From positions 1,366 to 65,365 of the forward strand of contig DASWKB010000043.1 in the NCBI GenBank assembly GCA_036396895.1: a stretch of DNA of 64,000 nt, written 5' to 3'. The notes under the pieces are model-generated. The model did no database searches. It had not been told where the DNA came from and was given only the letters and a program-made list of their open reading frames with translations. The translations under genes were made by a program, and so were the position numbers. Source of the DNA: a bacterium (GTDB taxonomy: Bacteria; Omnitrophota; Gorgyraeia; Aquiviventales; Aquiviventaceae). Within the stretch, counting starts at the first letter, position 1. Every line of letters begins with the position of its first letter. Shown here piece after piece: positions 1 to 64,000 of the stretch.

Positions 1-883
1 GTGCCGGACGGGGAGCCGAGAGCAGCCGTGTAAACTCGTGGACCACCATGAACGCGTCCGTGACCTGGCGCTGGTACGCCTCGGCGAACATCGGATTCAG
101 CAGAAATGCCGCCACCCATGCCGGACCCGTCGCGTTCCGGCTGGCGAACGCCCGCGCGATCCGCCCCACGGCCTCCGCCACCAGCGCGCGGTCACGATGA
201 GGGCGGACGGCCTCCGCCGCCGCGGCCGGCCCTGAGCCGTAATGGGCCGCCAGCGCGTAGATGTCGTAGGCGTCCTTCTCCCGGTACCGTTCGCCCAGCA
301 CGATGCCCTTCATCGTCAGGCAACCGACGACGTCCGCCATGCGCATCGGCACCGTGTGCTCCCCGCCGTCCGGCAGGACGCCCGTCAACTCGATCATCGT
401 GTGATGATCGAACGCCGCCTCGCATCCGGCGAGCTTCCTGGCGAAGAGCGCGTCCTGCACCTCCAGGTGCGGACCGTCCGAGCCGTCCGGATCCAGCCGG
501 GTCAGGAAATCCACCCGGATCGTATAGGGCTTCTCCGTCGCGGGCGAGAGCACGGTGCGCTCGAAGCTGAACGGAATCTCACGGCCGCGGCGGCCCAGCG
601 CCGGACGATAGCCCCGCGCGCGCAGGAGCTCGACGATGGTCGCGTATTGGGGGTCGCCCACGCGCCGCGGGTCCACCACGAGGTCGATGTCGATGGAGCC
701 GACGTGCGCGAACGGATCGTCGGGCCGCTGATGCCGCTCGAGCAGGAAGTACGGCGCCCACCCGCCGATCAGGATGAGCGCATCGCGGTAGGCCCCCAGC
801 GCCGTCATGAGCTCCACCAACACCGAGCGCGACGCGCTCGTCACGCCGGGCCCGTAGCTGATCGCGGTGCGTTCGGCGCTCAT
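1..883 (-). CDS. nucleotidyltransferase-fold protein (AbiEii-like putative toxin); 3' end runs off the window
   Basis: Absent from the ORF track because no stop lies in the window. Reverse-strand ATG at 883-881 opens MSAERTAISYGPGV...LILIGGWAPYFLLE...HVGSIDIDLVVDP. This carries the minimal NTase pattern GG..A / GS.D.D. GC3 is high. The ORF starts 5 nt after the stop of the upstream gene. Confidence 0.6.
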   Translation of the reverse strand, partial: MSAERTAISYGPGVTSASRSVLVELMTALGAYRDALILIGGWAPYFLLERHQRPDDPFAHVGSIDIDLVVDPRRVGDPQYATIVELLRARGYRPALGRRGREIPFSFERTVLSPATEKPYTIRVDFLTRLDPDGSDGPHLEVQDALFARKLAGCEAAFDHHTMIELTGVLPDGGEHTVPMRMADVVGCLTMKGIVLGERYREKDAYDIYALAAHYGSGPAAAAEAVRPHRDRALVAEAVGRIARAFASRNATGPAWVAAFLLNPMFAEAYQRQVTDAFMVVHEFTRLLSAPRPA

Positions 884-888
884 CGCGA

Positions 889-1950
889 TCAGTACCCCAT
901 CGAACGGCGGAGAAACTCCGCCTGCTCCCGGCCCCGGCCCGGCTCCCGGCACAGATCGAGATAGAGCTGCACGGCGCCGACGAGCGTGACGCCGTCCGCC
1001 TCCGCGGACCGATCGACGACGCCCTCGTCGTACGGCAGGAGCAACACGGCGTTCGGCCCCGCCTCGGCCGGGCGCAGCTCCAGCGCCTCCATCCACTGCG
1101 GCACATCCGCCGATCCGGGCACGTACCAGCTCACCGCGCCGATGCCGTGGACGAACGGAGCCATGAGCGACGCGGCGGCGAATCCGGTGACGGCGTAGCG
1201 CCATCCGCGCGCGGCGGCGGTGTCCGCCACCCGCCGCAGGAGCCGGTCCGGATCCCGCTCGAAGCTGTAGGCCGGGTACGCGGCCGCCGGCTGCGTGCGC
1301 CCCTGATCCCGCCACGCATCGAGCAGCGCGCCGGGCCGAAGAAGCCTGAGCCCATCGGGTCCCCGCCCCAGCGCCTCCTCATCCATGAGCGCCCGCGTCA
1401 CATTGGAGGTCTGCCCGAGACTGACCCGGGAGGCGCGCGCCAGGTCTTGAAGTTTCCAGGTCCGCGCGGGGTCCTCGAGCAGCACCCGGATGACGCGGCT
1501 CGACACCGGGCTGAACACCGACGCGGGACGGCCCCGACCCGGGGCGGGGTTCCGCTCGACGGCCTTCTCGACGTACACGCCGCCGACGGCCAGGAAGACG
1601 TTCCCCGCCAGATCCAGGTAGCCCACCCCCTCCTCCCGGCAGATTTCCCTGACCCGAGGACTGAGATACGCCGACGCGAACATCGGGTAATCGGCTCCGC
1701 CGGCGCAGCCGGACTTGAGCTGCCGGACCGGCTCCCGCACCCGGCCGGGCACCGCCGCGTCCCGGACCGCGATGCAGAGCCTCAACCGCTCTCCGGAGGG
1801 CGCCAGCGCCGGCACGTGCAGCCGCCTGTCGCGGCCGCGCGCATCGCGGGTTTCCACCCGACCGAGCGACAGCGCCGGAAGCAGCCTGGGGAGCGCCTCC
1901 GCAAACCGCTCCAACGCCGAGCTTGATTTCATTATATAAGTAGTTTTCAT
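889..1950 (-). CDS. putative AbiEi-like antitoxin / HTH regulator (partner of the downstream NTase)
   Basis: 353-aa ORF. It has an HTH-like stretch (LQDLARASRVSLGQTSNVTRALMDE) and sits immediately upstream of an NTase-fold gene, as in type IV TA pairs. An alternative start is at 1932. Confidence 0.45.
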   Translation of the reverse strand: MKTTYIMKSSSALERFAEALPRLLPALSLGRVETRDARGRDRRLHVPALAPSGERLRLCIAVRDAAVPGRVREPVRQLKSGCAGGADYPMFASAYLSPRVREICREEGVGYLDLAGNVFLAVGGVYVEKAVERNPAPGRGRPASVFSPVSSRVIRVLLEDPARTWKLQDLARASRVSLGQTSNVTRALMDEEALGRGPDGLRLLRPGALLDAWRDQGRTQPAAAYPAYSFERDPDRLLRRVADTAAARGWRYAVTGFAAASLMAPFVHGIGAVSWYVPGSADVPQWMEALELRPAEAGPNAVLLLPYDEGVVDRSAEADGVTLVGAVQLYLDLCREPGRGREQAEFLRRSMGY

Positions 1951-1961
1951 TGTCCGATGAA

Positions 1962-1990
1962 ACTATGCCATAACATGATAATAATGTCAA
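1962..1990 (-). promoter_or_regulatory. sigma70-like promoter in an AT-rich island (TTGACA-N17-CATAGT)
   Basis: The reverse strand reads gcTTGACAttattatcatgttatggCATAGTttcatcggacaATG. It lies in a roughly 110-nt AT-rich patch (1921-2030) that is unusual for this GC-rich window. Confidence 0.4.
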
Positions 1991-2029
1991 GCTGAATTCC
2001 GAATTCCGCACTTGGCAAGGATGCGTTCC

Positions 2030-2734
2030 TTACCAAGGGATGAGCTGCTTGTCGCGGAACAGCCCTCCGGTGGGCCCGTCGTCCGGCAGCGTTGAAAGCC
2101 AGATGGGAGTCTCCGCCCCCTCTTCGACCGAGCGATCGGCATCGGGGCCGCCCATGTCCGTCCGGACCCATCCCGGACAGACCGCGTTGACGAGGATCCC
2201 CGCCCCGGCCAGTTCCGCCGCCAGCATCCGCGTCAGCGCGTTGAGCGCGGCCTTGGACATCCGGTAGCCGGGATACCCGCCCTCCATGTCGGTGAGCTGG
2301 CCGAGCCCGCTCGAGAGGTTGACGATCCTTCCGTAGCCGTGCCGGCGCATCAGCGGAATCAGCTCTTGCGCCACGCGCCAGGCGCCGAGCGCGTTCGTCT
2401 CGAGCGTCGCGCGGACGACGCCGAGATCCGCCTCCAAGGCCGCGCGCTTGGCGTCGAGAAACACGCCCGCGTTGTTCACGAGGACGTCCGCCCGTCCGAG
2501 CGAGGAACGCGCGAATTCGCCGAAGCGACGGACGCTGGCCTCGTCCGTCACGTCGAGCTGATGCGCGTCAACCGGATGGCCGGCCGCGGCGAGCCCTGCG
2601 GCGGCCGCGCGGCCTTTCGCGTCATCCCGCGCCGTCAGCACCACGCGCAGGCCGCGCTCGGCCAGCCGGCGCGAAATCTCCAGACCCAGCCCCCGGTTCG
2701 CCCCGGTCACCACCGCCACGCGCCGCTCGCTCAT
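2030..2734 (-). CDS. short-chain dehydrogenase/reductase (SDR)
   Basis: MSERRVAVVTGANRGLG (TGxxxGxG), NNAG and YxxxK (YRMSKAALNAL). The track ORF 2030..3298 is trimmed to the ATG at 2734, which overlaps the upstream gene's stop by 4 nt. Confidence 0.9.
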   Translation of the reverse strand: MSERRVAVVTGANRGLGLEISRRLAERGLRVVLTARDDAKGRAAAAGLAAAGHPVDAHQLDVTDEASVRRFGEFARSSLGRADVLVNNAGVFLDAKRAALEADLGVVRATLETNALGAWRVAQELIPLMRRHGYGRIVNLSSGLGQLTDMEGGYPGYRMSKAALNALTRMLAAELAGAGILVNAVCPGWVRTDMGGPDADRSVEEGAETPIWLSTLPDDGPTGGLFRDKQLIPW

Positions 2735-3291
2735 CGCGCGTCCTCGGCTTCCCGCTCCGGGCGGCTCCTCCGCCAGGCCGCCAGCAATCCGTCGAGATAC
2801 GCCGCGGCCTCCGCGGAGGACGTCGTCACCGTCAGCTGCGGATCTTGCGGCGCCGTCGCGTCGAACACGACCCGCGCCGGCGTCCAGGCCGCCGGCTCCA
2901 CCGGGGACGCCGCGCCCGGCGGCGCGGACGCGAACGTGAACTCGAACTCCGCGTCGAGCACCATGCCGTACACGCTCGTGCGCAGCGCGAGCGCTCGTAA
3001 ACGGGTGAACGCAAGCGGACGGTCGCGCGCCTCGGCGAACGCCTCGAGCTGCGCTGCGCTCGCCGGGAATCGCTCGTGCGACTTCCAGAAGGCGTAGATC
3101 AGACGGCCGAGCTGCTCGGCCTCCTCCGCCAGCGGGTCCGTGGGACGCGTCGGGACCGGCGGCGTCACGGCGACGGGAGCGATGGGCATGGCGGGCGCCG
3201 CGCCCGGCGAGCCCGCGGCCAGCCGCGACCCCGCGCATCCCGCCGCCGCCACGGCCAGCAGCACCGCGCCGACCGCCGCTGCGACGTCCAT
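2731..3291 (-). CDS. lipoprotein, unknown function
   Basis: MDVAAAVGAVLLAVAAAGC carries a signal peptide and lipobox. The gene is translationally coupled to the SDR. Confidence 0.55.
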   Translation of the reverse strand: MDVAAAVGAVLLAVAAAGCAGSRLAAGSPGAAPAMPIAPVAVTPPVPTRPTDPLAEEAEQLGRLIYAFWKSHERFPASAAQLEAFAEARDRPLAFTRLRALALRTSVYGMVLDAEFEFTFASAPPGAASPVEPAAWTPARVVFDATAPQDPQLTVTTSSAEAAAYLDGLLAAWRRSRPEREAEDAR

Positions 3292-3444
3292 CGTCCATCG
3301 TTCACAGTCCACAGACCACCGTCCACAGACCACAGCCCAATACCCGACTCGTGCACGCATGGACACTCTCATGACCGTGCTGCACATGATGTCATGGCGG
3401 TGGACCGTCGTCTGTGGACTGTGGACTCGTTGCGATGGACGAAT
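3288..3444. repeat. long imperfect inverted repeat built from GTCCACAG-type units
   Basis: Left arm: cgtccatcgttcacagtccacagaccaccgtccac. Reverse complement of the right arm: cgtccatcgcaacgagtccacagtccacagacgacggtccac. The spacer is about 74 nt. Confidence 0.7.
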
Positions 3445-4877
3445 CAGGCGGCGAGCGCCGCCGCCTCCTCCGGCAGGGACGCGACGGGCAGCGGCCGCGC
3501 GCGTCCGCCCCGTCGGAAGTATGCCCGAAGCGCCCCGTACACGTCGTAGTCGAATGCTCCGGAGGCGTCCAGCGGCAGCGCCGACGCGGCGCCGTCATGG
3601 ACGGCCGATGCCTCCATCAGGCGCCACCCACCGACGACGAACCGGTGGCCGCCGGCGCCGCGGACGTCGCGTTCCTCGATCACCACGGCCCCGGCGTACG
3701 GCCAAGAGGCGACGCGCCTGGCGGCAAAGGCTATCGTGAACCGCGCGTTGTAGAGCGCGGCCCGTTCCCGGCCGGCGCACGCGCCCCGGCACATCTTGAG
3801 CTGGACGCGGGCGCAGGCGCCTCGTCCTCGTTCCAGGCCGCAGAGTCTGAAACAGAGTCGGTGCTCGGCGGCGAGCTCCTCGAGGACCGCCTTGGCCTGC
3901 GCCCGGTTGCGGAACACGCCGAGAATCGATCCGGGATCGAGGTCCGCGAGCGTCTCGAGATCTTCGATGACGATCGCGGCATACCCGCGCGCCGCGGCGG
4001 CTTCCCGGGCGATGGTCCAGCGCCGCCTGGCCCGGCCGCGGCGGTTGTACAGCGGAGACAGCGTGCGGATGAGCGCCAGCTCCGCTAGCAGCGCCCCGAG
4101 CTCGCCGTAGGTCCGGTGCGCCGTCACGCTCGCCGTCCGCTCCCGGAGCGTCCGGGCCAGCGCCGCCCGGTGGTCGTCGCGGAAGTGCGCCAGCACCCGC
4201 GCGCGCACCCTGAGGCTCTTGCCGACGTAGAGCACGACGCCGGCTTCATCCGACAAGACATACGCGCCGGGCCCCTCCGGCAGCGCGTCCACGACGGCGG
4301 GGTCGAGCCGCGGCGGCAGCGTCGGCGTTTCCAGCAGCTGCGTCACCGCCCGACTGAAGCGCGCGGGCGCGATGCGCCGCTGGGACAGCTTGAGGAACCC
4401 CCAGACGACCCCGGCGTCGTCCAGCGCCCGGTGCCGGTTGGCGCACCGCAGCCCGAAGCGCGTGATCAGGCTGCTCAATCCGTGGCGCCGGTGCCTGGGG
4501 TACAGCGCCCGCGAGAGCCGCACTGTGCACAGGCACGGCGCCTCGAACGCGTCGTCCAGCCGGGCGAACTCCTGGCGGATGAACCCGTAATCGAACCGGG
4601 CGTTGTGCGCGACGAACACGCAGCCGTCCAGCAGCCGGCGCACGCGGGGAGCCACCGCATCGAACGACGGGGCGTCCTCCACCTCGTCGTTCGTGATGCC
4701 CGTGAGCTGCTGAATCCAGGGAGGAATCCGGCGGCCGGGATTGACGAGACTGCTGAACGAATCGACCAGGCGGCCTCGCTCGACGCGGTGGATGCCCACC
4801 TCGATGATGCGGTCATGCGAGGCGTGCGCGCCCGTGGTCTCGACGTCCACAATGGCCAGGTTGAGCGACTTCAACAT
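3444..4877 (-). CDS. DnaQ-like 3'-5' exonuclease fused to a GIY-YIG (UvrC/Cho-like) nuclease domain
   Basis: Exonuclease motifs: LAIVDVETTG, AHNARFDYGF, HRALDDA. GIY-YIG motifs: GAYVLSDEAGVVLYVGKS...LYN. An alternative start is at 4928. Confidence 0.85.
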   Translation of the reverse strand: MLKSLNLAIVDVETTGAHASHDRIIEVGIHRVERGRLVDSFSSLVNPGRRIPPWIQQLTGITNDEVEDAPSFDAVAPRVRRLLDGCVFVAHNARFDYGFIRQEFARLDDAFEAPCLCTVRLSRALYPRHRRHGLSSLITRFGLRCANRHRALDDAGVVWGFLKLSQRRIAPARFSRAVTQLLETPTLPPRLDPAVVDALPEGPGAYVLSDEAGVVLYVGKSLRVRARVLAHFRDDHRAALARTLRERTASVTAHRTYGELGALLAELALIRTLSPLYNRRGRARRRWTIAREAAAARGYAAIVIEDLETLADLDPGSILGVFRNRAQAKAVLEELAAEHRLCFRLCGLERGRGACARVQLKMCRGACAGRERAALYNARFTIAFAARRVASWPYAGAVVIEERDVRGAGGHRFVVGGWRLMEASAVHDGAASALPLDASGAFDYDVYGALRAYFRRGGRARPLPVASLPEEAAALAA

Positions 4878-4931
4878 CGCGCAAGCATTGTACGCCCCCG
4901 GAGGAGTCTTCTCCAGTCCCGGCGCCACGCG

Positions 4932-5030
4932 GTGGTGTCTCAGTGTGGGACCACCGATGCCACAGCACGTTCACCCTGCTTCGCGCCCTGCGCTTCGCAG
5001 GGGTGGAGCTTTCCTCTGTGTCTCTGTGGT
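4932..5030. repeat. intergenic repeat, family B (copy 1)
   Basis: It shares gttcaccctgcttcgcgccctg(c/t)gcttcgcaggg and tggagct(g)ttcctctgtgtctctgtggt with 12227-12375. Confidence 0.75.
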
Positions 5031-5064
5031 AGCGTATACTGGCGGGCGTGATGGAGCGCTCCCC

Positions 5065-5889
5065 ATGAGTCCAACCGGCCCGACCCCGCCCCGCGCGGAG
5101 CTGCCCCATCAGCACGGGGCGTGGTCCATTCTGGCCGCCGCGTTCCTGCTGGGTCTCGGGGCCGCTCCGGGACCGGTCCCCGGACGCGTGTGGGCCCTGC
5201 TGGCGGCGATCCTGGCCGGGTTCATCGGACGCGAACTCCTCAGCCGGCACCTGCGCCAGGCCGCGCGGACCGGTCCCGCAGCGGCGCGGCGCCTGACGCT
5301 CCTCGCCGTCTGCGGCGCGGTCATCCTGCTGGCATGCTCGTGGCTGATGCTGCGCCATCGCTTGATCTGGCTGGCCGCCTTCGGCGCGATCGAAGCGGCA
5401 TGCGTCCTCATCCTGGGCGGGTTCGAGCGGCGGCGGCGCCATTTGTCGCTCGAGGCGGAGCTGGTCGGCACCGCCGGCTTGAGCCTCGTGACGCTGATCA
5501 CCGCCTATGCGAAGACGGGCGCGCTGTCGGCGGACGCCGTCGGCCTGTGGGCCACGAGCGCGCTCTTCTTCTGCGCCAGCGTCTTCCACGTCCGCTATAT
5601 CGTCCGCCGCCGCATCGAGCGCGCGGGCCCGCTGAGCGCCCGGCTGCGGGCCGGTGCCGTGTCCGTCCTGTACCACGCCGTCGCCGCCGGGGTTATCGCC
5701 GGGATGGGCCTCGCGGGTCTGCTGCCGCCTCTGGCGGGCGTCGCGTGGGTCCCCGTCCTGGGCAAGGCGCTCCTGACGGCGCTGCGGCGGGACACCGGCC
5801 GGCTCGTGATGCGGAGGATCGGACTCACCGAACTTGCCCACACGACCCTGTTCGTCCTGCTCACCATCGTCGCCTGGCGCGCCGCGTAG
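5065..5889 (+). CDS. YwiC-like polytopic membrane protein
   Basis: MSPTGPTPPRAELPHQHGAWSILAAAFLLG followed by multiple TM segments. The track ORF is trimmed to the ATG at 5065. Confidence 0.55.
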   Translation: MSPTGPTPPRAELPHQHGAWSILAAAFLLGLGAAPGPVPGRVWALLAAILAGFIGRELLSRHLRQAARTGPAAARRLTLLAVCGAVILLACSWLMLRHRLIWLAAFGAIEAACVLILGGFERRRRHLSLEAELVGTAGLSLVTLITAYAKTGALSADAVGLWATSALFFCASVFHVRYIVRRRIERAGPLSARLRAGAVSVLYHAVAAGVIAGMGLAGLLPPLAGVAWVPVLGKALLTALRRDTGRLVMRRIGLTELAHTTLFVLLTIVAWRAA

Positions 5890-5904
5890 CAACCAGCGAC
5901 CGGC

Positions 5905-6050
5905 AACCCCGTCCGGGACAGGGGACACGGGACAAGGGACGTGTCGTGCAATCGTTGAACAGGCTTCTACTTTCCAGCTTCCAGCCTCCAGCCTCAAGCC
6001 TCAGACCCGTGTTGACGCACATGCTCCCTGTCCCTTGTCCCACGTCCCAG
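5905..6050. repeat. MITE-like structured repeat, family C (copy 1; 98-nt core 5936-6033)
   Basis: The core is near-identical to 12433-12530. The arms are inverted arrays of GGGACA-type units (gggacaggggacacgggacaaggga / tccctgtcccttgtcccacgtccc). Confidence 0.8.
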
Positions 6051-6067
6051 CCAAGGAGGGGAGTGCG

Positions 6068-7018
6068 TTACAGCTCTCCCCACGACACGACGCGCGTCCC
6101 GTCGTACACGATCCTGGCGCGGAACGTGTCCGTGCTGGCGCCCGGCACCGCGGTCGAGAGCGCGCCCGGAGGCAGGAACAGCCAGCCCGGCGCGAGCACC
6201 GGAACCGGATGCCCCGTACCGAACACGTCGGCCGTCGTCATGCTCACGGGCCGGCGTCCGGCGTCGTCCGGCGCGAGCGTCCGTCCGGAGACGGGCGATG
6301 CCGGCGCGCCGGCGCCGCCCGGCTCGCGCGAAAGCTCATCGGACAGCACGAGATCGAGATCGCCGTCCCCGTCCACGTCGGTGAAGCTCGCCAGCATGTG
6401 GTAGCCGATCTCGATCGCCGCCTGGCTTCCCCCGGTCAGGGTCTCGGCGCCGCTCCAGAGGTCCGTGCGGCCGGAGAACGCCCCGGAGAACTGCAGGAGG
6501 TCCGGCACCCCATCCTGATCGGTGTAGAGCACCTGGAGATCCAGCGCGCCCGGCCAACCGTCGCGCTCGAACACGGGCCGAATGCGCCGCGCCACGATGA
6601 CCGAGATCGTGCGGCGGACGCCGTCACCGCCTGGCGACGGCGCGCTCATGCCGCTCGCGACGAACTGGACCCGGTCCGTCTCGAGGGGGACCGCGCGCAC
6701 CTCGTAGGCGCCCAGCGGCGCCGGGTCTCCCGCGGCGGACAGCGTCGCGCGCAGCGGAAAGCGCCCGCGGTCCCAGGCCGCGTCCCAGTCCTGCGTCAGG
6801 AGATCATTCGCGGCGTCGAGCCCCGCCTCGGCGAGGTAGAGCGCCTGCGCCCGATTCACCGTGCGCCCCACCATCCGCACCTGGACGGTCAGCAGCGTGA
6901 AAAACGTCGCCACCGCCGCGCCCAGGAACGCCAGGAACATGAGCGCCGTCGGCAGCAGGTAGCCGCCCTCCCGCCCGCGAGCGGCGTCAGCGGTTGCGCA
7001 GCCGGAACGTGGCGGCAT
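6068..7018 (-). CDS. GspK/PilX-like minor pseudopilin with an FG-GAP/VCBS-like segment
   Basis: N-terminal hydrophobic helix GGYLLPTALMFLAFLGAAVATFFTLL, then NRAQALYLAEAGLD, and FTDVDGDGDLDLVLSD. It is the last gene of the pseudopilin operon. Confidence 0.55.
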   Translation of the reverse strand: MPPRSGCATADAARGREGGYLLPTALMFLAFLGAAVATFFTLLTVQVRMVGRTVNRAQALYLAEAGLDAANDLLTQDWDAAWDRGRFPLRATLSAAGDPAPLGAYEVRAVPLETDRVQFVASGMSAPSPGGDGVRRTISVIVARRIRPVFERDGWPGALDLQVLYTDQDGVPDLLQFSGAFSGRTDLWSGAETLTGGSQAAIEIGYHMLASFTDVDGDGDLDLVLSDELSREPGGAGAPASPVSGRTLAPDDAGRRPVSMTTADVFGTGHPVPVLAPGWLFLPPGALSTAVPGASTDTFRARIVYDGTRVVSWGEL

Positions 7019-7625
7019 ACCGTCGCTCCTTCATGTGCGCCGTCTCCCCTTCGGCGCCGAGCTGCACGCGCAGCCGGAGGGTGATCGCGCGCGCCTGCGC
7101 AAGCACCGGCTGGTCGAACTCGAACAATCCCCCGCCGTCCGGGCGCGCGTCCAAACCCGCGAGCAGCTCGCGGGTGTCCGCACGGCGCAAGCCCGGCGCG
7201 AGGTCCCTGAGCGATCCCCCCTGCGCGTCCCGGTTCGTGAACACCCGGCGCGTCAGGCGGGAGCCGTCCGCTTCGGACTTACGCTCGTACACGATGAAAT
7301 CGTAGACGCCGTTCCGCTCCCGGCCGGCCGGATCAAACGCGGGGAGCCTCAGGATCAGCGTGTCGCTGCCCGTCCGGGCCTGGCTGCGGTAGGTGCGGCC
7401 GTCCAACACCACGGACTCCAAGGCGCCCGACGCCGCCTGAACGTCCCGCTCGAGGTGCTCCCGGAGCACCAGGACGCCGGTGTGCACCTGCTCACCCCGG
7501 CGCGCCCAGGTCAGCGACCGCGCGGTGCTGAGCAGGAAGTACGACAGCGCGCCGAGCAGCACGGAGGCGATCGCGAGGGTGCAGAGCATCTCGACCAGGG
7601 TGATCCCGCGCCTACCGGATGCCAT
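6987..7625 (-). CDS. prepilin-type N-terminal cleavage/methylation domain protein (GspJ-like pseudopilin)
   Basis: MASGRRG|ITLVEMLCTLAIASVLLGAL is a class III signal peptide with Glu at +5. Confidence 0.7.
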   Translation of the reverse strand: MASGRRGITLVEMLCTLAIASVLLGALSYFLLSTARSLTWARRGEQVHTGVLVLREHLERDVQAASGALESVVLDGRTYRSQARTGSDTLILRLPAFDPAGRERNGVYDFIVYERKSEADGSRLTRRVFTNRDAQGGSLRDLAPGLRRADTRELLAGLDARPDGGGLFEFDQPVLAQARAITLRLRVQLGAEGETAHMKERRYAATFRLRNR

Positions 7626-8058
7626 GGGGATACACCTCGGTGACCAGAGTGACGGGCGCGCCGGGATCGTCCGCGCGCGCGAACTTCACCGTCACTCTGG
7701 CGTGGCGGCCTTCCAGGCGCTCAATGGTCACCTCTCCCACGGCCTCGCCCGCGCGAATCCGAGCGCTCTCGAGCTCGCCGTAGGGGCGGCCGCGCACGCG
7801 CTCCATCTCCCCCTGCGCCAGATTGAGCAGTTCCGTCCTGATCTCGGTGGCGCGCATCATCCGCATGCCGTGCGTCCACGCCATCGAGAGCGACACAAGC
7901 AGGCTGATCGAAATGACCAGCCCGAAGAGGAGATCCACGTAACTGATGCCCAGCCTCCGTTCGCGTACCGCGTACCGCGTCACGCGTAACGTGGGCCCCC
8001 ACGTTCCGGGCTGAAGACAAGAGAGCTGCGAGGAGCCGCGGCGCGGGAGATGCGACAT
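7612..8058 (-). CDS. small pseudopilin-like protein (atypical, Asp at +5)
   Basis: RERRLG|ISYVDLLFGLVISISLLVSL. A GTG at 7983 would give a shorter, more typical leader. The long track ORF 7612..8508 is rejected upstream of 8058. Confidence 0.5.
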   Translation of the reverse strand: MSHLPRRGSSQLSCLQPGTWGPTLRVTRYAVRERRLGISYVDLLFGLVISISLLVSLSMAWTHGMRMMRATEIRTELLNLAQGEMERVRGRPYGELESARIRAGEAVGEVTIERLEGRHARVTVKFARADDPGAPVTLVTEVYPHGIR

Positions 8059-8084
8059 GCCGGAACGCGGGGATGGCGGTCGGA

Positions 8085-9170
8085 TCACTTCCCCACGGAG
8101 AAGGACGTCCAGTCCATGGTCCGGCCCACGCTTGGGCCGAACTCGGGCCGGGCGATGAGCACCCAGACATCGGCCGTGACCGCGTACGTCAGGCCGGAGC
8201 TGAGCGGAGCGCCGTCGTAGAGCGCGGTGGTCTGCGTCAGGTCGTAATTCCCCAACTGCCAAATGGGGTCGCGTACCGCCAGGTCCCACAGCTTGACCAG
8301 GGACACGCCGATGCTGGAGGCGTCTCTCGCCGGGAGCGTCACGTCGGTCCAGGAGAACGCCGGGGTCGGGCTGACGGGCTCTCCGCTCGCGGGGTGGAGC
8401 ATCTGCACGTCCTCGAGCACGCTGCAGAGCAGCTCCGGAGAGCCGGCGCCCTCGTACCCATTGGCGTCGTAGGGCACGATGAAGTGCCGGTAGGTGCCCT
8501 TCTGCCATTCATGGCTCCCGCGCCGCTCGATCAGGGCGAGCTGCCCTCTCTCGCGGCTGATGTAGACGGTGACGCCCGGCTGTCCCAGGAAATCGGTATG
8601 CCATCCGTCCGGCAAATCTCCGCCGATGTCCTGATACAGTCTCAGGCCGGCATCACCCGGCTCCTGGAGATACACGTGGAAGCCCATCACGCGGGTATCG
8701 GTCGGCGGGTAGGACCACAAGAGCTGCTTGTCGGTGTGCAGCTCGAGATCCCAGCCCAACCCGAGCGGAACCATGGCGTGACCCAGCGCCCAGCTGACGC
8801 TGGTCCACTCGGGCGCCGGCAGGTCCACGACCGGCGGTGGCTCCGGATCCGGATCGGGCTCCGGGTCCGGCTCCGGGTCATCGGTCACGCGGATCACCCG
8901 GCCCTGGTTGCCGGTTTCGGACCGGTCACGGTCCTTGTCGTGCCCGTAGGGGTCCCGCATGTCGGGCTTGCCCATATTGCCCTGCCCGCGGGTGTCGTTC
9001 GGATTGTACCAGAAACCCTTCTTATTGGGATTGTCGCCGTTTCCGCCGGACTGCGCCAGCACGGGGCCGGCCCCAAGCGCCAGCACGAGCCAGCCCGCGA
9101 GCAGCAGCAAACACAACACCCTACCCCGTGATCCGGGATAGGGTTTGGCGAACCCGCTCACCAGAAACAT
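8085..9170 (-). CDS. secreted protein of unknown function (first gene of the pseudopilin operon)
   Basis: It has a signal peptide (RGRVLCLLLLAGWLVLALGAGPVLAQ) and a PEPDPEPDPDPEPPP linker. The start is moved to the ATG at 9170 because 9171-9200 of the track ORF belongs to the riboswitch aptamer. Confidence 0.6.
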   Translation of the reverse strand: MFLVSGFAKPYPGSRGRVLCLLLLAGWLVLALGAGPVLAQSGGNGDNPNKKGFWYNPNDTRGQGNMGKPDMRDPYGHDKDRDRSETGNQGRVIRVTDDPEPDPEPDPDPEPPPVVDLPAPEWTSVSWALGHAMVPLGLGWDLELHTDKQLLWSYPPTDTRVMGFHVYLQEPGDAGLRLYQDIGGDLPDGWHTDFLGQPGVTVYISRERGQLALIERRGSHEWQKGTYRHFIVPYDANGYEGAGSPELLCSVLEDVQMLHPASGEPVSPTPAFSWTDVTLPARDASSIGVSLVKLWDLAVRDPIWQLGNYDLTQTTALYDGAPLSSGLTYAVTADVWVLIARPEFGPSVGRTMDWTSFSVGK

Positions 9171-9255
9171 GCGTGTCGCAGCCAGGCTGCCATGGCTCAT
9201 GCCGTAGGCCCTGTAGCTTTGCGCCCCATCCTTTCGGATGGTTTGCCCACACCGC
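9171..9255 (-). ncRNA. c-di-GMP-I (GEMM-I) riboswitch aptamer
   Basis: The RNA reads gcggtgtgGGCAAACCauccGAAAggauGGGGCGCAAAGCuacaGGGCCUAcggcaugagccaugGCAGCCUGGCUGCgacacgc followed directly by AUG. It has the conserved GGCAAAC block, a GNRA-capped P2, the CGCAAAGC block and a GCnnGGnUnC 3' block. Confidence 0.8.
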
Positions 9256-9391
9256 CCGGGTTCGATGAATCTTGAGGGCCCCTGGCGGCTCCACGCAAAG
9301 GATCAAATAACAGGGAGGGCCATGCGTACGCCCGTATCCTCCCTAGCCAAAGCGTACCATATAGCCCAACTAAACGACAAGCCCGCCACAT

Positions 9392-9475
9392 CCGGGACAG
9401 TCACGGTTTTTCTTACTGGTTGATTCAGAAAGAGTTGGAACACCTGGCAAAAACCCGGGACTGTCCCGGGTTTTT
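9392..9475. repeat. REP pair (degenerate ccgggacagtcacgg plus perfect aaaaaCCCGGGACTGTCCCGGGttttt)
   Basis: The perfect copy at 9449-9475 lies 9 nt downstream of the stop at 9484 and also looks like a terminator. Confidence 0.8.
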
Positions 9476-9483
9476 GGCGGCAC

Positions 9484-9897
9484 TTATTTCGAGCGGACGG
9501 CGAGGCCCTCCGCGGTGAGAACGTTATACGGAATCGCGATGATGAACGGGATCACGCTGAAGGCGTTTTCGAGCCCGTAGCGCACGTAAATGACCGAGTC
9601 GGCGCCCGCCTGCCTGGCCCGCTCGCGCAGTTTGTCGTTCAGCATGTGGTAGCCTTCGCGCGTCACGCCGCTCACGTGGATGACGCCGATTTCCTCATAC
9701 GGCCGCGTTAGGTCGCCGGTCGTGAGGACGACCGGCGCGTTCGGCGTGAGAGCCTGATGCCGAGTGCCCGGATTGAGCAGTACGAAATCGTTCCGGCCGG
9801 CCGCGCAACCCGCCAGCGCCATCGACAGGAACGCAATCCCACATGCGGCATGCCGTATTCGGAATGCGGAATCGTCTCGCCGATCGCCGCTCCGCAT
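9484..9897 (-). CDS. lipoprotein (YbjQ/UPF0145-like C-terminal region possible)
   Basis: Lipobox FLSMALAGC and GADSVIYVRYG. The start is chosen at 9897, 8 nt after the upstream stop. Confidence 0.55.
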   Translation of the reverse strand: MRSGDRRDDSAFRIRHAACGIAFLSMALAGCAAGRNDFVLLNPGTRHQALTPNAPVVLTTGDLTRPYEEIGVIHVSGVTREGYHMLNDKLRERARQAGADSVIYVRYGLENAFSVIPFIIAIPYNVLTAEGLAVRSK

Positions 9898-9904
9898 GTG
9901 CGGA

Positions 9905-10573
9905 TCAGCGGTTGTGGCCGGGCGCGGAGGCGCTCCGGCCGTGCTCACCGCCGTACCCGAGAACCCCGCCGGCCGCTCCGGATCCCATGGCGTGCGCCGG
10001 AGGACCGGACGACCCGCCGCCGCCGCGCGTCACGGACTGGCCCGGCGCCGACGTCAAGCCGGTCGCCCGAGCGGAGCCCTGACCGCGCGATGTGCCCTCC
10101 CGGCTCACCGACTGTGCGGCTGCTCCTTCATCCGGTGCGGGAAGCGCGGATGACCCATCGCTCCCTGGCCGGTTGACCGTCCCGAGCTTGGTTCCCAACT
10201 CCTGCGAGATCTGCCCCCAACCGAGCTTCTGCTCCGTCCGCATCGCCACCACCTGGTCGATGTTCTCCTGCGTGGCGCCGCCGGGGAGCTGCTCCGCGAG
10301 CGACAGCGCATGGTGAATTTCGCCGAAGCCGAACTGCTCCTGCCTGAGGTCGCCGATGACGCTCTCCTCGACTCCGAACTCGCCCGCCAGCTGCTGGGTG
10401 ACCTTGGCGACGCCCTCCGGAGTACTCGCCTGCTCGTCCAAATCTGACGGCGGCTCTTCGACAGCAGGCGGTTCAGTGACGGGCGGCTCCGTGTCCTGCG
10501 CCAGCACGGGTGAAACGGCCAGCATGCCGACCGCCGCCACGAGTATGAGGTATCCTGCCCGAATCGGGATCAT
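9905..10573 (-). CDS. secreted protein, unknown function
   Basis: Signal peptide MIPIRAGYLILVAAVGMLAVSPVLAQ, an acidic Pro-rich N-terminal part and a Gly/Ser-rich tail. RBS: gaggaggg. Confidence 0.55.
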   Translation of the reverse strand: MIPIRAGYLILVAAVGMLAVSPVLAQDTEPPVTEPPAVEEPPSDLDEQASTPEGVAKVTQQLAGEFGVEESVIGDLRQEQFGFGEIHHALSLAEQLPGGATQENIDQVVAMRTEQKLGWGQISQELGTKLGTVNRPGSDGSSALPAPDEGAAAQSVSREGTSRGQGSARATGLTSAPGQSVTRGGGGSSGPPAHAMGSGAAGGVLGYGGEHGRSASAPGHNR

Positions 10574-10608
10574 GCGTCCCTCCTCTGGTTCTGGATCAGC
10601 TCACGGAC

Positions 10609-10660
10609 ATGACAAGTCTACCCGGCAGGGCATGACAGCCCCATGACGCCAGGATGACAA
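10609..10660 (-). promoter_or_regulatory. Pho-box-like array of TGTCAT heptads at 11-bp phasing
   Basis: The reverse strand reads TTGTCATcctgGCGTCATggggCTGTCATgccc...cTTGTCATg. It lies 36-87 nt upstream of the ATG at 10573. Confidence 0.5.
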
Positions 10661-10687
10661 ACCCGTCACCCGGACTCCCGTTCGGCG

Positions 10688-11551
10688 TCACTGCCCCAGA
10701 GGCAGCATCTTCTTGAGGGAGTCCGTGGTCTGCTGGACCGTGTGGGATGCGCCCTCAAGGGCGTCCTTACCGGCTTCCTTCACGTCTTTGGTGGCGGACT
10801 CGAGCTGTTTGGCGGCCTGCGCCTGGGCGCCCTTCGTGGCGTCCACCGCTCCGCTCACCGCTCCGGTGGCCCGCTGCACCTGAGAGCCGAATTGGGCCTG
10901 CACGGCGGTGACGTCGATGCCCGTCAATCTTGCCACGCTGGTGTTCATCAGCGCCCGGCTGACGATCAGGCCCGCCAGCACCTGCGGGTTCGTGATGTCC
11001 CGGTAATGCTCATCCAGATTGAGCGCGAACTCCTGGACCTGGGGCGTCTCGCCCTTGGTGTAATCCTTGTAGATCACCCGCCCGACTTTGAGGTGCAGGT
11101 GGTCGATGGTGAGCGCCGAGCCCGGCCCTCCCGCTTCCTGGGCCGGCTCACCCTTCGCCGGCGTCTTGGACTGCTGCACGACCTCGAGCGAGTTCAGATT
11201 GACCGACCCGTCCTTGTTCTTCACGACCATGAACTCCTTCAGATTGAGGCGCACCTCTTCCAAATGCACTCGCCCTCCGAAGAAGCCAGGCAAATCGTAG
11301 TCGACGAAGATCTCGGGCAGGTCCACCATCACCGGATCAGTGAACCCGGGTGGATTCTTCACCTGGAGCCCGTAGATCCCCACCGCGGACCGGAGGAGCC
11401 CCACGTCCATCTTCGCGACGCGAAGGTCCAGCCCCGTCATGGCCTTGACCCCGCCTTGAATCGCCGCCTTGGCAATCAGATTCTTGCCCAGGACCAGCAC
11501 GACCACCAGGATCACCACCACGAACAGCAATTTCTTGAGTACGCCCATCAT
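10688..11551 (-). CDS. N-terminally membrane-anchored protein (AsmA/DUF748-like by composition), unknown function
   Basis: MMGVLKKLLFVVVILVVVLVLGK is a TM anchor. The body is beta-rich and the tail is Ala/Gln/Lys-rich and helical. Confidence 0.55.
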   Translation of the reverse strand: MMGVLKKLLFVVVILVVVLVLGKNLIAKAAIQGGVKAMTGLDLRVAKMDVGLLRSAVGIYGLQVKNPPGFTDPVMVDLPEIFVDYDLPGFFGGRVHLEEVRLNLKEFMVVKNKDGSVNLNSLEVVQQSKTPAKGEPAQEAGGPGSALTIDHLHLKVGRVIYKDYTKGETPQVQEFALNLDEHYRDITNPQVLAGLIVSRALMNTSVARLTGIDVTAVQAQFGSQVQRATGAVSGAVDATKGAQAQAAKQLESATKDVKEAGKDALEGASHTVQQTTDSLKKMLPLGQ

Positions 11552-11588
11552 TTGGATCCTCCGTTCATGCCGTGCCCCGTTCCCGGGG

Positions 11589-12125
11589 TCAGGGTGCCCG
11601 TACGGTGTGCAAGAGCGCGATGAAGTCGTCCTGGGCGGCGCTCAGCGTGGCGTCGGGACCCGTCGCCTTGATGAACCACGGGCCGCCGGGGCCCTCGATG
11701 ACCGCGCCGAACAATCGCGATCCCGGCTGCGCCTTTGCCGGGCCCATGCCCATCATCCCCGCCTTGAGCGTGCCGGCTGTCTCCACCCAGGTCACCTGCA
11801 ACCCGCCCACGTCGAACTGCGCCCGCGACGGCTTCGTTCCCGGCGCCGGCTCCACCTGCCCGAGCCAGCGTTCGAGGTTCGCCTCGACCCCGCCGCCGCC
11901 ACCGGGCCCGAAATGGAACACCGCGAGCTCGCCGGCGCCCGCTTCGCCTGGAATCGCCGCCTGCGCCAGACGCATGCCGGAACTCGGCGCCTGCTGCACC
12001 CACCCGTCGGGAAGATCGAACGCCAGTCCCTGTGCCTTGACGGTATCCGTCCACCCGGACCGCGCCCATGCAGCCGACATCACCGCTACGGCCAGCGCCC
12101 ATGCCCATCCGCCGCGCATTCGCAT
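11589..12125 (-). CDS. secreted protein, unknown function
   Basis: MRMRGGWAWALAVAVMSAAWA is a signal peptide. The track ORF 11589..12413 is trimmed because its N-terminus reads through the repeat elements. Confidence 0.5.
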   Translation of the reverse strand: MRMRGGWAWALAVAVMSAAWARSGWTDTVKAQGLAFDLPDGWVQQAPSSGMRLAQAAIPGEAGAGELAVFHFGPGGGGGVEANLERWLGQVEPAPGTKPSRAQFDVGGLQVTWVETAGTLKAGMMGMGPAKAQPGSRLFGAVIEGPGGPWFIKATGPDATLSAAQDDFIALLHTVRAP

Positions 12126-12226
12126 TCTGTCGAACCTCCCGTGGTGTGGAGCACGCTCGTGCTCGAACTCCGGAACACCCATTTTAGCACACGGGAGAAT
12201 CGGCCGCGAATGCTCCCCGGCGACGG

Positions 12227-12375
12227 GGGTGTCTCGGTTTGACACCACAGATGCCACAGAGCGTTCACCCTGCTTCGCGCCCTGTGCTTCGCAGGGCAGG
12301 CAGAGGCACAGCGAGAGCCGATGCCAACCGTTCTCTGTGCCTCTGTGGAGCTGTTCCTCTGTGTCTCTGTGGTGT
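12227..12375. repeat. intergenic repeat, family B (copy 2, with about 50-nt internal insertion)
   Basis: See 4932-5030. It is directly followed by the family C copy, forming a roughly 340-bp repeat island. Confidence 0.75.
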
Positions 12376-12414
12376 CGAAGATGACATTGAGACACTACTC
12401 GGGCGACCAGCACC

Positions 12415-12570
12415 CTCCTCCGGGACAGGGGCGGGACGTGTCGTGCAATCGTTGAACAGGCTTCTACTTTCCAGCTTCCAACCTCCAGCCTCCAGCCTCA
12501 GACCCGTGTTGACGCACATGCTCCCTGTCCCTCGTCCCATGTCCCATGTTCCTTGTCCCTTGTCTCATGT
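12415..12570. repeat. MITE-like structured repeat, family C (copy 2; core 12433-12530)
   Basis: By eye the 98-nt core differs from 5936-6033 at only 2 positions (ccagcctccagcctcaagcctc vs ccaacctccagcctccagcctc). Confidence 0.8.
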
Positions 12571-12590
12571 CCCAATGAATGCATCAGTTG

Positions 12591-12599
12591 TGTTACAAT
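12591..12599 (+). promoter_or_regulatory. extended -10 element TGtTACAAT
   Basis: It sits in an AT-rich patch (cagttgTGtTACAATaatatt) about 110 nt upstream of the aldolase ATG. The same TGnTACAAT form recurs at 46533-46525 and 51625-51617. Confidence 0.4.
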
Positions 12600-12707
12600 A
12601 ATATTCCTGCCCGCGCATCTGCGGGGTTCCCCGGCGATCCGATTCGGCGACGGGGCCGCGCCACACGGCGGGCGGATCACAACGCGACGATCCAACGGGA
12701 GGCTGGC

Positions 12708-13778
12708 ATGGCAGGCATCGATTCGATCCGGAAGGCGCTGGGCGGAGACGCGGACGCGCTGCTCAAGTTCTCGGACCCCAAGGTCAAGAAGGACCGGCTG
12801 CACCTGCCCGGCCCCGATTGGGTGGATCGGATCTTCGGGCCCAGCGACCGCTCGACGCCCGTGCTGCGCAGTCTGCAGGCCCTGTTCGGACACGGCCGGC
12901 TCGCGGGGACGGGGTACCTCTCCATTCTGCCGGTCGACCAGGGGATCGAGCATTCGGCGGCCGCCTCGTTCGCGCCGAACCCGGACTACTTCGACGCGGA
13001 GAACATCGTCAAGCTCGCCGTCGAGGGCGGCTGCAACGCCGTCGCCTCGACGCTGGGCGTGCTGGGCTCGGTCGCGCGCCGCTACGCCCCCAAGATCCCC
13101 TTCATCCTCAAAATCAACCACAACGAGCTGATGACCTACCCGAACAAGTACGACCAGATCCTGTTCGCCAACGTCCAGCAGGCGCAGGACATGGGTGCCG
13201 TTGCGGTGGGAGCGACGATCTACTTCGGCTCGGAGGGGAGCGCCCGCCAGATCGTCGAGATCAGCCAGGCATTCCATGCCGCGCACCAGCTCGGCATGGC
13301 GACGATTTTGTGGTGCTATCTGAGGAACAGCGCCTTCAAGCAGGACGTGGACTACCACCTCGCGGCGGACCTGACCGGCCAGGCCAACCACCTGGGCGTC
13401 ACCATCGAGGCGGACATCATCAAGCAGAAGCTGCCGGAGAACACCGGCGGCTACCCCGCCCTGAATAAAGAGCAGAGCTACGGCAAGACCCACCAGAAGG
13501 TCTACACCGACCTCTCGAGCGACCACCCCATCGATTTGTGCCGCTACCAGGTGCTCAACTGCTACGCCGGCAGGATGGGGCTCATCAACTCGGGTGGGGC
13601 GTCGTCGGGCGAGAACGATCTCGGCGAGGCCGCCCGCACGGCGGTCATCAACAAGCGCGCCGGCGGCCTGGGGCTGATCAGCGGCCGCAAAGCCTTCCAG
13701 CGTCCGATGGCGGAGGGCGTCAAGCTCCTCAACGCCATCCAGGACGTCTATCTCTGCAAGGACGTCACCGTCGCCTGA
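12708..13778 (+). CDS. fbaB: class I fructose-bisphosphate aldolase (FbaB/DhnA type)
   Basis: The sequence runs [12 protein letters not shown]...[13 protein letters not shown]...ILKINHN...IIKQKLP...SGRKAFQRP. It resembles the E. coli FbaB family along its full length. Confidence 0.85.
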
Positions 13779-13796
13779 GGCGCTCCCGGCACCATA

Positions 13797-13836
13797 GCGG
13801 GACAGTCACCAAGAAATCCGGGACTGTCCCGGGTTG
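13797..13836. repeat. REP doublet (gggacagtcacc ... tccgggactgtcccggg)
   Basis: It lies between the convergent stops at 13778 and 13839. Confidence 0.8.
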
Positions 13837-13838
13837 TT

Positions 13839-15536
13839 TCACTCGGCGTATTGCTCCGGCCGGCCCATCTCGCGCAGCAGCGCGTTGATTTCCCGCTTCA
13901 GCTCCACGACCCGGTCTTCGCGCGAGAGCATCCCCCTGTTCTGGACTTCAAGTTCCCGGTGGCTCACCAGCAGGGCCTGTTCAGCCGTCTTGCGGTCGTG
14001 GATGTCGCTGATCATGCCCACCCATTCGCGCAGCGTCCCGTCCGGCTGCAGGAGCGGCACCCCGCGGACCAGGACGTGCCGGTAGGCGCCCGTCGGCTGG
14101 TGCCAGATGCGCATTTCAGTCTCCATGATCGCGCGCCGGCGGACCGCCTCGCGCCACGTCGCCATCATCGCGTCACGGTCATCTTCATGGTACATGGCCA
14201 GCCACCCGAACTCCCGCGCCGCCTCAGGCGCCTGGCCCGTGTAGGCCTGCCAGCCGGGCGCCTCGCCGGAAGCGCGTCCCTCGGCGTCCGTGCTCCACAC
14301 GATGGCCGCGGAGGCACTGACGAGCGAGTGGTAGCGCTCTTCACTGCGATCCCGTTCCTGCTCCGCGCGGTGGCGGGCGGTCATGTCCCGCAGCACCACC
14401 TGAATACGGTCCAGCCGCCCCTCGCGCGTCAGCAGCCTCGGGTTGACTTCATACACCAGCGCGCGGCCGCCGACGACGAAGGTCAGTTCATACGGCGGAC
14501 GGGTCACGCCCGCCAGCGCGAACGCGAATTCCTCACTCGCTGTGAGGAGCGAGTGGGGCGTCAAGACCCCCAGCGCCTGGAACGGCTGATTCAGGACCTC
14601 CGACGCCGGCCGCCCGAGGATGTGTTCGACGACCTTGTTGACCGAGCGGACCCGCCCATCCGGGCTGAGCGTGATGATCGGATCCGGCGCCTCGTCCACC
14701 AGCATCGCGTTCTGCTTCTGGCTCTCGATGAGCGCGCGCTCGATGGCCTTGCGCTCGGTGATGTCTGCCGCGATGCCGGCGGCCCTGGCGACGAGGCCGT
14801 CCGCGTCTCGCACCGGCACGGCCCGGTCGTGAATCCAGCGAACCTCCCCGTCGACGCGAACGATCCGGTATTCCACCGACAGCGGCAGCCCGTCCAGGAT
14901 GTGCGCCCGCGCCTCGCGCACCCGCCCGCGGTCCTCAGGATGCACGAGCTCCAGCTGCGATTGCGGAGCGAGGATGAGACTCTCGCGGCTGCGTCCCCAG
15001 ATCAGCTCATAGGCCCGATTCACGAAGAAAAACTTCCGGTAATCCGGCGTGCACGAATAACAGACCTCCGGAATGGCATTGGCAAGCTCCTCGAACCGGG
15101 TTTCGGCGGTCTCGAGGGCGGTGCGGGCCTGCGCGCGCCCGGATGCCAGGGCGGCCTCCCGCAGCAACCGCCGTACCGATGGCACGAGTTGCTCCAGCTG
15201 AGTATTGAGCACGTACTCGGTCAACGTCGTGCCGGGAGGCACCCGGACGGTGCCGGCGCCGCCCGGCACGCTGTGCACGCACACGAAGGGGACGTCCGGA
15301 TGGTGCTCCCGGGTCAGGGCATGCGCCTCCAGGCCGTTGAGGCCTGACGTGGCGTCATCCGAGAGCACCAGCATGGGAGCCGACTGTGCGAGCGCGCGGC
15401 GGAACGCCTCCGCCGTCTCCACCCAGCGGACGTTCAGGGCGATGCCGACCTGCCGGAGCTGATGCTCGATCAGCTCGGCCGTCTGGGCATCGTTGGTCAG
15501 CACGAGCGCGAGGTGTTCCTGACGCAGCGCTCCCAT
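13839..15536 (-). CDS. signal-transduction protein: receiver-like N-terminus plus multiple PAS domains, no recognisable output domain
   Basis: At least three PAS-like blocks are present (RWIHDRAVPVRDADG, GRVRSVNKVVEHILG, RIWHQPTGAYRHVLVRGVPLLQPDG). The C-terminus is a coiled coil. Confidence 0.75.
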   Translation of the reverse strand: MGALRQEHLALVLTNDAQTAELIEHQLRQVGIALNVRWVETAEAFRRALAQSAPMLVLSDDATSGLNGLEAHALTREHHPDVPFVCVHSVPGGAGTVRVPPGTTLTEYVLNTQLEQLVPSVRRLLREAALASGRAQARTALETAETRFEELANAIPEVCYSCTPDYRKFFFVNRAYELIWGRSRESLILAPQSQLELVHPEDRGRVREARAHILDGLPLSVEYRIVRVDGEVRWIHDRAVPVRDADGLVARAAGIAADITERKAIERALIESQKQNAMLVDEAPDPIITLSPDGRVRSVNKVVEHILGRPASEVLNQPFQALGVLTPHSLLTASEEFAFALAGVTRPPYELTFVVGGRALVYEVNPRLLTREGRLDRIQVVLRDMTARHRAEQERDRSEERYHSLVSASAAIVWSTDAEGRASGEAPGWQAYTGQAPEAAREFGWLAMYHEDDRDAMMATWREAVRRRAIMETEMRIWHQPTGAYRHVLVRGVPLLQPDGTLREWVGMISDIHDRKTAEQALLVSHRELEVQNRGMLSREDRVVELKREINALLREMGRPEQYAE

Positions 15537-15868
15537 GCTCGTCCGCGCTCCTCACTGTGTCCGTCACAGGCACGCGCACCGGACATGATCCGGCACGACA
15601 CCGGTTCGATGCCGCATGCGGGGCGAGTGTCGAATGAACCGGCGGGCGCCAGCGATGTCGGCTGAGGTGCGCGAGGGCTGCGCAGCGCTCGTGCGGCGCG
15701 TCGATTGCGGCTCAAGCGTTCCACCGCCGATGACGGAGCTCACAGCTCCGTTCGCGTATTGCGGACATGGCATACCCTGCGCCGCTCAGCTCCCCGTCTC
15801 GCAATCATCCCGCCGCAACCATATGATGCGTATCATACGACATCGGCCGCGAGAGGGCTCAGCGGAAA

Positions 15869-16672
15869 TCAACCCCGGGGAGTGTGCGCGGATACGGCCG
15901 CGACTGGATGGCGAGCGAGCAGGATCTCCAGCCGGCTGGCGTGCGAGCGCTCTTCCATGACCAGCTCCTGGAGATGCATGCGCTTCCACGCGTCTGGAAA
16001 GTCCTGCTCGAAATCCCGGTAGAAGTGCTCCATGACGCGCTCCTGCTCGATGGCGTAGCGGAGCATCGCGTCCACCGGAGCATTGGCCGGCGGGGCCGTC
16101 TGAAAGATGCCCCTGACGCGCATTTCCTGATCGAGCAGCGCCAGGGTGGACTTCCCCATCGGGACGGTCAGCCACCGCCCGAGCGTGCGCTCGATGAGGG
16201 CCTGATGCTGCGCCTCGCGCCGGGCCAGCTCCTCGCACAACGACCGGATATCCGGAGACGACGCGCGGGAGGCGAGCTGAGCGTAGAAGGCCCGCCCCCG
16301 ATCCTCCATCAGCGCGCCCATCTGGAGCACGTCCCGCAGGCGGATCACCGGCTGGACATCGAAGTCCCGCACGAACCGGCCGTCCCTGGGGATCAGCATG
16401 AGCCAGTGCGCCCGGCTGAAGAAGAGGAACACGACGACGAGCACGCCGAGGAGCGCGCCGATCGCCGAGGAGGCGGCCGCGGGGAATGACCGCCATCCGA
16501 CGGACGGCCCGGCGGCCACGAGGACCGCCAGCGCCGCGAGGCCCGCGGCGCACCCCAGCACGACCGCGCTTTTACGCGCCGCGCGGACGACCGGGTACAT
16601 GACGAGCGCGAATCCGATCACCACGAGGAACGCCATGCCTGCCGTGCTCAACGGTCCCGTCGCCTGGCCCAT
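15869..16672 (-). CDS. membrane protein with C-terminal ferritin-like/rubrerythrin-like domain
   Basis: Three or four N-terminal TM helices are followed by paired E..H-type helices (EDRGRAFYAQL...REAQHQALIE; EQERVMEHFY...EERSHASRLE). Confidence 0.55.
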   Translation of the reverse strand: MGQATGPLSTAGMAFLVVIGFALVMYPVVRAARKSAVVLGCAAGLAALAVLVAAGPSVGWRSFPAAASSAIGALLGVLVVVFLFFSRAHWLMLIPRDGRFVRDFDVQPVIRLRDVLQMGALMEDRGRAFYAQLASRASSPDIRSLCEELARREAQHQALIERTLGRWLTVPMGKSTLALLDQEMRVRGIFQTAPPANAPVDAMLRYAIEQERVMEHFYRDFEQDFPDAWKRMHLQELVMEERSHASRLEILLARHPVAAVSAHTPRG

Positions 16673-16717
16673 GCCGCACCTCCCCGTTGACCGATGGAGT
16701 TCGAGCTTGCCGAGCGC

Positions 16718-17206
16718 TTAGGAGCGTTTCTTCTGGGACGCCGCGGAAGCGCCGTAGGCGTCGCGCAGCCTGAGGCGGGTCGCCTGGAGACGCTGCCCGA
16801 TGACCTCGATGGTCCGTTTCAGGAGCTCATGGCTCAACTCGAGGTCCTCCCGGCAGCGCGCCCTGAGCGCGTCGGCGTCGATCCGGATCGCGTGCGTCGG
16901 CTCGAGCGTTTTGGCATCGAACCGCTTCTTTCTCGGCGGGGCCGCCCATGACCACCCCAGCACTTCTCCGGGACCGAGCTTCTGCAGGGGAATGCCGCTT
17001 TCTCCCGGCCAGAGGATCTCGACCGACACGAGTCCGGCGAGCAGCACATAGAATTCCTTCGCCTCCTGCCCTTCACGGTAGATATATTCCCCTTCCTCGA
17101 AGTGGATGTCCGAGGCGCAGTCGGCGACGCATTTGAGGTGTCTGGGCTGGAAACCGGAGAAAAACGGGTGCGCGCGCAATTGCTCAATGATGGCGTTCGT
17201 GTCCAT
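16718..17206 (-). CDS. cyclic-nucleotide-binding domain protein
   Basis: MDTNAIIEQLRAHPFFSGF...GEYIYREGQEAKEFYVLLAGLVSVE...LGPGEVLGWS. Confidence 0.8.
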   Translation of the reverse strand: MDTNAIIEQLRAHPFFSGFQPRHLKCVADCASDIHFEEGEYIYREGQEAKEFYVLLAGLVSVEILWPGESGIPLQKLGPGEVLGWSWAAPPRKKRFDAKTLEPTHAIRIDADALRARCREDLELSHELLKRTIEVIGQRLQATRLRLRDAYGASAASQKKRS

Positions 17207-17336
17207 GAGAGCCTCCCGTTCGGATTCGTGTGCGATGCTCGTGGAATGCACCATCAGCTTACCCGCCCGGAATACCAGCTTCTATGACCTGCATCATATC
17301 CTTTTTCGAGTCCGCCTGCCACAATGCCGCGCAATC

Positions 17337-17365
17337 CAAAAATCCGGGACAGTCCCGGGTTTTTT
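17337..17365. repeat. single REP (aaaaatCCGGGACAGTCCCGGGtttttt)
   Basis: It lies between divergent gene starts (17206 on the minus strand, 17393 on the plus strand). At this locus it cannot be acting as a terminator. Confidence 0.85.
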
Positions 17366-17392
17366 CAGAGGCCGTGGCGGAGGCGGACGGTG

Positions 17393-18895
17393 ATGGAAGC
17401 GATCCTGGACAAAATCGAGCAGCTGGAGCGCGAGCACGACCAGCCGGACCCGGCGCTGCTGCGCCGCTTCAACATCAAGCTGGGCCTGCGCAACGCCGAC
17501 GGCAGCGGAGTCGTGGTCGGCCTGACGGCGAAGGGGACCGTCATCGGGTATGTAAAGGTGCCCAAGGGCGGCGGGACCCCGGCCCCGGAGGTGCTCAACA
17601 ACCTGCACATCCCGGGCCTGCCGTCCGGGACGCACGTCAGCCCCGCGCTCGCCATCTATTACCTGCTCCACGGGATCGTGCCTTCACCGGAGACGCTCAA
17701 GTCGTTCGAAAGCCGCCTGGCGGACCAGCGCGAGTACGAGATCCGACCGGTGGAGGGCGAGCTGTACTACTGCGGATATAACGTCGCGGAGCTGGTGCGC
17801 CACATCGAGTCGGAGCAGCGCTTTGGATTCGAAGAGGCGGCGTATCTCCTGCTCACCGGCGCGCTTCCCTCGCGGCGGGACCTGGGGGCCTTCACGGAGG
17901 AGCTCTCGTCGCGCCGCAGCCTCCCCAAAGCCGCCCAGCGGCTCATCATGTCGGACTCCGCTAACGAAGACCAGATGAACGCGCTCCACCGGTCGGTCTC
18001 GGCGATGAGCCTGTTCGATGAGGACCCGAACTCCCGGAGCCTCCGGGTCATCACGCGCCAGGGCATCGATCTGCTCGCGAAGATTCCGACGATCGTGGCG
18101 TACAACTACCAGGCGACGGCGTTTGCCCGCGGGCACGGCACGGGGCTGATTACCCCTCGGCCTGAGCTGAGCACGGCCGAGAACTTCCTCTACATGCTCA
18201 ATGGGCGCGAGCCGGACCCGCAGCAGGCGCGCCTGCTGGATATGGCCCTCATCCTGCACGCGGAGCACGGCGGGGGGAACAACTCCACCTTCACGGTGCG
18301 GGTGGTCTCCTCGAGCCAGGCCAATACTTACATGGCGCTGACCTCCGGCATCGCGTCGCTAAGCGGGCATCTGCACGGCGGCGCCAACGAGGCCGTGATG
18401 CGCATGATGCGCGGTGTCAAGGACGCCGTCGGGGATTGGACCGACGAGGCGGAGCTTGAAGCGCACCTGCAGCGCCTGCTCGACCGGGAGGCCGGAGACA
18501 AGAGCGGCAAGCTCTACGGCATCGGCCACGCGGTGTACACGCGCTCTGATCCGCGGGCGGGCATTCTCGAGCGGCATGCCGGCGCGCTGGCGGATGCGCT
18601 TGGAAGAACGGACGAGTTCCGGCTGTATCAGCGGACCGCCGCCATCGGCTCGGCGCTGGTGGTCCGGCAGAAAGGCAAGCCGGTCGCCCCGAACGTCGAT
18701 TTCTACTCGGGGCTGGTGTACGACATGCTCGGGATCCCCGTCGAGGTGTTCACGCCGCTCTTCGCGATGGCGCGCGTCGCCGGCTGGACCGCGCACCGGC
18801 TGGAGCAGCTCCTGCAGCAGCGGATTATCCGGCCGGCGTACGTGTCATCCTTTACGATGCCGCATCAGTACGTTCCGCTCTCAGCGCGAACGTAG
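17393..18895 (+). CDS. gltA: citrate synthase family protein
   Basis: LHAEHGGGNNSTF, GHAVYTRSDPR and FYSGLVY. The track ORF is trimmed to the ATG at 17393 because its N-terminus was a REP read-through. Confidence 0.85.
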   Translation: MEAILDKIEQLEREHDQPDPALLRRFNIKLGLRNADGSGVVVGLTAKGTVIGYVKVPKGGGTPAPEVLNNLHIPGLPSGTHVSPALAIYYLLHGIVPSPETLKSFESRLADQREYEIRPVEGELYYCGYNVAELVRHIESEQRFGFEEAAYLLLTGALPSRRDLGAFTEELSSRRSLPKAAQRLIMSDSANEDQMNALHRSVSAMSLFDEDPNSRSLRVITRQGIDLLAKIPTIVAYNYQATAFARGHGTGLITPRPELSTAENFLYMLNGREPDPQQARLLDMALILHAEHGGGNNSTFTVRVVSSSQANTYMALTSGIASLSGHLHGGANEAVMRMMRGVKDAVGDWTDEAELEAHLQRLLDREAGDKSGKLYGIGHAVYTRSDPRAGILERHAGALADALGRTDEFRLYQRTAAIGSALVVRQKGKPVAPNVDFYSGLVYDMLGIPVEVFTPLFAMARVAGWTAHRLEQLLQQRIIRPAYVSSFTMPHQYVPLSART

Positions 18896-18903
18896 GCGGC
18901 GCG

Positions 18904-19659
18904 TCAGACCGTCAGGGACGGCCCCCAGGTCCTCAGCCATCCGATCGCCTGCCGGTACTCAGGACACTGCGCCGCCACGAGCGACCAAAACCGGCGCGAG
19001 TGATTCAGCTCGATCAGGTGCATCAGCTCGTGCAGGATGACGTACTCGCGCACCGCGGACGGCGCCATCATGATCCGGTAGCTGAACCGCAGGACGCCGC
19101 CGGCCGAGCAGCTGCCCCAGCGCGACCACGCCGACCCCACCGAGATTCTGCGCCAACGGAGTCCGAGCGGCGTCCCCAACGCCGCGACGCGCTCAGGCAG
19201 GACCGCGCCCGCGAGGCGCAGATACCACCGCCTGAGCAACGCGCGCGCCCCTTCGATGTCCGGGCGGCGCATCTCGACCACCAGCAGGCCGTCGCGCCGG
19301 CGGACCGCGCCGCACCGTGCCGCGGCGATGCGTACGTCGTGCTCGATCCCGTCGACCAAGAGCGTCCGGCCGTACGGCCAGCGCACCAGGCGGGCAGATC
19401 CGGTATGGTCGAGTCTGCCAAGCTGACGGAGGATCCACGACCGGTAGCGGGCGAGCAACAGGCTGACGGGCTCGTGCGGACGCCCGGCGGGCACCGTCAC
19501 GACCAGGCCGGTCGCCGGGCTCACGGAGAGGCTGGCGTGTTTCGCGCGGAGGCTCGCGCGGACGGCATAGCGGACCGGGCGGTCACCGCCGTCCCAGACC
19601 GCCTCAGGCCAGCGCAGTGCGCCCGCAGCGACCGGCTCCTGCTTTCTCATCCGCGCCAT
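18904..19659 (-). CDS. YgjP-like (DUF45/M48 family) metal-dependent hydrolase
   Basis: WGSCSAGGVLRFSYRIMMAP...ILHELMHLIELNHSRRFW contains HExxH. Confidence 0.8.
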   Translation of the reverse strand: MARMRKQEPVAAGALRWPEAVWDGGDRPVRYAVRASLRAKHASLSVSPATGLVVTVPAGRPHEPVSLLLARYRSWILRQLGRLDHTGSARLVRWPYGRTLLVDGIEHDVRIAAARCGAVRRRDGLLVVEMRRPDIEGARALLRRWYLRLAGAVLPERVAALGTPLGLRWRRISVGSAWSRWGSCSAGGVLRFSYRIMMAPSAVREYVILHELMHLIELNHSRRFWSLVAAQCPEYRQAIGWLRTWGPSLTV

Positions 19660-19672
19660 TCTACCCAACAAC

Positions 19673-20493
19673 CCGGGACAGTCCCGGTTTTTAATCCGGG
19701 ACTGTCCCGGGTTTTTCTTGGCGCTTGCGGGGACGGCCGGCTGGCCGCCGCTGCTCGTGTATCCCGTATTCGGAAGCCAGTTGCTTGAGAAATATGGGGG
19801 CGCCAATGGCTCGGCAGGCCTCGGTATTCTTCAGGAAGACTGCCTTGAGTGTTGCGGGGGTCCGAACTCGCAGGAAGGTTCGCCAATCCGGAACCATCGC
19901 GCGAAGCGATTCGTCACCTCGGACGACGATATCGCGGTCACGGTCTCTCGTATGATGGCGAGCGCTCGACCAGGGATACTCCCAGGCCTGCTGCACGAGC
20001 CGGGCCCTCACCGGATTCTGCTCCACGTATCGGACTGCAGCCACTGCATGGGAAGCATCCATCACACTGGACTTGAATCGTCCCTGCCACAGGTGTCCCG
20101 ACCATCCCTTGCGGCGATTAATGCGGATCGCGTATTTCGTATTGACCACACCCAAGCAGCGCGCCAGTGAGTCCAACCGAGCGGGCACGGCAACCAAATG
20201 GACGTGATTGGTCATGAGACAGTACGCCCAGACATCCACTCCACACGCGCGTGTCGCTTCAGCAAGCCAGCGAAGATAGGCACGGCGATCCTGATCAGTG
20301 AAGAAGATCGTCTGACGGCGGTTCCCCCGCTGAACGATATGGTGTGGAAACCCAGGAACAACCTGGCGAGCCGATCGAGGCATAGCCCCCCCCCTTCTGG
20401 ATGCGTCGGGTGGGGAGCCCGATGACGCTGCGTATCATATCAAAGAAATCCGGGACAGTCCCGGTTTTTAATCCGGGACTGTCCCGGGTTTTT
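19673..20493 (-). mobile_element. RAYT gene bracketed by two identical 44-nt REP doublets (REPIN-RAYT unit)
   Basis: ccgggacagtcccggtttttaatccgggactgtcccgggttttt occurs at 19673-19716 and 20450-20493 in the same orientation. Confidence 0.8.
19691..20383 (-). CDS. REP-associated tyrosine transposase (RAYT; IS200/IS605-like Y1 HUH enzyme)
   Basis: The sequence runs MPRSARQVVPGFPHHIVQRGNRRQTIFF...CLMTNHVHLV (HUH)...RYVEQNPVRARLV (catalytic Tyr). The last codons (KPGTVPD) and the stop are encoded by the flanking REP. Confidence 0.85.
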   Translation of the reverse strand: MPRSARQVVPGFPHHIVQRGNRRQTIFFTDQDRRAYLRWLAEATRACGVDVWAYCLMTNHVHLVAVPARLDSLARCLGVVNTKYAIRINRRKGWSGHLWQGRFKSSVMDASHAVAAVRYVEQNPVRARLVQQAWEYPWSSARHHTRDRDRDIVVRGDESLRAMVPDWRTFLRVRTPATLKAVFLKNTEACRAIGAPIFLKQLASEYGIHEQRRPAGRPRKRQEKPGTVPD

Positions 20494-20500
20494 GATGGGC

Positions 20501-21271
20501 CTAGGGAGGTGAGGAGGTGGCGGTGGAGCCGGCGGGTGAGCCAGCGATCGAGCGGAATCGGGCCGCCGCGCTCGGCGGGAAGGCGGTCATGCGCGTCGCC
20601 GAGGGCGAGGCGGATGCCGACTCCTCCTCCCGCGGCGGCTGCCGCCACTGGACGTCTTTGAGCGTGATGGTCCCGTCATCGCCCACCAGGAGCTCGTGCG
20701 CGATGATCACCCACTGATCCGTCGAGCCCATGACGAACGCCGTCGTCACGACGACTTCGAAGCCCGCGCCGGTCCTGGTGAAGGCCATGGTGGGATCCTG
20801 GACCTGGCTGAACCATTCCGCCCCGTACCGCCGGCCGGCGGGCGAGGCCGGCACGCCCAGGTCGGCCATCGACCCGTCAAGCGGCAGGACGAGATCGAGG
20901 AAGAACCACACGTAATCTTCCAGCTGCGGCGGCGCGAGCTCCATGTGCTCGGCGGCGGCGATCGCGTTGAAGTGGCCGATGGCGTCCGCCGCGGATAAGC
21001 CGTCGCTCCCGATGGTCAGCGCTTTCGTCTCCTTCGCCGGGGTCACGGCGATGACGGGGCTGGACGGGTCGCGGGCCTCATCCACCGCGAACACCTCATG
21101 CTGCATCCAATACGGCTGCGGGATGAGCTGCCAGGCGCCCTTGGCCGGAGGCAGCGGGGGCGCGTCCGGATCCTCTTCTCCGCGCAGGGGCGCGCCGCCG
21201 GCGCCGATCAGGATCGCCACGGCCATGAAGGCCGCGCGGCGCGGCGGGCCGGGTAAGCGTGGCGGGCGCAT
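20501..21271 (-). CDS. exported protein, unknown function
   Basis: 256-aa ORF with an N-terminal hydrophobic anchor (AAFMAVAILIGAGGA). It sits 4 nt downstream of the yihY-like stop. Confidence 0.45.
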   Translation of the reverse strand: MRPPRLPGPPRRAAFMAVAILIGAGGAPLRGEEDPDAPPLPPAKGAWQLIPQPYWMQHEVFAVDEARDPSSPVIAVTPAKETKALTIGSDGLSAADAIGHFNAIAAAEHMELAPPQLEDYVWFFLDLVLPLDGSMADLGVPASPAGRRYGAEWFSQVQDPTMAFTRTGAGFEVVVTTAFVMGSTDQWVIIAHELLVGDDGTITLKDVQWRQPPREEESASASPSATRMTAFPPSAAARFRSIAGSPAGSTATSSPP

Positions 21272-21275
21272 CGGA

Positions 21276-22589
21276 TCAGAGATCGCGCAGCAGCGCGTTG
21301 TGCGGAGACTCGACTAACTGCTTGTCGAAGGTCTCCAACGTCTTCCGGAGCCCAGCCAGCGCCCGCGCATCGACCATGTCCGGGTGGTCCTCTCCGCGGG
21401 TTTCGAGGGCGTCCAGCACGGCCTTCACCGTCAGTTTGTCAGTGGCGCGCGCGGGCTGATAGGTCTCGCCGGCCGGGCCGTTCCTCTGCACTTCCGTCAG
21501 GACGCCGGCCTGCACCAGCTCATACAAGACGTCCCGGATCAGGCGGATGGGCGCCTCGAGTTCGCGCGCTAGCGCCCGCGCACTCGCCGGTCCGGCGCCG
21601 CGCTCGAACTGCTTGACGCACAGCACAGCCGCCCGCAACCCCACCAGCCGCTTGAAGCGCACACTGGCGCGCGCGCAGTCCGGCTCGAACTCATATGTTT
21701 CCTCGTTATCGACGGCGAACGACAGCTCCGCGCCGAAGAGCACGATCAGCCAGCTCAGCTGCAGCCACACCAGGAACAGCGGCAGGGCCGCGAAGCCTCC
21801 GTAGACCGCGTTGTACTTCGACATGCCGACTTGGAAATACACGTAGCCCCACTGCACCAGCTGGTAGATCGTGCCGGCCACGATGCCGCCCGTCAGGCCC
21901 GCCCTCCAGCTCACCTTGGTGTTCGGCATGAAGATGTAGAGGAAGGTCAGCAGCAGCCACAGCACGCTGTAGGGCAGCACAGCGAGGAGCGGCAGGACCA
22001 GATTTCGGACCGGCCCGAGCCACTCCAGCTGCGCCATGAGCCCGGTGACCTGACTGGCGAGAAACACCGTCACGCTGCCCGCCAGCGTCAGCAGCACCGG
22101 GCAGATCAGCATGATCGACAGATAATCCGTCATCTTCCTGACCATCGGCCGGCCGGACTTGACCCCCCAGATGTCGTTGAAGGAGCGCTCGATATTCCCC
22201 AGGACCTTGATGATGGTCCAGAACAAGAGCGCTACGCCGATGCCTGCAATCACGCCGCCTTTGGTGTTCGTGAGAAACGCGTCGGTGAATTGCAGCAGCC
22301 ACTGGAGGACCTCCTGTTGATTCTGCAGGCGCTCCCGCAGCATCGCCTCCAGATGGGTCTGGATGCCGAAGCCCTTGGCAATGCCGAACGCCATCGCCAG
22401 CATGGGCACCGTCGAGAGGAGGGTGTAGTACGTCAGTGCGGAGGCCCGGAGCTTGCAGCCGTCCTCGCCGAACCCGCGCATCGCCAAGAGCATCACGCGC
22501 AGCGGGCGGAACGCCAACGCCTGCCGACGGGTCAGTGCACGGCTGCGCAGCCGCCAGAGATCCCGCTTGAGGAACGTCATGAGCCGTTG
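21276..22589 (-). CDS. YihY/BrkB family membrane protein with C-terminal winged-helix-like extension
   Basis: LRASALTYYTLLSTVPMLAM plus six TM segments. The C-terminal roughly 110 aa is soluble (LARELEAPIRLIRDVLYELVQAGVL). Confidence 0.8.
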   Translation of the reverse strand, partial: QRLMTFLKRDLWRLRSRALTRRQALAFRPLRVMLLAMRGFGEDGCKLRASALTYYTLLSTVPMLAMAFGIAKGFGIQTHLEAMLRERLQNQQEVLQWLLQFTDAFLTNTKGGVIAGIGVALLFWTIIKVLGNIERSFNDIWGVKSGRPMVRKMTDYLSIMLICPVLLTLAGSVTVFLASQVTGLMAQLEWLGPVRNLVLPLLAVLPYSVLWLLLTFLYIFMPNTKVSWRAGLTGGIVAGTIYQLVQWGYVYFQVGMSKYNAVYGGFAALPLFLVWLQLSWLIVLFGAELSFAVDNEETYEFEPDCARASVRFKRLVGLRAAVLCVKQFERGAGPASARALARELEAPIRLIRDVLYELVQAGVLTEVQRNGPAGETYQPARATDKLTVKAVLDALETRGEDHPDMVDARALAGLRKTLETFDKQLVESPHNALLRDL

Positions 22590-22654
22590 CATCAAGTTCG
22601 TATCATAGCAGATTCGCGCGCCCTCCGGCACGTCCTCCTGGCGTCTCCCGCTTC

Positions 22655-22723
22655 AAAAACCCGGGACTGTCCCGGAAAAACCCGGGACTGTCCCGGGTTT
22701 TAATGCGGGACTGTCCCGGGTTT
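22655..22723. repeat. tandem triplet of REPs (all GGGACTGTCCC orientation)
   Basis: aaaaacccgggactgtcccgg / aaaaacccgggactgtcccgggtttt / aatgcgggactgtcccgggttt. Confidence 0.85.
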
Positions 22724-22733
22724 CTGGAGGAGG

Positions 22734-23366
22734 TTACCAGCCGAGGGCGATGACGGCGAGGCCCGTGAGGACGATGACGAGTCCCGCGAAGGTGTGCGCG
22801 TAGCGCTCCATCCAGGCCGGATGGAAGAGGCGCATCCCCGCGTACGCCAGGCAGCTCTGGCCGACGACCATGGCGATGGTCACCAGGGAGAACACCGCCG
22901 CGACCAGCGTGACCGCCGCCATGCCGCGCTCATACGCCAGGAACATGAGAGGAATCAGCGGCTCGCAGGGGCCGAAGACGAGGATGGCGATCAGCAGCCA
23001 GACCCGGCGCGTCGCGTAGGCCTTGACCGCCTCCTGGATCGAGACGTGCGGATGCGGGTGCTGGGCGTGCTTCAAGCCCCACAGCGCGTATGCCATGCCG
23101 AAGCCGATCAGCAGCCAGATCGCGACGCTGCCCCGCCAGGTCTCGGCGCCCTCGAGCCGATGCACAGCCCAGCCGGCCCACAGCCCGATCATGCCGATGA
23201 GGAGCGAGGAGGCGACATGGCCGATGCCGGCCAGGGTCGAAATGAACGCGAGCCGCCGCATGGGCCAGCGGCTTCCGCGCGCCAGCGCGACGAACGGCAG
23301 CCAGTGATCCGGGGCCACGGCGTGAAAGAACGCCACCGACACCGCAGACAGAATCAACAGTTCCAT
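22734..23366 (-). CDS. polytopic membrane protein, putative metal-ion (Ni/Co-type) transporter
   Basis: FHAVAPDHWLP motif, a His-rich loop (KHAQHPHPH) and 6 TM segments. The functional assignment is tentative. Confidence 0.5.
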   Translation of the reverse strand: MELLILSAVSVAFFHAVAPDHWLPFVALARGSRWPMRRLAFISTLAGIGHVASSLLIGMIGLWAGWAVHRLEGAETWRGSVAIWLLIGFGMAYALWGLKHAQHPHPHVSIQEAVKAYATRRVWLLIAILVFGPCEPLIPLMFLAYERGMAAVTLVAAVFSLVTIAMVVGQSCLAYAGMRLFHPAWMERYAHTFAGLVIVLTGLAVIALGW

Positions 23367-23406
23367 CGGTGATTTCCGTTTGAGGAAATTTGCGAAGTAA
23401 ATTTCC

Positions 23407-23844
23407 TCAGGAACAGCTGTACTCGGAATCGGACGCGCCCGAGCCGGCCCGGTACAGGTACGAGCCCGCCGCCACCGCGCCGATGAAGACGAACGCCGGC
23501 CAGATCCCGAGCGCTAGCAGCGAGACGCCGGGGCCGGGGCAGTATCCGCTGAGCCCCCACCCGATGCCGAACAACGCCGAGCCGAGGACGAGCGGCCGGT
23601 CGAAGCCCTTCCGGTCGGCCAGCGTGAACCGCACCTCGAGCACCGGCTTCGGCAGGCGAAGCACGAACCGGAACAGGACGAGCGCCGTCCCCGCCGCGCC
23701 GATCATCACGTACAGCAGCGTCGGATCCCACGCGCCCGCGACATCCAGGAATCCCAGAATCCGGGCGCGGTCCACCATCTGCGACATGGCCAGCCCTGCG
23801 CCGAAGAGCGTCCCCACGAGCAGCGTCGCCAGATGCCTCGCCAT
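23407..23844 (-). CDS. YeeE/YedE family (sulfur-compound transport) membrane protein, second half-gene
   Basis: GIGWGLSGYCPGPG. The start overlaps the upstream stop by 1 nt (TGATG). Confidence 0.75.
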   Translation of the reverse strand: MARHLATLLVGTLFGAGLAMSQMVDRARILGFLDVAGAWDPTLLYVMIGAAGTALVLFRFVLRLPKPVLEVRFTLADRKGFDRPLVLGSALFGIGWGLSGYCPGPGVSLLALGIWPAFVFIGAVAAGSYLYRAGSGASDSEYSCS

Positions 23845-24290
23845 CACAGCGCCCTGCCCATGACGTGCCGGAGGAGGAACACGGTGAGGAAGCCCGCCGC
23901 CATGAACGTCAGCGTGGCGATCAGGGACCGGAGCGAGAGCCGTCCGATGCCGCAGACGCCGTGGCCGCTCGTGCAGCCGCCACCCATGCGCGTGCCGTAC
24001 CCGACCAGCAGGCCACCGAACAAGATCAGAATCGGATCCGCGCTGACGGCCTCCTTCGCGTGGGAGACCGCCCCCGGAAACGCCGCCGCGTACGTCCAGC
24101 AGCCCAGCACCAACCCGGCGAGATAGAGCGCCCGCCACAACGATTGACCGCGCTGCGGCGGTATGAGCCCATGGATCATGCCGCTGTTGCCCGCGATGCG
24201 GCCGGTAAGCCAGAGGAACAACGTCACCGCAAGGCCGATGAGCGCGCCGCCGGCCAGGGCGGTTCCGGGATCCAATGACGCCATCGTCAT
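23844..24290 (-). CDS. YeeE/YedE family membrane protein, first half-gene
   Basis: GYGTRMGGGCTSGHGVCG is the conserved Cys motif. Confidence 0.8.
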   Translation of the reverse strand: MTMASLDPGTALAGGALIGLAVTLFLWLTGRIAGNSGMIHGLIPPQRGQSLWRALYLAGLVLGCWTYAAAFPGAVSHAKEAVSADPILILFGGLLVGYGTRMGGGCTSGHGVCGIGRLSLRSLIATLTFMAAGFLTVFLLRHVMGRAL

Positions 24291-24379
24291 CTCCGTCGAT
24301 TGCCGTGCGCCACGCCGCCTGTCTGTATTATTGCAGAAGGCGCCCGCCGGAGCCAGCCCCGCGCAGGCCGGACGCCGGC

Positions 24380-25240
24380 TCACTGGAGAGCAAAGAACTC
24401 AAGCATCCGCTCGGCCGGGGACACCACATCCCCCGGCCACGCATGCCCCGCCCCGCGGATGCTCAGGAGCTCCACCGCGGCGCCGGCGGCGCAGCCGCGA
24501 TACCGCTCATGCCGCAGCGATGCGTCTTCCCGCCGCTCGGGTTCCCCGCGGCAGCCGTTGTGCCGGGCCCAGAACGCCATGACCTCGCCGACCGGGCGGT
24601 CGAGCCGCTCGGAGTCCCCATCCGCCGGATACCCCCCGCCGTACGGCACGCGCCGGTCGGCCGTGCCGTGGATTTCCAGGATCGACACCGGCGCGGCGGG
24701 GCGGCACTCCTCGACGGCGAGCGTGCCGGCCACGGACGCGACCGCCGCCACGCGGCCGGCGAGCTCGCACGCGGCGCGGTGCGCCATCATGCCGCCGTTC
24801 GACACCCCGGCGACATACACGCGCCCGGGATCGCCGTCCTCGTCGCGGATCACGGCGTCGATCACGGCGTCCAGGAACGCCGTGTCGTCGACCCGATGGG
24901 CCGCCGCGTACCCGCAGCACGCGCCGGCGTTCCAGCTCCGCCACGGGATGCCGAGCATGCTGGTTCCCTCCGGATACACGGCGATGAACCCGCGCGCATG
25001 CGCATACCGGCCCAATCCGGAGCGCGCCGCCGCGCGCCGCGCCGTGCCGCCGTCGCCGTGGAGGAAGATCACGACGGCCCGCCGGCCCGTGCGCGCGGGA
25101 ACCGCCGGCGCGTCCACCCAGTACGCGCGCATCCGGCCGCCGCTGGGGAGCCCGCGGCGGCTCTGGGCCCACCCCGATTCCGCCGGGCACGCCAGCATGG
25201 CGGCGCCGGCGAGCAGCGTGACACGCATCGCGCGCCTCAT
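24380..25240 (-). CDS. secreted esterase (PHB depolymerase / LpqC-like alpha/beta hydrolase)
   Basis: Signal peptide, VIFLHGDGG, the nucleophile elbow GVSNGGMM, and IHGTAD. Confidence 0.7.
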   Translation of the reverse strand: MRRAMRVTLLAGAAMLACPAESGWAQSRRGLPSGGRMRAYWVDAPAVPARTGRRAVVIFLHGDGGTARRAAARSGLGRYAHARGFIAVYPEGTSMLGIPWRSWNAGACCGYAAAHRVDDTAFLDAVIDAVIRDEDGDPGRVYVAGVSNGGMMAHRAACELAGRVAAVASVAGTLAVEECRPAAPVSILEIHGTADRRVPYGGGYPADGDSERLDRPVGEVMAFWARHNGCRGEPERREDASLRHERYRGCAAGAAVELLSIRGAGHAWPGDVVSPAERMLEFFALQ

Positions 25241-25289
25241 GGCGCCGACTATAACACGCGCGGGCCCTTTCTGCTATCCTACCGGCCTG

Positions 25290-26849
25290 ATGCGATTCCT
25301 GCTTGAGATGCTGGCGGCCGCCGGATCCGGGCTGCTCCTGGCGTTCGTGTTCCCTCCGTGGAACCGGCCGTGGCTGGCCTGGGTCGGGCTGGCGCCGCTG
25401 GCGGCCGTCGTGTTCTCCTCGAGAAGCGGGCGGAGGGCGTTCCTGCTCGCGCTCGTGTCCGGCACCGTCTTCTTCCTCCTCACGCTGCATCCGCTGACCA
25501 GCGCCGCGGATTGGATCGGGTGGGCCGAACGCGTGTCCGAGGAGCGCGCCGCGCTGCTCACGCGACAGGCGGAGTTCCTGCGCCTGGTCTGGATGACCAT
25601 GGCCGTGATCGGCGGGGTGTGCTGGGGCCTGTGGGCCCTGCTCGCGCGCGCGCCGGGCCGCTCGCATCCCTGGCGGACGCTCGCCGTGTCCGTCTGCGCC
25701 TGGGTCCTGATTCCGGAATGGCTCAGGATGCAACTCGGCTTCGAATCCACCTGGGGCGCGCTCGGCTACGCGCTCGCCGGTCATGACGCGCTGCGCCAGC
25801 TGGCGGCGCTGGGCGGCGTGTGGCTCGCCAGCGCGCTCGTCGTCGCGGTCAACGTCGCCCTGGCGTGGGTCGTGACGCGTCCTCCCGCGCGCGCGTGGCC
25901 GATGCCGTCGGCCGTGGCGGCGATGGCCGCGGCCGCGTGGCTGGGCGGCTGCTGGGCGCTCGCGCGGCCGAGCGCGCCTGGGCCGGCCGTGACCGTCGCC
26001 GCCTTGCAGTTCGACAAGCCCCTCTACACCGAGGCGGATTACTCGCCCTGGGGGTTCGATCTCTCCTACCTCCCGCTCATCCGGCAGGCGCTGGAGGCGG
26101 ACGCCGACGTGATCGTGCTGCCTGAATCGGTCGCCGTGGGCACGATGCTCGAGGACGGCAGCGCGTCGCAGCAGAAGCCGCCCGCGTATCAGTTCCCCCT
26201 CGACTCGTGGGACCGCTCGATGCGCGCGCTGCTCCGCGGGCATGACGCGGTGCTGGCCGTGGGCCAGGACACCGTGGATGCCGGCGGTGAGCGCAATACG
26301 CTCTCGTTCTGGAGCGCGGAAGGCCTGCTGGGAACGTACCATAAGCGCCGGCTCGTGCCGTTCTCCGAATACACGCCGGCGTCGTGGCGCTGGGGGCCCC
26401 TGAAGGGCCGCAAACAGTACGTGCGCGGCCGCGGCAGCCGTCTCATCGACGCGCACGGCACGGCGCTGGGAGGCCTGCTGTGCCAGGAAATCGAATACCG
26501 CCGGCCGATGCGGGCGAGCGTCCGCGACGGCGCCGGCATCCTGATCAACGCCGGCAACGACGCTCCCTTCACCGACCCGGCCGTGCGGGAGCTCCATCAC
26601 GTCATGCTGCGGCTCGCCGCGGCGGAGGCCGGCCGGCCCATCGTCCGCGCCATGAAGTCCGGCATCTCCGCCGTCTACGACGCGCGCGGCCGGGTGCTCG
26701 CCGAGGCCCCGCCGGATTCGCCGGCCGTACTGCTCGCCGACGTCGCGCCCGGCGCGGGCATGACGGGCGCCGTCCGGTTCCCGGACTGGGTGCTGTGGCT
26801 CTCGGGCGTCATCCTGCTCGCCGGGCTGCCGCGCCGACAGAACAGTTGA
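25290..26849 (+). CDS. lnt: apolipoprotein N-acyltransferase
   Basis: An N-terminal multi-TM region is followed by a nitrilase-fold triad context: VLPES, YHKRRLVPFSEY, LLCQEIEY. The track ORF 24300..26849 is trimmed to the ATG at 25290. Confidence 0.8.
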   Translation: MRFLLEMLAAAGSGLLLAFVFPPWNRPWLAWVGLAPLAAVVFSSRSGRRAFLLALVSGTVFFLLTLHPLTSAADWIGWAERVSEERAALLTRQAEFLRLVWMTMAVIGGVCWGLWALLARAPGRSHPWRTLAVSVCAWVLIPEWLRMQLGFESTWGALGYALAGHDALRQLAALGGVWLASALVVAVNVALAWVVTRPPARAWPMPSAVAAMAAAAWLGGCWALARPSAPGPAVTVAALQFDKPLYTEADYSPWGFDLSYLPLIRQALEADADVIVLPESVAVGTMLEDGSASQQKPPAYQFPLDSWDRSMRALLRGHDAVLAVGQDTVDAGGERNTLSFWSAEGLLGTYHKRRLVPFSEYTPASWRWGPLKGRKQYVRGRGSRLIDAHGTALGGLLCQEIEYRRPMRASVRDGAGILINAGNDAPFTDPAVRELHHVMLRLAAAEAGRPIVRAMKSGISAVYDARGRVLAEAPPDSPAVLLADVAPGAGMTGAVRFPDWVLWLSGVILLAGLPRRQNS

Positions 26850-26954
26850 ATTCCGGAGCGCGAGCCGCTATCGTACGGCATGGGTCCCCGGACGCCGCGG
26901 CCGCCGGGAGATGCGCTCATCGTCGTCACCCTGCATTGACGGAAGGATGTCTGC

Positions 26955-29900
26955 ATGCTGAACCGGGTCCTGGCCTCCCTGTGCTTGGCGCTCCTCGTGT
27001 CGCTCTCCTTCCCGCCCCTGGCCTGGTGCCCCGAAGAGATCAAGCCGGAGCTCGACCTCAGCGTGACCGGGTATTTCCGGGTGCGCGGGTTCTGGGTGCA
27101 CGACCGCGACCAGCTCGAGCGCCTGCCCACGGGGCGATCCATCTCCGACATCGCCGCGCTGACCCCGAGCGCGGCCCCGCAGGACGCGGACGAGGGGTTC
27201 TTGGACATGCGGCTCATGATCAATCCGGAGCCCCAGATCACCGACAACATCCACGTCAACGCGCAGTTCCGCATTCTGGATAACTTCCTCCTGGACGGCG
27301 CCGGCGGCGCCGGGGGCGTGCGTCACATCGGCCTCAATCCCATTCTCGGGCTCGACTGGGCCGGGCGGCGCGACCACCCCGCCGAGTCGCTGGGACTCAA
27401 CGGCGTCATCGTCGCAACCGGCAACGCGGGGCGGGACAACGCCGCGGTTCTCTACGGCCCCAGCGGCGCCCCGTTCTCCTGGTTCACCGAGCGGCAGCTT
27501 AACGCCGACCCCGATCTCGGGACCACCCTCCTCAATCCTGGCTGCGACCTGTCCGGCCGTTACGTTATTCCCAAGAAGGACAAAGAGGGCGATAAGACCT
27601 CGGGGAAACAGTTCATGATGCGGGACCTCGAGCGGTGGCGCCATTCATCCGACGCGGCGCGCGCGGGGCTGAACGCGATTCCCGGCGGTTATCAGCGGGC
27701 CAACCTGCTCGGGACCGAACCCGAACTCGATGTGCTCATCCAGGAGTTCAGGTACGACCTGAATCAGTACCTGAACACCAGGACGGCCGTCCCGGTCAGC
27801 AACGACGCCGGCGCGGGGGGCGCCCAGCCGGCGGCCGGCAACCGGGACGTCGTCACGGATGACGACGTCAGACGCGGCGTGGAGAAGCTCGACGGCCCGG
27901 CACGTGATTTTGCGAATCAGTTCCTCGCGCCGGGGAAACCGCAGGCGGCTCCGCACACGCCGTCAGGATCGAGCCGGGCGCAGGCCGCCAGGGAGCACGA
28001 TGCCGAGCCGGAATTTGCGGTCGACCCGCGCTTGCTGCGCCTGCGCCTCCGGTATGACGGCGGCATGACCTCGATCGACCCCCCCACGACCGTCCTCTCG
28101 GTGCCCGAGACCCATGAGTCCATCCTGGACGATCTGGAGGCGCCCAAGCCGCTGAACCCCCATCAGCCGTCCGGACCCCAGGCCACCTCGCAGATGCCCG
28201 ATGGCACGACGGTCCGCACCTGGCAGGATGGCACTCGCGAAATCAGCCGGCCTGACGGCAGCCAGGACGTGATCTATCCCGACGGCGCCCGGTTTCACCG
28301 CAACCCTGACGGGTCCATGGTGGACACGCTGCGGGACGGCTCAACGGTCGCGCGCGACCGGACCGGAAAGGAAACCGGCCGGACCGCGGCCACCGGCGGA
28401 CGGGACGACGCCGTGATCCGCGACCCCCACAGCACGAGCACCGAGCCGCCGAAGCGGGTCGATCTCGACACCGGCCGAACGACGCCGGGTGAGCCGGCGC
28501 CCCCCGTGCCGGGCGGGTCGGGCGGTCCCGTCCAGCCATCCCGCACTGTCGTCACGGATGAAGACGCCGCCGACGCCATCCGGGAGCTTCCGGAAGATGC
28601 GCGGGGATTCCTGAATCAGTTCCTCTCTCCACAGGGAAGGCAGGACGTGGAGCGGTCGCTGCAGTCAGATGAATCGCAGCAGCACAAGACCACCCCGCGG
28701 GACTCCGCAAACTGGATGGGCGCCTCGCAGCCGGGACACGCAGATGGGCATGACGGCGGCGACGTCCAGGTCGAGCGCGCCTGGGCCGAGGTCAAGACGC
28801 CCGTCGGCCGGCTCGATTTCGGCCGGATGGGCTCGCACTGGGGCATGGGGCTCTTCGCGAACGACGGGAACCGTCTGGACTTGGGCTTCCAGGGCATGCA
28901 CGACGACGCGGGCGACACCATGGACCGCGTCAAGCTGATCATGAAGTTCGGCGATCTGTACGTCACGCCGCTCATCGACCGGGTCATCGAAGACGCGGTG
29001 GGCGACGGAGAAGACGACGTCCACCAATACCTGCTCGCCATCGTGTACCGGACGGACGAACTCCGGACCGGCACGTATGACGGGTTCCGGGAGCAGGACC
29101 CGCAGGCGCACCTCGACGGCGTCCCCGGTCAGCCGGTGTTCGGCATGGCCTGCATCGCGCGCGAATGCACGTTCATGTTCCCCCAGCCCGGCGCCGCGCG
29201 CGGCCAGGGTTTCACCGATGCGCTGCTGGGGACTATCAACACCGGGGCGCTGCATCCGGTCGTGCGCGCCGATGCACAGCAGACCGGCCAGGATCTGCGC
29301 AACATCGCGCGGGTCGACTGGGGCTGGACCCAGGGCTCCGAGCAGCAGACGTTCGCCCAGACCCGCAACCAGAGCGACGAGGTCGAGTTCGATTGGGAGA
29401 CGATCGTCCCGCGCCTCGGGCTCGCCTATGCGTTGGGCAACGAACGCCGGACGCTCCTGCGCGCCTCGTACAGCCGCTTCGCCGACCAGCTCGGCACGAG
29501 CATCGGCGAGCCCTCGAGAGACATCATCACCGACCGCGACGTGCTCAGCGCGTTCAACGGGCTCGACCAGCAGACCCAGCAATTCCTCGGGGATTTCCTC
29601 GTCCCGGACGGCCGTATCGAGCAGCCGCTCGATCAGACGGACTCGTTCGGGTCAGCGCCCGGCGGCCCGCTCGTGAAGGACACGCTCTGGTTCTTCGACC
29701 GTCGAGCGCCGCACACGGGGACCGGGACCCAATCCGAACCGGCGGCCGCCCGAACCGGGCCCGGCACGGCCGACCTCTCCAGGCTGGACGACACGCAGAT
29801 CTTCAGCTCCAACTTCTACCTGACCGGCCTGGACTCCTATGCCAACCGCGGATTCAATCCTCTCCCAGACCAATCCTACTCCGGGACCCGGCCGTTCATG

Positions 29901-31535
29901 CCGCAAGACTGGCAGCCGCGGCAGCTCGGGATCCTGCCCCTGGGCTGCTCCCACAATGAGAAAGCCACCAGCATCGGCGGCATCCGGCAGATGTGGGACG
30001 GACAGACACCCTCGCTCTTGGGGTTCTACTTCGGCGAGCCGATTTTCTGGTTCCTGCCTCAGGATGACGCCGTGCGGCCGAATGACCCGCTCTATCAGCG
30101 CCCGCCGGAGGAGTACAAAGCGCTCGAGCGCAAAGAGGCGCGGGAGGATTTCAAACGGCGCCGTCAGTCGTTCCATGAGATGGCCGCCGCGTCCATGGCC
30201 GCCGGCACGGGCATGCCATCCCCCACCGCCCTGCAGGGCCCGACGCACGCGGGCCAGGAGCCGCTCAAGGCGATCGACCAGTGGGGCCTGCGGGCCGTCG
30301 GCTTTACGCCGCTCTCCGAGCCCGGTTCGGCCTGGGCGATCATCGACGGCATGCGGCCGAACGTCACCGTCGCCGTCATCGATTCCGGCCTCGATCTCGC
30401 CCATCCGGACGGCCCCGCGCACGTGTGGACCAACCCGCGCGAAATCGACGGCAACGGGATCGATGACGATAAGAACGGGTACATCGACGACATCCACGGC
30501 TGGAACTTCGTCGAGGAAAACGCGGACCTGACGGACCGGCACGGGCATGGGACGCTCGTCGCCGGCATCATCGCCGCTCAGCGGGACAACGGGATCGGCA
30601 TCGCGGGCATCAACCCCGGCGCCCGCATCATGCCGCTCAAGGTCCTCGATGAGCAGGGGAAAGCGAACAGCCTGAACCTGTACCGCGCCATCCACTATGC
30701 GGTGGACCACGGCGCGCGCGTCCTGAACATCAGCCTGGGGAATAAGGGGCTCTCGCACCTCGACCAGCTCGCGGTGAACTACGCGCACGCGCGCGGGGCG
30801 ATCGTGATCGTCGCCGCCGGGAACCAGGGAGACGACATCGCGCTGTACGGTCCGGCGTCGCTCCGCCGGGTCCTGGCCGTCGCCGCCTCGAATGTGGACG
30901 GCGCGCGCAGCGGCCTGTCGAACCGCGGCCCCAATGTCGCGCTGACGGCCCCCGGACAGGAGATCTATTCCCTGCACTCGCAGGACGCTCCGTGGCCGGG
31001 CGATCCCGGCGAGCGCGACCGCCTCTACCGCAAGGCGACCGGCACGTCCTTCGCGGCGCCCATCGTGGCGGCCACCGCGTCGCTGCTCATCGCCCGCGAT
31101 CCGCACCTGCCCAACTGGCTCATCGAAGACATCCTGATGGGCGCCGCCGGAGAATTCGGCGCGGCGGGCTGGGATCCGGAGACCGGGTGGGGAATGCTGG
31201 ACGCCCGCCGGGCGCTCGGATACGACGTCGGAGAGGCGGTCACGGTGCTGCCGGCCGAAGTGGTGGTCGCGCGCGACAAGAAGCGGATCGATGCCGTCAG
31301 CATTTACGGGGTCGTGCGGGGCGTGTTCTCCACCTACACCGTCGAACTCGGCAAGGGCGCCCGGCCGGACGACTGGACGCGCGTCGCCGGCCCGTCGGAC
31401 CGCCCGGTCGAATACGGCCTGCTCGCGGAAATCCCGGGAGACGCCCTCAAGAAAGGCAAGGCGTGGACCGTCCGCATCACGGCCACCCGTCCGGACGGAC
31501 GCTCCCGCTCCGCCTCACTGCCCCTCTCCCTCTAA
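26955..31535 (+). CDS. 1526-aa exported protein: porin-like N-terminal region, internal repeats, C-terminal subtilisin (S8) peptidase
   Basis: It has a signal peptide. The S8 triad contexts are VAVIDSGLD (Asp near aa 1143), HGHGTLVAG (His near 1198) and GTSFAAPIVAA (Ser near 1365). N-terminal beta-strand-like segments include LSVTGYFRVRGFWVH and RAWAEVKTPVGRLDFGRMGSHWGMG. Confidence 0.85.
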   Translation: MLNRVLASLCLALLVSLSFPPLAWCPEEIKPELDLSVTGYFRVRGFWVHDRDQLERLPTGRSISDIAALTPSAAPQDADEGFLDMRLMINPEPQITDNIHVNAQFRILDNFLLDGAGGAGGVRHIGLNPILGLDWAGRRDHPAESLGLNGVIVATGNAGRDNAAVLYGPSGAPFSWFTERQLNADPDLGTTLLNPGCDLSGRYVIPKKDKEGDKTSGKQFMMRDLERWRHSSDAARAGLNAIPGGYQRANLLGTEPELDVLIQEFRYDLNQYLNTRTAVPVSNDAGAGGAQPAAGNRDVVTDDDVRRGVEKLDGPARDFANQFLAPGKPQAAPHTPSGSSRAQAAREHDAEPEFAVDPRLLRLRLRYDGGMTSIDPPTTVLSVPETHESILDDLEAPKPLNPHQPSGPQATSQMPDGTTVRTWQDGTREISRPDGSQDVIYPDGARFHRNPDGSMVDTLRDGSTVARDRTGKETGRTAATGGRDDAVIRDPHSTSTEPPKRVDLDTGRTTPGEPAPPVPGGSGGPVQPSRTVVTDEDAADAIRELPEDARGFLNQFLSPQGRQDVERSLQSDESQQHKTTPRDSANWMGASQPGHADGHDGGDVQVERAWAEVKTPVGRLDFGRMGSHWGMGLFANDGNRLDLGFQGMHDDAGDTMDRVKLIMKFGDLYVTPLIDRVIEDAVGDGEDDVHQYLLAIVYRTDELRTGTYDGFREQDPQAHLDGVPGQPVFGMACIARECTFMFPQPGAARGQGFTDALLGTINTGALHPVVRADAQQTGQDLRNIARVDWGWTQGSEQQTFAQTRNQSDEVEFDWETIVPRLGLAYALGNERRTLLRASYSRFADQLGTSIGEPSRDIITDRDVLSAFNGLDQQTQQFLGDFLVPDGRIEQPLDQTDSFGSAPGGPLVKDTLWFFDRRAPHTGTGTQSEPAAARTGPGTADLSRLDDTQIFSSNFYLTGLDSYANRGFNPLPDQSYSGTRPFMPQDWQPRQLGILPLGCSHNEKATSIGGIRQMWDGQTPSLLGFYFGEPIFWFLPQDDAVRPNDPLYQRPPEEYKALERKEAREDFKRRRQSFHEMAAASMAAGTGMPSPTALQGPTHAGQEPLKAIDQWGLRAVGFTPLSEPGSAWAIIDGMRPNVTVAVIDSGLDLAHPDGPAHVWTNPREIDGNGIDDDKNGYIDDIHGWNFVEENADLTDRHGHGTLVAGIIAAQRDNGIGIAGINPGARIMPLKVLDEQGKANSLNLYRAIHYAVDHGARVLNISLGNKGLSHLDQLAVNYAHARGAIVIVAAGNQGDDIALYGPASLRRVLAVAASNVDGARSGLSNRGPNVALTAPGQEIYSLHSQDAPWPGDPGERDRLYRKATGTSFAAPIVAATASLLIARDPHLPNWLIEDILMGAAGEFGAAGWDPETGWGMLDARRALGYDVGEAVTVLPAEVVVARDKKRIDAVSIYGVVRGVFSTYTVELGKGARPDDWTRVAGPSDRPVEYGLLAEIPGDALKKGKAWTVRITATRPDGRSRSASLPLSL

Positions 31536-31581
31536 ATCGGGGCACTGTCCCTTTTCTTATTCGACAGCGGACGGGGGACCG

Positions 31582-32247
31582 TCACCGGAACTGCGCGGCG
31601 AGCGCGCGCACAGCGCGGTACCGGAAACAGCCGACCACATGGTCGTTGACCATGCCGGTCGCCTGCATGTGGGCATAGCAGATGGTGGAGCCGACGAACC
31701 GGAAGCCCTCGCCCTTCAGCGTCCGGCTCAACAGATCGGACTCAGGCGTCCGCGCCGGCAGCTTCCGCGTGCTTTGATACGCGTGTTGGATGGGCCGCCC
31801 GCCGATCAAGCCCCACATGAACCGGGCGAAGGTGCCGTGCCGGCGGCGGATTCGCAGGAACGCCTGTGCATTGGCGATGGCGGACTCGATTTTGAGCCGG
31901 TTGCGGATAATGCCGGCGTCCGCCATGTGCGCCCGAACCTTGGCGCTCCGGTAGCGCGCCACCCGCTCCGGATCAAACCCGTCGAACGCCCGCCGGAACG
32001 CCGCGCGCTTCTTCAGCACCGTCAGCCAACTCAAGCCCGCCTGCATCCCTTCGAGCACGAGAAACTCGAACAGCCTCCGGTCCCCCCGCAGCGGCACGCC
32101 CCACTCGGTGTCGTGATAGGCCTGCATGAGCGGATGGATGAGCGCCCACTCGCATCTCCTGACGCGAGCGGGCGCGGACGCCTTCGCCGCAGCCTCGTTC
32201 GCGGCGGCCTCATCATCACTGACACGAGAACCTGACGTGACCATCAC
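31582..32247 (-). CDS. tag: DNA-3-methyladenine glycosylase I
   Basis: YHDTEWGVP, FLVLEGMQAGLSW, GIIRNRLKI, and ATGMVNDH...C. Confidence 0.9.
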   Translation of the reverse strand: MMVTSGSRVSDDEAAANEAAAKASAPARVRRCEWALIHPLMQAYHDTEWGVPLRGDRRLFEFLVLEGMQAGLSWLTVLKKRAAFRRAFDGFDPERVARYRSAKVRAHMADAGIIRNRLKIESAIANAQAFLRIRRRHGTFARFMWGLIGGRPIQHAYQSTRKLPARTPESDLLSRTLKGEGFRFVGSTICYAHMQATGMVNDHVVGCFRYRAVRALAAQFR

Positions 32248-32376
32248 TCCATTATTGCGGCCTGATCGCCCGCGTCAATCACGAAGCTCGCCGCCGAAGC
32301 GGATCGCTTTGCAGCATTTCCATATGACGCGCATCATATGGTATGCTTAAATGTGAAGGCCCTCAGGGGCTTCATT

Positions 32377-32474
32377 GATCCCGTAGTCAAAGGCAAACCC
32401 GGAGAAATCCGGGGACGCAAAGCCACAGGCCTAACCCGAGAGGTATGGCGGCTGGGCTGCCAGCGGGAACGATC
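32377..32474 (+). ncRNA. c-di-GMP-I (GEMM-I) riboswitch aptamer
   Basis: gatcccgtagtcaaaGGCAAACCcggaGAAAtccggGGACGCAAAGCCacaGGCCTAAcccgagaggtatGGCGGCTGGGCTGCCagcgggaacgatc. Every conserved GEMM-I block is present, and a P1 helix can form between gatcccg and cggga(ac)gatc. It lies 124 nt upstream of the sensor kinase ATG. Confidence 0.88.
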
Positions 32475-32597
32475 CAGGAGACCGTGCGCGTCTCTGTGAT
32501 GCCCAGGCGGGGACGGGCTGATCGGGCGCGCAGGCAGCAGCGTGTTGCCGCCTCGCGGGTGGGCGAGGAACGTATCGGCCACCGGTGAGGAGCGGTC

Positions 32598-35500
32598 ATG
32601 ACGGAGCCAGTTCCCAGTCTCTCCGCGTACGCCTTCAACCCGTTTGCGATTCCTCCGTTCCTCACCGCGCTCGGACTGTGCGCGCTCACGATCGCCGTCG
32701 TTCGCCGGGAGCGCGCCTCGTACGTGAGCCGGCTCTTCGCCGTCATGGCCGCCGCCATCAGCGTGTGGCTTTTCGCGTTTACCGGGATGTACAGCGCCGC
32801 CTCCGACGACGCCGCCCGCTGGTGGGCCCAAGCGGCGTACCTCGGCGTGCCGTTCATCCCTTCCGCCGTCTACCATTTCAGCCTCGAGGTGCTCGGCAAG
32901 GCCCGGGAGCGGCGCCACATGCTGATCGCCTCGTGGATCCTCTCCGGCGTGTTCGCCGTCATCGCCATCGGCACCGATTGGCTCATCGCCGGCATGACGT
33001 CCTACTGGTGGGGCGCGTACCCGCGCTACGGCGCGATGAGCATTCCGTATCTGGTCTTTTTCTTTGCCATGATGCTGCTCACGCTCCATCACTACCGCAG
33101 CGCCGCTCGACTCGCGGAGCCCGGCAGCCTCCAGGCGCGGCGTACGCAAGCCCTCCTGACCGCGTTCATCATCGTGTATCTGGGCTCCGTCGACTACCTT
33201 GCCAAATTCGGTCTGCCGGTCTATCCGTGCGGGTTCGTGCCGGTGATGATCTTTCTCATCCTGACTGCCCGCGCCGTCAAGCGCTACCGGCTCATCGACA
33301 TCACGCCCGCGTTCACCGCGGAACCGATTCTGGAGTCCATGCGCGAAGCGCTGATCGTGATCGACCTGGAGGGCGTGATCCGGCTCGTCAACCGCGCCGC
33401 CTGCGAGCTGCTCGGCGTCCCATCGGAATGGGTGCGCGGACGCACCCTGACGGGGCTGGCCGGGCATGCGCCGTTCCACGGCGATCTCGGGGCGCTGGTC
33501 CAGTCCGACACGCTGCCCCAGTACACCGAGATCCTCTACCAGCATCCGTCCGGGGCCGCCAGGACGCTCGCGCTGTCGACTTCGGTGATTCGCGATTCCG
33601 ACGGCCAACCGGCCGCCGTCGCCTGCTTTCTCCGGAACGTCACCCCCGAGCAACACGATGCCGCCCTGCTGGCCCGCGTCGGCGAGATGAGCCGGGCGTG
33701 GCGGCGCGCAAGCACGAACGGGGGCGGGACCTCGGGCGCGGCCTCCGGGGACCCCTCCCGGCGCCGCGGACGCCGCGAGGGGATCCGGGTCTCCGCCGCA
33801 GAGACGGGCGTCGGCTTCCCGCTGCCGGTCCCGTGGTTCCTCTCGTCGCACTGGAAGCTCCTCGTGACCCTCGGCATGCTGCTGGGCGTGCCCCTGTTGG
33901 TCATGATGTGGCTGGAGGTCCACCACGCCGAGCGGTGGCTGTATTCGCAGGCACAAGCCCAGCACATCGTCTCGGCCAAGCTGGCCGCCAAAGCGGTCGA
34001 GGAGCACCTCCAGGGGCTGCGCCATTATGTGGAAAGCTTCGCGTCGCGTTCCCTGCTCGCGCATGCCGTGGAAACCGCCCGGTCAGGCACCGTCGAGGAC
34101 AACCTCAAGGAGCTCGTGGAGCGCAATCCGCTCCTGGACCGCGCCTTCGTCGTGGACGCGTCCGGCACGCTCTGGGCCGACTATCCCGTCGTGCAGTCAG
34201 TCCGGGGAGAGAATTTCGCGCATCGCCGCTGGTTTCAGGAGGTCGCCGCCGCCAAGGCTCCGCACATCTCGGCGGTGTACGAGCGCAGCGCCGACCCGCA
34301 AGTCCCGCTGGTCGCCATCGCCGTGCCCATCCGGAACAGCCGGCAGGTGCTGCTGGGATACCTGGTCGCTCAGCACCCGCTCAGCGCCTTGAACGAGTGG
34401 TTCACCGGCAACCAGCCGGCCTCGCTCGGGCTGGTGGAGCTGTTGGACGGCGAGCACCGGCTGGCCGCGAGGAATGTGCCCTTCTCCGACCGCACCTGGC
34501 CCGTGCTCAGCCGGCTCCCCGCCATCCGCGACCTGGGCCGGGAGGGCGCCGGCGCGCTCGAAGTCCGCAGCGATGGCTTTTCGGAAGCGTTCATGACCAG
34601 CTATGCGCCGATCGCGTCGATGCGCTGGATCGTGCTGATCGCGCAGCCGCTCTCACGCGTGCTGGCGCCGGCGCGCGCGCTTCAATCCAGCGGACTCGTG
34701 ATCGCGCTCCTGGGGTTCCTCACCGCCATCGCGATCGGGTACCTGGCGCTCGTCTCGCTGCGCCACTCCCACGAGATGCTCGCGACATCCGACGCGGCCA
34801 AGGCCCGGCACGTGGCTTCGCTGCGCCGCGCGCTCGCGGAACGCGCCAAAGCGGAGGAGGCGCTCAAGCAGCTTGCCTTCATCGTCGAATCCTCCCGTGA
34901 CGCCATCATCGGCGAACGCCTGGACCGGACCATCGTGACCTGGAACGCGGCGGCCGAGCGCCTTTTCGGCTACGCCGAACAGGAGGTCGTCGGCCGCTCC
35001 ATGACGATGCTCATCCCTCCCGGGTCTCCCGATGAGATTCCGCAGATGCTCGCGGAGCTGTCTTCCGGACAGCCCGTCGAGCCGCTCGAAACCGTCCGGA
35101 TCCGCCGGGACGGCACCCCGATCGCCCTCCTGATGACGCTCTCACCCGTCAAGAACCCGGCGGGCGACATCATCGGCGCGTCGGTGATCGCCCACGACAT
35201 CACCGAGCGGAAGCATCAGGAGGACGCGCTGCGCCAAATGAATTTTCAGCTCGCCGAGCGCCAGCGCGCCCTGATGGCCACCCTCGGCAAGCTCCATACC
35301 GCGCACCGCGAACTCAAATCCACGCAGCTGCAGCTCATTCAGGCGGCCAAGATGGAGTCGGTGGGCCGGCTGGCCGCCGGCGTCGCCCATGAGGTGAAGA
35401 ATCCGCTCGCGACCCTCCTCATGGGTCTCGACGTCCTCACGGACCATTACCCGTCCCGCAAGCACGACGTCATCTCGCTGCTGACCGACATGCAGCATGC

Positions 35501-36110
35501 CGTCCGCCGCGCCGACACCGTCATTCGAGGCCTGGTCGACTTTTCGGCCCCGCACGAGCTGGCGCGCTCGCGCGAAGACCTGAACGCCCTCATCAGGCAG
35601 GCGCTGGTCCTGACGAAACACCAGCAGAACCGCCATCACGTCACGGTCCAAGCGCGCTTTGCGCCCCTGCCCGCGCTTTCGCTCGACCGGACCAAAATCG
35701 AGCAGGTCTTCCTGAACCTCATCCTGAACGCGGTCCAGGCGATGCCGGAGGGCGGCGTGCTCAGCCTCACCACCGCCGTGGTGCCGGCGGAGCGTGTCCG
35801 CCCGTCGAACGGCCAGGGCCGACACGGCTGGACGCCCGCCGGGCCGCTGGTCGTTGAGGCGACGGTGAGCGACACCGGCCCCGGCATCCCCCGGGAGAAG
35901 CTGCACAAGGTCTTCGACCCGTTTTTCACGACCAAGGCCACCGGGCAAGGCACCGGGCTCGGGCTGGCCGTCAGCAGGAAAATTGTCGAGCTGCATGGGG
36001 GGACGATGCTGCTCTCTAACCGCGCCGAAGGAGGCGTCGAGGTCAGCGTCTTCTTCAACGCCGAAAGGGGGAATGAACATGGAACGGCATCGCATTCTGC
36101 TCGTGGATGA
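32598..36110 (+). CDS. sensor histidine kinase (N-terminal 7TM sensor, PAS, periplasmic Cache-like region, PAS, HisKA, HATPase_c)
   Basis: 7TM region ending in KRYRLIDI; H-box AAGVAHEVKNPLA; N-box LNLILNAVQAM; G1 DTGPGIP; G2 GTGLGLAVS. Confidence 0.9.
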   Translation: MTEPVPSLSAYAFNPFAIPPFLTALGLCALTIAVVRRERASYVSRLFAVMAAAISVWLFAFTGMYSAASDDAARWWAQAAYLGVPFIPSAVYHFSLEVLGKARERRHMLIASWILSGVFAVIAIGTDWLIAGMTSYWWGAYPRYGAMSIPYLVFFFAMMLLTLHHYRSAARLAEPGSLQARRTQALLTAFIIVYLGSVDYLAKFGLPVYPCGFVPVMIFLILTARAVKRYRLIDITPAFTAEPILESMREALIVIDLEGVIRLVNRAACELLGVPSEWVRGRTLTGLAGHAPFHGDLGALVQSDTLPQYTEILYQHPSGAARTLALSTSVIRDSDGQPAAVACFLRNVTPEQHDAALLARVGEMSRAWRRASTNGGGTSGAASGDPSRRRGRREGIRVSAAETGVGFPLPVPWFLSSHWKLLVTLGMLLGVPLLVMMWLEVHHAERWLYSQAQAQHIVSAKLAAKAVEEHLQGLRHYVESFASRSLLAHAVETARSGTVEDNLKELVERNPLLDRAFVVDASGTLWADYPVVQSVRGENFAHRRWFQEVAAAKAPHISAVYERSADPQVPLVAIAVPIRNSRQVLLGYLVAQHPLSALNEWFTGNQPASLGLVELLDGEHRLAARNVPFSDRTWPVLSRLPAIRDLGREGAGALEVRSDGFSEAFMTSYAPIASMRWIVLIAQPLSRVLAPARALQSSGLVIALLGFLTAIAIGYLALVSLRHSHEMLATSDAAKARHVASLRRALAERAKAEEALKQLAFIVESSRDAIIGERLDRTIVTWNAAAERLFGYAEQEVVGRSMTMLIPPGSPDEIPQMLAELSSGQPVEPLETVRIRRDGTPIALLMTLSPVKNPAGDIIGASVIAHDITERKHQEDALRQMNFQLAERQRALMATLGKLHTAHRELKSTQLQLIQAAKMESVGRLAAGVAHEVKNPLATLLMGLDVLTDHYPSRKHDVISLLTDMQHAVRRADTVIRGLVDFSAPHELARSREDLNALIRQALVLTKHQQNRHHVTVQARFAPLPALSLDRTKIEQVFLNLILNAVQAMPEGGVLSLTTAVVPAERVRPSNGQGRHGWTPAGPLVVEATVSDTGPGIPREKLHKVFDPFFTTKATGQGTGLGLAVSRKIVELHGGTMLLSNRAEGGVEVSVFFNAERGNEHGTASHSARG

Positions 36111-36537
36111 CGAGGTCGGCTTCGCGAATACGCTCAAGACATACCTGGAGCTCACCGGCCGCTATACCGTGAGAGCCGTGCACCGGGCGGAGGAAGCCCT
36201 GGCGGTCGCGGAGGCGTTCCGGCCGGACCTCATCCTGCTGGACGTGATCATGCCGGACACCGACGGCGGCCATCTGGCCGCCGACATGCGCGAACATGAG
36301 GAGCTCAAGCGCGTCCCGATCATCTTTCTGACCGCGGCTGTCTCGCGACAGGAGGCCGCGGCGAAAGAGGGCGTGATCGGGGGCCAGCTCTTCATGGCCA
36401 AACCGGTCACCGCGCGCGAAGTCATGGCGAAGATCGACCAGTACTTGAAGCAGCCTGCGGCGAAGTCCGGAGCCCCAGCCGGCGCGCCGCCTCGGAGGGG
36501 GTCGCAATGGCACCGCATGCACGCAAGCGGATCTTGA
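36073..36537 (+). CDS. receiver-only response regulator (CheY-like)
   Basis: ILLVDDE, DLILLDVIMPDTDG, and FLTA...KP. The start overlaps the kinase 3' end by 38 nt. RBS: gggggaATG. Confidence 0.85.
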   Translation: MNMERHRILLVDDEVGFANTLKTYLELTGRYTVRAVHRAEEALAVAEAFRPDLILLDVIMPDTDGGHLAADMREHEELKRVPIIFLTAAVSRQEAAAKEGVIGGQLFMAKPVTAREVMAKIDQYLKQPAAKSGAPAGAPPRRGSQWHRMHASGS

Positions 36538-36899
36538 TCGTCGAGGATGACGAGGCGCTGGCGCGGGTCGTCAAAATGCGGCTGCAGTCGGTCGGCTATG
36601 AGGCGCGCGCGGAATCGCTCGGGAAGAAGGCGCTCGGATATGCCGCCGCGTTCCGCCCGGACCTGGTCATTCTCGACATCAACCTGCCCGACTGCAGCGG
36701 TTACCAGGTGGCGCGCGAGCTCAGGCGGATCTTTCACCCCTGGCCCGTGCCGGTCCTGATGCTGACGGTCAAGAACCAGCCGGCCGATCAGCTGCGCGGA
36801 TTCGCCTTCGGCGCGGACGCGTACCTGACGAAGCCCTTCGACTCAAGCGAGCTGTTCGAGACGGTGGCGCTGCTGACGCAAGAGCCCGCCGCGGCGTGA
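36507..36899 (+). CDS. receiver-only response regulator (second)
   Basis: ILIVEDDE, DLVILDINLPDCSG, MLTV, and YLTKPF. It overlaps the previous gene by 31 nt. Confidence 0.85.
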   Translation: MAPHARKRILIVEDDEALARVVKMRLQSVGYEARAESLGKKALGYAAAFRPDLVILDINLPDCSGYQVARELRRIFHPWPVPVLMLTVKNQPADQLRGFAFGADAYLTKPFDSSELFETVALLTQEPAAA

Positions 36900-37016
36900 C
36901 TCATTCGGGAACGACTTCAGGGACGGTCACCTTGTTGAGCGACGGTGACTGTTCCCGATTCGATTTCAAAGCGGAAAAGGCGCCTGTCCCCGATGTCCAC
37001 TGGTATACTGCGATGT

Positions 37017-38567
37017 ATGACGGCAGTGGGACGGCTCGAGCGCGCGGCTGACCGGCTGCTGGAGCGGCTGGCGCTGCGTCCGTGGCGGATGGCGCTCCCC
37101 GTCGTGTCCCTCGCCTTCCTGGGCATCCTCACACGCATCGTCATCGCCGACCCCGATCTGTTCGCCCGCATCGCGCTCGGCCGGCTCATCTGGGCCTCGG
37201 GCGCGATCCCGCATGCCGACCCGTTCTCCTACACCACCACCCGGGCCTGGATCGACCATGAATGGGGCGCCGGCGTCGTCTTCTACGCGATCAGCCGGCT
37301 CGGCGGGGACCTGCCCCTGTTTCTCTGGGCCTGCGCCACCGCCGCGGCGGCGATCGCGCTCGCGCATGCGGCGCAGCGCGCGCTGACCCGCCACGCCCGG
37401 GCGGCGCTCGCCTGGCTGTGCCTCGGGCTCGCGCCCTGCCTGATCGTGTGGATGCCCGTCGCGCGTTCGCGCATCTTCACGTTCCTGTGTTTTTCGGTCT
37501 TCCTCCTGGCCTGCGCGCGCCTGCGGGCGCGCGGCCGGACCCGGCTCCTTTGGATCCTGCCCGGCATCATGCTCTTCTGGGCCAACGCGCACGCCGGGTT
37601 CGTCGCGGGGCTGGGCACGCTCGCCATCCTGACGGTCGCGCTGCTGCTCGAGGGCCGGCGGAAGGCCGGACTGGCAGCCGGCGCGGCGCTGCTGGGCTGT
37701 CTCGTGGCGACCCTCGTCAACCCGTATGGCCCCGCCTTCTGGACCTACGTGCTGGAGGCGGTGACGATGAGCCGGATCCGCGTCACGGAATGGCACCCCA
37801 CGAACCTGCTGAGCGCCGACGGCTTGTATCTGGTGTTCGTCGCCGGCGTCTTGCTCGCCGGCCTCGCCCGGGACCGCCGCTCGATCCCGCTCGAAGGGAA
37901 GCTCCTGCTGGCCATCGTGTTCATCCAGGCCGTCCGGCACTTCCGGCTCGTGCCGCTCTTCCATTGGCTCGCCATCGTGTACGGCACGAACGCGTTCGCG
38001 GCAGTCCTCGCGCCGCTGCAGCGCCGGTGGCCTCACCGATTCCGGATCTGGCGCCGCGCGCTGGCGATGGCGCTGGCCGGCGCCGCGCTGGCCGGCGCCG
38101 TGTCCGTGGGGGCGGCGCTGGCGCGGGGTGGGGGGTACCGGCTGCGGTATTCGCATCTGCCCGTTGGCGCGATGGCCTGGCTTGTCGCGCATCGGGACGG
38201 CGGACGGTTGCTGGTGCACTTCAATGAGGGGAGCTACGCGCTGTGGCGGGGGTACCCGGACTTCACGGTTTCGCTGGACGCGCGCTACGACGCGGTGTAC
38301 CCCGAGGAGACCGTCGCACGGGTCGCCGAGGCGTTCTACCGCTCGACGCCAGATCTGCCGGCCGTCATCGAGGAGATCGGCGCCGACTACATCCTCATCT
38401 GTCCGGGACTCTCGGAACACGTGGCGACGGCCGCGCAATACGGGCCGCGCTGGCGGGTCATCTACGCGGATGCGCGGTGCCAGATCCTGTCGCAGACGCC
38501 GAATCCGGACGGACGCCTCGGCCGGCCTTCTGAGACGTGGCCCGACATCTGGACCCCGAACTTCTAG
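37017..38567 (+). CDS. large polytopic membrane protein, possible GT-C-type glycosyltransferase
   Basis: It has more than 10 TM segments, DPFSYT...IDHEWG in the first loop, and a soluble C-terminal domain. Alternative starts are at 36945 and 36993. Confidence 0.5.
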   Translation: MTAVGRLERAADRLLERLALRPWRMALPVVSLAFLGILTRIVIADPDLFARIALGRLIWASGAIPHADPFSYTTTRAWIDHEWGAGVVFYAISRLGGDLPLFLWACATAAAAIALAHAAQRALTRHARAALAWLCLGLAPCLIVWMPVARSRIFTFLCFSVFLLACARLRARGRTRLLWILPGIMLFWANAHAGFVAGLGTLAILTVALLLEGRRKAGLAAGAALLGCLVATLVNPYGPAFWTYVLEAVTMSRIRVTEWHPTNLLSADGLYLVFVAGVLLAGLARDRRSIPLEGKLLLAIVFIQAVRHFRLVPLFHWLAIVYGTNAFAAVLAPLQRRWPHRFRIWRRALAMALAGAALAGAVSVGAALARGGGYRLRYSHLPVGAMAWLVAHRDGGRLLVHFNEGSYALWRGYPDFTVSLDARYDAVYPEETVARVAEAFYRSTPDLPAVIEEIGADYILICPGLSEHVATAAQYGPRWRVIYADARCQILSQTPNPDGRLGRPSETWPDIWTPNF

Positions 38568-38593
38568 CGCAAGCGCGGTGCCACCACACATGC

Positions 38594-38690
38594 GGGCCAG
38601 CCCCCTGAGGGACACCCCGCCGTTTGAGAGCGGGATGTCCTGAAGGGGGCTGGGCCGCTCGTGGTGAGCAGGGCTGCGAAGTCCCGCAGC
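38594..38690. terminator. nested hairpins plus shared 17-mer between convergent genes
   Basis: gggccagccccct/agggggctgggcc encloses gggacaccccgc/gcgggatgtcc. These are followed by ggccgctcgtggtgagc (also at 45773-45789) and the hairpin gctgcg-aagtcc-cgcagc. Confidence 0.5.
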
Positions 38691-38720
38691 GAAACCGAGG
38701 AGGCCGCCTGCTTGTGGCCG

Positions 38721-40175
38721 TCAGGCCAGTGGCAGTTCCGACGCCCCGGTGAGATAGCGGTCGATGTGGTGCGCGGCATTGCGGCCGTCGCGGATGGCGT
38801 GCACGATCAGGGATTGCCCGCGCCGCATGTCGCCCGCGCAGAACACCCCCTTCGCGCCCGTGGCGTACTGCGCGTCGGTCTCGATGGCGCCGCGGGCGTC
38901 CGCCCGGATGCCGAGCCCGCGCATCCACTCCGGCAGCTCGGCCGCGGAGAACCCCATCGCGAGGAGCACCAGGTCCCCCTCCACCTCGAACGCGGTGCCG
39001 GGGAGCTCGCGCATGACCGGCCGCCCATCGGGATCGGCCTGCGTCCAGTCCACCCGCACGCAGGAGAGCCGATCCACGCGCCCCCGCTGGCCCAGCAACG
39101 CCTTGGTCAGCACGCTCCACTCCCGATCGCCGCCCTCGTCATGGCTGCTCGAGCTGCGCAGGATCTTCGGCCAGTCCGGCCAGAGATCGCCGGCACCCCG
39201 GCACTCGGGCGGCTTCGGCAGGAGCTCCAGTTGCACCACGCGCGCCGCGCCCTGCCGGTGGGCCGTGCCCACGCAGTCGGCTCCGGTATCGCCGCCGCCG
39301 ATCACCACGACCCGTGTGCCCGCGGCGCTCAACTCAGCCCGGCCCTTCCCCCGCCGCCCCGCCACCCGAAGATTCGACTGCATGAGGTAGTCCATCGCGA
39401 AGTGGATCCCTGCCAGCTCACGCCCTGGCACCGGCAGATCCCTGGGGACCCGCGCGCCGCCCGTCAGGCAGACGGCATCGAAGTCCTTGAGCAGCCGTCC
39501 GGCCGGATAGTCCGTGCCGACGGCGACGCCGGCGCGGAACGCGATGCCTTCCTGCTCCCACAGCGCCAGGCGCCGGTCCAGCACCCATTTCTCCAGCTTG
39601 AAGTCCGGGATCCCGTAGCGCAGCAGTCCCCCGATGGCCGGATCGCGCTCGAACACCACGACGCGGTATCCGGCCTGGTTGAGCTGGTCGGCGCAGCTCA
39701 AGCCCGCCGGTCCTGAGCCCACGACCGCCACCGACTTCCCCGTCCGCCGCCGCGGGTGCCGCGGCGTGACGAGGCCCTGCTGGAACGCGTGCTCGATCAC
39801 GGCCAGCTCGTTTTCGCGGATCGTGACGCCCTCCCACGAGATCTGGAGGACGCAGGCCGGCTCGCACGGCGCCGGACAGACCCGCGCGGTGATCTCGGGC
39901 AGATTGTTCGTCGCCGCCAGCGCCTGGTAGGCGGCGGCCCAGTCGCCCTCCGCCGCGCGCGTGTTCCAGTCCGGCACCCGGTTCCCGAGCGGGCAGGCCC
40001 AATGGCAGAACGCCACGGCGCAACTGATGCAGCGCGAGGCCTGCGCCTGCGAGTCCGGCGAGCCGCGCATCACGGTAACGTCGCGGTAGTCCCGCACGCG
40101 CTCCGCCACCGGGCGGTACGCCGCCGGGCGCTTCGGCACGTCGACAAAGCGCACGAAATCCTGCATCGACCTCAC
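38721..40175 (-). CDS. gltD: glutamate synthase small-subunit-like NADPH oxidoreductase (GltD family)
   Basis: Two Cys clusters (CISCAVAFC...CP; CPAPCEPAC), VAVVGSGPAGL, VVVIGGGDTGADC, and GVFCAGD. No gltB is adjacent. Confidence 0.8.
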   Translation of the reverse strand: MRSMQDFVRFVDVPKRPAAYRPVAERVRDYRDVTVMRGSPDSQAQASRCISCAVAFCHWACPLGNRVPDWNTRAAEGDWAAAYQALAATNNLPEITARVCPAPCEPACVLQISWEGVTIRENELAVIEHAFQQGLVTPRHPRRRTGKSVAVVGSGPAGLSCADQLNQAGYRVVVFERDPAIGGLLRYGIPDFKLEKWVLDRRLALWEQEGIAFRAGVAVGTDYPAGRLLKDFDAVCLTGGARVPRDLPVPGRELAGIHFAMDYLMQSNLRVAGRRGKGRAELSAAGTRVVVIGGGDTGADCVGTAHRQGAARVVQLELLPKPPECRGAGDLWPDWPKILRSSSSHDEGGDREWSVLTKALLGQRGRVDRLSCVRVDWTQADPDGRPVMRELPGTAFEVEGDLVLLAMGFSAAELPEWMRGLGIRADARGAIETDAQYATGAKGVFCAGDMRRGQSLIVHAIRDGRNAAHHIDRYLTGASELPLA

Positions 40176-40333
40176 TCATGGGTTGCGCCGCCGATGCGGC
40201 GCTTGAGCCGCGCTAGGCCGGCTTACGGCCGACCACGAAGTACGCCACCACCCCAATCACAGGATGATGCGTTACGATAGCCGCTCCGGCTTATCGCATC
40301 TATGACGCCTGTCATGCGGGCGCAGCCATGCCA

Positions 40334-40360
40334 ACGCCGCGGTCCGGGAGGGACCGCGGC
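40334..40360 (-). terminator. GC-rich hairpin downstream of the 40395 stop
   Basis: cgccgcggtcc-ggga-gggaccgcggcg forms an 11-bp stem. The U-tail is weak. Confidence 0.35.
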
Positions 40361-40394
40361 GCTCATGCCGCACGACGCCGGGATCACCTGATCG

Positions 40395-41006
40395 CTACGG
40401 CGCGCCGGCGTCAAGACCGGCCAGCTGATACCCGGCCAGAATCATCCGCTTCTCATCATTCCGCTGGAGGACCAGCATCACGCCGATTTCCCGCCCGAGC
40501 GCCGGGTGATCCGGCGAAATCGCCGAACCCAGGCGCAGCGGCGGCTCCCCATCGAACGGCCGCCACCAGCGTCCCGGCATGCCCCTCGATAAGACCGGAT
40601 CCCATCGGCTCGCCGTCAGTCCCGGCACCGGGCGCAGCCGCTCCTCCAACCCCGTCCCGGGCGCCAGGACGGCCCGGGACAACCGCCCCACGGATGCGAC
40701 GGAGTCGGGAATCACAGGATGCGACTGCCGGTTGACGTCGATGTACGCGCTTTCCTCCCAGAGGACGTGGATCGGTTCGGAGCCGTGGTTTTCCATGCGC
40801 ACGAGAATCCCCTCATCGAATTCGAGCGCCAACATCAGATCCCAGCTCGGCACCGCCGGCCGGACCAGCACCGGCTGGGCCCGGGCCGCCAGCACCTGCC
40901 GGCTGCCCCCGCACCCGGCCGCTCCCAAGGCCGCCGCCAGCCCGAGCGCCGCCGCCCGCCACACGGGCCTGCGGCCCGCGCGCCGCTCACAACCTGATGC
41001 GTCCAT
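40395..41006 (-). CDS. lipoprotein, unknown function
   Basis: The start is at MDASGC..., and the lipobox context is ALGAAGC. Confidence 0.5.
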   Translation of the reverse strand: MDASGCERRAGRRPVWRAAALGLAAALGAAGCGGSRQVLAARAQPVLVRPAVPSWDLMLALEFDEGILVRMENHGSEPIHVLWEESAYIDVNRQSHPVIPDSVASVGRLSRAVLAPGTGLEERLRPVPGLTASRWDPVLSRGMPGRWWRPFDGEPPLRLGSAISPDHPALGREIGVMLVLQRNDEKRMILAGYQLAGLDAGAP

Positions 41007-41937
41007 CCCGCGGCTCCACCAGTTTGGAGGCCGGAACGTCCGGCTGGAGCTCCTGCGTCTCTTCAGGCGCCTGCGCGGCATCGCCGGACTCCGTCACGTC
41101 GCCCGCAGGATCGTCGTCTGCGGCTTCCCCCGCTTCCTCCGGTTCTTCCTCGCGGGGAGCTGCCGGACGATCGGCATCCGCTTCCTCGGCCACAGTCTCC
41201 GCTCCGCTTCCGGACTCCAATTCATCATGCACGCCCTCCGCGTTGATGGTGCCCGATGCCTGCCTGACGCCGGACGCCTCCTCCGGGGAAGCGGTGTCAG
41301 GTTCATCCATATCCGTCGCCGCCGGCGCGGCCGGTTCAGGTCCGGGCCCCTCGGGCGCCGCCAGCGCCTGAAGCGCTCCAACCGTGCTCGCGTCGATACG
41401 CACGACCGGATTCGCAACGCGCGCCGCGTATGCGGCCGGTCCGCTCATGGCCCCAGCGGGCGCCGACGCCGAAGGGTCGAGCGCGCTGGCCGCTTCCGCA
41501 TCGATGCCCGCGGCCGGATGCTCCCCCGACGGTCCGGGATCCTCCGCCGGCGCCACGATGATGCCCCGCATCCACTCCGGCCAAGAAATCCGGGCCGCGC
41601 GCGCCCCCTCCTGCCGGCCCCACGCCTCGAGAATCGACGGACCGAGGACCGCACCGAGCAGGAACATGCCGAGCAGGGTGAGCACGCGGAGCAGTCCGCC
41701 CCGGGACAAGACCGGCAGCGCCCGGTCGATCTGGTCGCCCACATGCTCCACGCGCCGTCCGAACCGGTCCAGCTGCGCGCTCACGCGAGCCAAGCGCTCA
41801 TCCGTCCGCTCCAGCATCGTGAGGTGGAGCCGGGCTTCCTCATCGAGCTGCGTGTCCGCGGACGACCCGCCGTCCTGGCCCGCGGGCGCCCGGAGCGGCC
41901 GACCCGCGCGGAATTCACTGCTGAGTAATTTGCTCAT
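40987..41937 (-). CDS. single-pass membrane protein with long acidic disordered C-terminal region
   Basis: RBS ggggaggcggcatcATG at 41937. A coiled N-terminus is followed by the TM segment LLRVLTLLGMFLLGAVLGP. The track ORF 40987..42429 is trimmed. Confidence 0.5.
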   Translation of the reverse strand: MSKLLSSEFRAGRPLRAPAGQDGGSSADTQLDEEARLHLTMLERTDERLARVSAQLDRFGRRVEHVGDQIDRALPVLSRGGLLRVLTLLGMFLLGAVLGPSILEAWGRQEGARAARISWPEWMRGIIVAPAEDPGPSGEHPAAGIDAEAASALDPSASAPAGAMSGPAAYAARVANPVVRIDASTVGALQALAAPEGPGPEPAAPAATDMDEPDTASPEEASGVRQASGTINAEGVHDELESGSGAETVAEEADADRPAAPREEEPEEAGEAADDDPAGDVTESGDAAQAPEETQELQPDVPASKLVEPRDGRIRL

Positions 41938-42005
41938 GATGCCGCCTCCCCTTGCCGCGATGACGAACGTGCGGACCCACTCTACCGAATCCGCCTGAAC
42001 GCACG

Positions 42006-42085
42006 ATGACATTTCGATGACATGGTGTTCATCCATTCCGGCCGCGCATGAACACCCTGTCATGGAGTTGTCATCGGGATGACAG
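42006..42085. promoter_or_regulatory. dense array of ATGACA/TGTCAT heptads at 11-bp phasing in a divergent promoter region
   Basis: gATGACAtttcgATGACAtggtGTTCATcc...cATGAACaccCTGTCATggagTTGTCATcgggATGACAgg. Confidence 0.55.
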
Positions 42086-42160
42086 GACCGGCGGCGTAGT
42101 CTGCGGGCAAGACAGGAGCCGGGCGGACCGGTTGAACGTGGAACAAGGAGGAGGTGCGCG

Positions 42161-42529
42161 ATGGCCCACCAGGGCCGGTTCACGTACTGGACGCTGGTCG
42201 GAGTCGTCATGGCGGGATTCCTTGGAATGCTGTCTCTGGCCGCGGCCGAGAAGCAGGAGATGCCCAGGGAGCTCAAGACGCTCACCGGGACCATCGAATC
42301 GGTGAACGACCAGCAGCACGCGCTGTCGGTCAATCCCGGCGATTGGTCGGCCTCCAAGCGGTTCAGGGTGTCCGACGACGCCACGATCCGCAAAGGCTCC
42401 GATGAGGTGGACCTCTCCGACCTGCGCACCGGAGAGGATGTGACCGTGCGCTACGTCGAGGAGGGCGGCGAATCCGTCGCGAAGGAAATCGTCGCCGGAG
42501 CCCTGCCCGAATCGGCGCACAGCAGCTAG
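42161..42529 (+). CDS. small secreted beta-domain protein (DUF1344/DUF5666-like); paralog of 61239..61808
   Basis: RBS aaggaggagg. It has a signal anchor, and TGTIESVNDQQHALSV...FRVSDDATI...DLRTGEDVTVRYVEEGGESVAKEI. Confidence 0.6.
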   Translation: MAHQGRFTYWTLVGVVMAGFLGMLSLAAAEKQEMPRELKTLTGTIESVNDQQHALSVNPGDWSASKRFRVSDDATIRKGSDEVDLSDLRTGEDVTVRYVEEGGESVAKEIVAGALPESAHSS

Positions 42530-42669
42530 CGCGGCCCCGGAAGGCTCGTCTCACGCCGCCCGCGCGCGGGCTGCTGGAGGAGGCGCTTGACCGTGCTGCC
42601 GCCGCTCCGGGAAGCGCGGAGCTTGCCGGGGCGGCGGTGTCGTTCGACACCCACGACAAGGAGGACCCG

Positions 42670-42921
42670 ATGTGCCGTCATTGCATCGCGCTGACACGGG
42701 GATGGGGATGGCCTGCCGGGGCGCTCGCCGCGTCCGGCGGCATGGCCGGCTGCGCGGCGCTCTGGGCCGGCGCCGGGGCCGGAGGCGCCGCAACCGCGTA
42801 CGAGGTCAATCACGCGCGCGAGCTCCGTCAGGCGGAAGAGGCGCACGAGGAAGGCCGGATGTCCAGGGAAGCATACGAGACCCGGAAAGACGCGATCGAA
42901 GACCAATCGATGGTGTCCTGA
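42670..42921 (+). CDS. small lipoprotein with SHOCT-like C-terminal motif
   Basis: RBS aaggagg. It has the lipobox GMAGC and GRMSREAYETRKDAIEDQ. Confidence 0.5.
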   Translation: MCRHCIALTRGWGWPAGALAASGGMAGCAALWAGAGAGGAATAYEVNHARELRQAEEAHEEGRMSREAYETRKDAIEDQSMVS

Positions 42922-43067
42922 TGCTGGAACCGCCGATCCAGCCATGGCTGGCTCTGCTGGCGGGGATCGTGATGTTCCTCGCGCCGCGCCTGCTGAACGA
43001 CGCGGCGGACGCCTCTCCGCGCCTGAGCGGTTTCTGGGGGCTGCTCGCGCGGGGCGGAATCGGCTGA
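42921..43067 (+). CDS. possible 48-aa membrane peptide (TGATG-coupled)
   Basis: MLEPPIQPWLALLAGIVMFLAPRLL. The start overlaps the upstream stop. Support is weak. Confidence 0.3.
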   Translation: MLEPPIQPWLALLAGIVMFLAPRLLNDAADASPRLSGFWGLLARGGIG

Positions 43068-43100
43068 TCCCGCCCCGCAAGCCCGGCCCGTCTCCCGCCG

Positions 43101-43442
43101 CTAAATCGCCGTGCCGCCCTGCTCGCCCGTGCGGATGCGGATGCACTCCTCCAAGGGCAGGATGAAGATCTTCCCGTCCCCGACCTTGCCGTCGTCATGC
43201 CGCGCGCTTTTCAGGATCGCGTCGCAGACGATCTTCACGAACTCGTCGTTGCAGGCGATGTCCAGGCGGGCTTTCGGGATGAGATTGGGCGCGAACGTCT
43301 CTCCGCGGAAGAGCTGTTCCGTCGCCTGCTGACCGTGCCCCGTGACCCGGGACACCGTGATGCGCGTAATCTTGGCGGCAATCAACGCTTCCCGCACGGC
43401 GTCCAGCCTGTCGGGCTGGATGATCGCAATGACCAGCTTCAT
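43101..43442 (-). CDS. glnK: P-II nitrogen regulatory protein
   Basis: MKLVIAIIQPDRLDAVREAL...VTGHGQQ...DGKIFILPLEECIRIRTGE. It lies immediately downstream of amtB. Confidence 0.9.
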   Translation of the reverse strand: MKLVIAIIQPDRLDAVREALIAAKITRITVSRVTGHGQQATEQLFRGETFAPNLIPKARLDIACNDEFVKIVCDAILKSARHDDGKVGDGKIFILPLEECIRIRTGEQGGTAI

Positions 43443-43453
43443 CGGCGCTCTCC

Positions 43454-44782
43454 TCAGTTCAGGTTCAGCAGGCCGTACCCATGCTCGGCATGCAGGCTCA
43501 TGTCCATTCCGCTCATTTCGGCGCGGGAGTCGAGCCGGAAGCCGACCGTACGCTGGGTGAGAACGGCCAGCAGGAACGTGACGACCGCGCAATAGGCGAT
43601 CGTGATGCCCACCGCCGCCGCCTGGACCCCCAATTGCTGCCAGACGCTCCAGGCGCCTCCGGCGGCCGCGGCCGCGTCCTGCATCCAGCTCGCGCGGATG
43701 AAGAACGTGAGCAGGAGCGCGCCGAGAATCCCCGCGACGCCGTGTATGCCGAAGACGTCCAGGCTGTCATCATACCCCAGGCGCGTTTTCATCTGCACGG
43801 CGAAGAAGCACGCCAGCGACGCCGCGGCGCCCAGCACGATGGCGCCGAACGGCTGCACGACGCCCGCCGCCGGGGTGATCGCCACCAGACCCGCGAGGAT
43901 CCCGCTGGCGATCCCGAGGCTCGTCGCCTTGCCGTGCCTGAACGCCTCGATGAGCATCCAGGTGAGCGCGCCGGAGGCCGCGGCGATCTGCGTGACGGTG
44001 AGCGCCTGCGCGGTCTGCAGGCCGCTGGAAATGGAGCTGCCGGCGTTGAACCCGAACCATCCGACCCATAAGAGCCCCGCTCCCGTCAGCGTCATCACCA
44101 GATTGTTCGGGTGCATGCCGACCTTCGGATACCCACGGCGCGCCCCCAGATAGAAGGCCAGCACGAGCGCGCTGACGCCGGCGGAGATGTGCACGACCGT
44201 GCCGCCGGCGAAGTCGATGGCGCCGTTGGCGCCCAGGTTGAACAGGAAGCCGTCCGAGGCCCAGACCCAGTGGCACAGCGGCGAGTAGACGAACAGGCTC
44301 CACAGCGCGATGAACACGCAGTACCCGCGGAACCGAACCCGTTCGGCGATCGCGCCGGCGATCAGGGCGGGCGTGATGATGGCGAACTTGCCCTGGAACA
44401 TCGCGAAGACATACTCGGGGATCTTCCCGTCCATGATGGACTCGTCCAGCCCCCTCAGGAACAGGAAGTCCGGGTTCCAGCCGATCCAGCCGCCGAGCAC
44501 GTTCGGGCCGAAGCTCAAGGCGTAGCCGCACACGGCCCACAGGACGCCGATCACGGCCATGGCGCCGAAGCTGTGCATCATCGTGCCCAGCACGTTCTTG
44601 GTCCGGACCAGCCCCCCGTAGAACATCGCCAGCCCGGGCACCATGAGCAGCACCAGCGCCGTGGACGTCAGCATCCAGGCGGTGATCCCGCTATCGACCG
44701 CCGCGCCTTCCGCGGCCCAGGCCGCCTGCGGCATCACCCCCGCGGCCAAGGCGGCCACTCCGATCCCCACGTTGCGTCGCAT
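43454..44782 (-). CDS. amtB: ammonium transporter
   Basis: Signal peptide, WMLTSTALVLLMVPGLAMFYGG, DFAGGTVVHISAG, and FGIHGVAGILGALL. The track ORF is trimmed to the ATG at 44782. Confidence 0.9.
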   Translation of the reverse strand: MRRNVGIGVAALAAGVMPQAAWAAEGAAVDSGITAWMLTSTALVLLMVPGLAMFYGGLVRTKNVLGTMMHSFGAMAVIGVLWAVCGYALSFGPNVLGGWIGWNPDFLFLRGLDESIMDGKIPEYVFAMFQGKFAIITPALIAGAIAERVRFRGYCVFIALWSLFVYSPLCHWVWASDGFLFNLGANGAIDFAGGTVVHISAGVSALVLAFYLGARRGYPKVGMHPNNLVMTLTGAGLLWVGWFGFNAGSSISSGLQTAQALTVTQIAAASGALTWMLIEAFRHGKATSLGIASGILAGLVAITPAAGVVQPFGAIVLGAAASLACFFAVQMKTRLGYDDSLDVFGIHGVAGILGALLLTFFIRASWMQDAAAAAGGAWSVWQQLGVQAAAVGITIAYCAVVTFLLAVLTQRTVGFRLDSRAEMSGMDMSLHAEHGYGLLNLN

Positions 44783-44898
44783 GGACCCTCCAGCGTTCAG
44801 GCCCCGTCCGGGGAGCCTTCCGTCCGCGGTCAGCACTGCCGCGGGAGTGTAGCGGGTCATTGTTACGGCCATGTTACAAGATGTAAGAAACAGCCGCG

Positions 44899-44988
44899 CG
44901 CGCCGGCCAGCGACATCGGGAGTGCCGGCGACGTCTCGCCAGCGGTTGCCGGCGGACGCGCCGGCTAGCGGCATCGGGAGTCCCGGCG
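44899..44988. repeat. two copies of a 32-nt hairpin-forming repeat, 58 nt apart, in the amtB upstream region
   Basis: cgcgccggccagcgacatcgggagtgccggcg (44899-44930) versus cgcgccggctagcggcatcgggagtcccggcg (44957-44988), with 3 mismatches. Confidence 0.65.
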
Positions 44989-45107
44989 CGCCAAGATGAC
45001 GGTCTTGTCACCGAAGATTTAACCTTCCGTAAGGTGCGCCGCGTACACTGGGGCGGTAATCGACTTGGGAGCATTCCGTCCGCGCCGAGCGGCGCGGGAA
45101 CGGCGGA

Positions 45108-45713
45108 ATGAACACCAGGAGGTGGCGGATGGCACCCATGCAGCTCACCCGGCGCGTTCTTGGGGGGCTCCTGCTGGCCGCGATGTCGATGGGAGTCGCT
45201 GCGGCGCAGACAGTTCGGACGGAACAGGCAAACGATGACGCATACGCTCCGGCCGCCAGGGGCGCGACCCCTGAATGGACGGCCGGCCGGGTGTCGGCGG
45301 GAGGCGGCGTCGGCATCCTGGGCTCGACGCCGGATGACGCGGCGCTCGCGTTGACCGGGAACGCCGAGTATTTTCTCAGCCCCGAGGTCTCGGTCGGCCC
45401 GCTGATGCAGCTTGGACTGACCGGGGACATGACGCTGGTGGGCCTCAGCGGACAGGGCAAGTACTACATCCTCCTGCCGGATACCGGAGACCGGGGGCGG
45501 ATCTCACTGCAGGGCGGCCTCGGGTTCGTCCACGCCGACTATTTGCGGGACGACACCTCCTGGCTGGTGCCGCTGGGCATGGGGTATGACTACACGCTGG
45601 ACTCGGGCGCGGTCTTGAGCGCGAACGCGTTAGTGAACTTCACCGACCTGCACACCGGCTTCGGCAGCGGGGCCGACGTCATGCCGGGCTTCAACGTCGG
45701 GGTGCGGTTCTAG
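45108..45713 (+). CDS. outer-membrane beta-barrel protein (OmpW/OmpA-barrel-like)
   Basis: Signal peptide ending in AAAQ, alternating beta-strand pattern, and a C-terminal FNVGVRF ending in Phe. Confidence 0.7.
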   Translation: MNTRRWRMAPMQLTRRVLGGLLLAAMSMGVAAAQTVRTEQANDDAYAPAARGATPEWTAGRVSAGGGVGILGSTPDDAALALTGNAEYFLSPEVSVGPLMQLGLTGDMTLVGLSGQGKYYILLPDTGDRGRISLQGGLGFVHADYLRDDTSWLVPLGMGYDYTLDSGAVLSANALVNFTDLHTGFGSGADVMPGFNVGVRF

Positions 45714-45750
45714 AGTTGGTTTCAAACCCTCACCCCGTGATGCATGCGGT

Positions 45751-45789
45751 CTCCCGCAGCTTCGCTGCGGGAGGCCGCTCGTGGTGAGC
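45751..45789. terminator. perfect 10-bp hairpin plus shared 17-mer between convergent genes
   Basis: The hairpin ctcccgcagc-ttc-gctgcgggag is followed by ggccgctcgtggtgagc, which is identical to 38653-38669. Confidence 0.55.
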
Positions 45790-45802
45790 GTGGCGGCGAA
45801 TC

Positions 45803-46435
45803 TTATGAGTGCAGTTCGTCCGGGTTCGTGAGCCGGTAGACGAGCGCAGCCAGCGCCCCGCCGGCGAAGTTCGCCAGCAGGAAAATCCAGAGCTGTTGCA
45901 CCGTGCTCAATCCCAGGAGCGTGATCCCAACCGCCACCGCCGGATTGAACGCGCCCCCGGAAATCGCCCCCCCGGCAGAGACCCCGACCAGAAGCGTAAA
46001 CCCGATGGCCAGTCCGAAATAGGAGTTCCCGGCCGATTTCTTCGACGTGGCCACCGAGAGCACGACGAACGCGAGGGCGAAGGTGAATACCAGCTCCACC
46101 AGCAGGGCCGGCAGCACGGCCACGGAGGCCGCGCGCGCGAGACCGTCCGGCTTGCACAACCCGACCATGAGCGCCGCCAGCACGGCCGCCAGCACCTGCG
46201 CGCCCATGTACGGCGCCACGTCCTTCGTCGGGTGCTTCCCCCGCATCCAGACGGCCAGCGTGACCGCGGGGTTATAGTGCCCGCCGGAAATCGGGCCCCC
46301 GGCATACACCATCACCATGAGGACGCCGCCGATCGCGAGAGGGGCCATGGCCCCCGCGCCGGGCGCGATCACGGTGAGTCCAACCACCAAGACCAGAAAA
46401 AACGTGCCGATGAGCTCCATCAGCACCTGTTTCAT
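45803..46435 (-). CDS. MIP-family channel (aquaporin/aquaglyceroporin)
   Basis: Two NPA boxes (SGGHYNPAVT, SGGAFNPAVA). RBS: gggaggagg. Confidence 0.9.
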   Translation of the reverse strand: MKQVLMELIGTFFLVLVVGLTVIAPGAGAMAPLAIGGVLMVMVYAGGPISGGHYNPAVTLAVWMRGKHPTKDVAPYMGAQVLAAVLAALMVGLCKPDGLARAASVAVLPALLVELVFTFALAFVVLSVATSKKSAGNSYFGLAIGFTLLVGVSAGGAISGGAFNPAVAVGITLLGLSTVQQLWIFLLANFAGGALAALVYRLTNPDELHS

Positions 46436-46524
46436 CCGCCCCTCCTCCCGATATGGACGCGGCGGCCGGCTCCCGCCGGCCGCCGCATGTCCGTCGCGAT
46501 CCCGCATGACGCGCGCATGATGGC

Positions 46525-46533
46525 ATTGTACCA
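46525..46533 (-). promoter_or_regulatory. extended -10 element TGgTACAAT
   Basis: The reverse strand reads ggTGgTACAATgcc, about 90 nt upstream of the aquaporin ATG. Confidence 0.35.
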
Positions 46534-46555
46534 CCCGTGCTTCCGGGGAGCCGGG

Positions 46556-47902
46556 CTATCCCGCGGCCTCGACGGCGTGCTGGCGCGCCAGCCCCCACAA
46601 GACGACCGCGCAGCCGGCGGCGATGAAGCACAACACGCCCGCAAAGACGAACGCCATCACGTATTGCTTCGTGACGTCAAACAACACCCCGCCCACAACC
46701 GGACCCAGAATCCCCGCCACGCCGTAGGCCGTGAAGATCCAGCCGTAGTTCACGCCCAGATGCTTCGTGCCGAAATAGTCGGCGGTCGCAGACGGAAAGA
46801 GGGCGAAGTTGCCGCCGAAGTTGAGGCCGACCCAGGCGGAAGCGAGGAACACCGCCGCGGGCGAGGTGACGCTCACGAGCAGCATGAACGCCATTCCTTG
46901 CATGAGGAACATGAGCATCATCGCCCTCGGCCGGGCGATGGCATCGCTCACCTTGCCCCACGCGATGCGCCCCAGCGCATTGAAGATCGCCAGGATCCCC
47001 ACCGGCTCCACGAACCGGCCGAACGCGCCCATCCACGCCGGCGCGAACGTCTGCCCCTTCAGCACCGCCCCCATCATCGGCGTCCACTGGCCGATCGCCA
47101 TCAGCCCGGAGGTCGCGCCGAAGATGAACGTCAGCCAGAGCATGCATCCCAGCGGCGAGTTGAGCATCTGCCGCCATTCGACCTCACGGGCCGGAGCCCC
47201 GGCGCCGCCGGCAGGCTCCCACCCCGGCGGGCGCCAACCGGCCGGCGGATTGCGGAGCAGCGTTGCGCCGAGCACGACGCCCGCCATGCAGACCAGCCCG
47301 TGGAGCACGAAGAACATGCGCCAGCCGAGGCCGAACCCCTCGCCTTCCGCGATCCCGAGGCCGATGAGGAGGACCTGGGAGAGCCCCATCGCCTCGCGGC
47401 CTTCCGCCGGGGGCAGCAGGAGAATCGACGCCGGGCCGGCGAAGAACAACGCGCCCGCGCCGAACCCGGCCACGGCCAGTCCGGTGATGAAGCCCCGCTT
47501 CTCGGGAAACCATTTCACGGCCGCGGCGATCGGGCAGACGTACGCGAATCCGATGCCGGCCCCGCCGATGATCCCGTACGTGAGGTAGAGCGCCCAGGGA
47601 CGGTCCGCCGCGACCAGCAGCGCGCCCAGCAGAAACGACAGCCCGAGCAGCACCCCCCCGACCGTCGCGACCTTCCGGGGACCGATCCGATCCTGCAGCC
47701 GTCCCGCGGGAATCATGACCAGGGCGAACGCCGCCAGCGCGAAGGAAAACGCCCATTGCGTGGTCGCGCGGCTCCAGCCGAACTCCGCCTCCAGCGGCTT
47801 CACGAACACGCTGAAGGCGTACACGGTCCCCAGGATGATCTGGACCAGAATGGCCCCCGCGATGACGCTCCAGCGCCGCGCGGGAGCGGCGGGCTCGCTC
47901 AT
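46556..47902 (-). CDS. MFS transporter (oxalate/formate antiporter-like family)
   Basis: 12 TM segments, and WSVIAGAILVQIILGTVYAFSVF...GRLQDRIGPRKV. The track ORF is trimmed to the ATG at 47902. Confidence 0.8.
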   Translation of the reverse strand: MSEPAAPARRWSVIAGAILVQIILGTVYAFSVFVKPLEAEFGWSRATTQWAFSFALAAFALVMIPAGRLQDRIGPRKVATVGGVLLGLSFLLGALLVAADRPWALYLTYGIIGGAGIGFAYVCPIAAAVKWFPEKRGFITGLAVAGFGAGALFFAGPASILLLPPAEGREAMGLSQVLLIGLGIAEGEGFGLGWRMFFVLHGLVCMAGVVLGATLLRNPPAGWRPPGWEPAGGAGAPAREVEWRQMLNSPLGCMLWLTFIFGATSGLMAIGQWTPMMGAVLKGQTFAPAWMGAFGRFVEPVGILAIFNALGRIAWGKVSDAIARPRAMMLMFLMQGMAFMLLVSVTSPAAVFLASAWVGLNFGGNFALFPSATADYFGTKHLGVNYGWIFTAYGVAGILGPVVGGVLFDVTKQYVMAFVFAGVLCFIAAGCAVVLWGLARQHAVEAAG

Positions 47903-47982
47903 GTGCAGCTCCCTGGTTGGCCTTGCATGCAGGAGCCGGCACCCTATCAGCCGCATCCCTTCGCGGCTATGACACCCATCAT

Positions 47983-48026
47983 AAAAAAACCCGGGACAGT
48001 CCCGGGTTTTTTTGGGACTGTCCCGG
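47983..48026. repeat. REP doublet (perfect A7/T7-flanked copy plus truncated inverted copy)
   Basis: aaaaaaaCCCGGGACAGTCCCGGGttttttt followed by GGGACTGTCCCGG. Confidence 0.85.
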
Positions 48027-48057
48027 CCGCACCGGCGGACGCCGGCACGCAAACCGG

Positions 48058-48354
48058 TTATTGTCCGAGGTTGCCGAGCCCCTTCTTCATGTCTTTCCCG
48101 GCCTGCTCCATCTGCTTCCCGGCCTTCTTGGCCTGCTTCTCGGCCGCCTTCGCGACCCGTGCGGCCGTGCGCTCCGCCTTGCGCTGCGCAAGCGCGGCGT
48201 CCTTCTCCGTCCCGGACTTGCCGATGGTGGCCATCCAGTCGCCGACCTTGTCGACCACCGTGTCCTGCGCGACCTGGCTCGCCGCCATGACCGCCGGAGC
48301 CCCGATCAGCATCATGGCGCATGCCAGCGCCACCGCAACCCTCATTCGCCTCAT
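48058..48354 (-). CDS. small secreted Lys/Ala-rich helical protein
   Basis: RBS gggagggcagg. It has the signal peptide MRRMRVAVALACAMMLIGAPAVMA. Confidence 0.5.
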   Translation of the reverse strand: MRRMRVAVALACAMMLIGAPAVMAASQVAQDTVVDKVGDWMATIGKSGTEKDAALAQRKAERTAARVAKAAEKQAKKAGKQMEQAGKDMKKGLGNLGQ

Positions 48355-48492
48355 CCTGCCCTCCCGGTTACATCGCGTTCCCGCAACATCCTGCCTCCCC
48401 ACACCCCCTCAAGCCATTCCCGTGGACGCCCCTGGATGAAAGACGCAGTCTAGCAAAATCCCTGGCACGGGAAATGACGAGCATCAGGGCGC

Positions 48493-49281
48493 TCACGACT
48501 CCCCCGCCTTGACGGCTAAGGTCCGCGCGATCCAGGGTTCGCTGATGGCGAGAAAGCCGCCCGGATCGTCCCGGAAGAGCGCTTCGGCGTGGTCGCCCCC
48601 TTCGATGACGGACAAGCCCTTCGGCTCCGGCGCCGCGGCGTACAGCCGCCGGGTGTGCTCCAGGCCGACAATGGCGTCGCGCGTGCCGTGCACGAAGAGC
48701 GCGGGACACTTCAGGCGCTTGACTTCATCGATCGGTCGCGCTTTGCGCATCCACGGGTTCCCCGGCCGGCATCCCGCCCCCGGTTCCGAACCCCGCAGAC
48801 CCGTCCGCCAGGCGCGGGGCGTCCACCACTGGAACTCGATATCGTCGAACGACGCCGGCGCGCTGACCGCGATGAGGCTCCGGACACGGCCGGCGAGACG
48901 CGCGGCAGTCACAATCGCCGTGGCCGCGCCGAGAGAGAATCCCAGCAGCCCCAGCCGGGCATACCGCTCCTCTGCCCATGCCAGCACCGCCTCGAGGTCC
49001 CGTCCCTCCCTGGCCGAGAAGGTGCAGAGCCCGCCGGAGCGCCCGTGGCCGCGGAAATCCATCGCGACGATGTCCACGGTCCGGCTGAGCGCGAGGCACA
49101 GATCCCGGAACGTCCGCGTATCCTTGCTCTGGAAGAACCCGGGACAGACCAGACACGCCGCCTCGCGCCCCGCGCCCGCATAGTGGTCCACCGACACGCG
49201 CACGCCGTCCTCGGCGCGCACAGCCACGTCCCGCGTCACCGCGGGGCCTGTATCGCGGCGCGATGTCGTCGACTCCATCAT
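48493..49281 (-). CDS. alpha/beta hydrolase
   Basis: DFRGHGRSGG, nucleophile elbow GFSLGA, HGTRD, and a C-terminal GGDHAE. Confidence 0.8.
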   Translation of the reverse strand: MMESTTSRRDTGPAVTRDVAVRAEDGVRVSVDHYAGAGREAACLVCPGFFQSKDTRTFRDLCLALSRTVDIVAMDFRGHGRSGGLCTFSAREGRDLEAVLAWAEERYARLGLLGFSLGAATAIVTAARLAGRVRSLIAVSAPASFDDIEFQWWTPRAWRTGLRGSEPGAGCRPGNPWMRKARPIDEVKRLKCPALFVHGTRDAIVGLEHTRRLYAAAPEPKGLSVIEGGDHAEALFRDDPGGFLAISEPWIARTLAVKAGES

Positions 49282-49314
49282 GGCTCCGTGCGGCGGACGG
49301 TGCGCGAGGCCCCG

Positions 49315-50820
49315 TCAGAGATTGACCATCTCGCGGATGTTACCGCGCACGGGCGTTTTGGACCGATGGAACTCCCGGTCCTGCCGCGCCAGCGCCACCG
49401 GCAGGCCGCGCTTCGGGTAGAGCGTGATCCTGACCTGGCGGTCGATGCGGCTGTGCGGCACGACGGTCAGACGAAAGCGCTGCCAGACCATCGAGAGCGC
49501 GATCTTCATGGTCATCGTCGCCAGCGCCCCGCCGAGACACGCGTGCGCGCCCGAGCCGAACGGCAAATACCGGGACGGCGCCGGGGGCGTCGTGTGCCAC
49601 CGCTCGGGCCGGAAGGACTCCGGGTCCGGATACAGCTCCGGCATGTGGTGCGTGATGTAATGGCTGAAGGCCACCGGGGCCCCCTTCGGGATCTCATAGC
49701 CGCCCAGCGCGGTGGGGGCGGCGGTCACCCGGACGCTGTAGACCGCGGGCCCGAGCAGCCGCAGACTTTCTTGAATGACCAGGTCGAGATACCGCAGCCG
49801 CTTGAGCGTCTCCGTCGTCGGGGGCGCGCCTCCCAGGACCTCCCGCCCCTCCTCCCAGAGCCGGGCCATCACCTCGGGGTGCTGCGAGATCAGGAAGCTG
49901 CTCCACGTCAGGGCGTTCGCGGTCGTCTCGTAGCTCGCGCCGTAGATGAAGACCGCCTGCCCGCACAGCAGGTCCTGTCCCATCAGCGCGGGGTCCTCAT
50001 CGTGCAGGCGGATGAGCAGCGCCAGCACGTCCGGTGTCTCGGCCGTGATCGACGGCCGCCGGCGATCGATCAGCTCCAGCATCGTGCGCTCCAGCCGTTC
50101 CGCGCTGCGCAGCATCCGCGCGTGCGGCGCGCCGGGAAGCCGGCTCGGCACCGCCCGCGCGAACGGCGAGAAGTTCTTCGTCCGCCAGTCCTCGATCGCG
50201 TCATTCACGCGGTCCGCGTCCGCCGCGCGGTCGAGCCCCAGCACCAGCTCGGCCGAGAGCCTCTTCGTCAGCTCTCCCATGGCGCGCGCCAGATCAAGCG
50301 TGCGGCCGGGCGCCCAGGAGCCCAGCAGCTCTTCCGTCCGGCGCACGACCGTCGCGTGATGCCCGCCAAGGCGGCTCGGCTGGAAGAACGGGCTCACGAG
50401 CTTGCGGTGGAGCCGGTGCTCATCTCCGTTCATGTTCAGCAGCCCGTAGCTGACCCGGCGATTGGCCGTACCCCTGGGACCCAGATGGGTAATGCCGGCG
50501 TTCAGGAAGAGTTCCGGCTGCCCCATGATCCGCTGGTTGTGGTCCGGTCCGAACGCGAAGATCATGCCGCGCGGATCGCCCGCGGACATGGACGCGACCG
50601 GGCCGTACGTCGCGGAGAGGCGGCGGAGATAGGCGATGGGGTCCCGCATGAACGAGAAAAAGTTCCCGAAGGTGCCCGCGACGGGCATGGGGCGGGGACC
50701 TGGGATGCTGGTGAACGGCCGGCGCGGCTCCGCGTCGGCGGACGCTCCGGCCTGGAACGGAGCGCGCTCGGCGCCGCCGGTCACCGCGCGGGCCCGCTCA
50801 TTGCGCGGTGAACCCGCCAT
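49315..50820 (-). CDS. cytochrome P450
   Basis: Heme-binding loop FGSGAHACLG, the ExxR region (ESLRLL) and the N-terminal PGPRPMPVAG. Confidence 0.85.
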   Translation of the reverse strand: MAGSPRNERARAVTGGAERAPFQAGASADAEPRRPFTSIPGPRPMPVAGTFGNFFSFMRDPIAYLRRLSATYGPVASMSAGDPRGMIFAFGPDHNQRIMGQPELFLNAGITHLGPRGTANRRVSYGLLNMNGDEHRLHRKLVSPFFQPSRLGGHHATVVRRTEELLGSWAPGRTLDLARAMGELTKRLSAELVLGLDRAADADRVNDAIEDWRTKNFSPFARAVPSRLPGAPHARMLRSAERLERTMLELIDRRRPSITAETPDVLALLIRLHDEDPALMGQDLLCGQAVFIYGASYETTANALTWSSFLISQHPEVMARLWEEGREVLGGAPPTTETLKRLRYLDLVIQESLRLLGPAVYSVRVTAAPTALGGYEIPKGAPVAFSHYITHHMPELYPDPESFRPERWHTTPPAPSRYLPFGSGAHACLGGALATMTMKIALSMVWQRFRLTVVPHSRIDRQVRITLYPKRGLPVALARQDREFHRSKTPVRGNIREMVNL

Positions 50821-51547
50821 CCACCGCCAGCGCCTGTCCGGTCACGAACGACGCCTCGGGCGAGCACAGCCACCGGACGGCTTCGACGACTTCGCCGGGC
50901 CGGCCGAACCGCCCCACGGGATGCAGCGCCGCCAGGGCCGCTTCGGCCTTGGCGTCGCCTCCGGTCTTGCGCGCGACCATCGGGGATTCGATCAGCGCGG
51001 GGCAGACCGCGTTCACCCGGATGCCGCGCTTGGCGTATTCCAGCGCCGCCGTCTTCGTCAGCCCCAGGACGCCGTGCTTCGACGCGCTGTAAGCCGGGAG
51101 TCCCCGGACGCCGATCAGCCCCGCGACCGAGGACACATTGACGATCGAGCCGGAGCCCTGGGCGAGCATCTGGCGCAGCTCGTATTTCATGCACAGCCAG
51201 ACGCCGGTCAGGTTGACCGCCAGGACCCGCGTCCAGTTCTCGGCCGCGCAGTCGGCCGTGGGCGCGTCCTCGCCCTCGATGCCGGCGTTGTTGACCGCGC
51301 AGTCCACTCGGCCGAACGCCCGGACGGCCTCCCCGATCATGCGCCGAACGGCGCGCTCCTCGGTCACGTCGGCCTCCACGAACAGCGCCTCGGCGCCCTG
51401 ATCCGCGGCGCGCGCCGCCACTCGAGCGCCTGGCTCGCTGGCGACGTCAGCCAGGACGAGGGCGGACCCCCGCCGGGCGAATCCGAGCGCGATCGCCTCC
51501 CCGATTCCGGACGCGCATCCGGTAATCAGCGTGACCGTGCGAGTCAT
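50798..51547 (-). CDS. short-chain dehydrogenase/reductase (SDR)
   Basis: TGCASGIG, NNAG, and YSASKHGVLGLT. Confidence 0.9.
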   Translation of the reverse strand: MTRTVTLITGCASGIGEAIALGFARRGSALVLADVASEPGARVAARAADQGAEALFVEADVTEERAVRRMIGEAVRAFGRVDCAVNNAGIEGEDAPTADCAAENWTRVLAVNLTGVWLCMKYELRQMLAQGSGSIVNVSSVAGLIGVRGLPAYSASKHGVLGLTKTAALEYAKRGIRVNAVCPALIESPMVARKTGGDAKAEAALAALHPVGRFGRPGEVVEAVRWLCSPEASFVTGQALAVDGGFTAQ

Positions 51548-51616
51548 GCGGGTCCGATCGTTCCTCCGGGCTGAGAACGCGGCAAGCGGATGAGGAGCGC
51601 CGTCGTCTTCGGCCGC

Positions 51617-51625
51617 ATTGTAGCA
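51617..51625 (-). promoter_or_regulatory. extended -10 element TGcTACAAT upstream of the SDR-P450-hydrolase genes
   Basis: The reverse strand reads cctaTGcTACAATgcgg, about 70 nt upstream of the ATG at 51547. Confidence 0.4.
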
Positions 51626-51714
51626 TAGGCGGGGATGGCCGCCCTCCCGCAAACAGTCAGGGACAGCCCGCGAAGGCTGTCCCGAACGCCCGTGCCGACG
51701 CGAGTGTCACGTCC

Positions 51715-51822
51715 TCAGCAGCAGAAGCAGCCCCGCATCGGCTTGCGCGTGCGGGACGGGGCGTTCTTCTTGGCGGACTTCTTGGCGGACTTCTTCGCCG
51801 CTTGCTTGCGCTTCGTCGCCAT
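51715..51822 (-). CDS. unannotated 35-aa Lys-rich peptide ending in GCFCC
   Basis: It is below the ORF-track size cutoff. The reverse strand reads ggaggagcgcATG gcg acg aag ..., encoding MATKRKQAAKKSAKKSAKKNAPSRTRKPMRGCFCC*. It has a strong SD. Nearly every codon ends in G or C. The hairpin gggacagcc/ggctgtccc lies about 33 nt downstream. Confidence 0.45.
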   Translation of the reverse strand: MATKRKQAAKKSAKKSAKKNAPSRTRKPMRGCFCC

Positions 51823-51890
51823 GCGCTCCTCCGATGTGGCGTCACGCGCCGCCGCGGCGCACACGCGTACGATAGCACACGATCGGCACG

Positions 51891-52985
51891 CTACTCAATC
51901 AGCTTCAGGTACTCGCCGTAGCCTTCGCGCTCGAGGTCCTCTTTGGGAATGAACCGCAGCGCGGCGGAATTGATGCAGTAGCGCATGCCGGTGGGCGCCG
52001 GGCCGTCATCGAAGAGGTGCCCCAGATGGGAATCCGCGCGGCGGCTGCGCACTTCGACGCGCGTCATGCCGTAGCTCGCATCCGTGCGCTCCACGATCCC
52101 GCCCGAATCGACGGGCCGCGTGAAGCTGGGCCAGCCCGTTCCGGACTCGAACTTGTCCATCGAGCTGAAGAGCGGCTCGCCGGACACCACATCGACGTAC
52201 AGGCCGGGCCGCTTCTCCTTCCAATAGTCGTTCGCGAACGGAGGCTCCGTGCCGTTCTCCTGGGTGACTTCGTACTGCCGCGGCGTCAGCCGCGAGCGGA
52301 GCTCCTCCCGGGACGGGCGTGCCTCGCGCGGTGCGTCAGACATCGGTGCCTCCTTCCGTGCGGCGTCCCAGACGCGGTTCTTGAATCGCGCGCGCGGCGA
52401 CGCGACGCGCGCGAGCGCGCACCAGACGGGGTGCGTCCGGTAATAATTCTGGTGGTCCTGCGCCGCGGGCTCGAACGTGTCGAGCGCCGCGAGCTCGGTG
52501 ACGATCGGCGCCCCGAAGACGCCCGAGCCCGCCAGGCGCACCCGGGAGGCCTCGGCCGCCTCGCGCTGCGCCTCGTCGTGATAGAACACCGCCGTGCGGT
52601 AGCTCGGGCCGCGGTCGGCGAACTGGCCGCCGGGGTCCGTGGGATCGATCTGCCGCCAGAAGATCTCCAGCAGCCGCTCGTAGGTGACGCGCGACGGATC
52701 GTACCGGACGCGGACGGCCTCGAGCGGACCCAGCCGGTCACGGCCGACGTCGGCGCGCAATCCCGTCGCGTAGCCGGACACGGCTTCGGCCACCCCGGGC
52801 TCCCGCTCGAACGGCTCCTCCATTGACCAGAAGCACCCGCCCGCGAACGTGGCGATCGCGTCCTGCCCGTCCGCGCCTTCCGCCTCCGCGGCGGCCAGTC
52901 CGACCCCGGCGAGGCCTGCGAGCAGGCCGATCATGATTCGCTGTGCGCGCGTCGTCATCATGTTGCGCTCGGCCATCACACCCAT
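51891..52985 (-). CDS. msrAB: exported bifunctional methionine sulfoxide reductase MsrA-MsrB
   Basis: Signal peptide, the MsrA motif GGCFWSME, and the MsrB motifs GWPSF and RYCINSAAL. Confidence 0.9.
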
Positions 52986-53039
52986 GAGTCGCTACCGCCG
53001 TCCAAAGCTTACATCATTCGAAACCCACATGCCCGCCTA

Positions 53040-53112
53040 TTTCGTCCCTGCCGTCCCTTCCGTTTCCCCCGTCCACCTTCCATCGTCTACCGTCCACCTT
53101 CCGCCTTCTACC
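53040..53112. repeat. pyrimidine-skewed short-period repeat (ccgtccaccttcc x2, period 21)
   Basis: The copies are at 53069-53081 and 53090-53102. The region lies in a divergent promoter and shares short words (ccgtccac, ccatcgt) with the arms at 3288-3335. Confidence 0.6.
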
Positions 53113-53269
53113 AGTTCAGCGATCGCACGACGTGCCCCGTTCCCCATGCCCTGTTGGATCGACGCCTCTGTGCTCCCGGATGCGCTTGGAATGCGGCCCG
53201 ACGGACCGTATACTGGTGCCGGAACGCCCGGGGACCTCGAAACACCGCTCATCACACGAACGGAACGCC

Positions 53270-54475
53270 ATGAAGGTGTTGATCCTCACCAACGAGTACC
53301 CGCCGCACATCTACGGCGGCGCCGGCGTGCACGTCGATTATCTCAGCCGGGCGCTCGCCAAGCTGTGCCAGGTCGACGTGCGCTGTTTCGGAGACCAGCG
53401 GGAGCTGCTGGAGTCGCTGTCCGTCACCGGGTTCTCGGTCCATCCCCCGCGCTACACGGCGCCCGAGCCGCTCTGGGGCGTCTTCAGCGCGCTGCAGCGA
53501 TGCCTCGATTTCACAACGACGGGCGACGGGGCGGACCTCGTGCACGCGCACACCTGGTACACCTGCCTCGGCGGGATTCTGAACAAGCTGTCCTACACGA
53601 TCCCGTTCGTGCTGACGACGCATTCCCTCGAACCGCTGCGCCCCTGGAAGCGGGAGCAGCTTGGCGGTGGATACGACGTGAGCTGCTGGGTCGAGCGCGC
53701 GGCGGTGGAAGCCGCCAACGCGCTGGTCGCCGTGTCGGAGGACACGCGCCGGGACATCCTGCGGATTTACCGCCCGGCCCCGGAGAAGGTCCATGTGATT
53801 CACAACGGCATCGACCTGGACGAGTACCGCCCCACCGCGGATCCGGACCGGGTGCGCCCGCTGGGCATCGACCCCGCCAAGCCGTATGTCCTGTGCGTCG
53901 GGCGCCTGACCCGACAGAAAGGGCTCATCCACTTCGCCCGGGCCATCCGGAATCTTCCGGCGGACGTTCAGGCGGTGCTCTACGCCACCGCGCCCGACAC
54001 CAAGGAGATCGAAGCGGAGATCGAAGCGGAGATCGCCGCGCGGCAGCAGGAGCGCCCCGGCGTCGTCTGGATCCGGACCGTGTTGGATCTGCCCACCAAG
54101 GTCGCGCTGTACTCCCACGCCGAGGTGTTCTGCTGCCCTTCCGTGTACGAGCCGTTCGGCATCACGAACCTCGAAGCGATGGCGTGCGAGGTCCCGGTCG
54201 TAGCCAGCGCTGTCGGAGGCATCCGGGAGGTCGTGGTGGACGGAGAGACGGGCGTCCTGGTGCCGCTCGAGACGAATCCCGAGAGCCCGTTCGAGCCGGT
54301 CGATCCCGACCGGTTCGAATCCGATATCGCGAACGGGATCAAGGACGCGATGCGCAGTCCTTCCCGCCGCACGAAGATGGGAAAAGCAGGCCGCCGCCGC
54401 GCCGTCGAGCACTTCAGTTGGGCCGCCACCGCCAAGAAGACCTACGCCCTCTACCAGTCCATCCTCTCCCGCTGA
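53270..54475 (+). CDS. glgA: GT4 glycogen synthase (Corynebacterium-type GlgA family)
   Basis: MKVLILTNEYPPHIYGGAGVHV and CPSVYEPFGITNLEAMA. The track ORF is trimmed to the ATG at 53270. Confidence 0.8.
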   Translation: MKVLILTNEYPPHIYGGAGVHVDYLSRALAKLCQVDVRCFGDQRELLESLSVTGFSVHPPRYTAPEPLWGVFSALQRCLDFTTTGDGADLVHAHTWYTCLGGILNKLSYTIPFVLTTHSLEPLRPWKREQLGGGYDVSCWVERAAVEAANALVAVSEDTRRDILRIYRPAPEKVHVIHNGIDLDEYRPTADPDRVRPLGIDPAKPYVLCVGRLTRQKGLIHFARAIRNLPADVQAVLYATAPDTKEIEAEIEAEIAARQQERPGVVWIRTVLDLPTKVALYSHAEVFCCPSVYEPFGITNLEAMACEVPVVASAVGGIREVVVDGETGVLVPLETNPESPFEPVDPDRFESDIANGIKDAMRSPSRRTKMGKAGRRRAVEHFSWAATAKKTYALYQSILSR

Positions 54476-54503
54476 TTTCTCATCACCCTGGATCGTTCCC
54501 AAT

Positions 54504-54554
54504 AAAAACCCGGGACTGTCCCGGATAAAAACCCGGGACTGTCCCGGGTTTTTT
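54504..54554. repeat. tandem REP pair
   Basis: aaaaacccgggactgtcccgg ata aaaaacccgggactgtcccgggtttttt, located 29 nt after the glgA stop. Confidence 0.85.
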
Positions 54555-54647
54555 GGGTGAAATGAGGGTAAGGAGAAGCTGGAGTGAGGGTGATGGCGAG
54601 GACAGGAGGCGGATGAACTGTCCAATTTGGGGGAAAGCGATGGAATT

Positions 54648-54671
54648 AACCCGGGACTGTCCCGGGTTTTT
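54648..54671. repeat. single REP
   Basis: aaCCCGGGACTGTCCCGGGttttt. Confidence 0.85.
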
Positions 54672-54868
54672 CGGGCTGCCGAACTGGCGTCCCTGTGAGC
54701 TGACGCCATGCGGTACCTCTGCGGAACGTTCAACGTCCGGCACCATGCCGGTCAGGCAGTGGATGCCCTCACAGCGGGGGGACTGCAAGACCCCCACCTG
54801 GGACACGTTCACGAGAACTTCGGCCAAGCGTTCCACCCCGTCCGGGTCATCCCCGTCCGGGATGGTGC

Positions 54869-55072
54869 TTACGACTTGAGGACGTTCGACGCCTGCGGGC
54901 CCTTGGGGCCGTTCGTGACCTCGAACTGCACCGTCTCACCTTCCCGGAGGGACTTGAAGCCCTCTCCCTGGATGGCCGTGTGGTGGACGAACACGTCCTT
55001 CGAGCCGTCCTCTGGGCTGATAAAGCCGTAGCCCTTCTGGTCGCTAAACCACTTCACGGTACCTTTTGCCAT
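54869..55072 (-). CDS. cspA: cold-shock protein (CspA family)
   Basis: [18 protein letters not shown]...DVFVHH contains the RNP1 and RNP2 motifs. Confidence 0.95.
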
Positions 55073-55100
55073 ATGATCTCACCCCCTTCCTCGTATTGTC

Positions 55101-55322
55101 TTACCGCTTCAAGAGATACACGATCCGACCCTGCGTCAGATCGTACGGCGAGAGCAACATCCCCACCGTATCGCCTTCGATGATGCGCCTGGACTGGAAC
55201 CGGATCTTTCCGGCGACATAGGCCAGAACTTGATGTCCGTTGGTCAGCTCCACCCGGAAACGGGAGTTCCGCATCCGCTCGATCACCTTGCCCTCCACGC
55301 CAACCCCGTCTTCTTTGGCCAT
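55101..55322 (-). CDS. infA: translation initiation factor IF-1
   Basis: [41 protein letters not shown]...[13 protein letters not shown]. Confidence 0.95.
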
Positions 55323-55496
55323 GGCTGCTCCCGTTCGCGCTGGCGTGGCAGGTGCCGGATAGCAAAACACCGCAGAGCATGTTTACAGCTCCACGGCGCT
55401 TCGGCATTGACCCTAATGGTGAAAGCTGAAAAACACTACCGCAGGAGGATAGCCGATGTTCCCGGTAAAGTCAAGCGCTAAAACCTGCCCTCAGAC

Positions 55497-55579
55497 GCTG
55501 GAAGCTAGATGCTGGAGGCTGGAATGATCGGTTGTTGTGCACGTCCACTCATTCCAGCTTCAAGCTTCCAGCCTCCAGC
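55497..55579. repeat. imperfect hairpin built from CCAGC(T/C)T units
   Basis: The arms are gctggaagctagatgctggaggctggaatga and tcattccagcttcaagcttccagcctccagc. The 25-mer ttccagcttcaagcttccagcctcc (55552-55576) is identical to 61107-61131. Confidence 0.7.
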
Positions 55580-55648
55580 TTCTCGCCATTCGCCTGATGG
55601 ACAGACGGACCAAACGGCCTGACGCCTCCGTGGTGTATACTGAGGGCC

Positions 55649-56437
55649 ATGCGGGACCGCCTGATCTCCCTCGTCTTCTGGATCTGGATCACCCTGGCCA
55701 CTGTCCTCTTCACCGTTCTGGTCGGGGTGGCGGCCCTGCTGAGCGCTCCGTTCGACCGGATCCGGCGCCTCCCGCGGGCGCTCACCGCCTGGTGGGGGCG
55801 AGCCGTCCTCAGGGCCAACCCGATCTGGACGCTCACCATCGATGGCCAGGAGCACCTGCCTCGCCGGGGCGCCTACGTCCTCGCCGCCAACCACGCCAGC
55901 CTCGCCGACATCATCGTGCTGTTCCACCTGCGCTCTCCGTTCAAGTGGATCGCGAAGGACAGCCTCTATCGCGTTCCCTTCCTGGGCTGGTCCATGCACT
56001 GGGCGGGCAACATCCACCTGGTACGCGGGGATCAGGGCAGCATCCGCGAAAGCTACACCGAGGCGCTGGCGTGCCTCAAGCGCGGCGTGCCGGTCATGGT
56101 GTTTCCGGAAGGGACCCGCACCCGCAGCGGGGAGCTGGGCCCGTTCAAGCGGGGCGCGTTCCAACTGGCCATCAAGGCGCAGGTGCCGGTCGTTCCGGTC
56201 GTGGTCCACGGTACCTACGCGCTGATCAAGCCTCACAGCTGGGTCTTCAGGCCGGCGCCAGGCATGCGCGCCCAGGTCCTGCCGCCGGTTCCGCCGCCGC
56301 CCCAGGACTCACCCGGGGCGGCCGACCGCCTGCGCGACCATGTCCGCGGCCTGGTGGCCGGGGAGCTCTCGCGCGGGCAGCGCGAACCGGCGCGTCAGGG
56401 GTGCACCATGCACCCGGGACAGACGACCGGATCCTGA
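55649..56437 (+). CDS. plsC: 1-acyl-sn-glycerol-3-phosphate acyltransferase
   Basis: NHASLADI (HX4D) and FPEGTRT. Its 3' end overlaps the convergent nirK by 43 nt. Confidence 0.85.
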   Translation: MRDRLISLVFWIWITLATVLFTVLVGVAALLSAPFDRIRRLPRALTAWWGRAVLRANPIWTLTIDGQEHLPRRGAYVLAANHASLADIIVLFHLRSPFKWIAKDSLYRVPFLGWSMHWAGNIHLVRGDQGSIRESYTEALACLKRGVPVMVFPEGTRTRSGELGPFKRGAFQLAIKAQVPVVPVVVHGTYALIKPHSWVFRPAPGMRAQVLPPVPPPPQDSPGAADRLRDHVRGLVAGELSRGQREPARQGCTMHPGQTTGS

Positions 56438-57459
56438 TCCGACGCAAAGAGATCGTCGCGCGGCTCGCCCTCGACCTGGAGGTAGCCGACCGCGCCCTTC
56501 TCCACCCGGAAGATGGCGTGGTCCACCAGGGTGTACGTGCCCGGGACCTCCACCGTGAACTCCACGACGGCGGCTCCTCCCGGCGGCACCAGCGTCGTCT
56601 GCACGCTGCGCGCGGGCGGGCTCACCAGATCCGCCTCGCGGTAGACATTGTCGAAGATCTCCCCGATCACGTGGAAGGAGGAGATCAGATTCGGCCCGGC
56701 GTTCCCGAAAAAGATCCGCACGCGGTCGCCCGTCTCGGCCGTGAGCGCCCCCTCGCCGATCAGCGCGCCCTTCTGCCCGTTGAACACCACGAACCGCGGG
56801 TGCTCCGCGAGCCCCTCCTCATGCGAAAACACCAGCCGTTCCGACCCATCGGGAGCCGGCACCGCGTAAAACTCGCTCTGCAGCACGTAGAACTCCCGGT
56901 CGGCCTGCGGCAGCCCCCGCTCCGGCTCCACCAGGATGAGCCCGTACATGCCGTTGGCGATGTGGTCCATGACCGGGGGAGCTGCGCAGTGATAGATGAA
57001 CAGCCCGGGGTGCATGAGCTTGAAGTACCCGATCCGCTCTTCTCCCTCGACCACCGTCGTCACCGTGGCGCCGCCTCCGGGCCCCGTCACGGCGTGCAGA
57101 TCGATGTTGTGCGGCATGCCCGACTTGTCGCTGTTCGTCACGTGGATTTCCAGCACATCGCCCCGGCGGGCGCGGATAAACGGGCCGGGCACCCGATCAT
57201 TGAACGTCCAGAAGGCGTACGAGAGGCCGTCTCCGAGTTCCTCAGTCTTCATGCCGGAGTCCAGCGTCACCTTCACCACCGCCGGCGTCTTGCGGGTGAT
57301 CGGCGGCGGCGCCTCCGGGGCGTACGTCAGCACCCCGTCGACGCTGTCATAGGCCGGCTGCTCGCCGTGCTCGTGCTGCGCCAGCACCCGGGGCAGCACA
57401 ACCAGCAGTCCCGCCACGGCCAGCCCCACGGCCGTCAACCACGTCGCGCGTCCCCTCAT
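56395..57459 (-). CDS. nirK: copper-containing nitrite reductase
   Basis: Signal peptide, HNIDLHAVTGPGGG, and YHCAAPPVMDHIANGMYG. The ATG overlaps the rrf2 stop (ATGA). Confidence 0.88.
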   Translation of the reverse strand: MRGRATWLTAVGLAVAGLLVVLPRVLAQHEHGEQPAYDSVDGVLTYAPEAPPPITRKTPAVVKVTLDSGMKTEELGDGLSYAFWTFNDRVPGPFIRARRGDVLEIHVTNSDKSGMPHNIDLHAVTGPGGGATVTTVVEGEERIGYFKLMHPGLFIYHCAAPPVMDHIANGMYGLILVEPERGLPQADREFYVLQSEFYAVPAPDGSERLVFSHEEGLAEHPRFVVFNGQKGALIGEGALTAETGDRVRIFFGNAGPNLISSFHVIGEIFDNVYREADLVSPPARSVQTTLVPPGGAAVVEFTVEVPGTYTLVDHAIFRVEKGAVGYLQVEGEPRDDLFASDQDPVVCPGCMVHP

Positions 57460-57908
57460 CGCCCCCTCCTCTGTTCGGGCCCGGCAGCCCGGCTCTGTTC
57501 CGACGCGCCGATCAAATCGCGCAGCGTCGTCGAGCGCAGCCGATCCAGGAGCACGCGCCGCGCGCTCGTCCAGACGCCGTGCATCGGGCAGGATCGCTGA
57601 TCCGTGCACGCCGGCAGACCCATCACACACTGCTCGAGCGCCCCTTCCCCCTCGATGGCCGTGATGATGTCCAACACGCTCACGGCGCGCGGCTCGACGG
57701 CGAGCGCGTACCCGCCCCCGGGCCCTCGGACCGCTTTCAGCAGTCCCCGCTGGCTCAGCCGCTGCACGGCCTTGCGCGCGAACGCCTCGGGAATGCCGGC
57801 GCGCCGGCACACGGCCCGCGCCGTGCGCCGCCCCTTCCGGGCCGGCGCGGCCAGCTCCACCAGCGCACGAATCGCGTACTCGCATTCCTTGTTGTAGAGC
57901 CGGACCAT
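57456..57908 (-). CDS. nsrR: Rrf2-family transcriptional regulator (NsrR-like)
   Basis: YAIRALVELA is the wHTH, and the three-Cys cluster is CVMGLPACTDQRSC. It is coupled to nirK. Confidence 0.8.
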   Translation of the reverse strand: MVRLYNKECEYAIRALVELAAPARKGRRTARAVCRRAGIPEAFARKAVQRLSQRGLLKAVRGPGGGYALAVEPRAVSVLDIITAIEGEGALEQCVMGLPACTDQRSCPMHGVWTSARRVLLDRLRSTTLRDLIGASEQSRAAGPEQRRGR

Positions 57909-57925
57909 CGCGTTGTGCTCCTATT

Positions 57926-57943
57926 ATGGATAACATTATCCAT
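57926..57943. promoter_or_regulatory. AT-rich perfect inverted repeat ATGGATAA-ca-TTATCCAT (candidate Rrf2/NsrR operator)
   Basis: It lies 18 nt upstream of the rrf2 start codon. It is the only AT-rich palindrome in this intergenic region. Confidence 0.6.
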
Positions 57944-58027
57944 TATTCAACGATGTTGTCAAGCCCCGGGGCGCGGGCCGGATATGGTATCGTGGGCCGG
58001 CTGCCGCCTCGCCACCGGAGCGTGCCG

Positions 58028-58621
58028 ATGCCTTGGTACCATCCGACGATCGAGAACCAGTGGACGCAGCCGGCCGGGACGCGCCGGGACGCCGACCGCC
58101 AGCACTGGCAAGTCGCCTTCGCCGACGCGGACGGGCTGCTGCTCCTGGGCTGCTTCGACCACGTGATCGAAAGCCACACCCATATCAGAAACCTCCACGC
58201 CGTGCCCATCGTCGAGCGGGTCTGGCCGCAGCTCGTGCTCGACCTGAGCGAGGCCCTGCCCGTCCTCGCCGGCCCGGACGGCCCCGTGGAGCGCTCCCCG
58301 GAGGGCGTGACCCGGGGGCTGGGCCGCTGGGGCCGCGCTCCTGACGATGCAGCCGACGTCCTGCTGCTCCTGCGCGGCGGCGATCCGCCTGAGGACTGGA
58401 GCCGCGGGCTGCGCAACCCCGCGGCGCGCCTCGGGGTGCATCTCTCGGCCGTGCGGGCGCTCCTGGTGAAACGCGAGCGGGCGCTCGTGTGGGCGCTCGA
58501 CGGGCATCTCTACGGGGCGTTTCTTGGCGTCGGCGAGGCGGCGGTGCGGGCGAAGCTGGAGCGCGCGGAGGCGCTGGTGGGGTACCCCGCCGCGCGGCAT
58601 CAGCGGCTGCGGCTGGCGTGA
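58028..58621 (+). CDS. hypothetical protein
   Basis: The ORF 57926..58621 is trimmed to MPWYHPTIENQ because the first ATG lies inside the operator palindrome. No motif was recognised. Confidence 0.35.
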   Translation: MPWYHPTIENQWTQPAGTRRDADRQHWQVAFADADGLLLLGCFDHVIESHTHIRNLHAVPIVERVWPQLVLDLSEALPVLAGPDGPVERSPEGVTRGLGRWGRAPDDAADVLLLLRGGDPPEDWSRGLRNPAARLGVHLSAVRALLVKRERALVWALDGHLYGAFLGVGEAAVRAKLERAEALVGYPAARHQRLRLA

Positions 58622-58628
58622 GCGGGCG

Positions 58629-59030
58629 TCAGGCCGGCGGCGGCCGGTCGAGGTCGTGCAGGTGCAGCTGGAGGGCGGCGACCGAAATCTGGATCTCCCG
58701 GAACGCCAGGGCCAGCGAGCCGAGCAGCAAGAGCAAGCTGAACGCGAAGAGCCCCTTCGCGATCCCCATCCGGCCTTCGAACAGGACGAACATGCACAGC
58801 ACGCACATGAAAAGGCTGGCGATGGCGAGCGCCTGCATGTTCCGGATCAGCAGGACCCGGCGCCTGAGCGCCCGAATCTGCTCGGCGACGTTCCGCTCCG
58901 GGCGCGTCGCGTAGACGTCATGCAGCTCCCGGATCACCTTCGCGACCGCGAGAAACCGGTTGGCGTAGACGAGCAACAGCAGCGAGACCGCCGGCAGGAG
59001 CAGCGCCGGAGTGGCGAGGGTTATGTCCAT
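58629..59030 (-). CDS. DUF2721-like small membrane protein
   Basis: MDITLATPALLLPAVSLLLLVYANRFLAVAKVIRELH plus two further TM segments. Confidence 0.65.
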   Translation of the reverse strand: MDITLATPALLLPAVSLLLLVYANRFLAVAKVIRELHDVYATRPERNVAEQIRALRRRVLLIRNMQALAIASLFMCVLCMFVLFEGRMGIAKGLFAFSLLLLLGSLALAFREIQISVAALQLHLHDLDRPPPA

Positions 59031-59064
59031 CCTCAGCCTCCTGGGGCCGCATGCGCGGACGCGC

Positions 59065-59592
59065 TCATTCCCGCACGAGCGCGCGCACGGTCGCCTTGAC
59101 CGCCTCGCTGCGCATGCCCCGCTCGAGCCCTCGGGCGAAGGCCTCTTCGGCCGTCCGGCCGCGGTGAAACCGCTCGTAGACCGCCCACAGCCCGCCCACG
59201 CGGTTGCCCGAGCTGCAGAAGACGAGCGCCGGCCTGTCCGCCGGATCGCCCACCGCGTCGGCCAGCGCATCCGCCTGCTGCCGGCTCAGCGTCTCGGGCG
59301 TGACCGGGATGTTCACGTAGGTCATGCCGAGCTCGCGCGCCGCGGCCTGCTCCGCCTTGAGCCCTTCCGCCGGTAGGCGCAGATCGACCACGGTTCGCAC
59401 GCCCTGGGCGGAGGCCTCGTTGAGCGTTTCCGCAGACGGCACGCCGCCGCCCGCCACGTCCTCATCCAGCAGCACCGCGTTCGGCAGTCCGGACATCCGC
59501 GAGAGCTCAAGCCGCGCGGGCTCCGCCGACGCGTCCGCCAGCGCAAGCGTGATGCCGAGCGCGGCCCCCGCCGCGATCCGCAGACGCGTCAT
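59065..59592 (-). CDS. exported DUF442 / PTP-like (sulfurtransferase-associated) protein
   Basis: Signal peptide, TVVDLR, YVNIPV, and VFCSSGNRVG, which is a P-loop-like Cys. Confidence 0.55.
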   Translation of the reverse strand: MTRLRIAAGAALGITLALADASAEPARLELSRMSGLPNAVLLDEDVAGGGVPSAETLNEASAQGVRTVVDLRLPAEGLKAEQAAARELGMTYVNIPVTPETLSRQQADALADAVGDPADRPALVFCSSGNRVGGLWAVYERFHRGRTAEEAFARGLERGMRSEAVKATVRALVRE

Positions 59593-60656
59593 GCCGCCTT
59601 CCGCTCTCCTGAGCGTTGCTCAAGCTGATCCACACGCTCCTCCATCCGTCCCATGCGCGTGATCAGCTGCGCGAACCGCTTCAGGGTCTCCGGAAGCCGG
59701 GAAAGCGCTGCCAGCTGCCGCTTCGTGTTCGCGATCGCGCGGGCCGGGTTGCCCCAGACGATCTCGCCCGGCGCCACCGACTTCGTCACCACGCTGCAGA
59801 GCCCGATTTTGGCGCCCTCGCCGATGTCCACGTGGTCCGTGATGCCGACCCGGCCTCCGAACATGGCGTAGTTGCCCACCGTCACGCTGCCCGAGAATCC
59901 GGACTGGCCCGCGATGACCACGTGCTCGCCGATGCGGTCGTTGTGCCCGATCTGGACCAGGTTGTCGATCTTCGTCCCGCGCTTGATGAGCGTGGACCCC
60001 ATCGTGGCGCGGTCGATGCACACGTTGCAGCCGATTTCCACGTCGTCCTCGATCACGACGTTGCCGACCTGCGGCACTTTCACGTGCCGGCCCTGGTGGA
60101 AAATGTAGCCGAACCCGTCGCCGCCGATGACCGAGCCGCCGTGGATGCGCACGCGATTGCCGATGGAGCACTGGCGGTAGACCACGGTGTTCGGGCCGAT
60201 CAGGCAGTCGGAGCCGATCGTGACGCCGTCGCCGATGACGGCGCCGGCCTCGATCAGCGTGCCCCGCCCGATCGACACGTCATCGCCGATGACCGCGTTG
60301 GCCCGGACGGCCACGGGGTCCTCCACACGCGACCGGGAGCCCAGCACCGCCGTGGGATGAACGGCGCGCTCCGTCACGAGAGCCGGGTGGAACAGGTCCA
60401 TGGCCAGCACGAAGGCCAGCTTCGGGTTGAGCACGCTGATGCCGGACTTGCCGGGCAGCTCCTGCACGTCGTCGCCGACGATGACCGCCGACACGGCGGC
60501 GGCGAGCGCCTGCGCCACGCGGCGCGGCGAGTCGGCGAAGCTCAGCTCGCCTTCCCGCGCGGCCTCCAGCGCATTCACGCCACGGATCAGCATCCCGCCG
60601 TCCCCGATGAGGCGTCCGTTCAGGTACTTGGCAAGGTCGGCCATGGTGCGTTCCAT
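59589..60656 (-). CDS. lpxD: UDP-3-O-acylglucosamine N-acyltransferase
   Basis: It has the N-terminal LpxD domain and extensive hexapeptide repeats, including VGNVVIEDDVEIGCNVCIDRAT. Confidence 0.9.
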   Translation of the reverse strand: MERTMADLAKYLNGRLIGDGGMLIRGVNALEAAREGELSFADSPRRVAQALAAAVSAVIVGDDVQELPGKSGISVLNPKLAFVLAMDLFHPALVTERAVHPTAVLGSRSRVEDPVAVRANAVIGDDVSIGRGTLIEAGAVIGDGVTIGSDCLIGPNTVVYRQCSIGNRVRIHGGSVIGGDGFGYIFHQGRHVKVPQVGNVVIEDDVEIGCNVCIDRATMGSTLIKRGTKIDNLVQIGHNDRIGEHVVIAGQSGFSGSVTVGNYAMFGGRVGITDHVDIGEGAKIGLCSVVTKSVAPGEIVWGNPARAIANTKRQLAALSRLPETLKRFAQLITRMGRMEERVDQLEQRSGERKAA

Positions 60657-60994
60657 GTCGCGTCTCCTCCGGACGTGACAGCTCAACCCGCGAGGATGAG
60701 CCGATCGTCGTTGCCGGGGTTGCGTGCGGTCGCGCTGCGGAGGGCTTCTGAAGCGCCCTCCCCAGGGAATCCGATCCCTCGATGGTCAGGCAGCGCGTAA
60801 GTTTAACGCTATTATACTCGGCATGCGCTCAGGCCGCCATCATCGCCGTGATGACCAGAGAACGGCGTGAGAGGTGACACGTAACACGCCGCAGCGTAGC
60901 AACAAGCAACAAGCGACACGCCACAAGGGATCGGCTGTTCCGTCTGTTTGGATTCCTGCGTCATGAGCGCATCGAGAGGCTGGAACGCCGGCTC

Positions 60995-61135
60995 GTCCAT
61001 TCCGTCAGTCCCGTCATTTCCGTCTGTCCGTCACCACGCCGAGGTGTGCCGACGGAATAGACGGACTGACGGAGAAGACGGAAGAGACGGCACGCTGGAT
61101 TCGACGTTCCAGCTTCAAGCTTCCAGCCTCCGGCT
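60995..61135. repeat. modular hairpin: CCGTC-unit arms (60995-61032 / 61051-61090) followed by the CCAGCTT-unit module
   Basis: The arms show block-wise complementarity in their gacgg/ccgtc units. The 15-mer gacggaatagacgga also occurs, reverse-complemented, at 63886-63900. Confidence 0.65.
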
Positions 61136-61157
61136 TCAGACCAGATTGGAGGCCGAC

Positions 61158-61196
61158 CATGACAGGATTGTCATGAAAAAGTCCCCCGCCTGTCAG
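61158..61196. promoter_or_regulatory. palindromic cATGACAggatTGTCATg plus a phased cTGTCAg heptad
   Basis: The 7-4-7 inverted repeat at 61158-61175 is perfect. A further heptad lies 22 nt downstream. The site is 43-81 nt upstream of the ATG at 61239. Confidence 0.55.
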
Positions 61197-61238
61197 CATC
61201 GGCTCGGTAGGATGCCATCCACAACAGGGAGGTGTGCC

Positions 61239-61808
61239 ATGGAACGACCCTTGAGGAGCGTGGGGTGGAGCCTGGCCGCTGGCGCGGCTGCGGCGGCGCT
61301 GGCCGGAGCCGTTGCGGCGCAGTCGATGATCGCCACCGGCAAGATCGTGTCGGTCGACTCCCAGCAGCAGGTGCTGAAGCTCAAGACCGGATGGTTCTCC
61401 ACGGAAGAATTCCGGGTCACGCCTGAGGCGGAAATCTTCGCGGGCGCGGAGTCATTCGAGCTCGAGCAGCTGCAGAACGGGATCGAAGCCACGGTGGAAT
61501 ACAGTGAGGAAAACGGCGAGCGGGTCGCGCAGTCGATCGCGCTCAACGAGGAAGACGTCCACGAGCTTGGGTTGACGCCGGCGGCCCCGGCTTCCGAGCT
61601 GGATGAGAACCGCGCGGGTTCGTTCCCAGAGGAGTTCGGAACTCAGGAGCAGCCGGCCGCGCCTGAGCCATCGCCGGAACCGCTGGAGCCCGTCGGCTCT
61701 GGATCCCCCTCGGAGCCGGCACCGATGCCGGAACCTTCGGCGGGCCCCGGCCAGGGCATGGAGGAGGAAGAGCCCTCAGGCGCAGCGTCTCCGGGGGGTA
61801 TGTACTAA
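61239..61808 (+). CDS. secreted beta-domain protein (paralog of 42161..42529) with Pro/Glu-rich tail
   Basis: RBS agggagg. It has a signal peptide, and TGKIVSVDSQQQVLKL...FRVTPEAEI...LQNGIEATVEYSEENGERVAQSI. Confidence 0.6.
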   Translation: MERPLRSVGWSLAAGAAAAALAGAVAAQSMIATGKIVSVDSQQQVLKLKTGWFSTEEFRVTPEAEIFAGAESFELEQLQNGIEATVEYSEENGERVAQSIALNEEDVHELGLTPAAPASELDENRAGSFPEEFGTQEQPAAPEPSPEPLEPVGSGSPSEPAPMPEPSAGPGQGMEEEEPSGAASPGGMY

Positions 61809-61943
61809 ATGCGCCCACGATTGCATCTAAACATTGGGCGCATGTACCCTGAGCGAAGTCGAAGGGTACCCCCTCGACTCGCTTTGCTCGCTCGGGGTAA
61901 ATGGAACCCATTCGAATGTTAACATGCAATGTGGGTTCCATTT
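61809..61943 (+). other. three consecutive strong hairpins (9-, 7- and 12-bp perfect stems) in a lower-GC spacer
   Basis: The stems are atgcgccca/tgggcgcat, gtaccct/agggtac and aaatggaaccca/tgggttccattt. Confidence 0.6.
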
Positions 61944-61996
61944 AGAACCCGTTTCACAAATCTCAGTCCCGTCCTCCAAGACTTCCACAGCCGGAA

Positions 61997-62017
61997 GCCG
62001 GCGCCGCAGGCGCCGGC
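61997..62017 (-). terminator. GC hairpin 23 nt downstream of the typA stop
   Basis: gccggcgcc-gca-ggcgccggc. The U-tail is weak. Confidence 0.4.
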
Positions 62018-62039
62018 ATCCGCACGATGAGGGCGGGCG

Positions 62040-63872
62040 TTAGTCCTGCTCCGACGCGCGCTTCGCGCGCATGCGCAGCTTGGCGTCCGCGATCCGCTTG
62101 CGGATCCTCAGCGATTTCGGCGTCACTTCCAAGAGCTCATCGGGCCCCAGATATTCCAGGGCGAGCTCGAGGGTGAACTCCCGAGGCGGCGCGAGCACGA
62201 TGGTCGCGTCGCCCGTCTCCGAACGGACGTTGGTCTGCTTCTTCTGCTTGCAGATGTTGAGTTCGACATCCCGGTCCTGGTTGGCCTCGCCGACCACCAT
62301 CCCCTCGTAGACCGGCACCCCCGGCCCGATGAAGAGATCGCCCCGATCCTGGGCGTTGGCGATGGCGTAGGACGTGCTCGCGCCGTCCACCGTCGAGACG
62401 AGAGAGCCGTGCGGCTCCGCCGGCGGCAGACTCTCGACCACGGGTTCGTACGCGTCGAACACGTGGTGGATGACCGCCATCCCCCGCGTGCGCTTCAACA
62501 ACACGCTTTTGAGCCCCAGGAGCCCCCGGGTCGTGATGAGATACTCCGCGTGGATCTCCCCCGTCGGCCCGTGGGTCATCTCCTGCAGCTCGGCGCGGCG
62601 CCGGCCCAGCTCTTCGATCACCGGCCCCTGATACTCGGCGGGCACGTCGACCGAGAGCATCTCGTAGGGCTCGCACAGCTGGCCCTCGATCTCCTTGTAG
62701 ACCACCTCCGGCTGCGACACTTCGAGCTCATAGCCTTCCCGCCGCATCGTCTCGATCAGGATCGCCAGGTGCAGCTCGCCGCGCCCGGACACGAGGAACG
62801 TGTCCGCGCTGTCCGTGTCCGCCACCCGGAGGGCGACGTTGGTCTCGAGCTCCTTGGCGAGGCGCTCGCGGATCATCCGCGAGGTCACGTACTTCCCCTC
62901 CCGGCCGGCGAACGGGCTCTTGTTGACCGCAAAGGTCATGCGCAGCGTCGGCTCCTCGATCACCACCACGGGCATCGGCCTGGGCCGGTCCGGATCGGTG
63001 ATGGTGTCGCCGATGCCCACTTCGTCGAACCCCGCGACGGCGACGATGTCGCCGGAGGTGGCCGAGTCGGTTTCGATGCGCTCCAAGCCCTGGTAGGCCA
63101 GCACGGCACTGGCGTTCGCCCGCTCCTGGCGCCCGTCCACCGTCAGGCGAAGCAGCGGCTGCGCCTTGCGGATCGAACCGGCGTGGATCTTCCCGATGCC
63201 CATCTTCCCTTTGTACGTGTCGTAGGCGAGCGCCAGGACCAGCAGCTGCAGCGGCTCATCCGGGCGCACGGTGGGCGGGGGAATCCGCGACACGATGGTC
63301 TCAAAGAGCGGCGTGACGTCGGTCCCGGGCCGGGCGAGCTCGAGCGTCGCCGTCCCCTGGGTGGCGCACGTGTACACGATGGGGAAATCCAGCTGGGCGG
63401 AGGAGGCGTTGAGCTCGACGAACAGGTCGAACGTCCGGTTCACCACGTCGTCGACCTGGGCGTCCGGCCGGTCGATCTTGTTGACGACCACGATGACCGG
63501 CAGCCCGAAGCCGATCGCCTTGCGGAGCACGAACTTCGTCTGCGGCATCGGGCCGTCCTTGGCGTCCACGAGGAGCAGCGCGCCGTCGGCCATCCGGAGC
63601 GTGCGCTCGACCTCGCCGCCGAAGTCCGCGTGCCCGGGCGTGTCCACCAGGTTGATCTTGTAGTCGCCGTACCGCAGGCTGCAGTTCTTGGCCCGGATGG
63701 TGATCCCCTTCTCACGCTCCAGCTCCATGGAGTCCATGATGAGCCCGCCCTCGGGGACGTCATGGCCGAGCACGGTCTTCGTGTAATGGAGCATCGCGTC
63801 GACCAGGGTGGTCTTCCCGTGGTCGACGTGCGCGATGATGGCGATATTCCGCAGCTTGGCTGGGTCCATCAT
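62040..63872 (-). CDS. typA: translational GTPase TypA/BipA
   Basis: [23 protein letters not shown], and NKID. It resembles EF-G-family BipA along its full length. Confidence 0.95.
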
Positions 63873-63878
63873 TCGTGT

Positions 63879-64000
63879 CGTCTGTTCCGTCTATTCCGTC
63901 AGTTCCGTCAGTCCGTCAACGCTGGGGCATGAGACACGGGACGAGGGGGACAGGGCACGTCACTCGTCGATCGCGAGCAAGCAGAAGGTGGAAAGTGGAG
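63879..64000. repeat. modular repeat: CCGTC-unit arm, GGGAC-unit arm, then a purine-rich module; runs off the window
   Basis: cgtctgttccgtctattccgtcagttccgtcagtccgtc ... gagacacgggacgagggggacagggcacg ... gaaggtggaaagtggag. Confidence 0.6.

Follow-up and report, generated by a model that had tools for sequence, protein, structure and literature searches.

The window, by which we mean the whole 64-kb stretch of bacterial DNA analysed here, probably contains a TIRtron/REPtron-type locus, in which a single intact TIRYT gene is flanked by its cognate ends and the unit of those ends has been multiplied in intergenic DNA. The locus is a new and clean case of an element of known kind, not a new kind of element.

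The Y1 gene and its flanking doublets

The intact Y1 HUH/Tyr gene occupies positions 19691..20383 on the minus strand and encodes a 230-aa protein containing PHHIVQRGNRRQ, NHVHLV and RYVEQNPVRARL, all of the Y1 hallmarks that a first-pass annotation of this DNA had listed. The HUH motif NHVH lies at residues 59-62, LWQ at 98-100, YVEQNP with the catalytic tyrosine at 119-124 and PWSSA at 137-141, while the C-terminus consists of a conserved helical extension followed by a disordered basic tail (residues 211-230). The protein matched Pfam Y1_Tnp with 46 bits and aligned end to end with >7,800 proteins of ~225 aa, with every catalytic residue conserved. The top fold match of its AF2 model (pLDDT 88.9) was E. 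coli TnpA_REP (4ER8; Foldseek E=4e-9), which was also the best solved relative by sequence profile (E=3e-5); the scores were ~1e-3 for IS608 TnpA and ~1e-5 for ISDra2 TnpA. A single-sequence PDB search with the protein returned chance ribosomal matches only, and a profile search was needed.

The neighbours within 10 kb of the gene are of housekeeping type (YgjP-like, citrate synthase, BrkB), and no tnpB was found within 10 kb on either side. Among named organisms, the citrate synthase is closest to those of Candidatus Omnitrophica (62% and 54%) and Nitrospirota (~52%). The protein cluster to which the 230-aa protein belongs has one member, present on two assemblies of apparently the same 75-kb contig, and no second copy of the gene was detected by tblastn in ~0.5 Mb of fetched loci. 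Since the gene has a GC content of 60.0% and a GC3 of 63.6%, compared with 68.8% and 86.8% for host genes, its composition suggests acquisition by horizontal transfer.

Exact copies of a 44-mer, CCGGGACAGTCCCGGTTTTTAATCCGGGACTGTCCCGGGTTTTT, bracket the gene at 19673..19716 (downstream, 3') and 20450..20493 (upstream, 5'). As the first-pass annotation had described, the copies are identical, have the same orientation and are each an inverted pair of a 15-nt palindrome, the first unit having centre A and the second centre T; the identity between the copies ends precisely at the 44-mer boundaries. In the upstream doublet, which lies 8 nt past the stop (20501) of the gene before it, the palindromes at 20450-20464 (centre A) and 20473-20487 (centre T) are separated by TTTTTAAT and followed by GTTTTT on the + strand. 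Read in the orientation of the gene, this doublet is composed of a GGGACAG-type unit, ATTAAAAA and a CTGTCCC-type unit. Between the doublet and the ATG is a 66-nt leader (20384..20449, minus strand), considered here as sequence only, with a G-rich run directly before the ATG that resembles a ribosome-binding site.

The 3' 44-mer supplies the final 7-8 codons and the stop of the Y1 gene (QEKPGTVPD*), in agreement with the earlier observation that the repeat provides the stop and the last 7 codons: the last 23 nt and the TAA of the ORF lie inside it (CAA GAA AAA CCC GGG ACA GTC CCG GAT TAA). The two 44-mers are direct repeats, each with one unit of either polarity, and an outer inverted pair of left-type and right-type units is also present. 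Folded as single-stranded DNA, the 44-mer has a predicted energy of -20.5 kcal/mol (z = -8.5), and the predicted energy of the 27-mer is -12.7 kcal/mol (z = -4.1).

Family placement and the conserved end motif

TIRYTs were named by Di Nocera, De Gregorio and Rocco in 2013 (PMC3733652), and the TIRYT/TIRtron of that work corresponds to TnpA_Y1 subclass 2.1 (PMC6006769) and to RAYT Group 1 of Bertels (PMC5581495). Judged by its sequence, the 230-aa protein is a full-length member of this family. In BLASTP comparisons with the sequences in Additional file 5 of PMC3733652, the closest named TIRYT was Geobacter GSU2396 (48% identity over 204 aa, E=4e-63), other named TIRYTs being BBta_5382 (44%, E=3e-54), CC_1445 (39%) and Acid345_2776 (40%), and canonical RAYTs matched over the core only (E from 2e-9 to 4e-3). 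The signature of subclass 2.1 in Table 1 of Quentin et al. consists of NHVH, W[EQ], Y[IV]xxNP and a proximal tail containing SS, at a median length of 238 aa (PMC6006769), and its counterparts in the protein are NHVH, LWQ, YVEQNP, PWSSA and 230 aa. TIRYTs and the 230-aa protein have in common NHVH, WQ, Y..NP, WSS, a length of ~230 aa and GRPRK at the end of a C-terminal extension.

The locus resembles the canonical REP/RAYT systems of E. coli and Pseudomonas (Nunvar 2010; Bertels & Rainey 2011; Ton-Hoang 2012) in the fold and catalytic motifs of the protein, in having one gene between copies of a palindrome that is dispersed in intergenic DNA, and in the REPIN-like inverted doublets that seem to be the recurring unit. 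The protein is, however, 65 aa longer than canonical TnpA_REP, has ~20% identity to E. coli RayT, and is encoded by a gene whose composition points to transfer and not to long vertical inheritance. It scored 59.4 bits against NCBIfam NF047646 (REP_Tyr_transpos), which has a cut-off of 80, and no GT[AG]G foot was found at the hairpins, where the unit flanks are AAAAAC/GTTTTT or AAT; canonical REPs are defined by a 5' GT[AG]G foot (PMC6006769, PMC3733652). Because of the sub-cut-off score and the missing foot, we rejected a canonical GTAG-REP RAYT as a candidate. The RAYT identity given in the first-pass annotation therefore stands as far as the RAYT-like Y1 HUH class is concerned, with a Y---NP motif and 4ER8 as best match, but not for a canonical RAYT.

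An IS200/IS605 TnpA was also rejected, in line with the same annotation. The protein scored 17.6 bits against NCBIfam NF033573 (IS200/IS605 TnpA; cut-off 55), its tyrosine motif YVEQNP is of the Y---NP type with N rather than Q at +4, in contrast with the Y---Q of the core-only, ~150-aa IS200/IS605 TnpA, tnpB is missing within 10 kb, and no further copies were seen in the fetched loci. IS200/IS605 TnpA and its cargo-less (MITE-like/PATE-like) derivatives likewise involve a Y1 HUH enzyme and hairpin ends presumed to be recognised on single-stranded DNA, and the window repeats resemble these derivatives in forming gene-less mini-elements of a left end and a right end. The ends in the window are symmetric palindromes, whereas IS200/IS605 ends are distinct left and right hairpins.

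The flank motif in the window, cGGGACAG, agrees with the TIRYT consensus GGGGWSAS at 7/8 positions on both flanks, and the right end overlaps the 3' end of the gene, as in the '3'ov' class of PMC3733652. In most of the homologue loci fetched, inverted repeats with the core GGGGACAGCCAC stand on both sides of the gene. At P0008, P0068, P0013, P0059 and P0017 the inverted repeats have the core GGGACAGCCAC; the left copy lies 58-261 nt before the ATG, and the right copy is located at the stop or overlaps it. The end at P0004 is GGGACAGG, the end sequence of a relative is also given as GGGGACAGCCACT, and GGGGAC variants occur at P0120 and at the second gene in L055. The reading frame is shared as well, in that GTC CCG GAT TAA in the window corresponds to GTC CCC GAx TGA in P0004, P0008 and P0068, inside the right inverted repeat. 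This comparison of flanks covered homologues other than the closest ones (P0002 and P0003) and P0099. Gene-less left-then-right pairs of inverted repeats are also found in relatives' genomes, at 20498/20527 in L052 and 9634/9672 in L053.

The window palindrome is recognisable as the TIRYT terminal-inverted-repeat motif (GGGGWSAS, here cGGGACAG) made self-complementary, and the overlap with the stop codon as an inherited family trait, not a local accident. Since GGGACAG/CTGTCCC is a conserved end motif in unrelated organisms, with position and frame unchanged, a chance association is unlikely. The earlier description of the palindrome as a REP was thus right in that the flanks belong to a dispersed intergenic family, but the element is better described as a TIRYT terminal inverted repeat that has turned palindromic.

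The window differs from TIRtrons in that the end motif is collapsed into a 15-27-nt near-perfect palindrome, and its flanks are direct repeats, each a doublet of left-type and right-type units, whereas the TIRtron ends of relatives are inverted. For some TIRYTs, e.g. S. maltophilia ORF 1152, self-complementary inverted repeats, repeat families of moderate abundance and dimers or clusters have already been described (PMC3733652). The local unit density in the window is high, unlike in the reports on Group 1/subclass 2.1: Quentin et al. (2018) did not find REP-like sequences next to subclass 2.1 genes (PMC6006769), and the 16-mers flanking Group 1 genes had only ~12 copies genome-wide in Bertels et al. 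(2017; PMC5581495). Because Quentin et al. found no REP-like neighbours of subclass 2.1, amplification does not hold for the TIRYT family in general.

The palindrome family inside and outside the window

The palindrome had been called the dominant repeat of the window, and it is indeed the largest repeat family there. The 15-nt core CCGGGACWGTCCCGG had 17 matches with <=2 mismatches in the 64-kb window, compared with 0.70 +/- 0.81 expected, and none of 100 shuffles reached 17; the 11-mer core GGGACWGTCCC had 18 matches with <=1 mismatch compared with 1.8 expected. The units, of the form (AAAAAC)CCGGGAC[A/T]GTCCCGG(GTTTTT), are found between genes at 10 loci across the 64 kb, a density of ~1 unit per 3.6 kb, with 8 of these loci besides the gene flanks, matching the 'about 8' previously counted. 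Repeat and gene counts cover the 64-kb window plus contigs selected by their matches. Rfam held no family matching the palindrome repeat, and a literature search on the repeat sequences themselves returned only unrelated primers and similar matches.

These other loci differ in composition and setting. An inverted pair at 9392..9469 (units 9392/9455, spacing 63 nt), in which a centre-A unit with 1 mismatch precedes a centre-T unit, is found upstream of a c-di-GMP riboswitch, and a degenerate centre-A unit with an intact centre-T unit at 13797..13832 (units 13797/13818) is located between convergent genes ending at 13778 and 13839. The single unit at 17344..17358 is in a divergent promoter region (gene starts 17206 and 17393), a non-terminator position. 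At 22661..22719, a triplet in direct orientation (units 22661/22682/22705) separates the tandem minus-strand genes 22734..23366 and 21276..22580, and a degenerate single unit, GGCACTGTCCC, at 31539..31553 (unit 31541) is 4 nt past the stop of a gene for a 1532-aa peptidase S8. Another inverted pair, centre A then centre T, at 47991..48026 (units 47991/48012, the second degenerate at its 5' end) lies in the gap between a gene with its stop at 48058 and the following gene, which starts at about 47903. Finally, a direct pair at 54510..54547 (units 54510/54533) lies 35 nt past the stop of gene 52988..54475, and a single unit at 54651..54665 is upstream of ORF 54699..55031. For the 62-64-nt inverted pairs, the idea of a shared spacer was dropped, the similarity being weak and confined to two copies.

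Among adjacent unit pairs, 11 had the order A-then-T, none T-then-A, and 10 were direct; for A-then-T versus T-then-A, the 11:0 split gives a two-sided binomial p of ~0.001. A-then-T corresponds to the way the ends are arranged around the Y1 gene, left then right, and such left-end-then-right-end inverted pairs resemble cargo-less mini-elements. The units also look like terminators. They account for 8/14 terminator-like sites at 9-24 kb, and 9/10 palindrome loci are at gene 3' ends. Given their A5-GC stem-T5 form and their position mostly at gene 3' ends, it is probable that the units are tolerated or kept in the role of bidirectional transcription terminators. DNA uptake sequence pairs of Neisseria are likewise dispersed short repeats, often in inverted pairs, that can act as terminators. 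They differ from the palindrome units in having no link to a Y1 enzyme gene, and the terminator role of the units in the window is predicted.

The palindrome family continues on other contigs of the same metagenome (sample ERZ27256989 / Ga0214471) with 66-69% GC, of which two, L029 and L039, have a second repeat in common with the window. The first-pass annotation had considered the example worth documenting for its lineage; the repeat family is, however, no general feature of a described lineage. A scan of 185,579 reference species genomes with the 20-mer CCGGGACWGTCCCGGGTTTT gave 5 singletons, which is chance level, and the repeat was absent from them as a family. The same core recurs inside a different, 64-nt composite repeat of another organism of ~62% GC (FWPV01/FWWM01 contigs); this composite element contains two copies of the core, and no linked Y1 gene was found in ~250 kb fetched from that organism.

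Explanations for the locus and their implications

According to the TIRtron/REPtron-type reading that we consider probable, the conserved end half (GGGAC-A/T-G) has turned self-complementary in this genome, and the resulting unit has spread through intergenic DNA in single copies, pairs and triplets. By analogy with IS200/IS605 TnpA and E. coli TnpA_REP, the units would fold into hairpins on transiently single-stranded DNA, and the enzyme could recognise the hairpin, cut its A/T-rich foot via the HUH/Tyr site and rejoin the strands. Mini-elements of a left end and a right end could be moved or copied in this way, preferentially beside existing hairpins. The gene may have come to lie between identical direct 44-mers by integrating at a doublet that was already there, or a doublet may have been duplicated. 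We infer, as the first-pass annotation had proposed, that the Y1 gene is the source of the repeats or mobilises them. Against this reading, the gene looks recently acquired (GC3 64% versus 87%) although the repeats are many and almost uniform, which implies either a rapid burst or repeats that are older than the gene.

Further counterpoints to this explanation, in which activity of the enzyme on the repeats is proposed, are that the 44-mers around the Y1 gene are direct whereas relatives' ends are inverted, that the same core occurs in the ~62% GC organism with no linked gene in ~250 kb, and that subclass 2.1 genes had no REP-like neighbours in the survey of Quentin et al.

The palindromes could instead be intrinsic terminators or host-factor sites of the host that spread or persist independently of the gene, with the Y1 gene a foreign passenger whose insertion duplicated a doublet, much as REPs or hairpins are targets of some insertion sequences. 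The A5-GC stem-T5 form of the unit, its share of the terminator-like sites and its placement just past gene ends at 9/10 loci are what such sites would look like, and the foreign GC of the gene is at odds with repeats that are abundant and uniform. Removing the gene and one of the direct 44-mers would also leave an ordinary post-gene doublet, and the core without a linked gene in the other organism fits as well. However, GGGACAG/CTGTCCC is the family end motif in unrelated organisms, in the same position and frame (PMC3733652), and terminator function does not predict the 11:0 orientation bias of the inverted pairs, since the same long hairpin results from either order. The unit at 17344 is in a divergent promoter region, and the absence of the repeat family from the 185,579 reference species genomes means that it is not a common terminator type. 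We regard this explanation as rather unlikely.

Two further possibilities concern the enzyme class. A canonical REP/RAYT of Bertels Groups 2/3 (Quentin 2.2/2.5), domesticated, vertically inherited and paired with GTAG-footed REPINs, would account for the Y---NP motif, for E. coli TnpA_REP as the best solved relative, for doublets of a dispersed palindrome on both flanks and for a gene that is apparently single copy. It is nonetheless very improbable given the NF047646 score, the hairpins lacking a GT[AG]G foot, a 230-aa protein with the TIRYT C-terminal extension whose core alone is matched by E. coli and Pseudomonas RAYTs (E=4e-3 to 2e-9), and a gene composition that speaks against long vertical residence. 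The Pfam Y1_Tnp match, hairpins at both ends and foreign GC would also suit an autonomous IS200/IS605-type insertion sequence with the palindromes as subterminal hairpins, but the NF033573 score, Y---NP instead of Y---Q, the missing tnpB within 10 kb and the single copy inside the 75-kb contig leave almost no room for it. In addition, the ends are identical direct repeats and not distinct left and right ends, and plasmid relatives are rare (29/72,556 records, all <46% identity).

Group 1 RAYTs (subclass 2.1) are the RAYT-like branch with the most members and the one that is understood least, and they were reported not to be REP-associated in a 2018 survey (PMC6006769), a published statement on REP-like partners of subclass 2.1 genes that the locus in the window qualifies. 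TIRYT/Group 1 proteins are very numerous, with >7,800 relatives scored in one search. To our knowledge, none of them has a demonstrated activity or substrate. The locus is an unusually clean candidate substrate, with a 15-27-nt perfect hairpin derived from the family end motif plus a 44-nt doublet, and the left-then-right orientation rule provides a natural prediction on the substrate. Its repeat hairpins may also double as terminators; apart from this, the locus adds one more case to a phenomenon that is already described.

More tentatively, Group 1 RAYTs may repeatedly have founded REPIN-like hairpin populations from the conserved end motif GGGAC-A/T-G, the hairpins having been co-opted as bidirectional terminators. 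We think this doubtful at present, although, if true, it would amount to a terminator family seeded by a transposase. The two forms cited for repeated founding are the 15-27-nt palindrome of the 68% GC bacterium and the 64-nt composite element of the 62% GC organism.

Relationship of the window protein to TIRYTs

The 230-aa ORF at 19691..20383 (minus strand) carries the Y1 HUH/Tyr motifs that the first-pass annotation had recognized in it (PHHIVQRGNRRQ, NHVHLV, and RYVEQNPVRARL), and its product matched Pfam Y1_Tnp with 46 bits (cut-off 23). Over 7,800 proteins of ~220-230 aa in the database aligned with it end to end at 44-59% identity, and among these the HUH residues, the tyrosine, LWQ, NP, and WSS were invariant; these homologues also keep a C-terminal extension that finishes in a basic GRPxK tail. 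Plasmids seldom carry relatives (29 of 72,556 records, each <46% identity). A family profile search returned E. coli TnpA_REP (4ER8, E=3e-5) before ISDra2 TnpA (2e-3), and the confident AlphaFold model (pLDDT 88.9, residues 211-230 disordered) resembled 4ER8 most closely in fold (E=4e-9), followed by IS608 and ISDra2 TnpA (~1e-5).

In a BLASTP comparison with the protein set published by Di Nocera et al. 2013 (PMC3733652, Additional file 5), named TIRYTs matched over their full length (GSU2396 at 48%, E=4e-63; BBta_5382 at 44%; also Pcar_3049, CC_1445, and Acid345_2776), while canonical RAYTs from E. coli, Pseudomonas, and Stenotrophomonas gave core-only matches (E 2e-9 to 4e-3). The motifs NHVH / WQ / Y..NP / SS and the length agree with the entry that Quentin et al. 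2018 (PMC6006769, Table 1) give for TnpA_Y1 subclass 2.1; the same authors treat this subclass as equivalent to RAYT Group 1 of Bertels and to most TIRYT proteins. The first-pass designation of the gene as a RAYT stands insofar as it encodes a Y1 HUH/Tyr enzyme whose closest solved relative is 4ER8, but the protein is a TIRYT rather than a canonical RAYT. We rejected a canonical GTAG-REP RAYT given the core-only matches and an NCBIfam RAYT score of 59.4 bits, under the cut-off of 80. An IS200/IS605 transposase, the alternative against which the first-pass reading was to be checked, was likewise rejected: the NCBIfam IS200 model gave only 17.6 bits (cut-off 55), and no tnpB was found among the neighbours of the window gene within 10 kb on either side, which are ordinary chromosomal genes. 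The window belongs to ENA ERZ27256989 contig k141_1419456 (74,963 bp).

Repeats at the ends of the gene and of its homologues

Exact copies of the 44-mer doublet CCGGGACAGTCCCGGTTTTTAATCCGGGACTGTCCCGGGTTTTT flank the gene in the same orientation at 19673-19716 (3') and 20450-20493 (5'), as had been proposed, and a comparison of both flanks showed that identity stops exactly at the 44-mer borders. Each copy is indeed an inverted pair of 15-nt palindromes that are symmetric except at the central base, which is A in the first unit and T in the second one. The repeat also supplies the end of the gene, as previously suggested, since the ORF runs into the 3' copy with its final 23 nt and the TAA stop codon (..ACA GTC CCG GAT TAA, ..TVPD*).

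We examined the flanking DNA of eight homologues whose source metagenomes or MAGs are unrelated. In five of these (P0008, P0068, P0013, P0059, and P0017) the gene lies between inverted repeats that share the core GGGACAGCCAC, the left repeat lying 58-261 nt 5' of the ATG and the right one abutting or overlapping the stop codon. The flank repeat of P0004 reads GGGACAGG, GGGGAC variants accompany P0120 and the second Y1 gene of the fetched locus L055, and no clear repeat was found in the flanks of P0083. This layout and the GGGGWSAS motif are those of the TIRtrons of Di Nocera et al. Because the right repeats of P0004, P0008, and P0068 similarly read into the stop (..GTC CCC GAx TGA, ..VP[DE]*), the overlap in the window is inherited, and the window palindrome is positionally homologous to the end sequence of the TIRYT family. 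Its unit is interpretable as the conserved end half (GGGAC-A/T-G) plus its own complement. Tandem right-end copies lie downstream of several homologue genes, and in the genomes of relatives (L052 and L053) the ordinary inverted repeat also occurs as gene-less left-then-right pairs.

L052 (10001-13300) and L053 (6507-9700) encode an identical P0068, and their sequences diverge immediately 3' of it: in L053 an intact ComEC-like gene (7195-9699) comes next and then a gene-less inverted-repeat pair, and in L052 there are different small ORFs and one copy of the repeat. The difference could reflect rearrangement at the right end of the element. In L055, tandem, different Y1_Tnp genes (156-818 and 1204-1878; sharing 39% and 49% identity with the window protein) each have a separate inverted-repeat pair, ATTAATTCGGGGGACA and AGGGACAGCCACT. 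A conserved terminator-like hairpin with a T-run (GCAGGrGAGT..CTCTCTCCTGCG) sits between the left inverted repeat and the ATG, just 5' of the homologue genes, in L051 (2900-3000) and L052 (9900-10000), where it may insulate the gene against read-through; the window has no equivalent.

The palindrome family and its probable origin

The palindrome is the largest repeat family of the window, as its first-pass description as dominant implied: the 15-nt core has 17 matches at ≤2 mismatches (0.70 expected; reached in 0 of 100 shuffles) and the 11-nt core 18 at ≤1 mismatch (1.8 expected). The usual full unit is AAAAAC-CCGGGAC[A/T]GTCCCGG-GTTTTT. All 18 units are intergenic, except for the overlap with the gene's own tail, and nine of the ten loci closely follow the 3' end of a gene, the adjoining genes being tandem or convergent. 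The exception, a single unit at 17344, lies between divergent gene starts. A mechanical ORF list runs citrate synthase 5' through it (17324-17392, MPRNPKIRDSPGFF...), yet the called start at 17393 (MEAILDK...) is likely the real one, and the unit is therefore intergenic. This host citrate synthase is nearest to those of Candidatus Omnitrophica and Nitrospirota (52-62% identity).

Across 185,579 reference species genomes, a 20-mer version occurred as five singletons only, which is chance level. A metagenome scan yielded 44 stretches in two contig groups. The Ga0214471_* contigs (66-69% GC) have the same units, doublets, and triplets as the window; L029 and L039 also share its second, unrelated 180-nt repeat, which places at least these two in the same genome or a very close one. 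The FWPV01/FWWM01 contigs (~62% GC) embed the core in a different ~64-nt repeat, GAAAACCCTGGGACAGTCCCCGCCGCGTAGGAACGCGGCGCAATCCGGGACAGTCCCGGGTTTTC. This composite is present in at least 18 copies in L006-L049, from a different organism (for example L037, about 1716-1790), and consists of two direct GGGACAGTCCC cores flanking a CGCCGCG-TAGGAA-CGCGGCG hairpin, with GAAAACCC...GGGTTTTC as its boundaries; it folds as single-stranded DNA at -28.5 kcal/mol (z = -7.3), and no Y1 gene was seen near it in the fetched flanks.

Among adjacent units ≤100 nt apart in the window and same-genome contigs, 11 pairs were A-then-T, none T-then-A, and 10 direct (A-then-T versus T-then-A, two-sided binomial p ~0.001, or ~0.002 with both identical 44-mers counted as one). 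A-then-T is a left-end-type (GGGACAG) followed by a right-end-type (CTGTCCC) unit, i.e. a gene-less TIRtron. Since either order yields the same long hairpin, the bias points to the origin of the pairs rather than to folding. Folded as single-stranded DNA, the 27-mer had an energy of -12.7 kcal/mol (z = -4.1), and the 44-mer one of -20.5 kcal/mol (z = -8.5).

The best-supported reading, which we consider probable, is a TIRYT-type locus whose end motif turned into a hairpin and was then amplified. By analogy, the encoded HUH/Tyr enzyme would most likely drive amplification in trans, on single-stranded hairpins; such action is established for IS608 TnpA, ISDra2 TnpA, and E. coli TnpA_REP. The main rival, that the palindromes are host terminators and the Y1 gene a passenger, draws on the direct orientation of the flanking 44-mers and on the gene's composition, which is foreign (60.0% GC and 63.6% GC3, compared with 68.8 ± 2.5% and 86.8% for 23 host genes). 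However, we regard this as unlikely, because the same motif is conserved in the same place and frame across the protein family and the pairs obey the 11:0 orientation rule. Without the gene and one 44-mer, the stretch between a hypothetical gene (stop 20501) and a YgjP-like gene (start 19659) would hold an ordinary post-gene doublet, which fits either integration of the gene at a doublet or duplication of the doublet. Eight of 14 terminator-like sites within 9-24 kb are palindrome units (shuffles gave 5.7 sites), which supports the idea that the units may secondarily act as bidirectional terminators, or are at least tolerated in such positions.

TIRtrons, self-complementary inverted repeats, moderate amplification, and dimers were already described in 2013 (PMC3733652), so the locus is a further case of a described phenomenon. 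It nonetheless contradicts a later generalization (PMC6006769) by which members of subclass 2.1 have no REP-like partners; Bertels et al. reported only ~12 copies of Group 1 flanking 16-mers. For an enzyme family this large and biochemically unexplored, the window hairpin is a very clean candidate substrate.

Other repeats and riboswitches

The second repeat (~180 nt; window 4925-5110 and 12219-12410, L039 11715-11905, L029 2866-3056) is unrelated to the palindrome family. Its copies are 88-93% identical (GGTGGTGTCTCAGTTTGACACCACAGATGCCACAG...TTCTCTGTGCCTCTGTGG...) and have internal inverted segments, and Rfam gave no match to it. The element may be a MITE or a small RNA that lacks annotation. 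A 114-nt pair (repeat family D5; 5936-6049 and 12433-12546) is 96% identical, and 7-nt periodic (CTTCCAG/CCTCCAG)n tracts occur at at least four loci (5958-6002, 12455-12499, 55552-55596, and 61093-61137), two of which adjoin the ~180-nt repeat. Two c-di-GMP-I riboswitches (RF01051) were detected, one at 32382-32464 (plus strand, 77.7 bits) 5' of a 1174-aa ORF and one at 9174-9257 (minus strand, 61.7 bits) 5' of an ORF whose low-coordinate end is 8085; the palindrome pair 9392/9455 lies just upstream of the latter riboswitch.

Follow-up and report, generated by a model that had tools for sequence, protein, structure and literature searches.

The 64,000-nt stretch of DNA analysed here (the window) carries at 32374-32473, on the plus strand, what is very probably a genuine and ordinary class-I c-di-GMP (GEMM-I) aptamer acting in cis on an operon that codes for a sensor histidine kinase and two stand-alone receivers. 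The source is a high-G+C, uncultivated Omnitrophota-like bacterium. A covariance-model search with RF01051 (c-di-GMP-I) matches 32382-32464 on the plus strand over model positions 1-87 of 87, with 77.7 bits (E 1.5e-13; gathering score 35), and RF01051 is the best-scoring family of its clan at this site, which bears out the aptamer identity proposed in an earlier note on this DNA. In the window sequence, each of the 20 consensus pairs of the model is Watson-Crick. The other aptamer of the window, at 9174-9257 on the minus strand, reaches 61.7 bits with the same model.

The boundaries of the whole aptamer rest on the RF01051 match, the pairing, RNAfold predictions and covariation. It is closed at 32374-32473 by a P1 helix of 9 bp, in which 32374-77 and 32379-83 pair with 32464-68 and 32470-73, with a single mismatch, A32378.A32469. 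The earlier note had also seen a P1; the helix exists, while the register written there used U32379 and C32380 twice. This P1 is seen in the RNAfold minimum free energy (MFE) structures of 32360-32500, and together with the rest of the aptamer it is at or near the MFE in transcripts ending at 32480-32530. The first hairpin (32393-32418) has the form characteristic of the class, namely a 2-bp plus a 6-bp stem with a 3-nt internal loop and a GNRA loop, here GAAA at 32404-07. An AAA linker (32419-21) joins it to the second hairpin (32421-32458), in which CCUAAC (32430-35) and GUAUGG (32443-48), with their receptor-like CCUAA and UAUGG, are similar to the 11-nt tetraloop receptor, with C32435 standing where G is usual.

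The contacts of G20, C92 and A47 in class-I c-di-GMP riboswitches have been described (PMC5888326). Alignment to the RF01051 model finds the equivalents of these Vc2 nucleotides in the window aptamer: G32392 for G20, the AAA linker for A47, and one of the two residues of the CC at 32460-61 for C92. The GGCAAAC block is intact, with a G and not an A at 32392. A change of G20 to A is reportedly the main determinant of cGAMP selectivity. Since G32392, the AAA linker and the CC are all kept, c-di-GMP is the likelier ligand on the basis of these residues, and the argument made earlier from the same block holds. That the aptamer might instead sense another cyclic dinucleotide, for example 3',3'-cGAMP as GEMM-Ib RNAs do, is very improbable: these RNAs do adopt the same fold, and models of the same clan detect them (PMC5888326), and one related locus (L017) does have an A at the G20 position, but the window aptamer retains both the G and the complete block, and RF01051 outscored the other families of the clan.

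The position of the aptamer is that of a 5' regulatory element. As the earlier note had placed it, it lies in the kinase operon's leader, in the same orientation and 124 nt before the ATG; no gene intervenes, and the upstream neighbor is divergent. To judge by its sequence, it is a functional-looking aptamer within the operon's 5' untranslated leader, and we infer that it regulates the kinase operon in cis.

The first gene of the operon (32598-36110, plus strand) codes for a sensor histidine kinase of 1170 aa, recognized by its Pfam domains: HisKA_7TM (22-237), PAS (~245-350), dCache_1 (448-681), a second PAS (758-868), HisKA (923-983) and HATPase_c (1030-1155). By eye from the translation, the dCache_1 domain is flanked by predicted TM segments, one on each side, and the kinase is predicted to be a 9-TM protein whose sensor domains are of the PAS and the periplasmic dCache type. 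Its N-terminus aligns with those of homologues from residue 1, and its H-box reads AGVAHEVKNPLA, the invariant H931 being the phospho-acceptor histidine. The two following genes, on the same strand, specify proteins with a Response_reg domain only. The first of these (36073-36537) is 154 aa long, or 152 aa from the ATG at 36079, and has intact DD/D/T/K residues and a C-terminal tail of ~30 aa; the second (36507-36899) is 130 aa long and shares 58-61% identity with its counterparts in the related loci L007 and L016. The HisKA histidine, the HATPase_c domain and the DD...D...T...K residues of the receivers, as seen in Pfam matches and translations, are those of a two-component system. The kinase gene overlaps that of the first receiver by 38 nt, or by 32 nt with translation starting at the second ATG (36079), and the two receiver genes overlap by 31 nt, so that the gene content and both overlaps given in the earlier note agree with the Pfam matches and open reading frames. 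The kinase/receiver overlap, of ~30 nt, is conserved among the relatives.

A chemotaxis-like output, which the earlier note had named as one of two options for this operon, is rejected. There are no CheA, CheW or MCP genes within ~10 kb on either side of the operon, and the best PDB sequence matches of the receivers are the receiver domains of RpaA, PhoP, YycF, CtrA and PleD, with CheY ranking below them. Pfam scans of 37 window ORFs also found no GGDEF, EAL, HD-GYP or PilZ genes. The gene for a 516-aa membrane protein farther downstream was discarded as a member of the operon, as it is not syntenic in the relatives and is separated from the receiver genes by 118 nt that hold a TATACT box and a possible hairpin.

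The association of this aptamer with the 7TM-PAS kinase family recurs. Four relatives known from metagenomes have RF01051 directly upstream of such kinases: L055 (86.4 bits; 65 nt from the kinase ATG), L034 (58.2 bits), L017 (39.7 bits) and L007. In L007 the contig edge leaves the 3' half of the aptamer, which is again 65 nt from the ATG, here that of an HK-RR-RR operon. Across five related aptamers, 91% of the cells pair, as against 23-45% in slid controls, and both sides are changed in 8 of the 20 pairs; none of 500 shuffles attains the score. The co-occurrence that the earlier note had suggested looking for is hence present in these four relatives, and it is patchy: most relatives are without the aptamer. 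It is lacking in L056, and in the orthologous operons of L016 and L010 its place is taken by a divergent LysR-type gene. The match is also specific, as the ~302 kb of the relatives' DNA scanned held no RF01051 matches besides these. The aptamer is not obligatory for the HK-RR-RR operon type. The N-terminal sensor gives a star-like neighbor-joining tree, in which the loci with the aptamer do not group together as a single clade. Matches to the kinase in the GTDB representative genomes are all distant and C-terminal (26-29% identity), and gave no orthologous leader; the only full-length orthologue, P0002, shows 46% identity, the same HK-RR-RR order and 350 nt upstream. A PilZ gene, or one for an MshEN/T2SSE ATPase, is part of operons in the relatives; paralogues of the same 7TM-PAS sensor terminate in GGDEF-EAL.

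Upstream of the aptamer, the G+C content falls to 38% in 32322-32355, as against ~68% in the window. This AT-rich patch (32320-32355, plus strand), a candidate promoter region, includes a 22-bp palindrome at 32320-32341 with the halves CCATATGACGC and GCATCATATGG. The AT-richness that had earlier been taken to mark a promoter is thus real; the promoter itself was not recovered, as a sigma-70 consensus scan of 32322-32355 found none on the plus strand. By eye, a weak candidate with 8/12 matches can be read, consisting of ATGACG (32325-32330), a 17-nt spacer and TTAAAT (32347-32352) with a TG in front.

Downstream of the aptamer, the putative expression platform (32474-32597, plus strand) is 124 nt long and G-rich, with 58 G and 37 C in 133 nt of leader; counted from the "gatc" at 32474, the distance to the kinase ATG at 32598 is 123-124 nt. 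Both hairpins that the earlier note had pointed out are present in it. One is a small hairpin (32477-32496) formed by gagac/gtctc at 32478-32494, and the other, with cctcgc/gcgagg at 32551-32568, belongs to a larger hairpin (32551-32590; -26.8 kcal/mol) that is predicted to bury the Shine-Dalgarno sequence (SD) GGUGAGGAG at 32584-32592. Between them lie two segments complementary to the 3' half of the aptamer (32501-09 and 32519-38) and a further hairpin at 32505-32553 with a local energy of -27.4 kcal/mol. A terminator scan found no intrinsic terminator in the leader.

These elements suggest control of translation of the operon by the riboswitch, the reading we favor, at a little less than an even chance. 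With c-di-GMP bound, P1 and the second aptamer hairpin would be locked, and the 3' half of the aptamer (32449-32473) would thereby be withdrawn from competing pairings with 32501-09 and 32519-38. The 124-nt leader would then refold and alter the burial of the ribosome-binding site (SD 32584-92, AUG 32598) by the anti-SD CCUCGC (32551-56), with the outcome that the amount of phosphorelay made would be set by c-di-GMP. It is possible, if short of probable, that c-di-GMP turns expression on, the direction to which we lean; that it turns expression off is rather unlikely.

The predicted folds bear on this scheme in several ways. The aptamer-enforced fold of the leader lies 3.7 kcal/mol above the free MFE, a gap that ligand binding could plausibly cover. 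All thermodynamic models keep the hairpin 32551-32590 in the free and aptamer-enforced states alike, and hence a clear switch is not predicted; the mean unpaired probability of the SD in the free and aptamer-enforced folds is 0.13 against 0.20-0.24, and the outcomes of leader folding vary with the 3' boundary chosen. For L055 an ON-type effect is predicted: the SD is paired to a strand of the aptamer when folding is free, and is released once the aptamer is enforced. A four-strand relay, running from the aptamer 3' strand through 32501-09 and the hairpin 32505-53 to the anti-SD, was suggested by the inverted repeats and stands as a hypothesis only. Its energy, with the helix 32505-32553, is less favorable by 5.8 kcal/mol than that of the best aptamer-enforced fold, and in growing-transcript folds it forms only transiently.

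One alternative is that the same aptamer controls transcription, by termination within 32474-32597 that is Rho-dependent or non-canonical, for instance at the hairpin 32477-32496 followed by UGUGAUG. The burial of the SD predicted for both states would fit this, as translation may then not be the regulated step, and terminators overlap the aptamer in about a quarter of the GEMM examples (PMC1950547). In L034 and L017, too, canonical intrinsic terminators immediately follow the aptamer; constrained folds of these two leaders have the terminator in both states and so do not give an ON or OFF logic. The window leader, however, came through the terminator scan without a match, its hairpin at 32477-96 is weak (-6.8 kcal/mol) and without a U tract, and its G-rich composition does not resemble that of Rho loading sites, which are rich in C. 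We regard termination here as unlikely. It is scarcely credible that the RNA is no cis-regulator at all and serves as a stand-alone abundant c-di-GMP buffer, or persists as a relic without regulatory effect. Such a role would agree with the lack of a clear predicted switch and with the orthologous operons that manage without the aptamer, but the aptamer is intact in its pairs and score and is on the operon's strand, four other contigs have it, with compensatory changes, 5' of related kinases, and no terminator separates it from the kinase gene.

The preferred reading, a class-I aptamer acting in cis on the kinase operon, leaves knowledge of the riboswitch class itself unchanged. Kinase and receiver genes have been listed among the targets of this class since 2007, and the window case adds one member to them. 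What it provides is a well-supported added example of a second-messenger riboswitch upstream of a two-component system, in a candidate phylum without a genetic system, and it can be used in annotating such genomes and in picking a leader for reporter or biosensor work. No paper on c-di-GMP riboswitches of Omnitrophota came up in full-text literature searches. The 7TM-PAS kinase family is repeatedly tied to c-di-GMP signaling, by the riboswitch, the PilZ gene, the MshEN ATPase and the GGDEF-EAL paralogues. The last three of these are the hints behind a broader proposal, which we consider improbable: that Omnitrophota-like bacteria have a recurrent phosphorelay module, gated by c-di-GMP and composed of the aptamer, the HisKA_7TM-PAS kinase and the two receivers, in which c-di-GMP would set the abundance of the kinase, the kinase would feed back on c-di-GMP turnover or type IV pili, and the platform would be a terminator-less multi-helix relay undescribed for the class.

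With the Vibrio cholerae Vc2 RNA and the RF01051 family, the window aptamer has in common the two hairpins, the AAA linker, the GAAA loop with its receptor-like CCUAA/UAUGG, the equivalents of G20, A47 and C92, P1 and the location in a 5'-UTR. It differs from Vc2 in its long (124 nt), terminator-less platform, in its host from an uncultivated Omnitrophota-like lineage, and in that its ligand binding is predicted. Bc1 of Bacillus thuringiensis (PMC11218506) likewise combines a class-I aptamer with an unusually long expression platform, and has two rho-independent terminators, whereas the window leader has none. The GEMM-Ib cGAMP riboswitches of Geobacter share the fold and the clan with the window aptamer; they have an A at G20 where it has a G, and it is not followed by cytochrome or pilus genes. 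The genes associated with GEMM were listed early on as including PAS, histidine kinase, HAMP, cheY and Cache (Weinberg et al. 2007, Table 2, PMC1950547). The PAS/Cache kinase and the CheY-fold receivers of the window fall within a category of that list (PMC1950547), and the specific form that the window brings to it is a kinase of the HisKA_7TM-PAS family followed by two stand-alone receivers that are co-translated.

A scan of the whole window with the Rfam covariance models returned two above-threshold matches, both to RF01051, the c-di-GMP-I (GEMM-I) riboswitch. One of these, on the plus strand at 32382-32464, spans the complete model (1-87 of 87) with 77.7 bits (E 1.5e-13) against a gathering score of 35, and thus bears out the c-di-GMP-I identity that an earlier note had proposed subject to a covariance-model check. 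When the consensus structure is mapped onto the window, 20 out of 20 model pairs are Watson-Crick in this aptamer. A GAAA loop caps the first hairpin and the linker is AAA, while the second hairpin displays a tetraloop-receptor-like CCUAA/UAUGG element, with C32435 where a G is usual. RNAfold recovers the P1 closing helix, formed by 32374-77 plus 32379-83 with 32464-68 plus 32470-73 and interrupted by a single A.A mismatch; the pairing as originally written counts two bases twice. The aptamer with P1 lies at or near the minimum free energy (MFE) structure in RNAfold predictions for transcripts with 3' ends at 32480-32530. With the tetraloop receptor and the expression-platform logic set aside, the RNA shows all the sequence-testable defining features of RF01051. 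Hence, 32374-32473 is a real c-di-GMP-I riboswitch aptamer, and the original reading is correct, its description, P1 apart, being accurate to within one base.

The cGAMP-selective GEMM-Ib RNAs reportedly have an A at position 20 (Kellenberger et al. 2015; Nelson et al. 2015). The aptamer at 32374-32473 lacks this feature: the counterpart of Vc2 G20 is G32392, unpaired and directly 5' of the first helix, which favors c-di-GMP over cGAMP as the predicted ligand, as was previously argued. The CC at 32460-61, 3' of the second hairpin, includes the C92 equivalent; in Vc2 the ligand is contacted by G20, C92 and A47 (PMC5888326). The aptamer at 80-172 of L017, a metagenomic locus encoding a relative of the window kinase, has an A at the G20 position and AGCACCC in place of GGCAAAC, a change associated with cGAMP selectivity.

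The riboswitch precedes a 1170-aa sensor histidine kinase (32598-36110, plus strand) with HisKA_7TM, PAS, dCache_1, PAS, HisKA and HATPase_c domains. Based on hydrophobic segments seen by eye on either side of the Cache domain, its topology can be read as seven TM segments, a cytoplasmic PAS, a TM, a periplasmic dCache, a further TM, and a cytoplasmic PAS and kinase core. Two plus-strand receiver genes follow (36073-36537 and 36507-36899), each with Response_reg as its sole domain match and each retaining the acidic pocket, Asp, Thr and Lys; this gene content stands as first described, as do the overlaps of 38 (or 32) nt between kinase and receiver 1 and 31 nt between the receivers. Gene overlaps are usually 1 or 4 nt. 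The longer kinase/receiver 1 overlap, about 29-38 nt, recurs in all four loci compared (window 36073-36110; L007 2756-2784; and the contigs of the kinase relatives P0002 and P0004), and such a conserved overlap of about 30 nt suggests translational coupling. The chemotaxis-like output once suggested for this system is rejected, because there are no che genes near the operon and the best PDB sequence matches of the receivers are the receiver domains of RpaA, PhoP, YycF, CtrA and PleD, with CheY ranking lower. Upstream lies a divergent 3-methyladenine glycosylase I gene (31582-32247, minus strand) with its own promoter-like site, and 118 nt downstream begins a 516-aa polytopic membrane protein (37017-38567, plus strand) that has no match in the Pfam scan and is not syntenic in the relatives; the unit thus comprises the leader, the kinase gene and the two receiver genes. 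The 118-nt gap holds a possible hairpin, CGGTCACC...GGTGACTG (36924-36951), and a TATACT box. The spacer between the divergent glycosylase gene and the riboswitch contains a near-perfect 22-bp palindrome, CCATATGACGC|GCATCATATGG (32320-32341), which overlaps the candidate -35 and might serve as an operator through which a dimeric regulator acts alongside the riboswitch.

The kinase has no close relative among the GTDB representatives, and a large protein collection yielded one full-length ortholog, P0002, with 46% identity and identical gene order. Scanning metagenomes with the 7TM-PAS region from the kinase N-terminus recovered 45 loci, and single look-ups added more. In four of these relatives, RF01051 has a match immediately upstream, in the orientation of the kinase gene. 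In L055, an Omnitrophica MAG, it scores 86.4 bits, 65 nt 5' of the ATG. In L034 (58.2 bits; region 2133-2520) an intrinsic terminator and a small helix-turn-helix ORF of 77 aa lie between it and the kinase, and in L017 (39.7 bits) it is followed by a U9 terminator (183-225), a 109-aa ORF (243-572) with PilZ-like RxxxR and NxSxxG motifs and the 7TM kinase. L007 is cut by its contig edge, which leaves only the 3' half of the aptamer (16.3 bits for model 48-87, E 0.31 in 130 nt); the ATG 65 nt further on opens a kinase-receiver-receiver operon, and the second receiver of this operon shares 58% identity with its window counterpart. In an alignment of the four complete aptamers and the other window aptamer (n=5), 91% of the cells are paired, as against 23-45% in partner-slid controls, and 8 of the 20 pairs are changed on both sides. 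No further RF01051 matches were found in the approximately 302 kb of relatives' loci scanned. Thus, the co-occurrence with this kinase family that the earlier note had proposed to look for holds in four relatives but not in L016, L010, L056 or the more distant relatives (hybrid kinases or GGDEF-EAL proteins), and the pairing is not obligatory. Despite having orthologous operons of the same type, with a kinase core 54% identical to that of the window (61% for the second receiver of L016), L016 and L010 lack the aptamer; in its place, both contain a LysR-type gene in divergent orientation and a short AT-rich stretch of intergenic DNA, about 100 nt long (L016 3500-3980; L010 2100-2565), which looks like an RNA sensor swapped for a protein regulator. 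The riboswitch-less L056 (3252-3434 and 9981-10739) has a larger RR-HK-HK-RR-RR operon headed by an HTH_17 gene and adjoined at its end by a MshEN/T2SSE ATPase gene; MshEN is a known c-di-GMP-binding domain. The tree of N-terminal sensor regions is star-like, with the aptamer-bearing loci scattered within it.

A terminator scan found no intrinsic terminator in the kinase leader, and its G-richness argues against a Rho loading site. A hairpin at 32551-32590 pairs an anti-SD CCUCGC with GGUGAGG of the SD (-26.8 kcal/mol; -32.3 if extended to the AUG). Both 32501-09 and, in the free MFE, 32519-38 complement the 3' half of the aptamer, as is typical of "anti-aptamer" segments. Enforcing the aptamer costs just 3.7 kcal/mol relative to the free MFE, a difference that the ligand could plausibly make up on binding. 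The SD hairpin is predicted in both states, and SD accessibility hardly changes (0.13 versus 0.20-0.24); a relay freeing the SD via a hairpin at 32505-32553 is 5.8 kcal/mol less favorable and appears only transiently in growing-transcript folds. In the short leader of L055, the aptamer strand CCCCUG pairs with the SD in the free fold, and the SD is released in the aptamer-enforced fold, a predicted ON-type design. Given these L055 folds and the ON logic common for GEMM (PMC1950547), we lean, with low confidence, towards c-di-GMP raising translation of the kinase operon.

Elsewhere in the window, the other aptamer (9174-9257, minus strand, 61.7 bits) precedes a gene with a signal-peptide-like start (near GTG 9113; no Pfam match) and then a gene (6987-7625) with a prepilin N-terminal methylation motif, in a cluster reaching about 6068 that looks like a secreted or pseudopilin-type one, a classic GEMM target. 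Directly upstream of its promoter region, at about 9449-9475, is AAAAACCCGGGACAGTCCCGGGTTTTT, a symmetric palindrome that resembles a terminator and has A and T runs on its flanks. A 1526-aa protein (26955-31535, plus strand) combines a C-terminal subtilase domain (Peptidase_S8) with a long N-terminal region devoid of confident domain matches. Wherever a source is named, the proteins to which the TypA of the window is 76-86% identical come from Candidatus Omnitrophica/Omnitrophota MAGs; this similarity and the presence of an LpxD gene point to a high-G+C, diderm, Omnitrophota-like uncultivated bacterium as the probable host.

A riboswitch upstream of such signal-transduction genes belongs to an already known category, as PAS, histidine kinase, cheY and Cache genes have been listed downstream of GEMM (Weinberg et al. 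2007; PMC1950547). Against that background the additions are modest: the host lineage of this operon, the recurrence of the aptamer in a single family of 7TM-PAS kinases with other links to c-di-GMP components, and the terminator-less expression platform.
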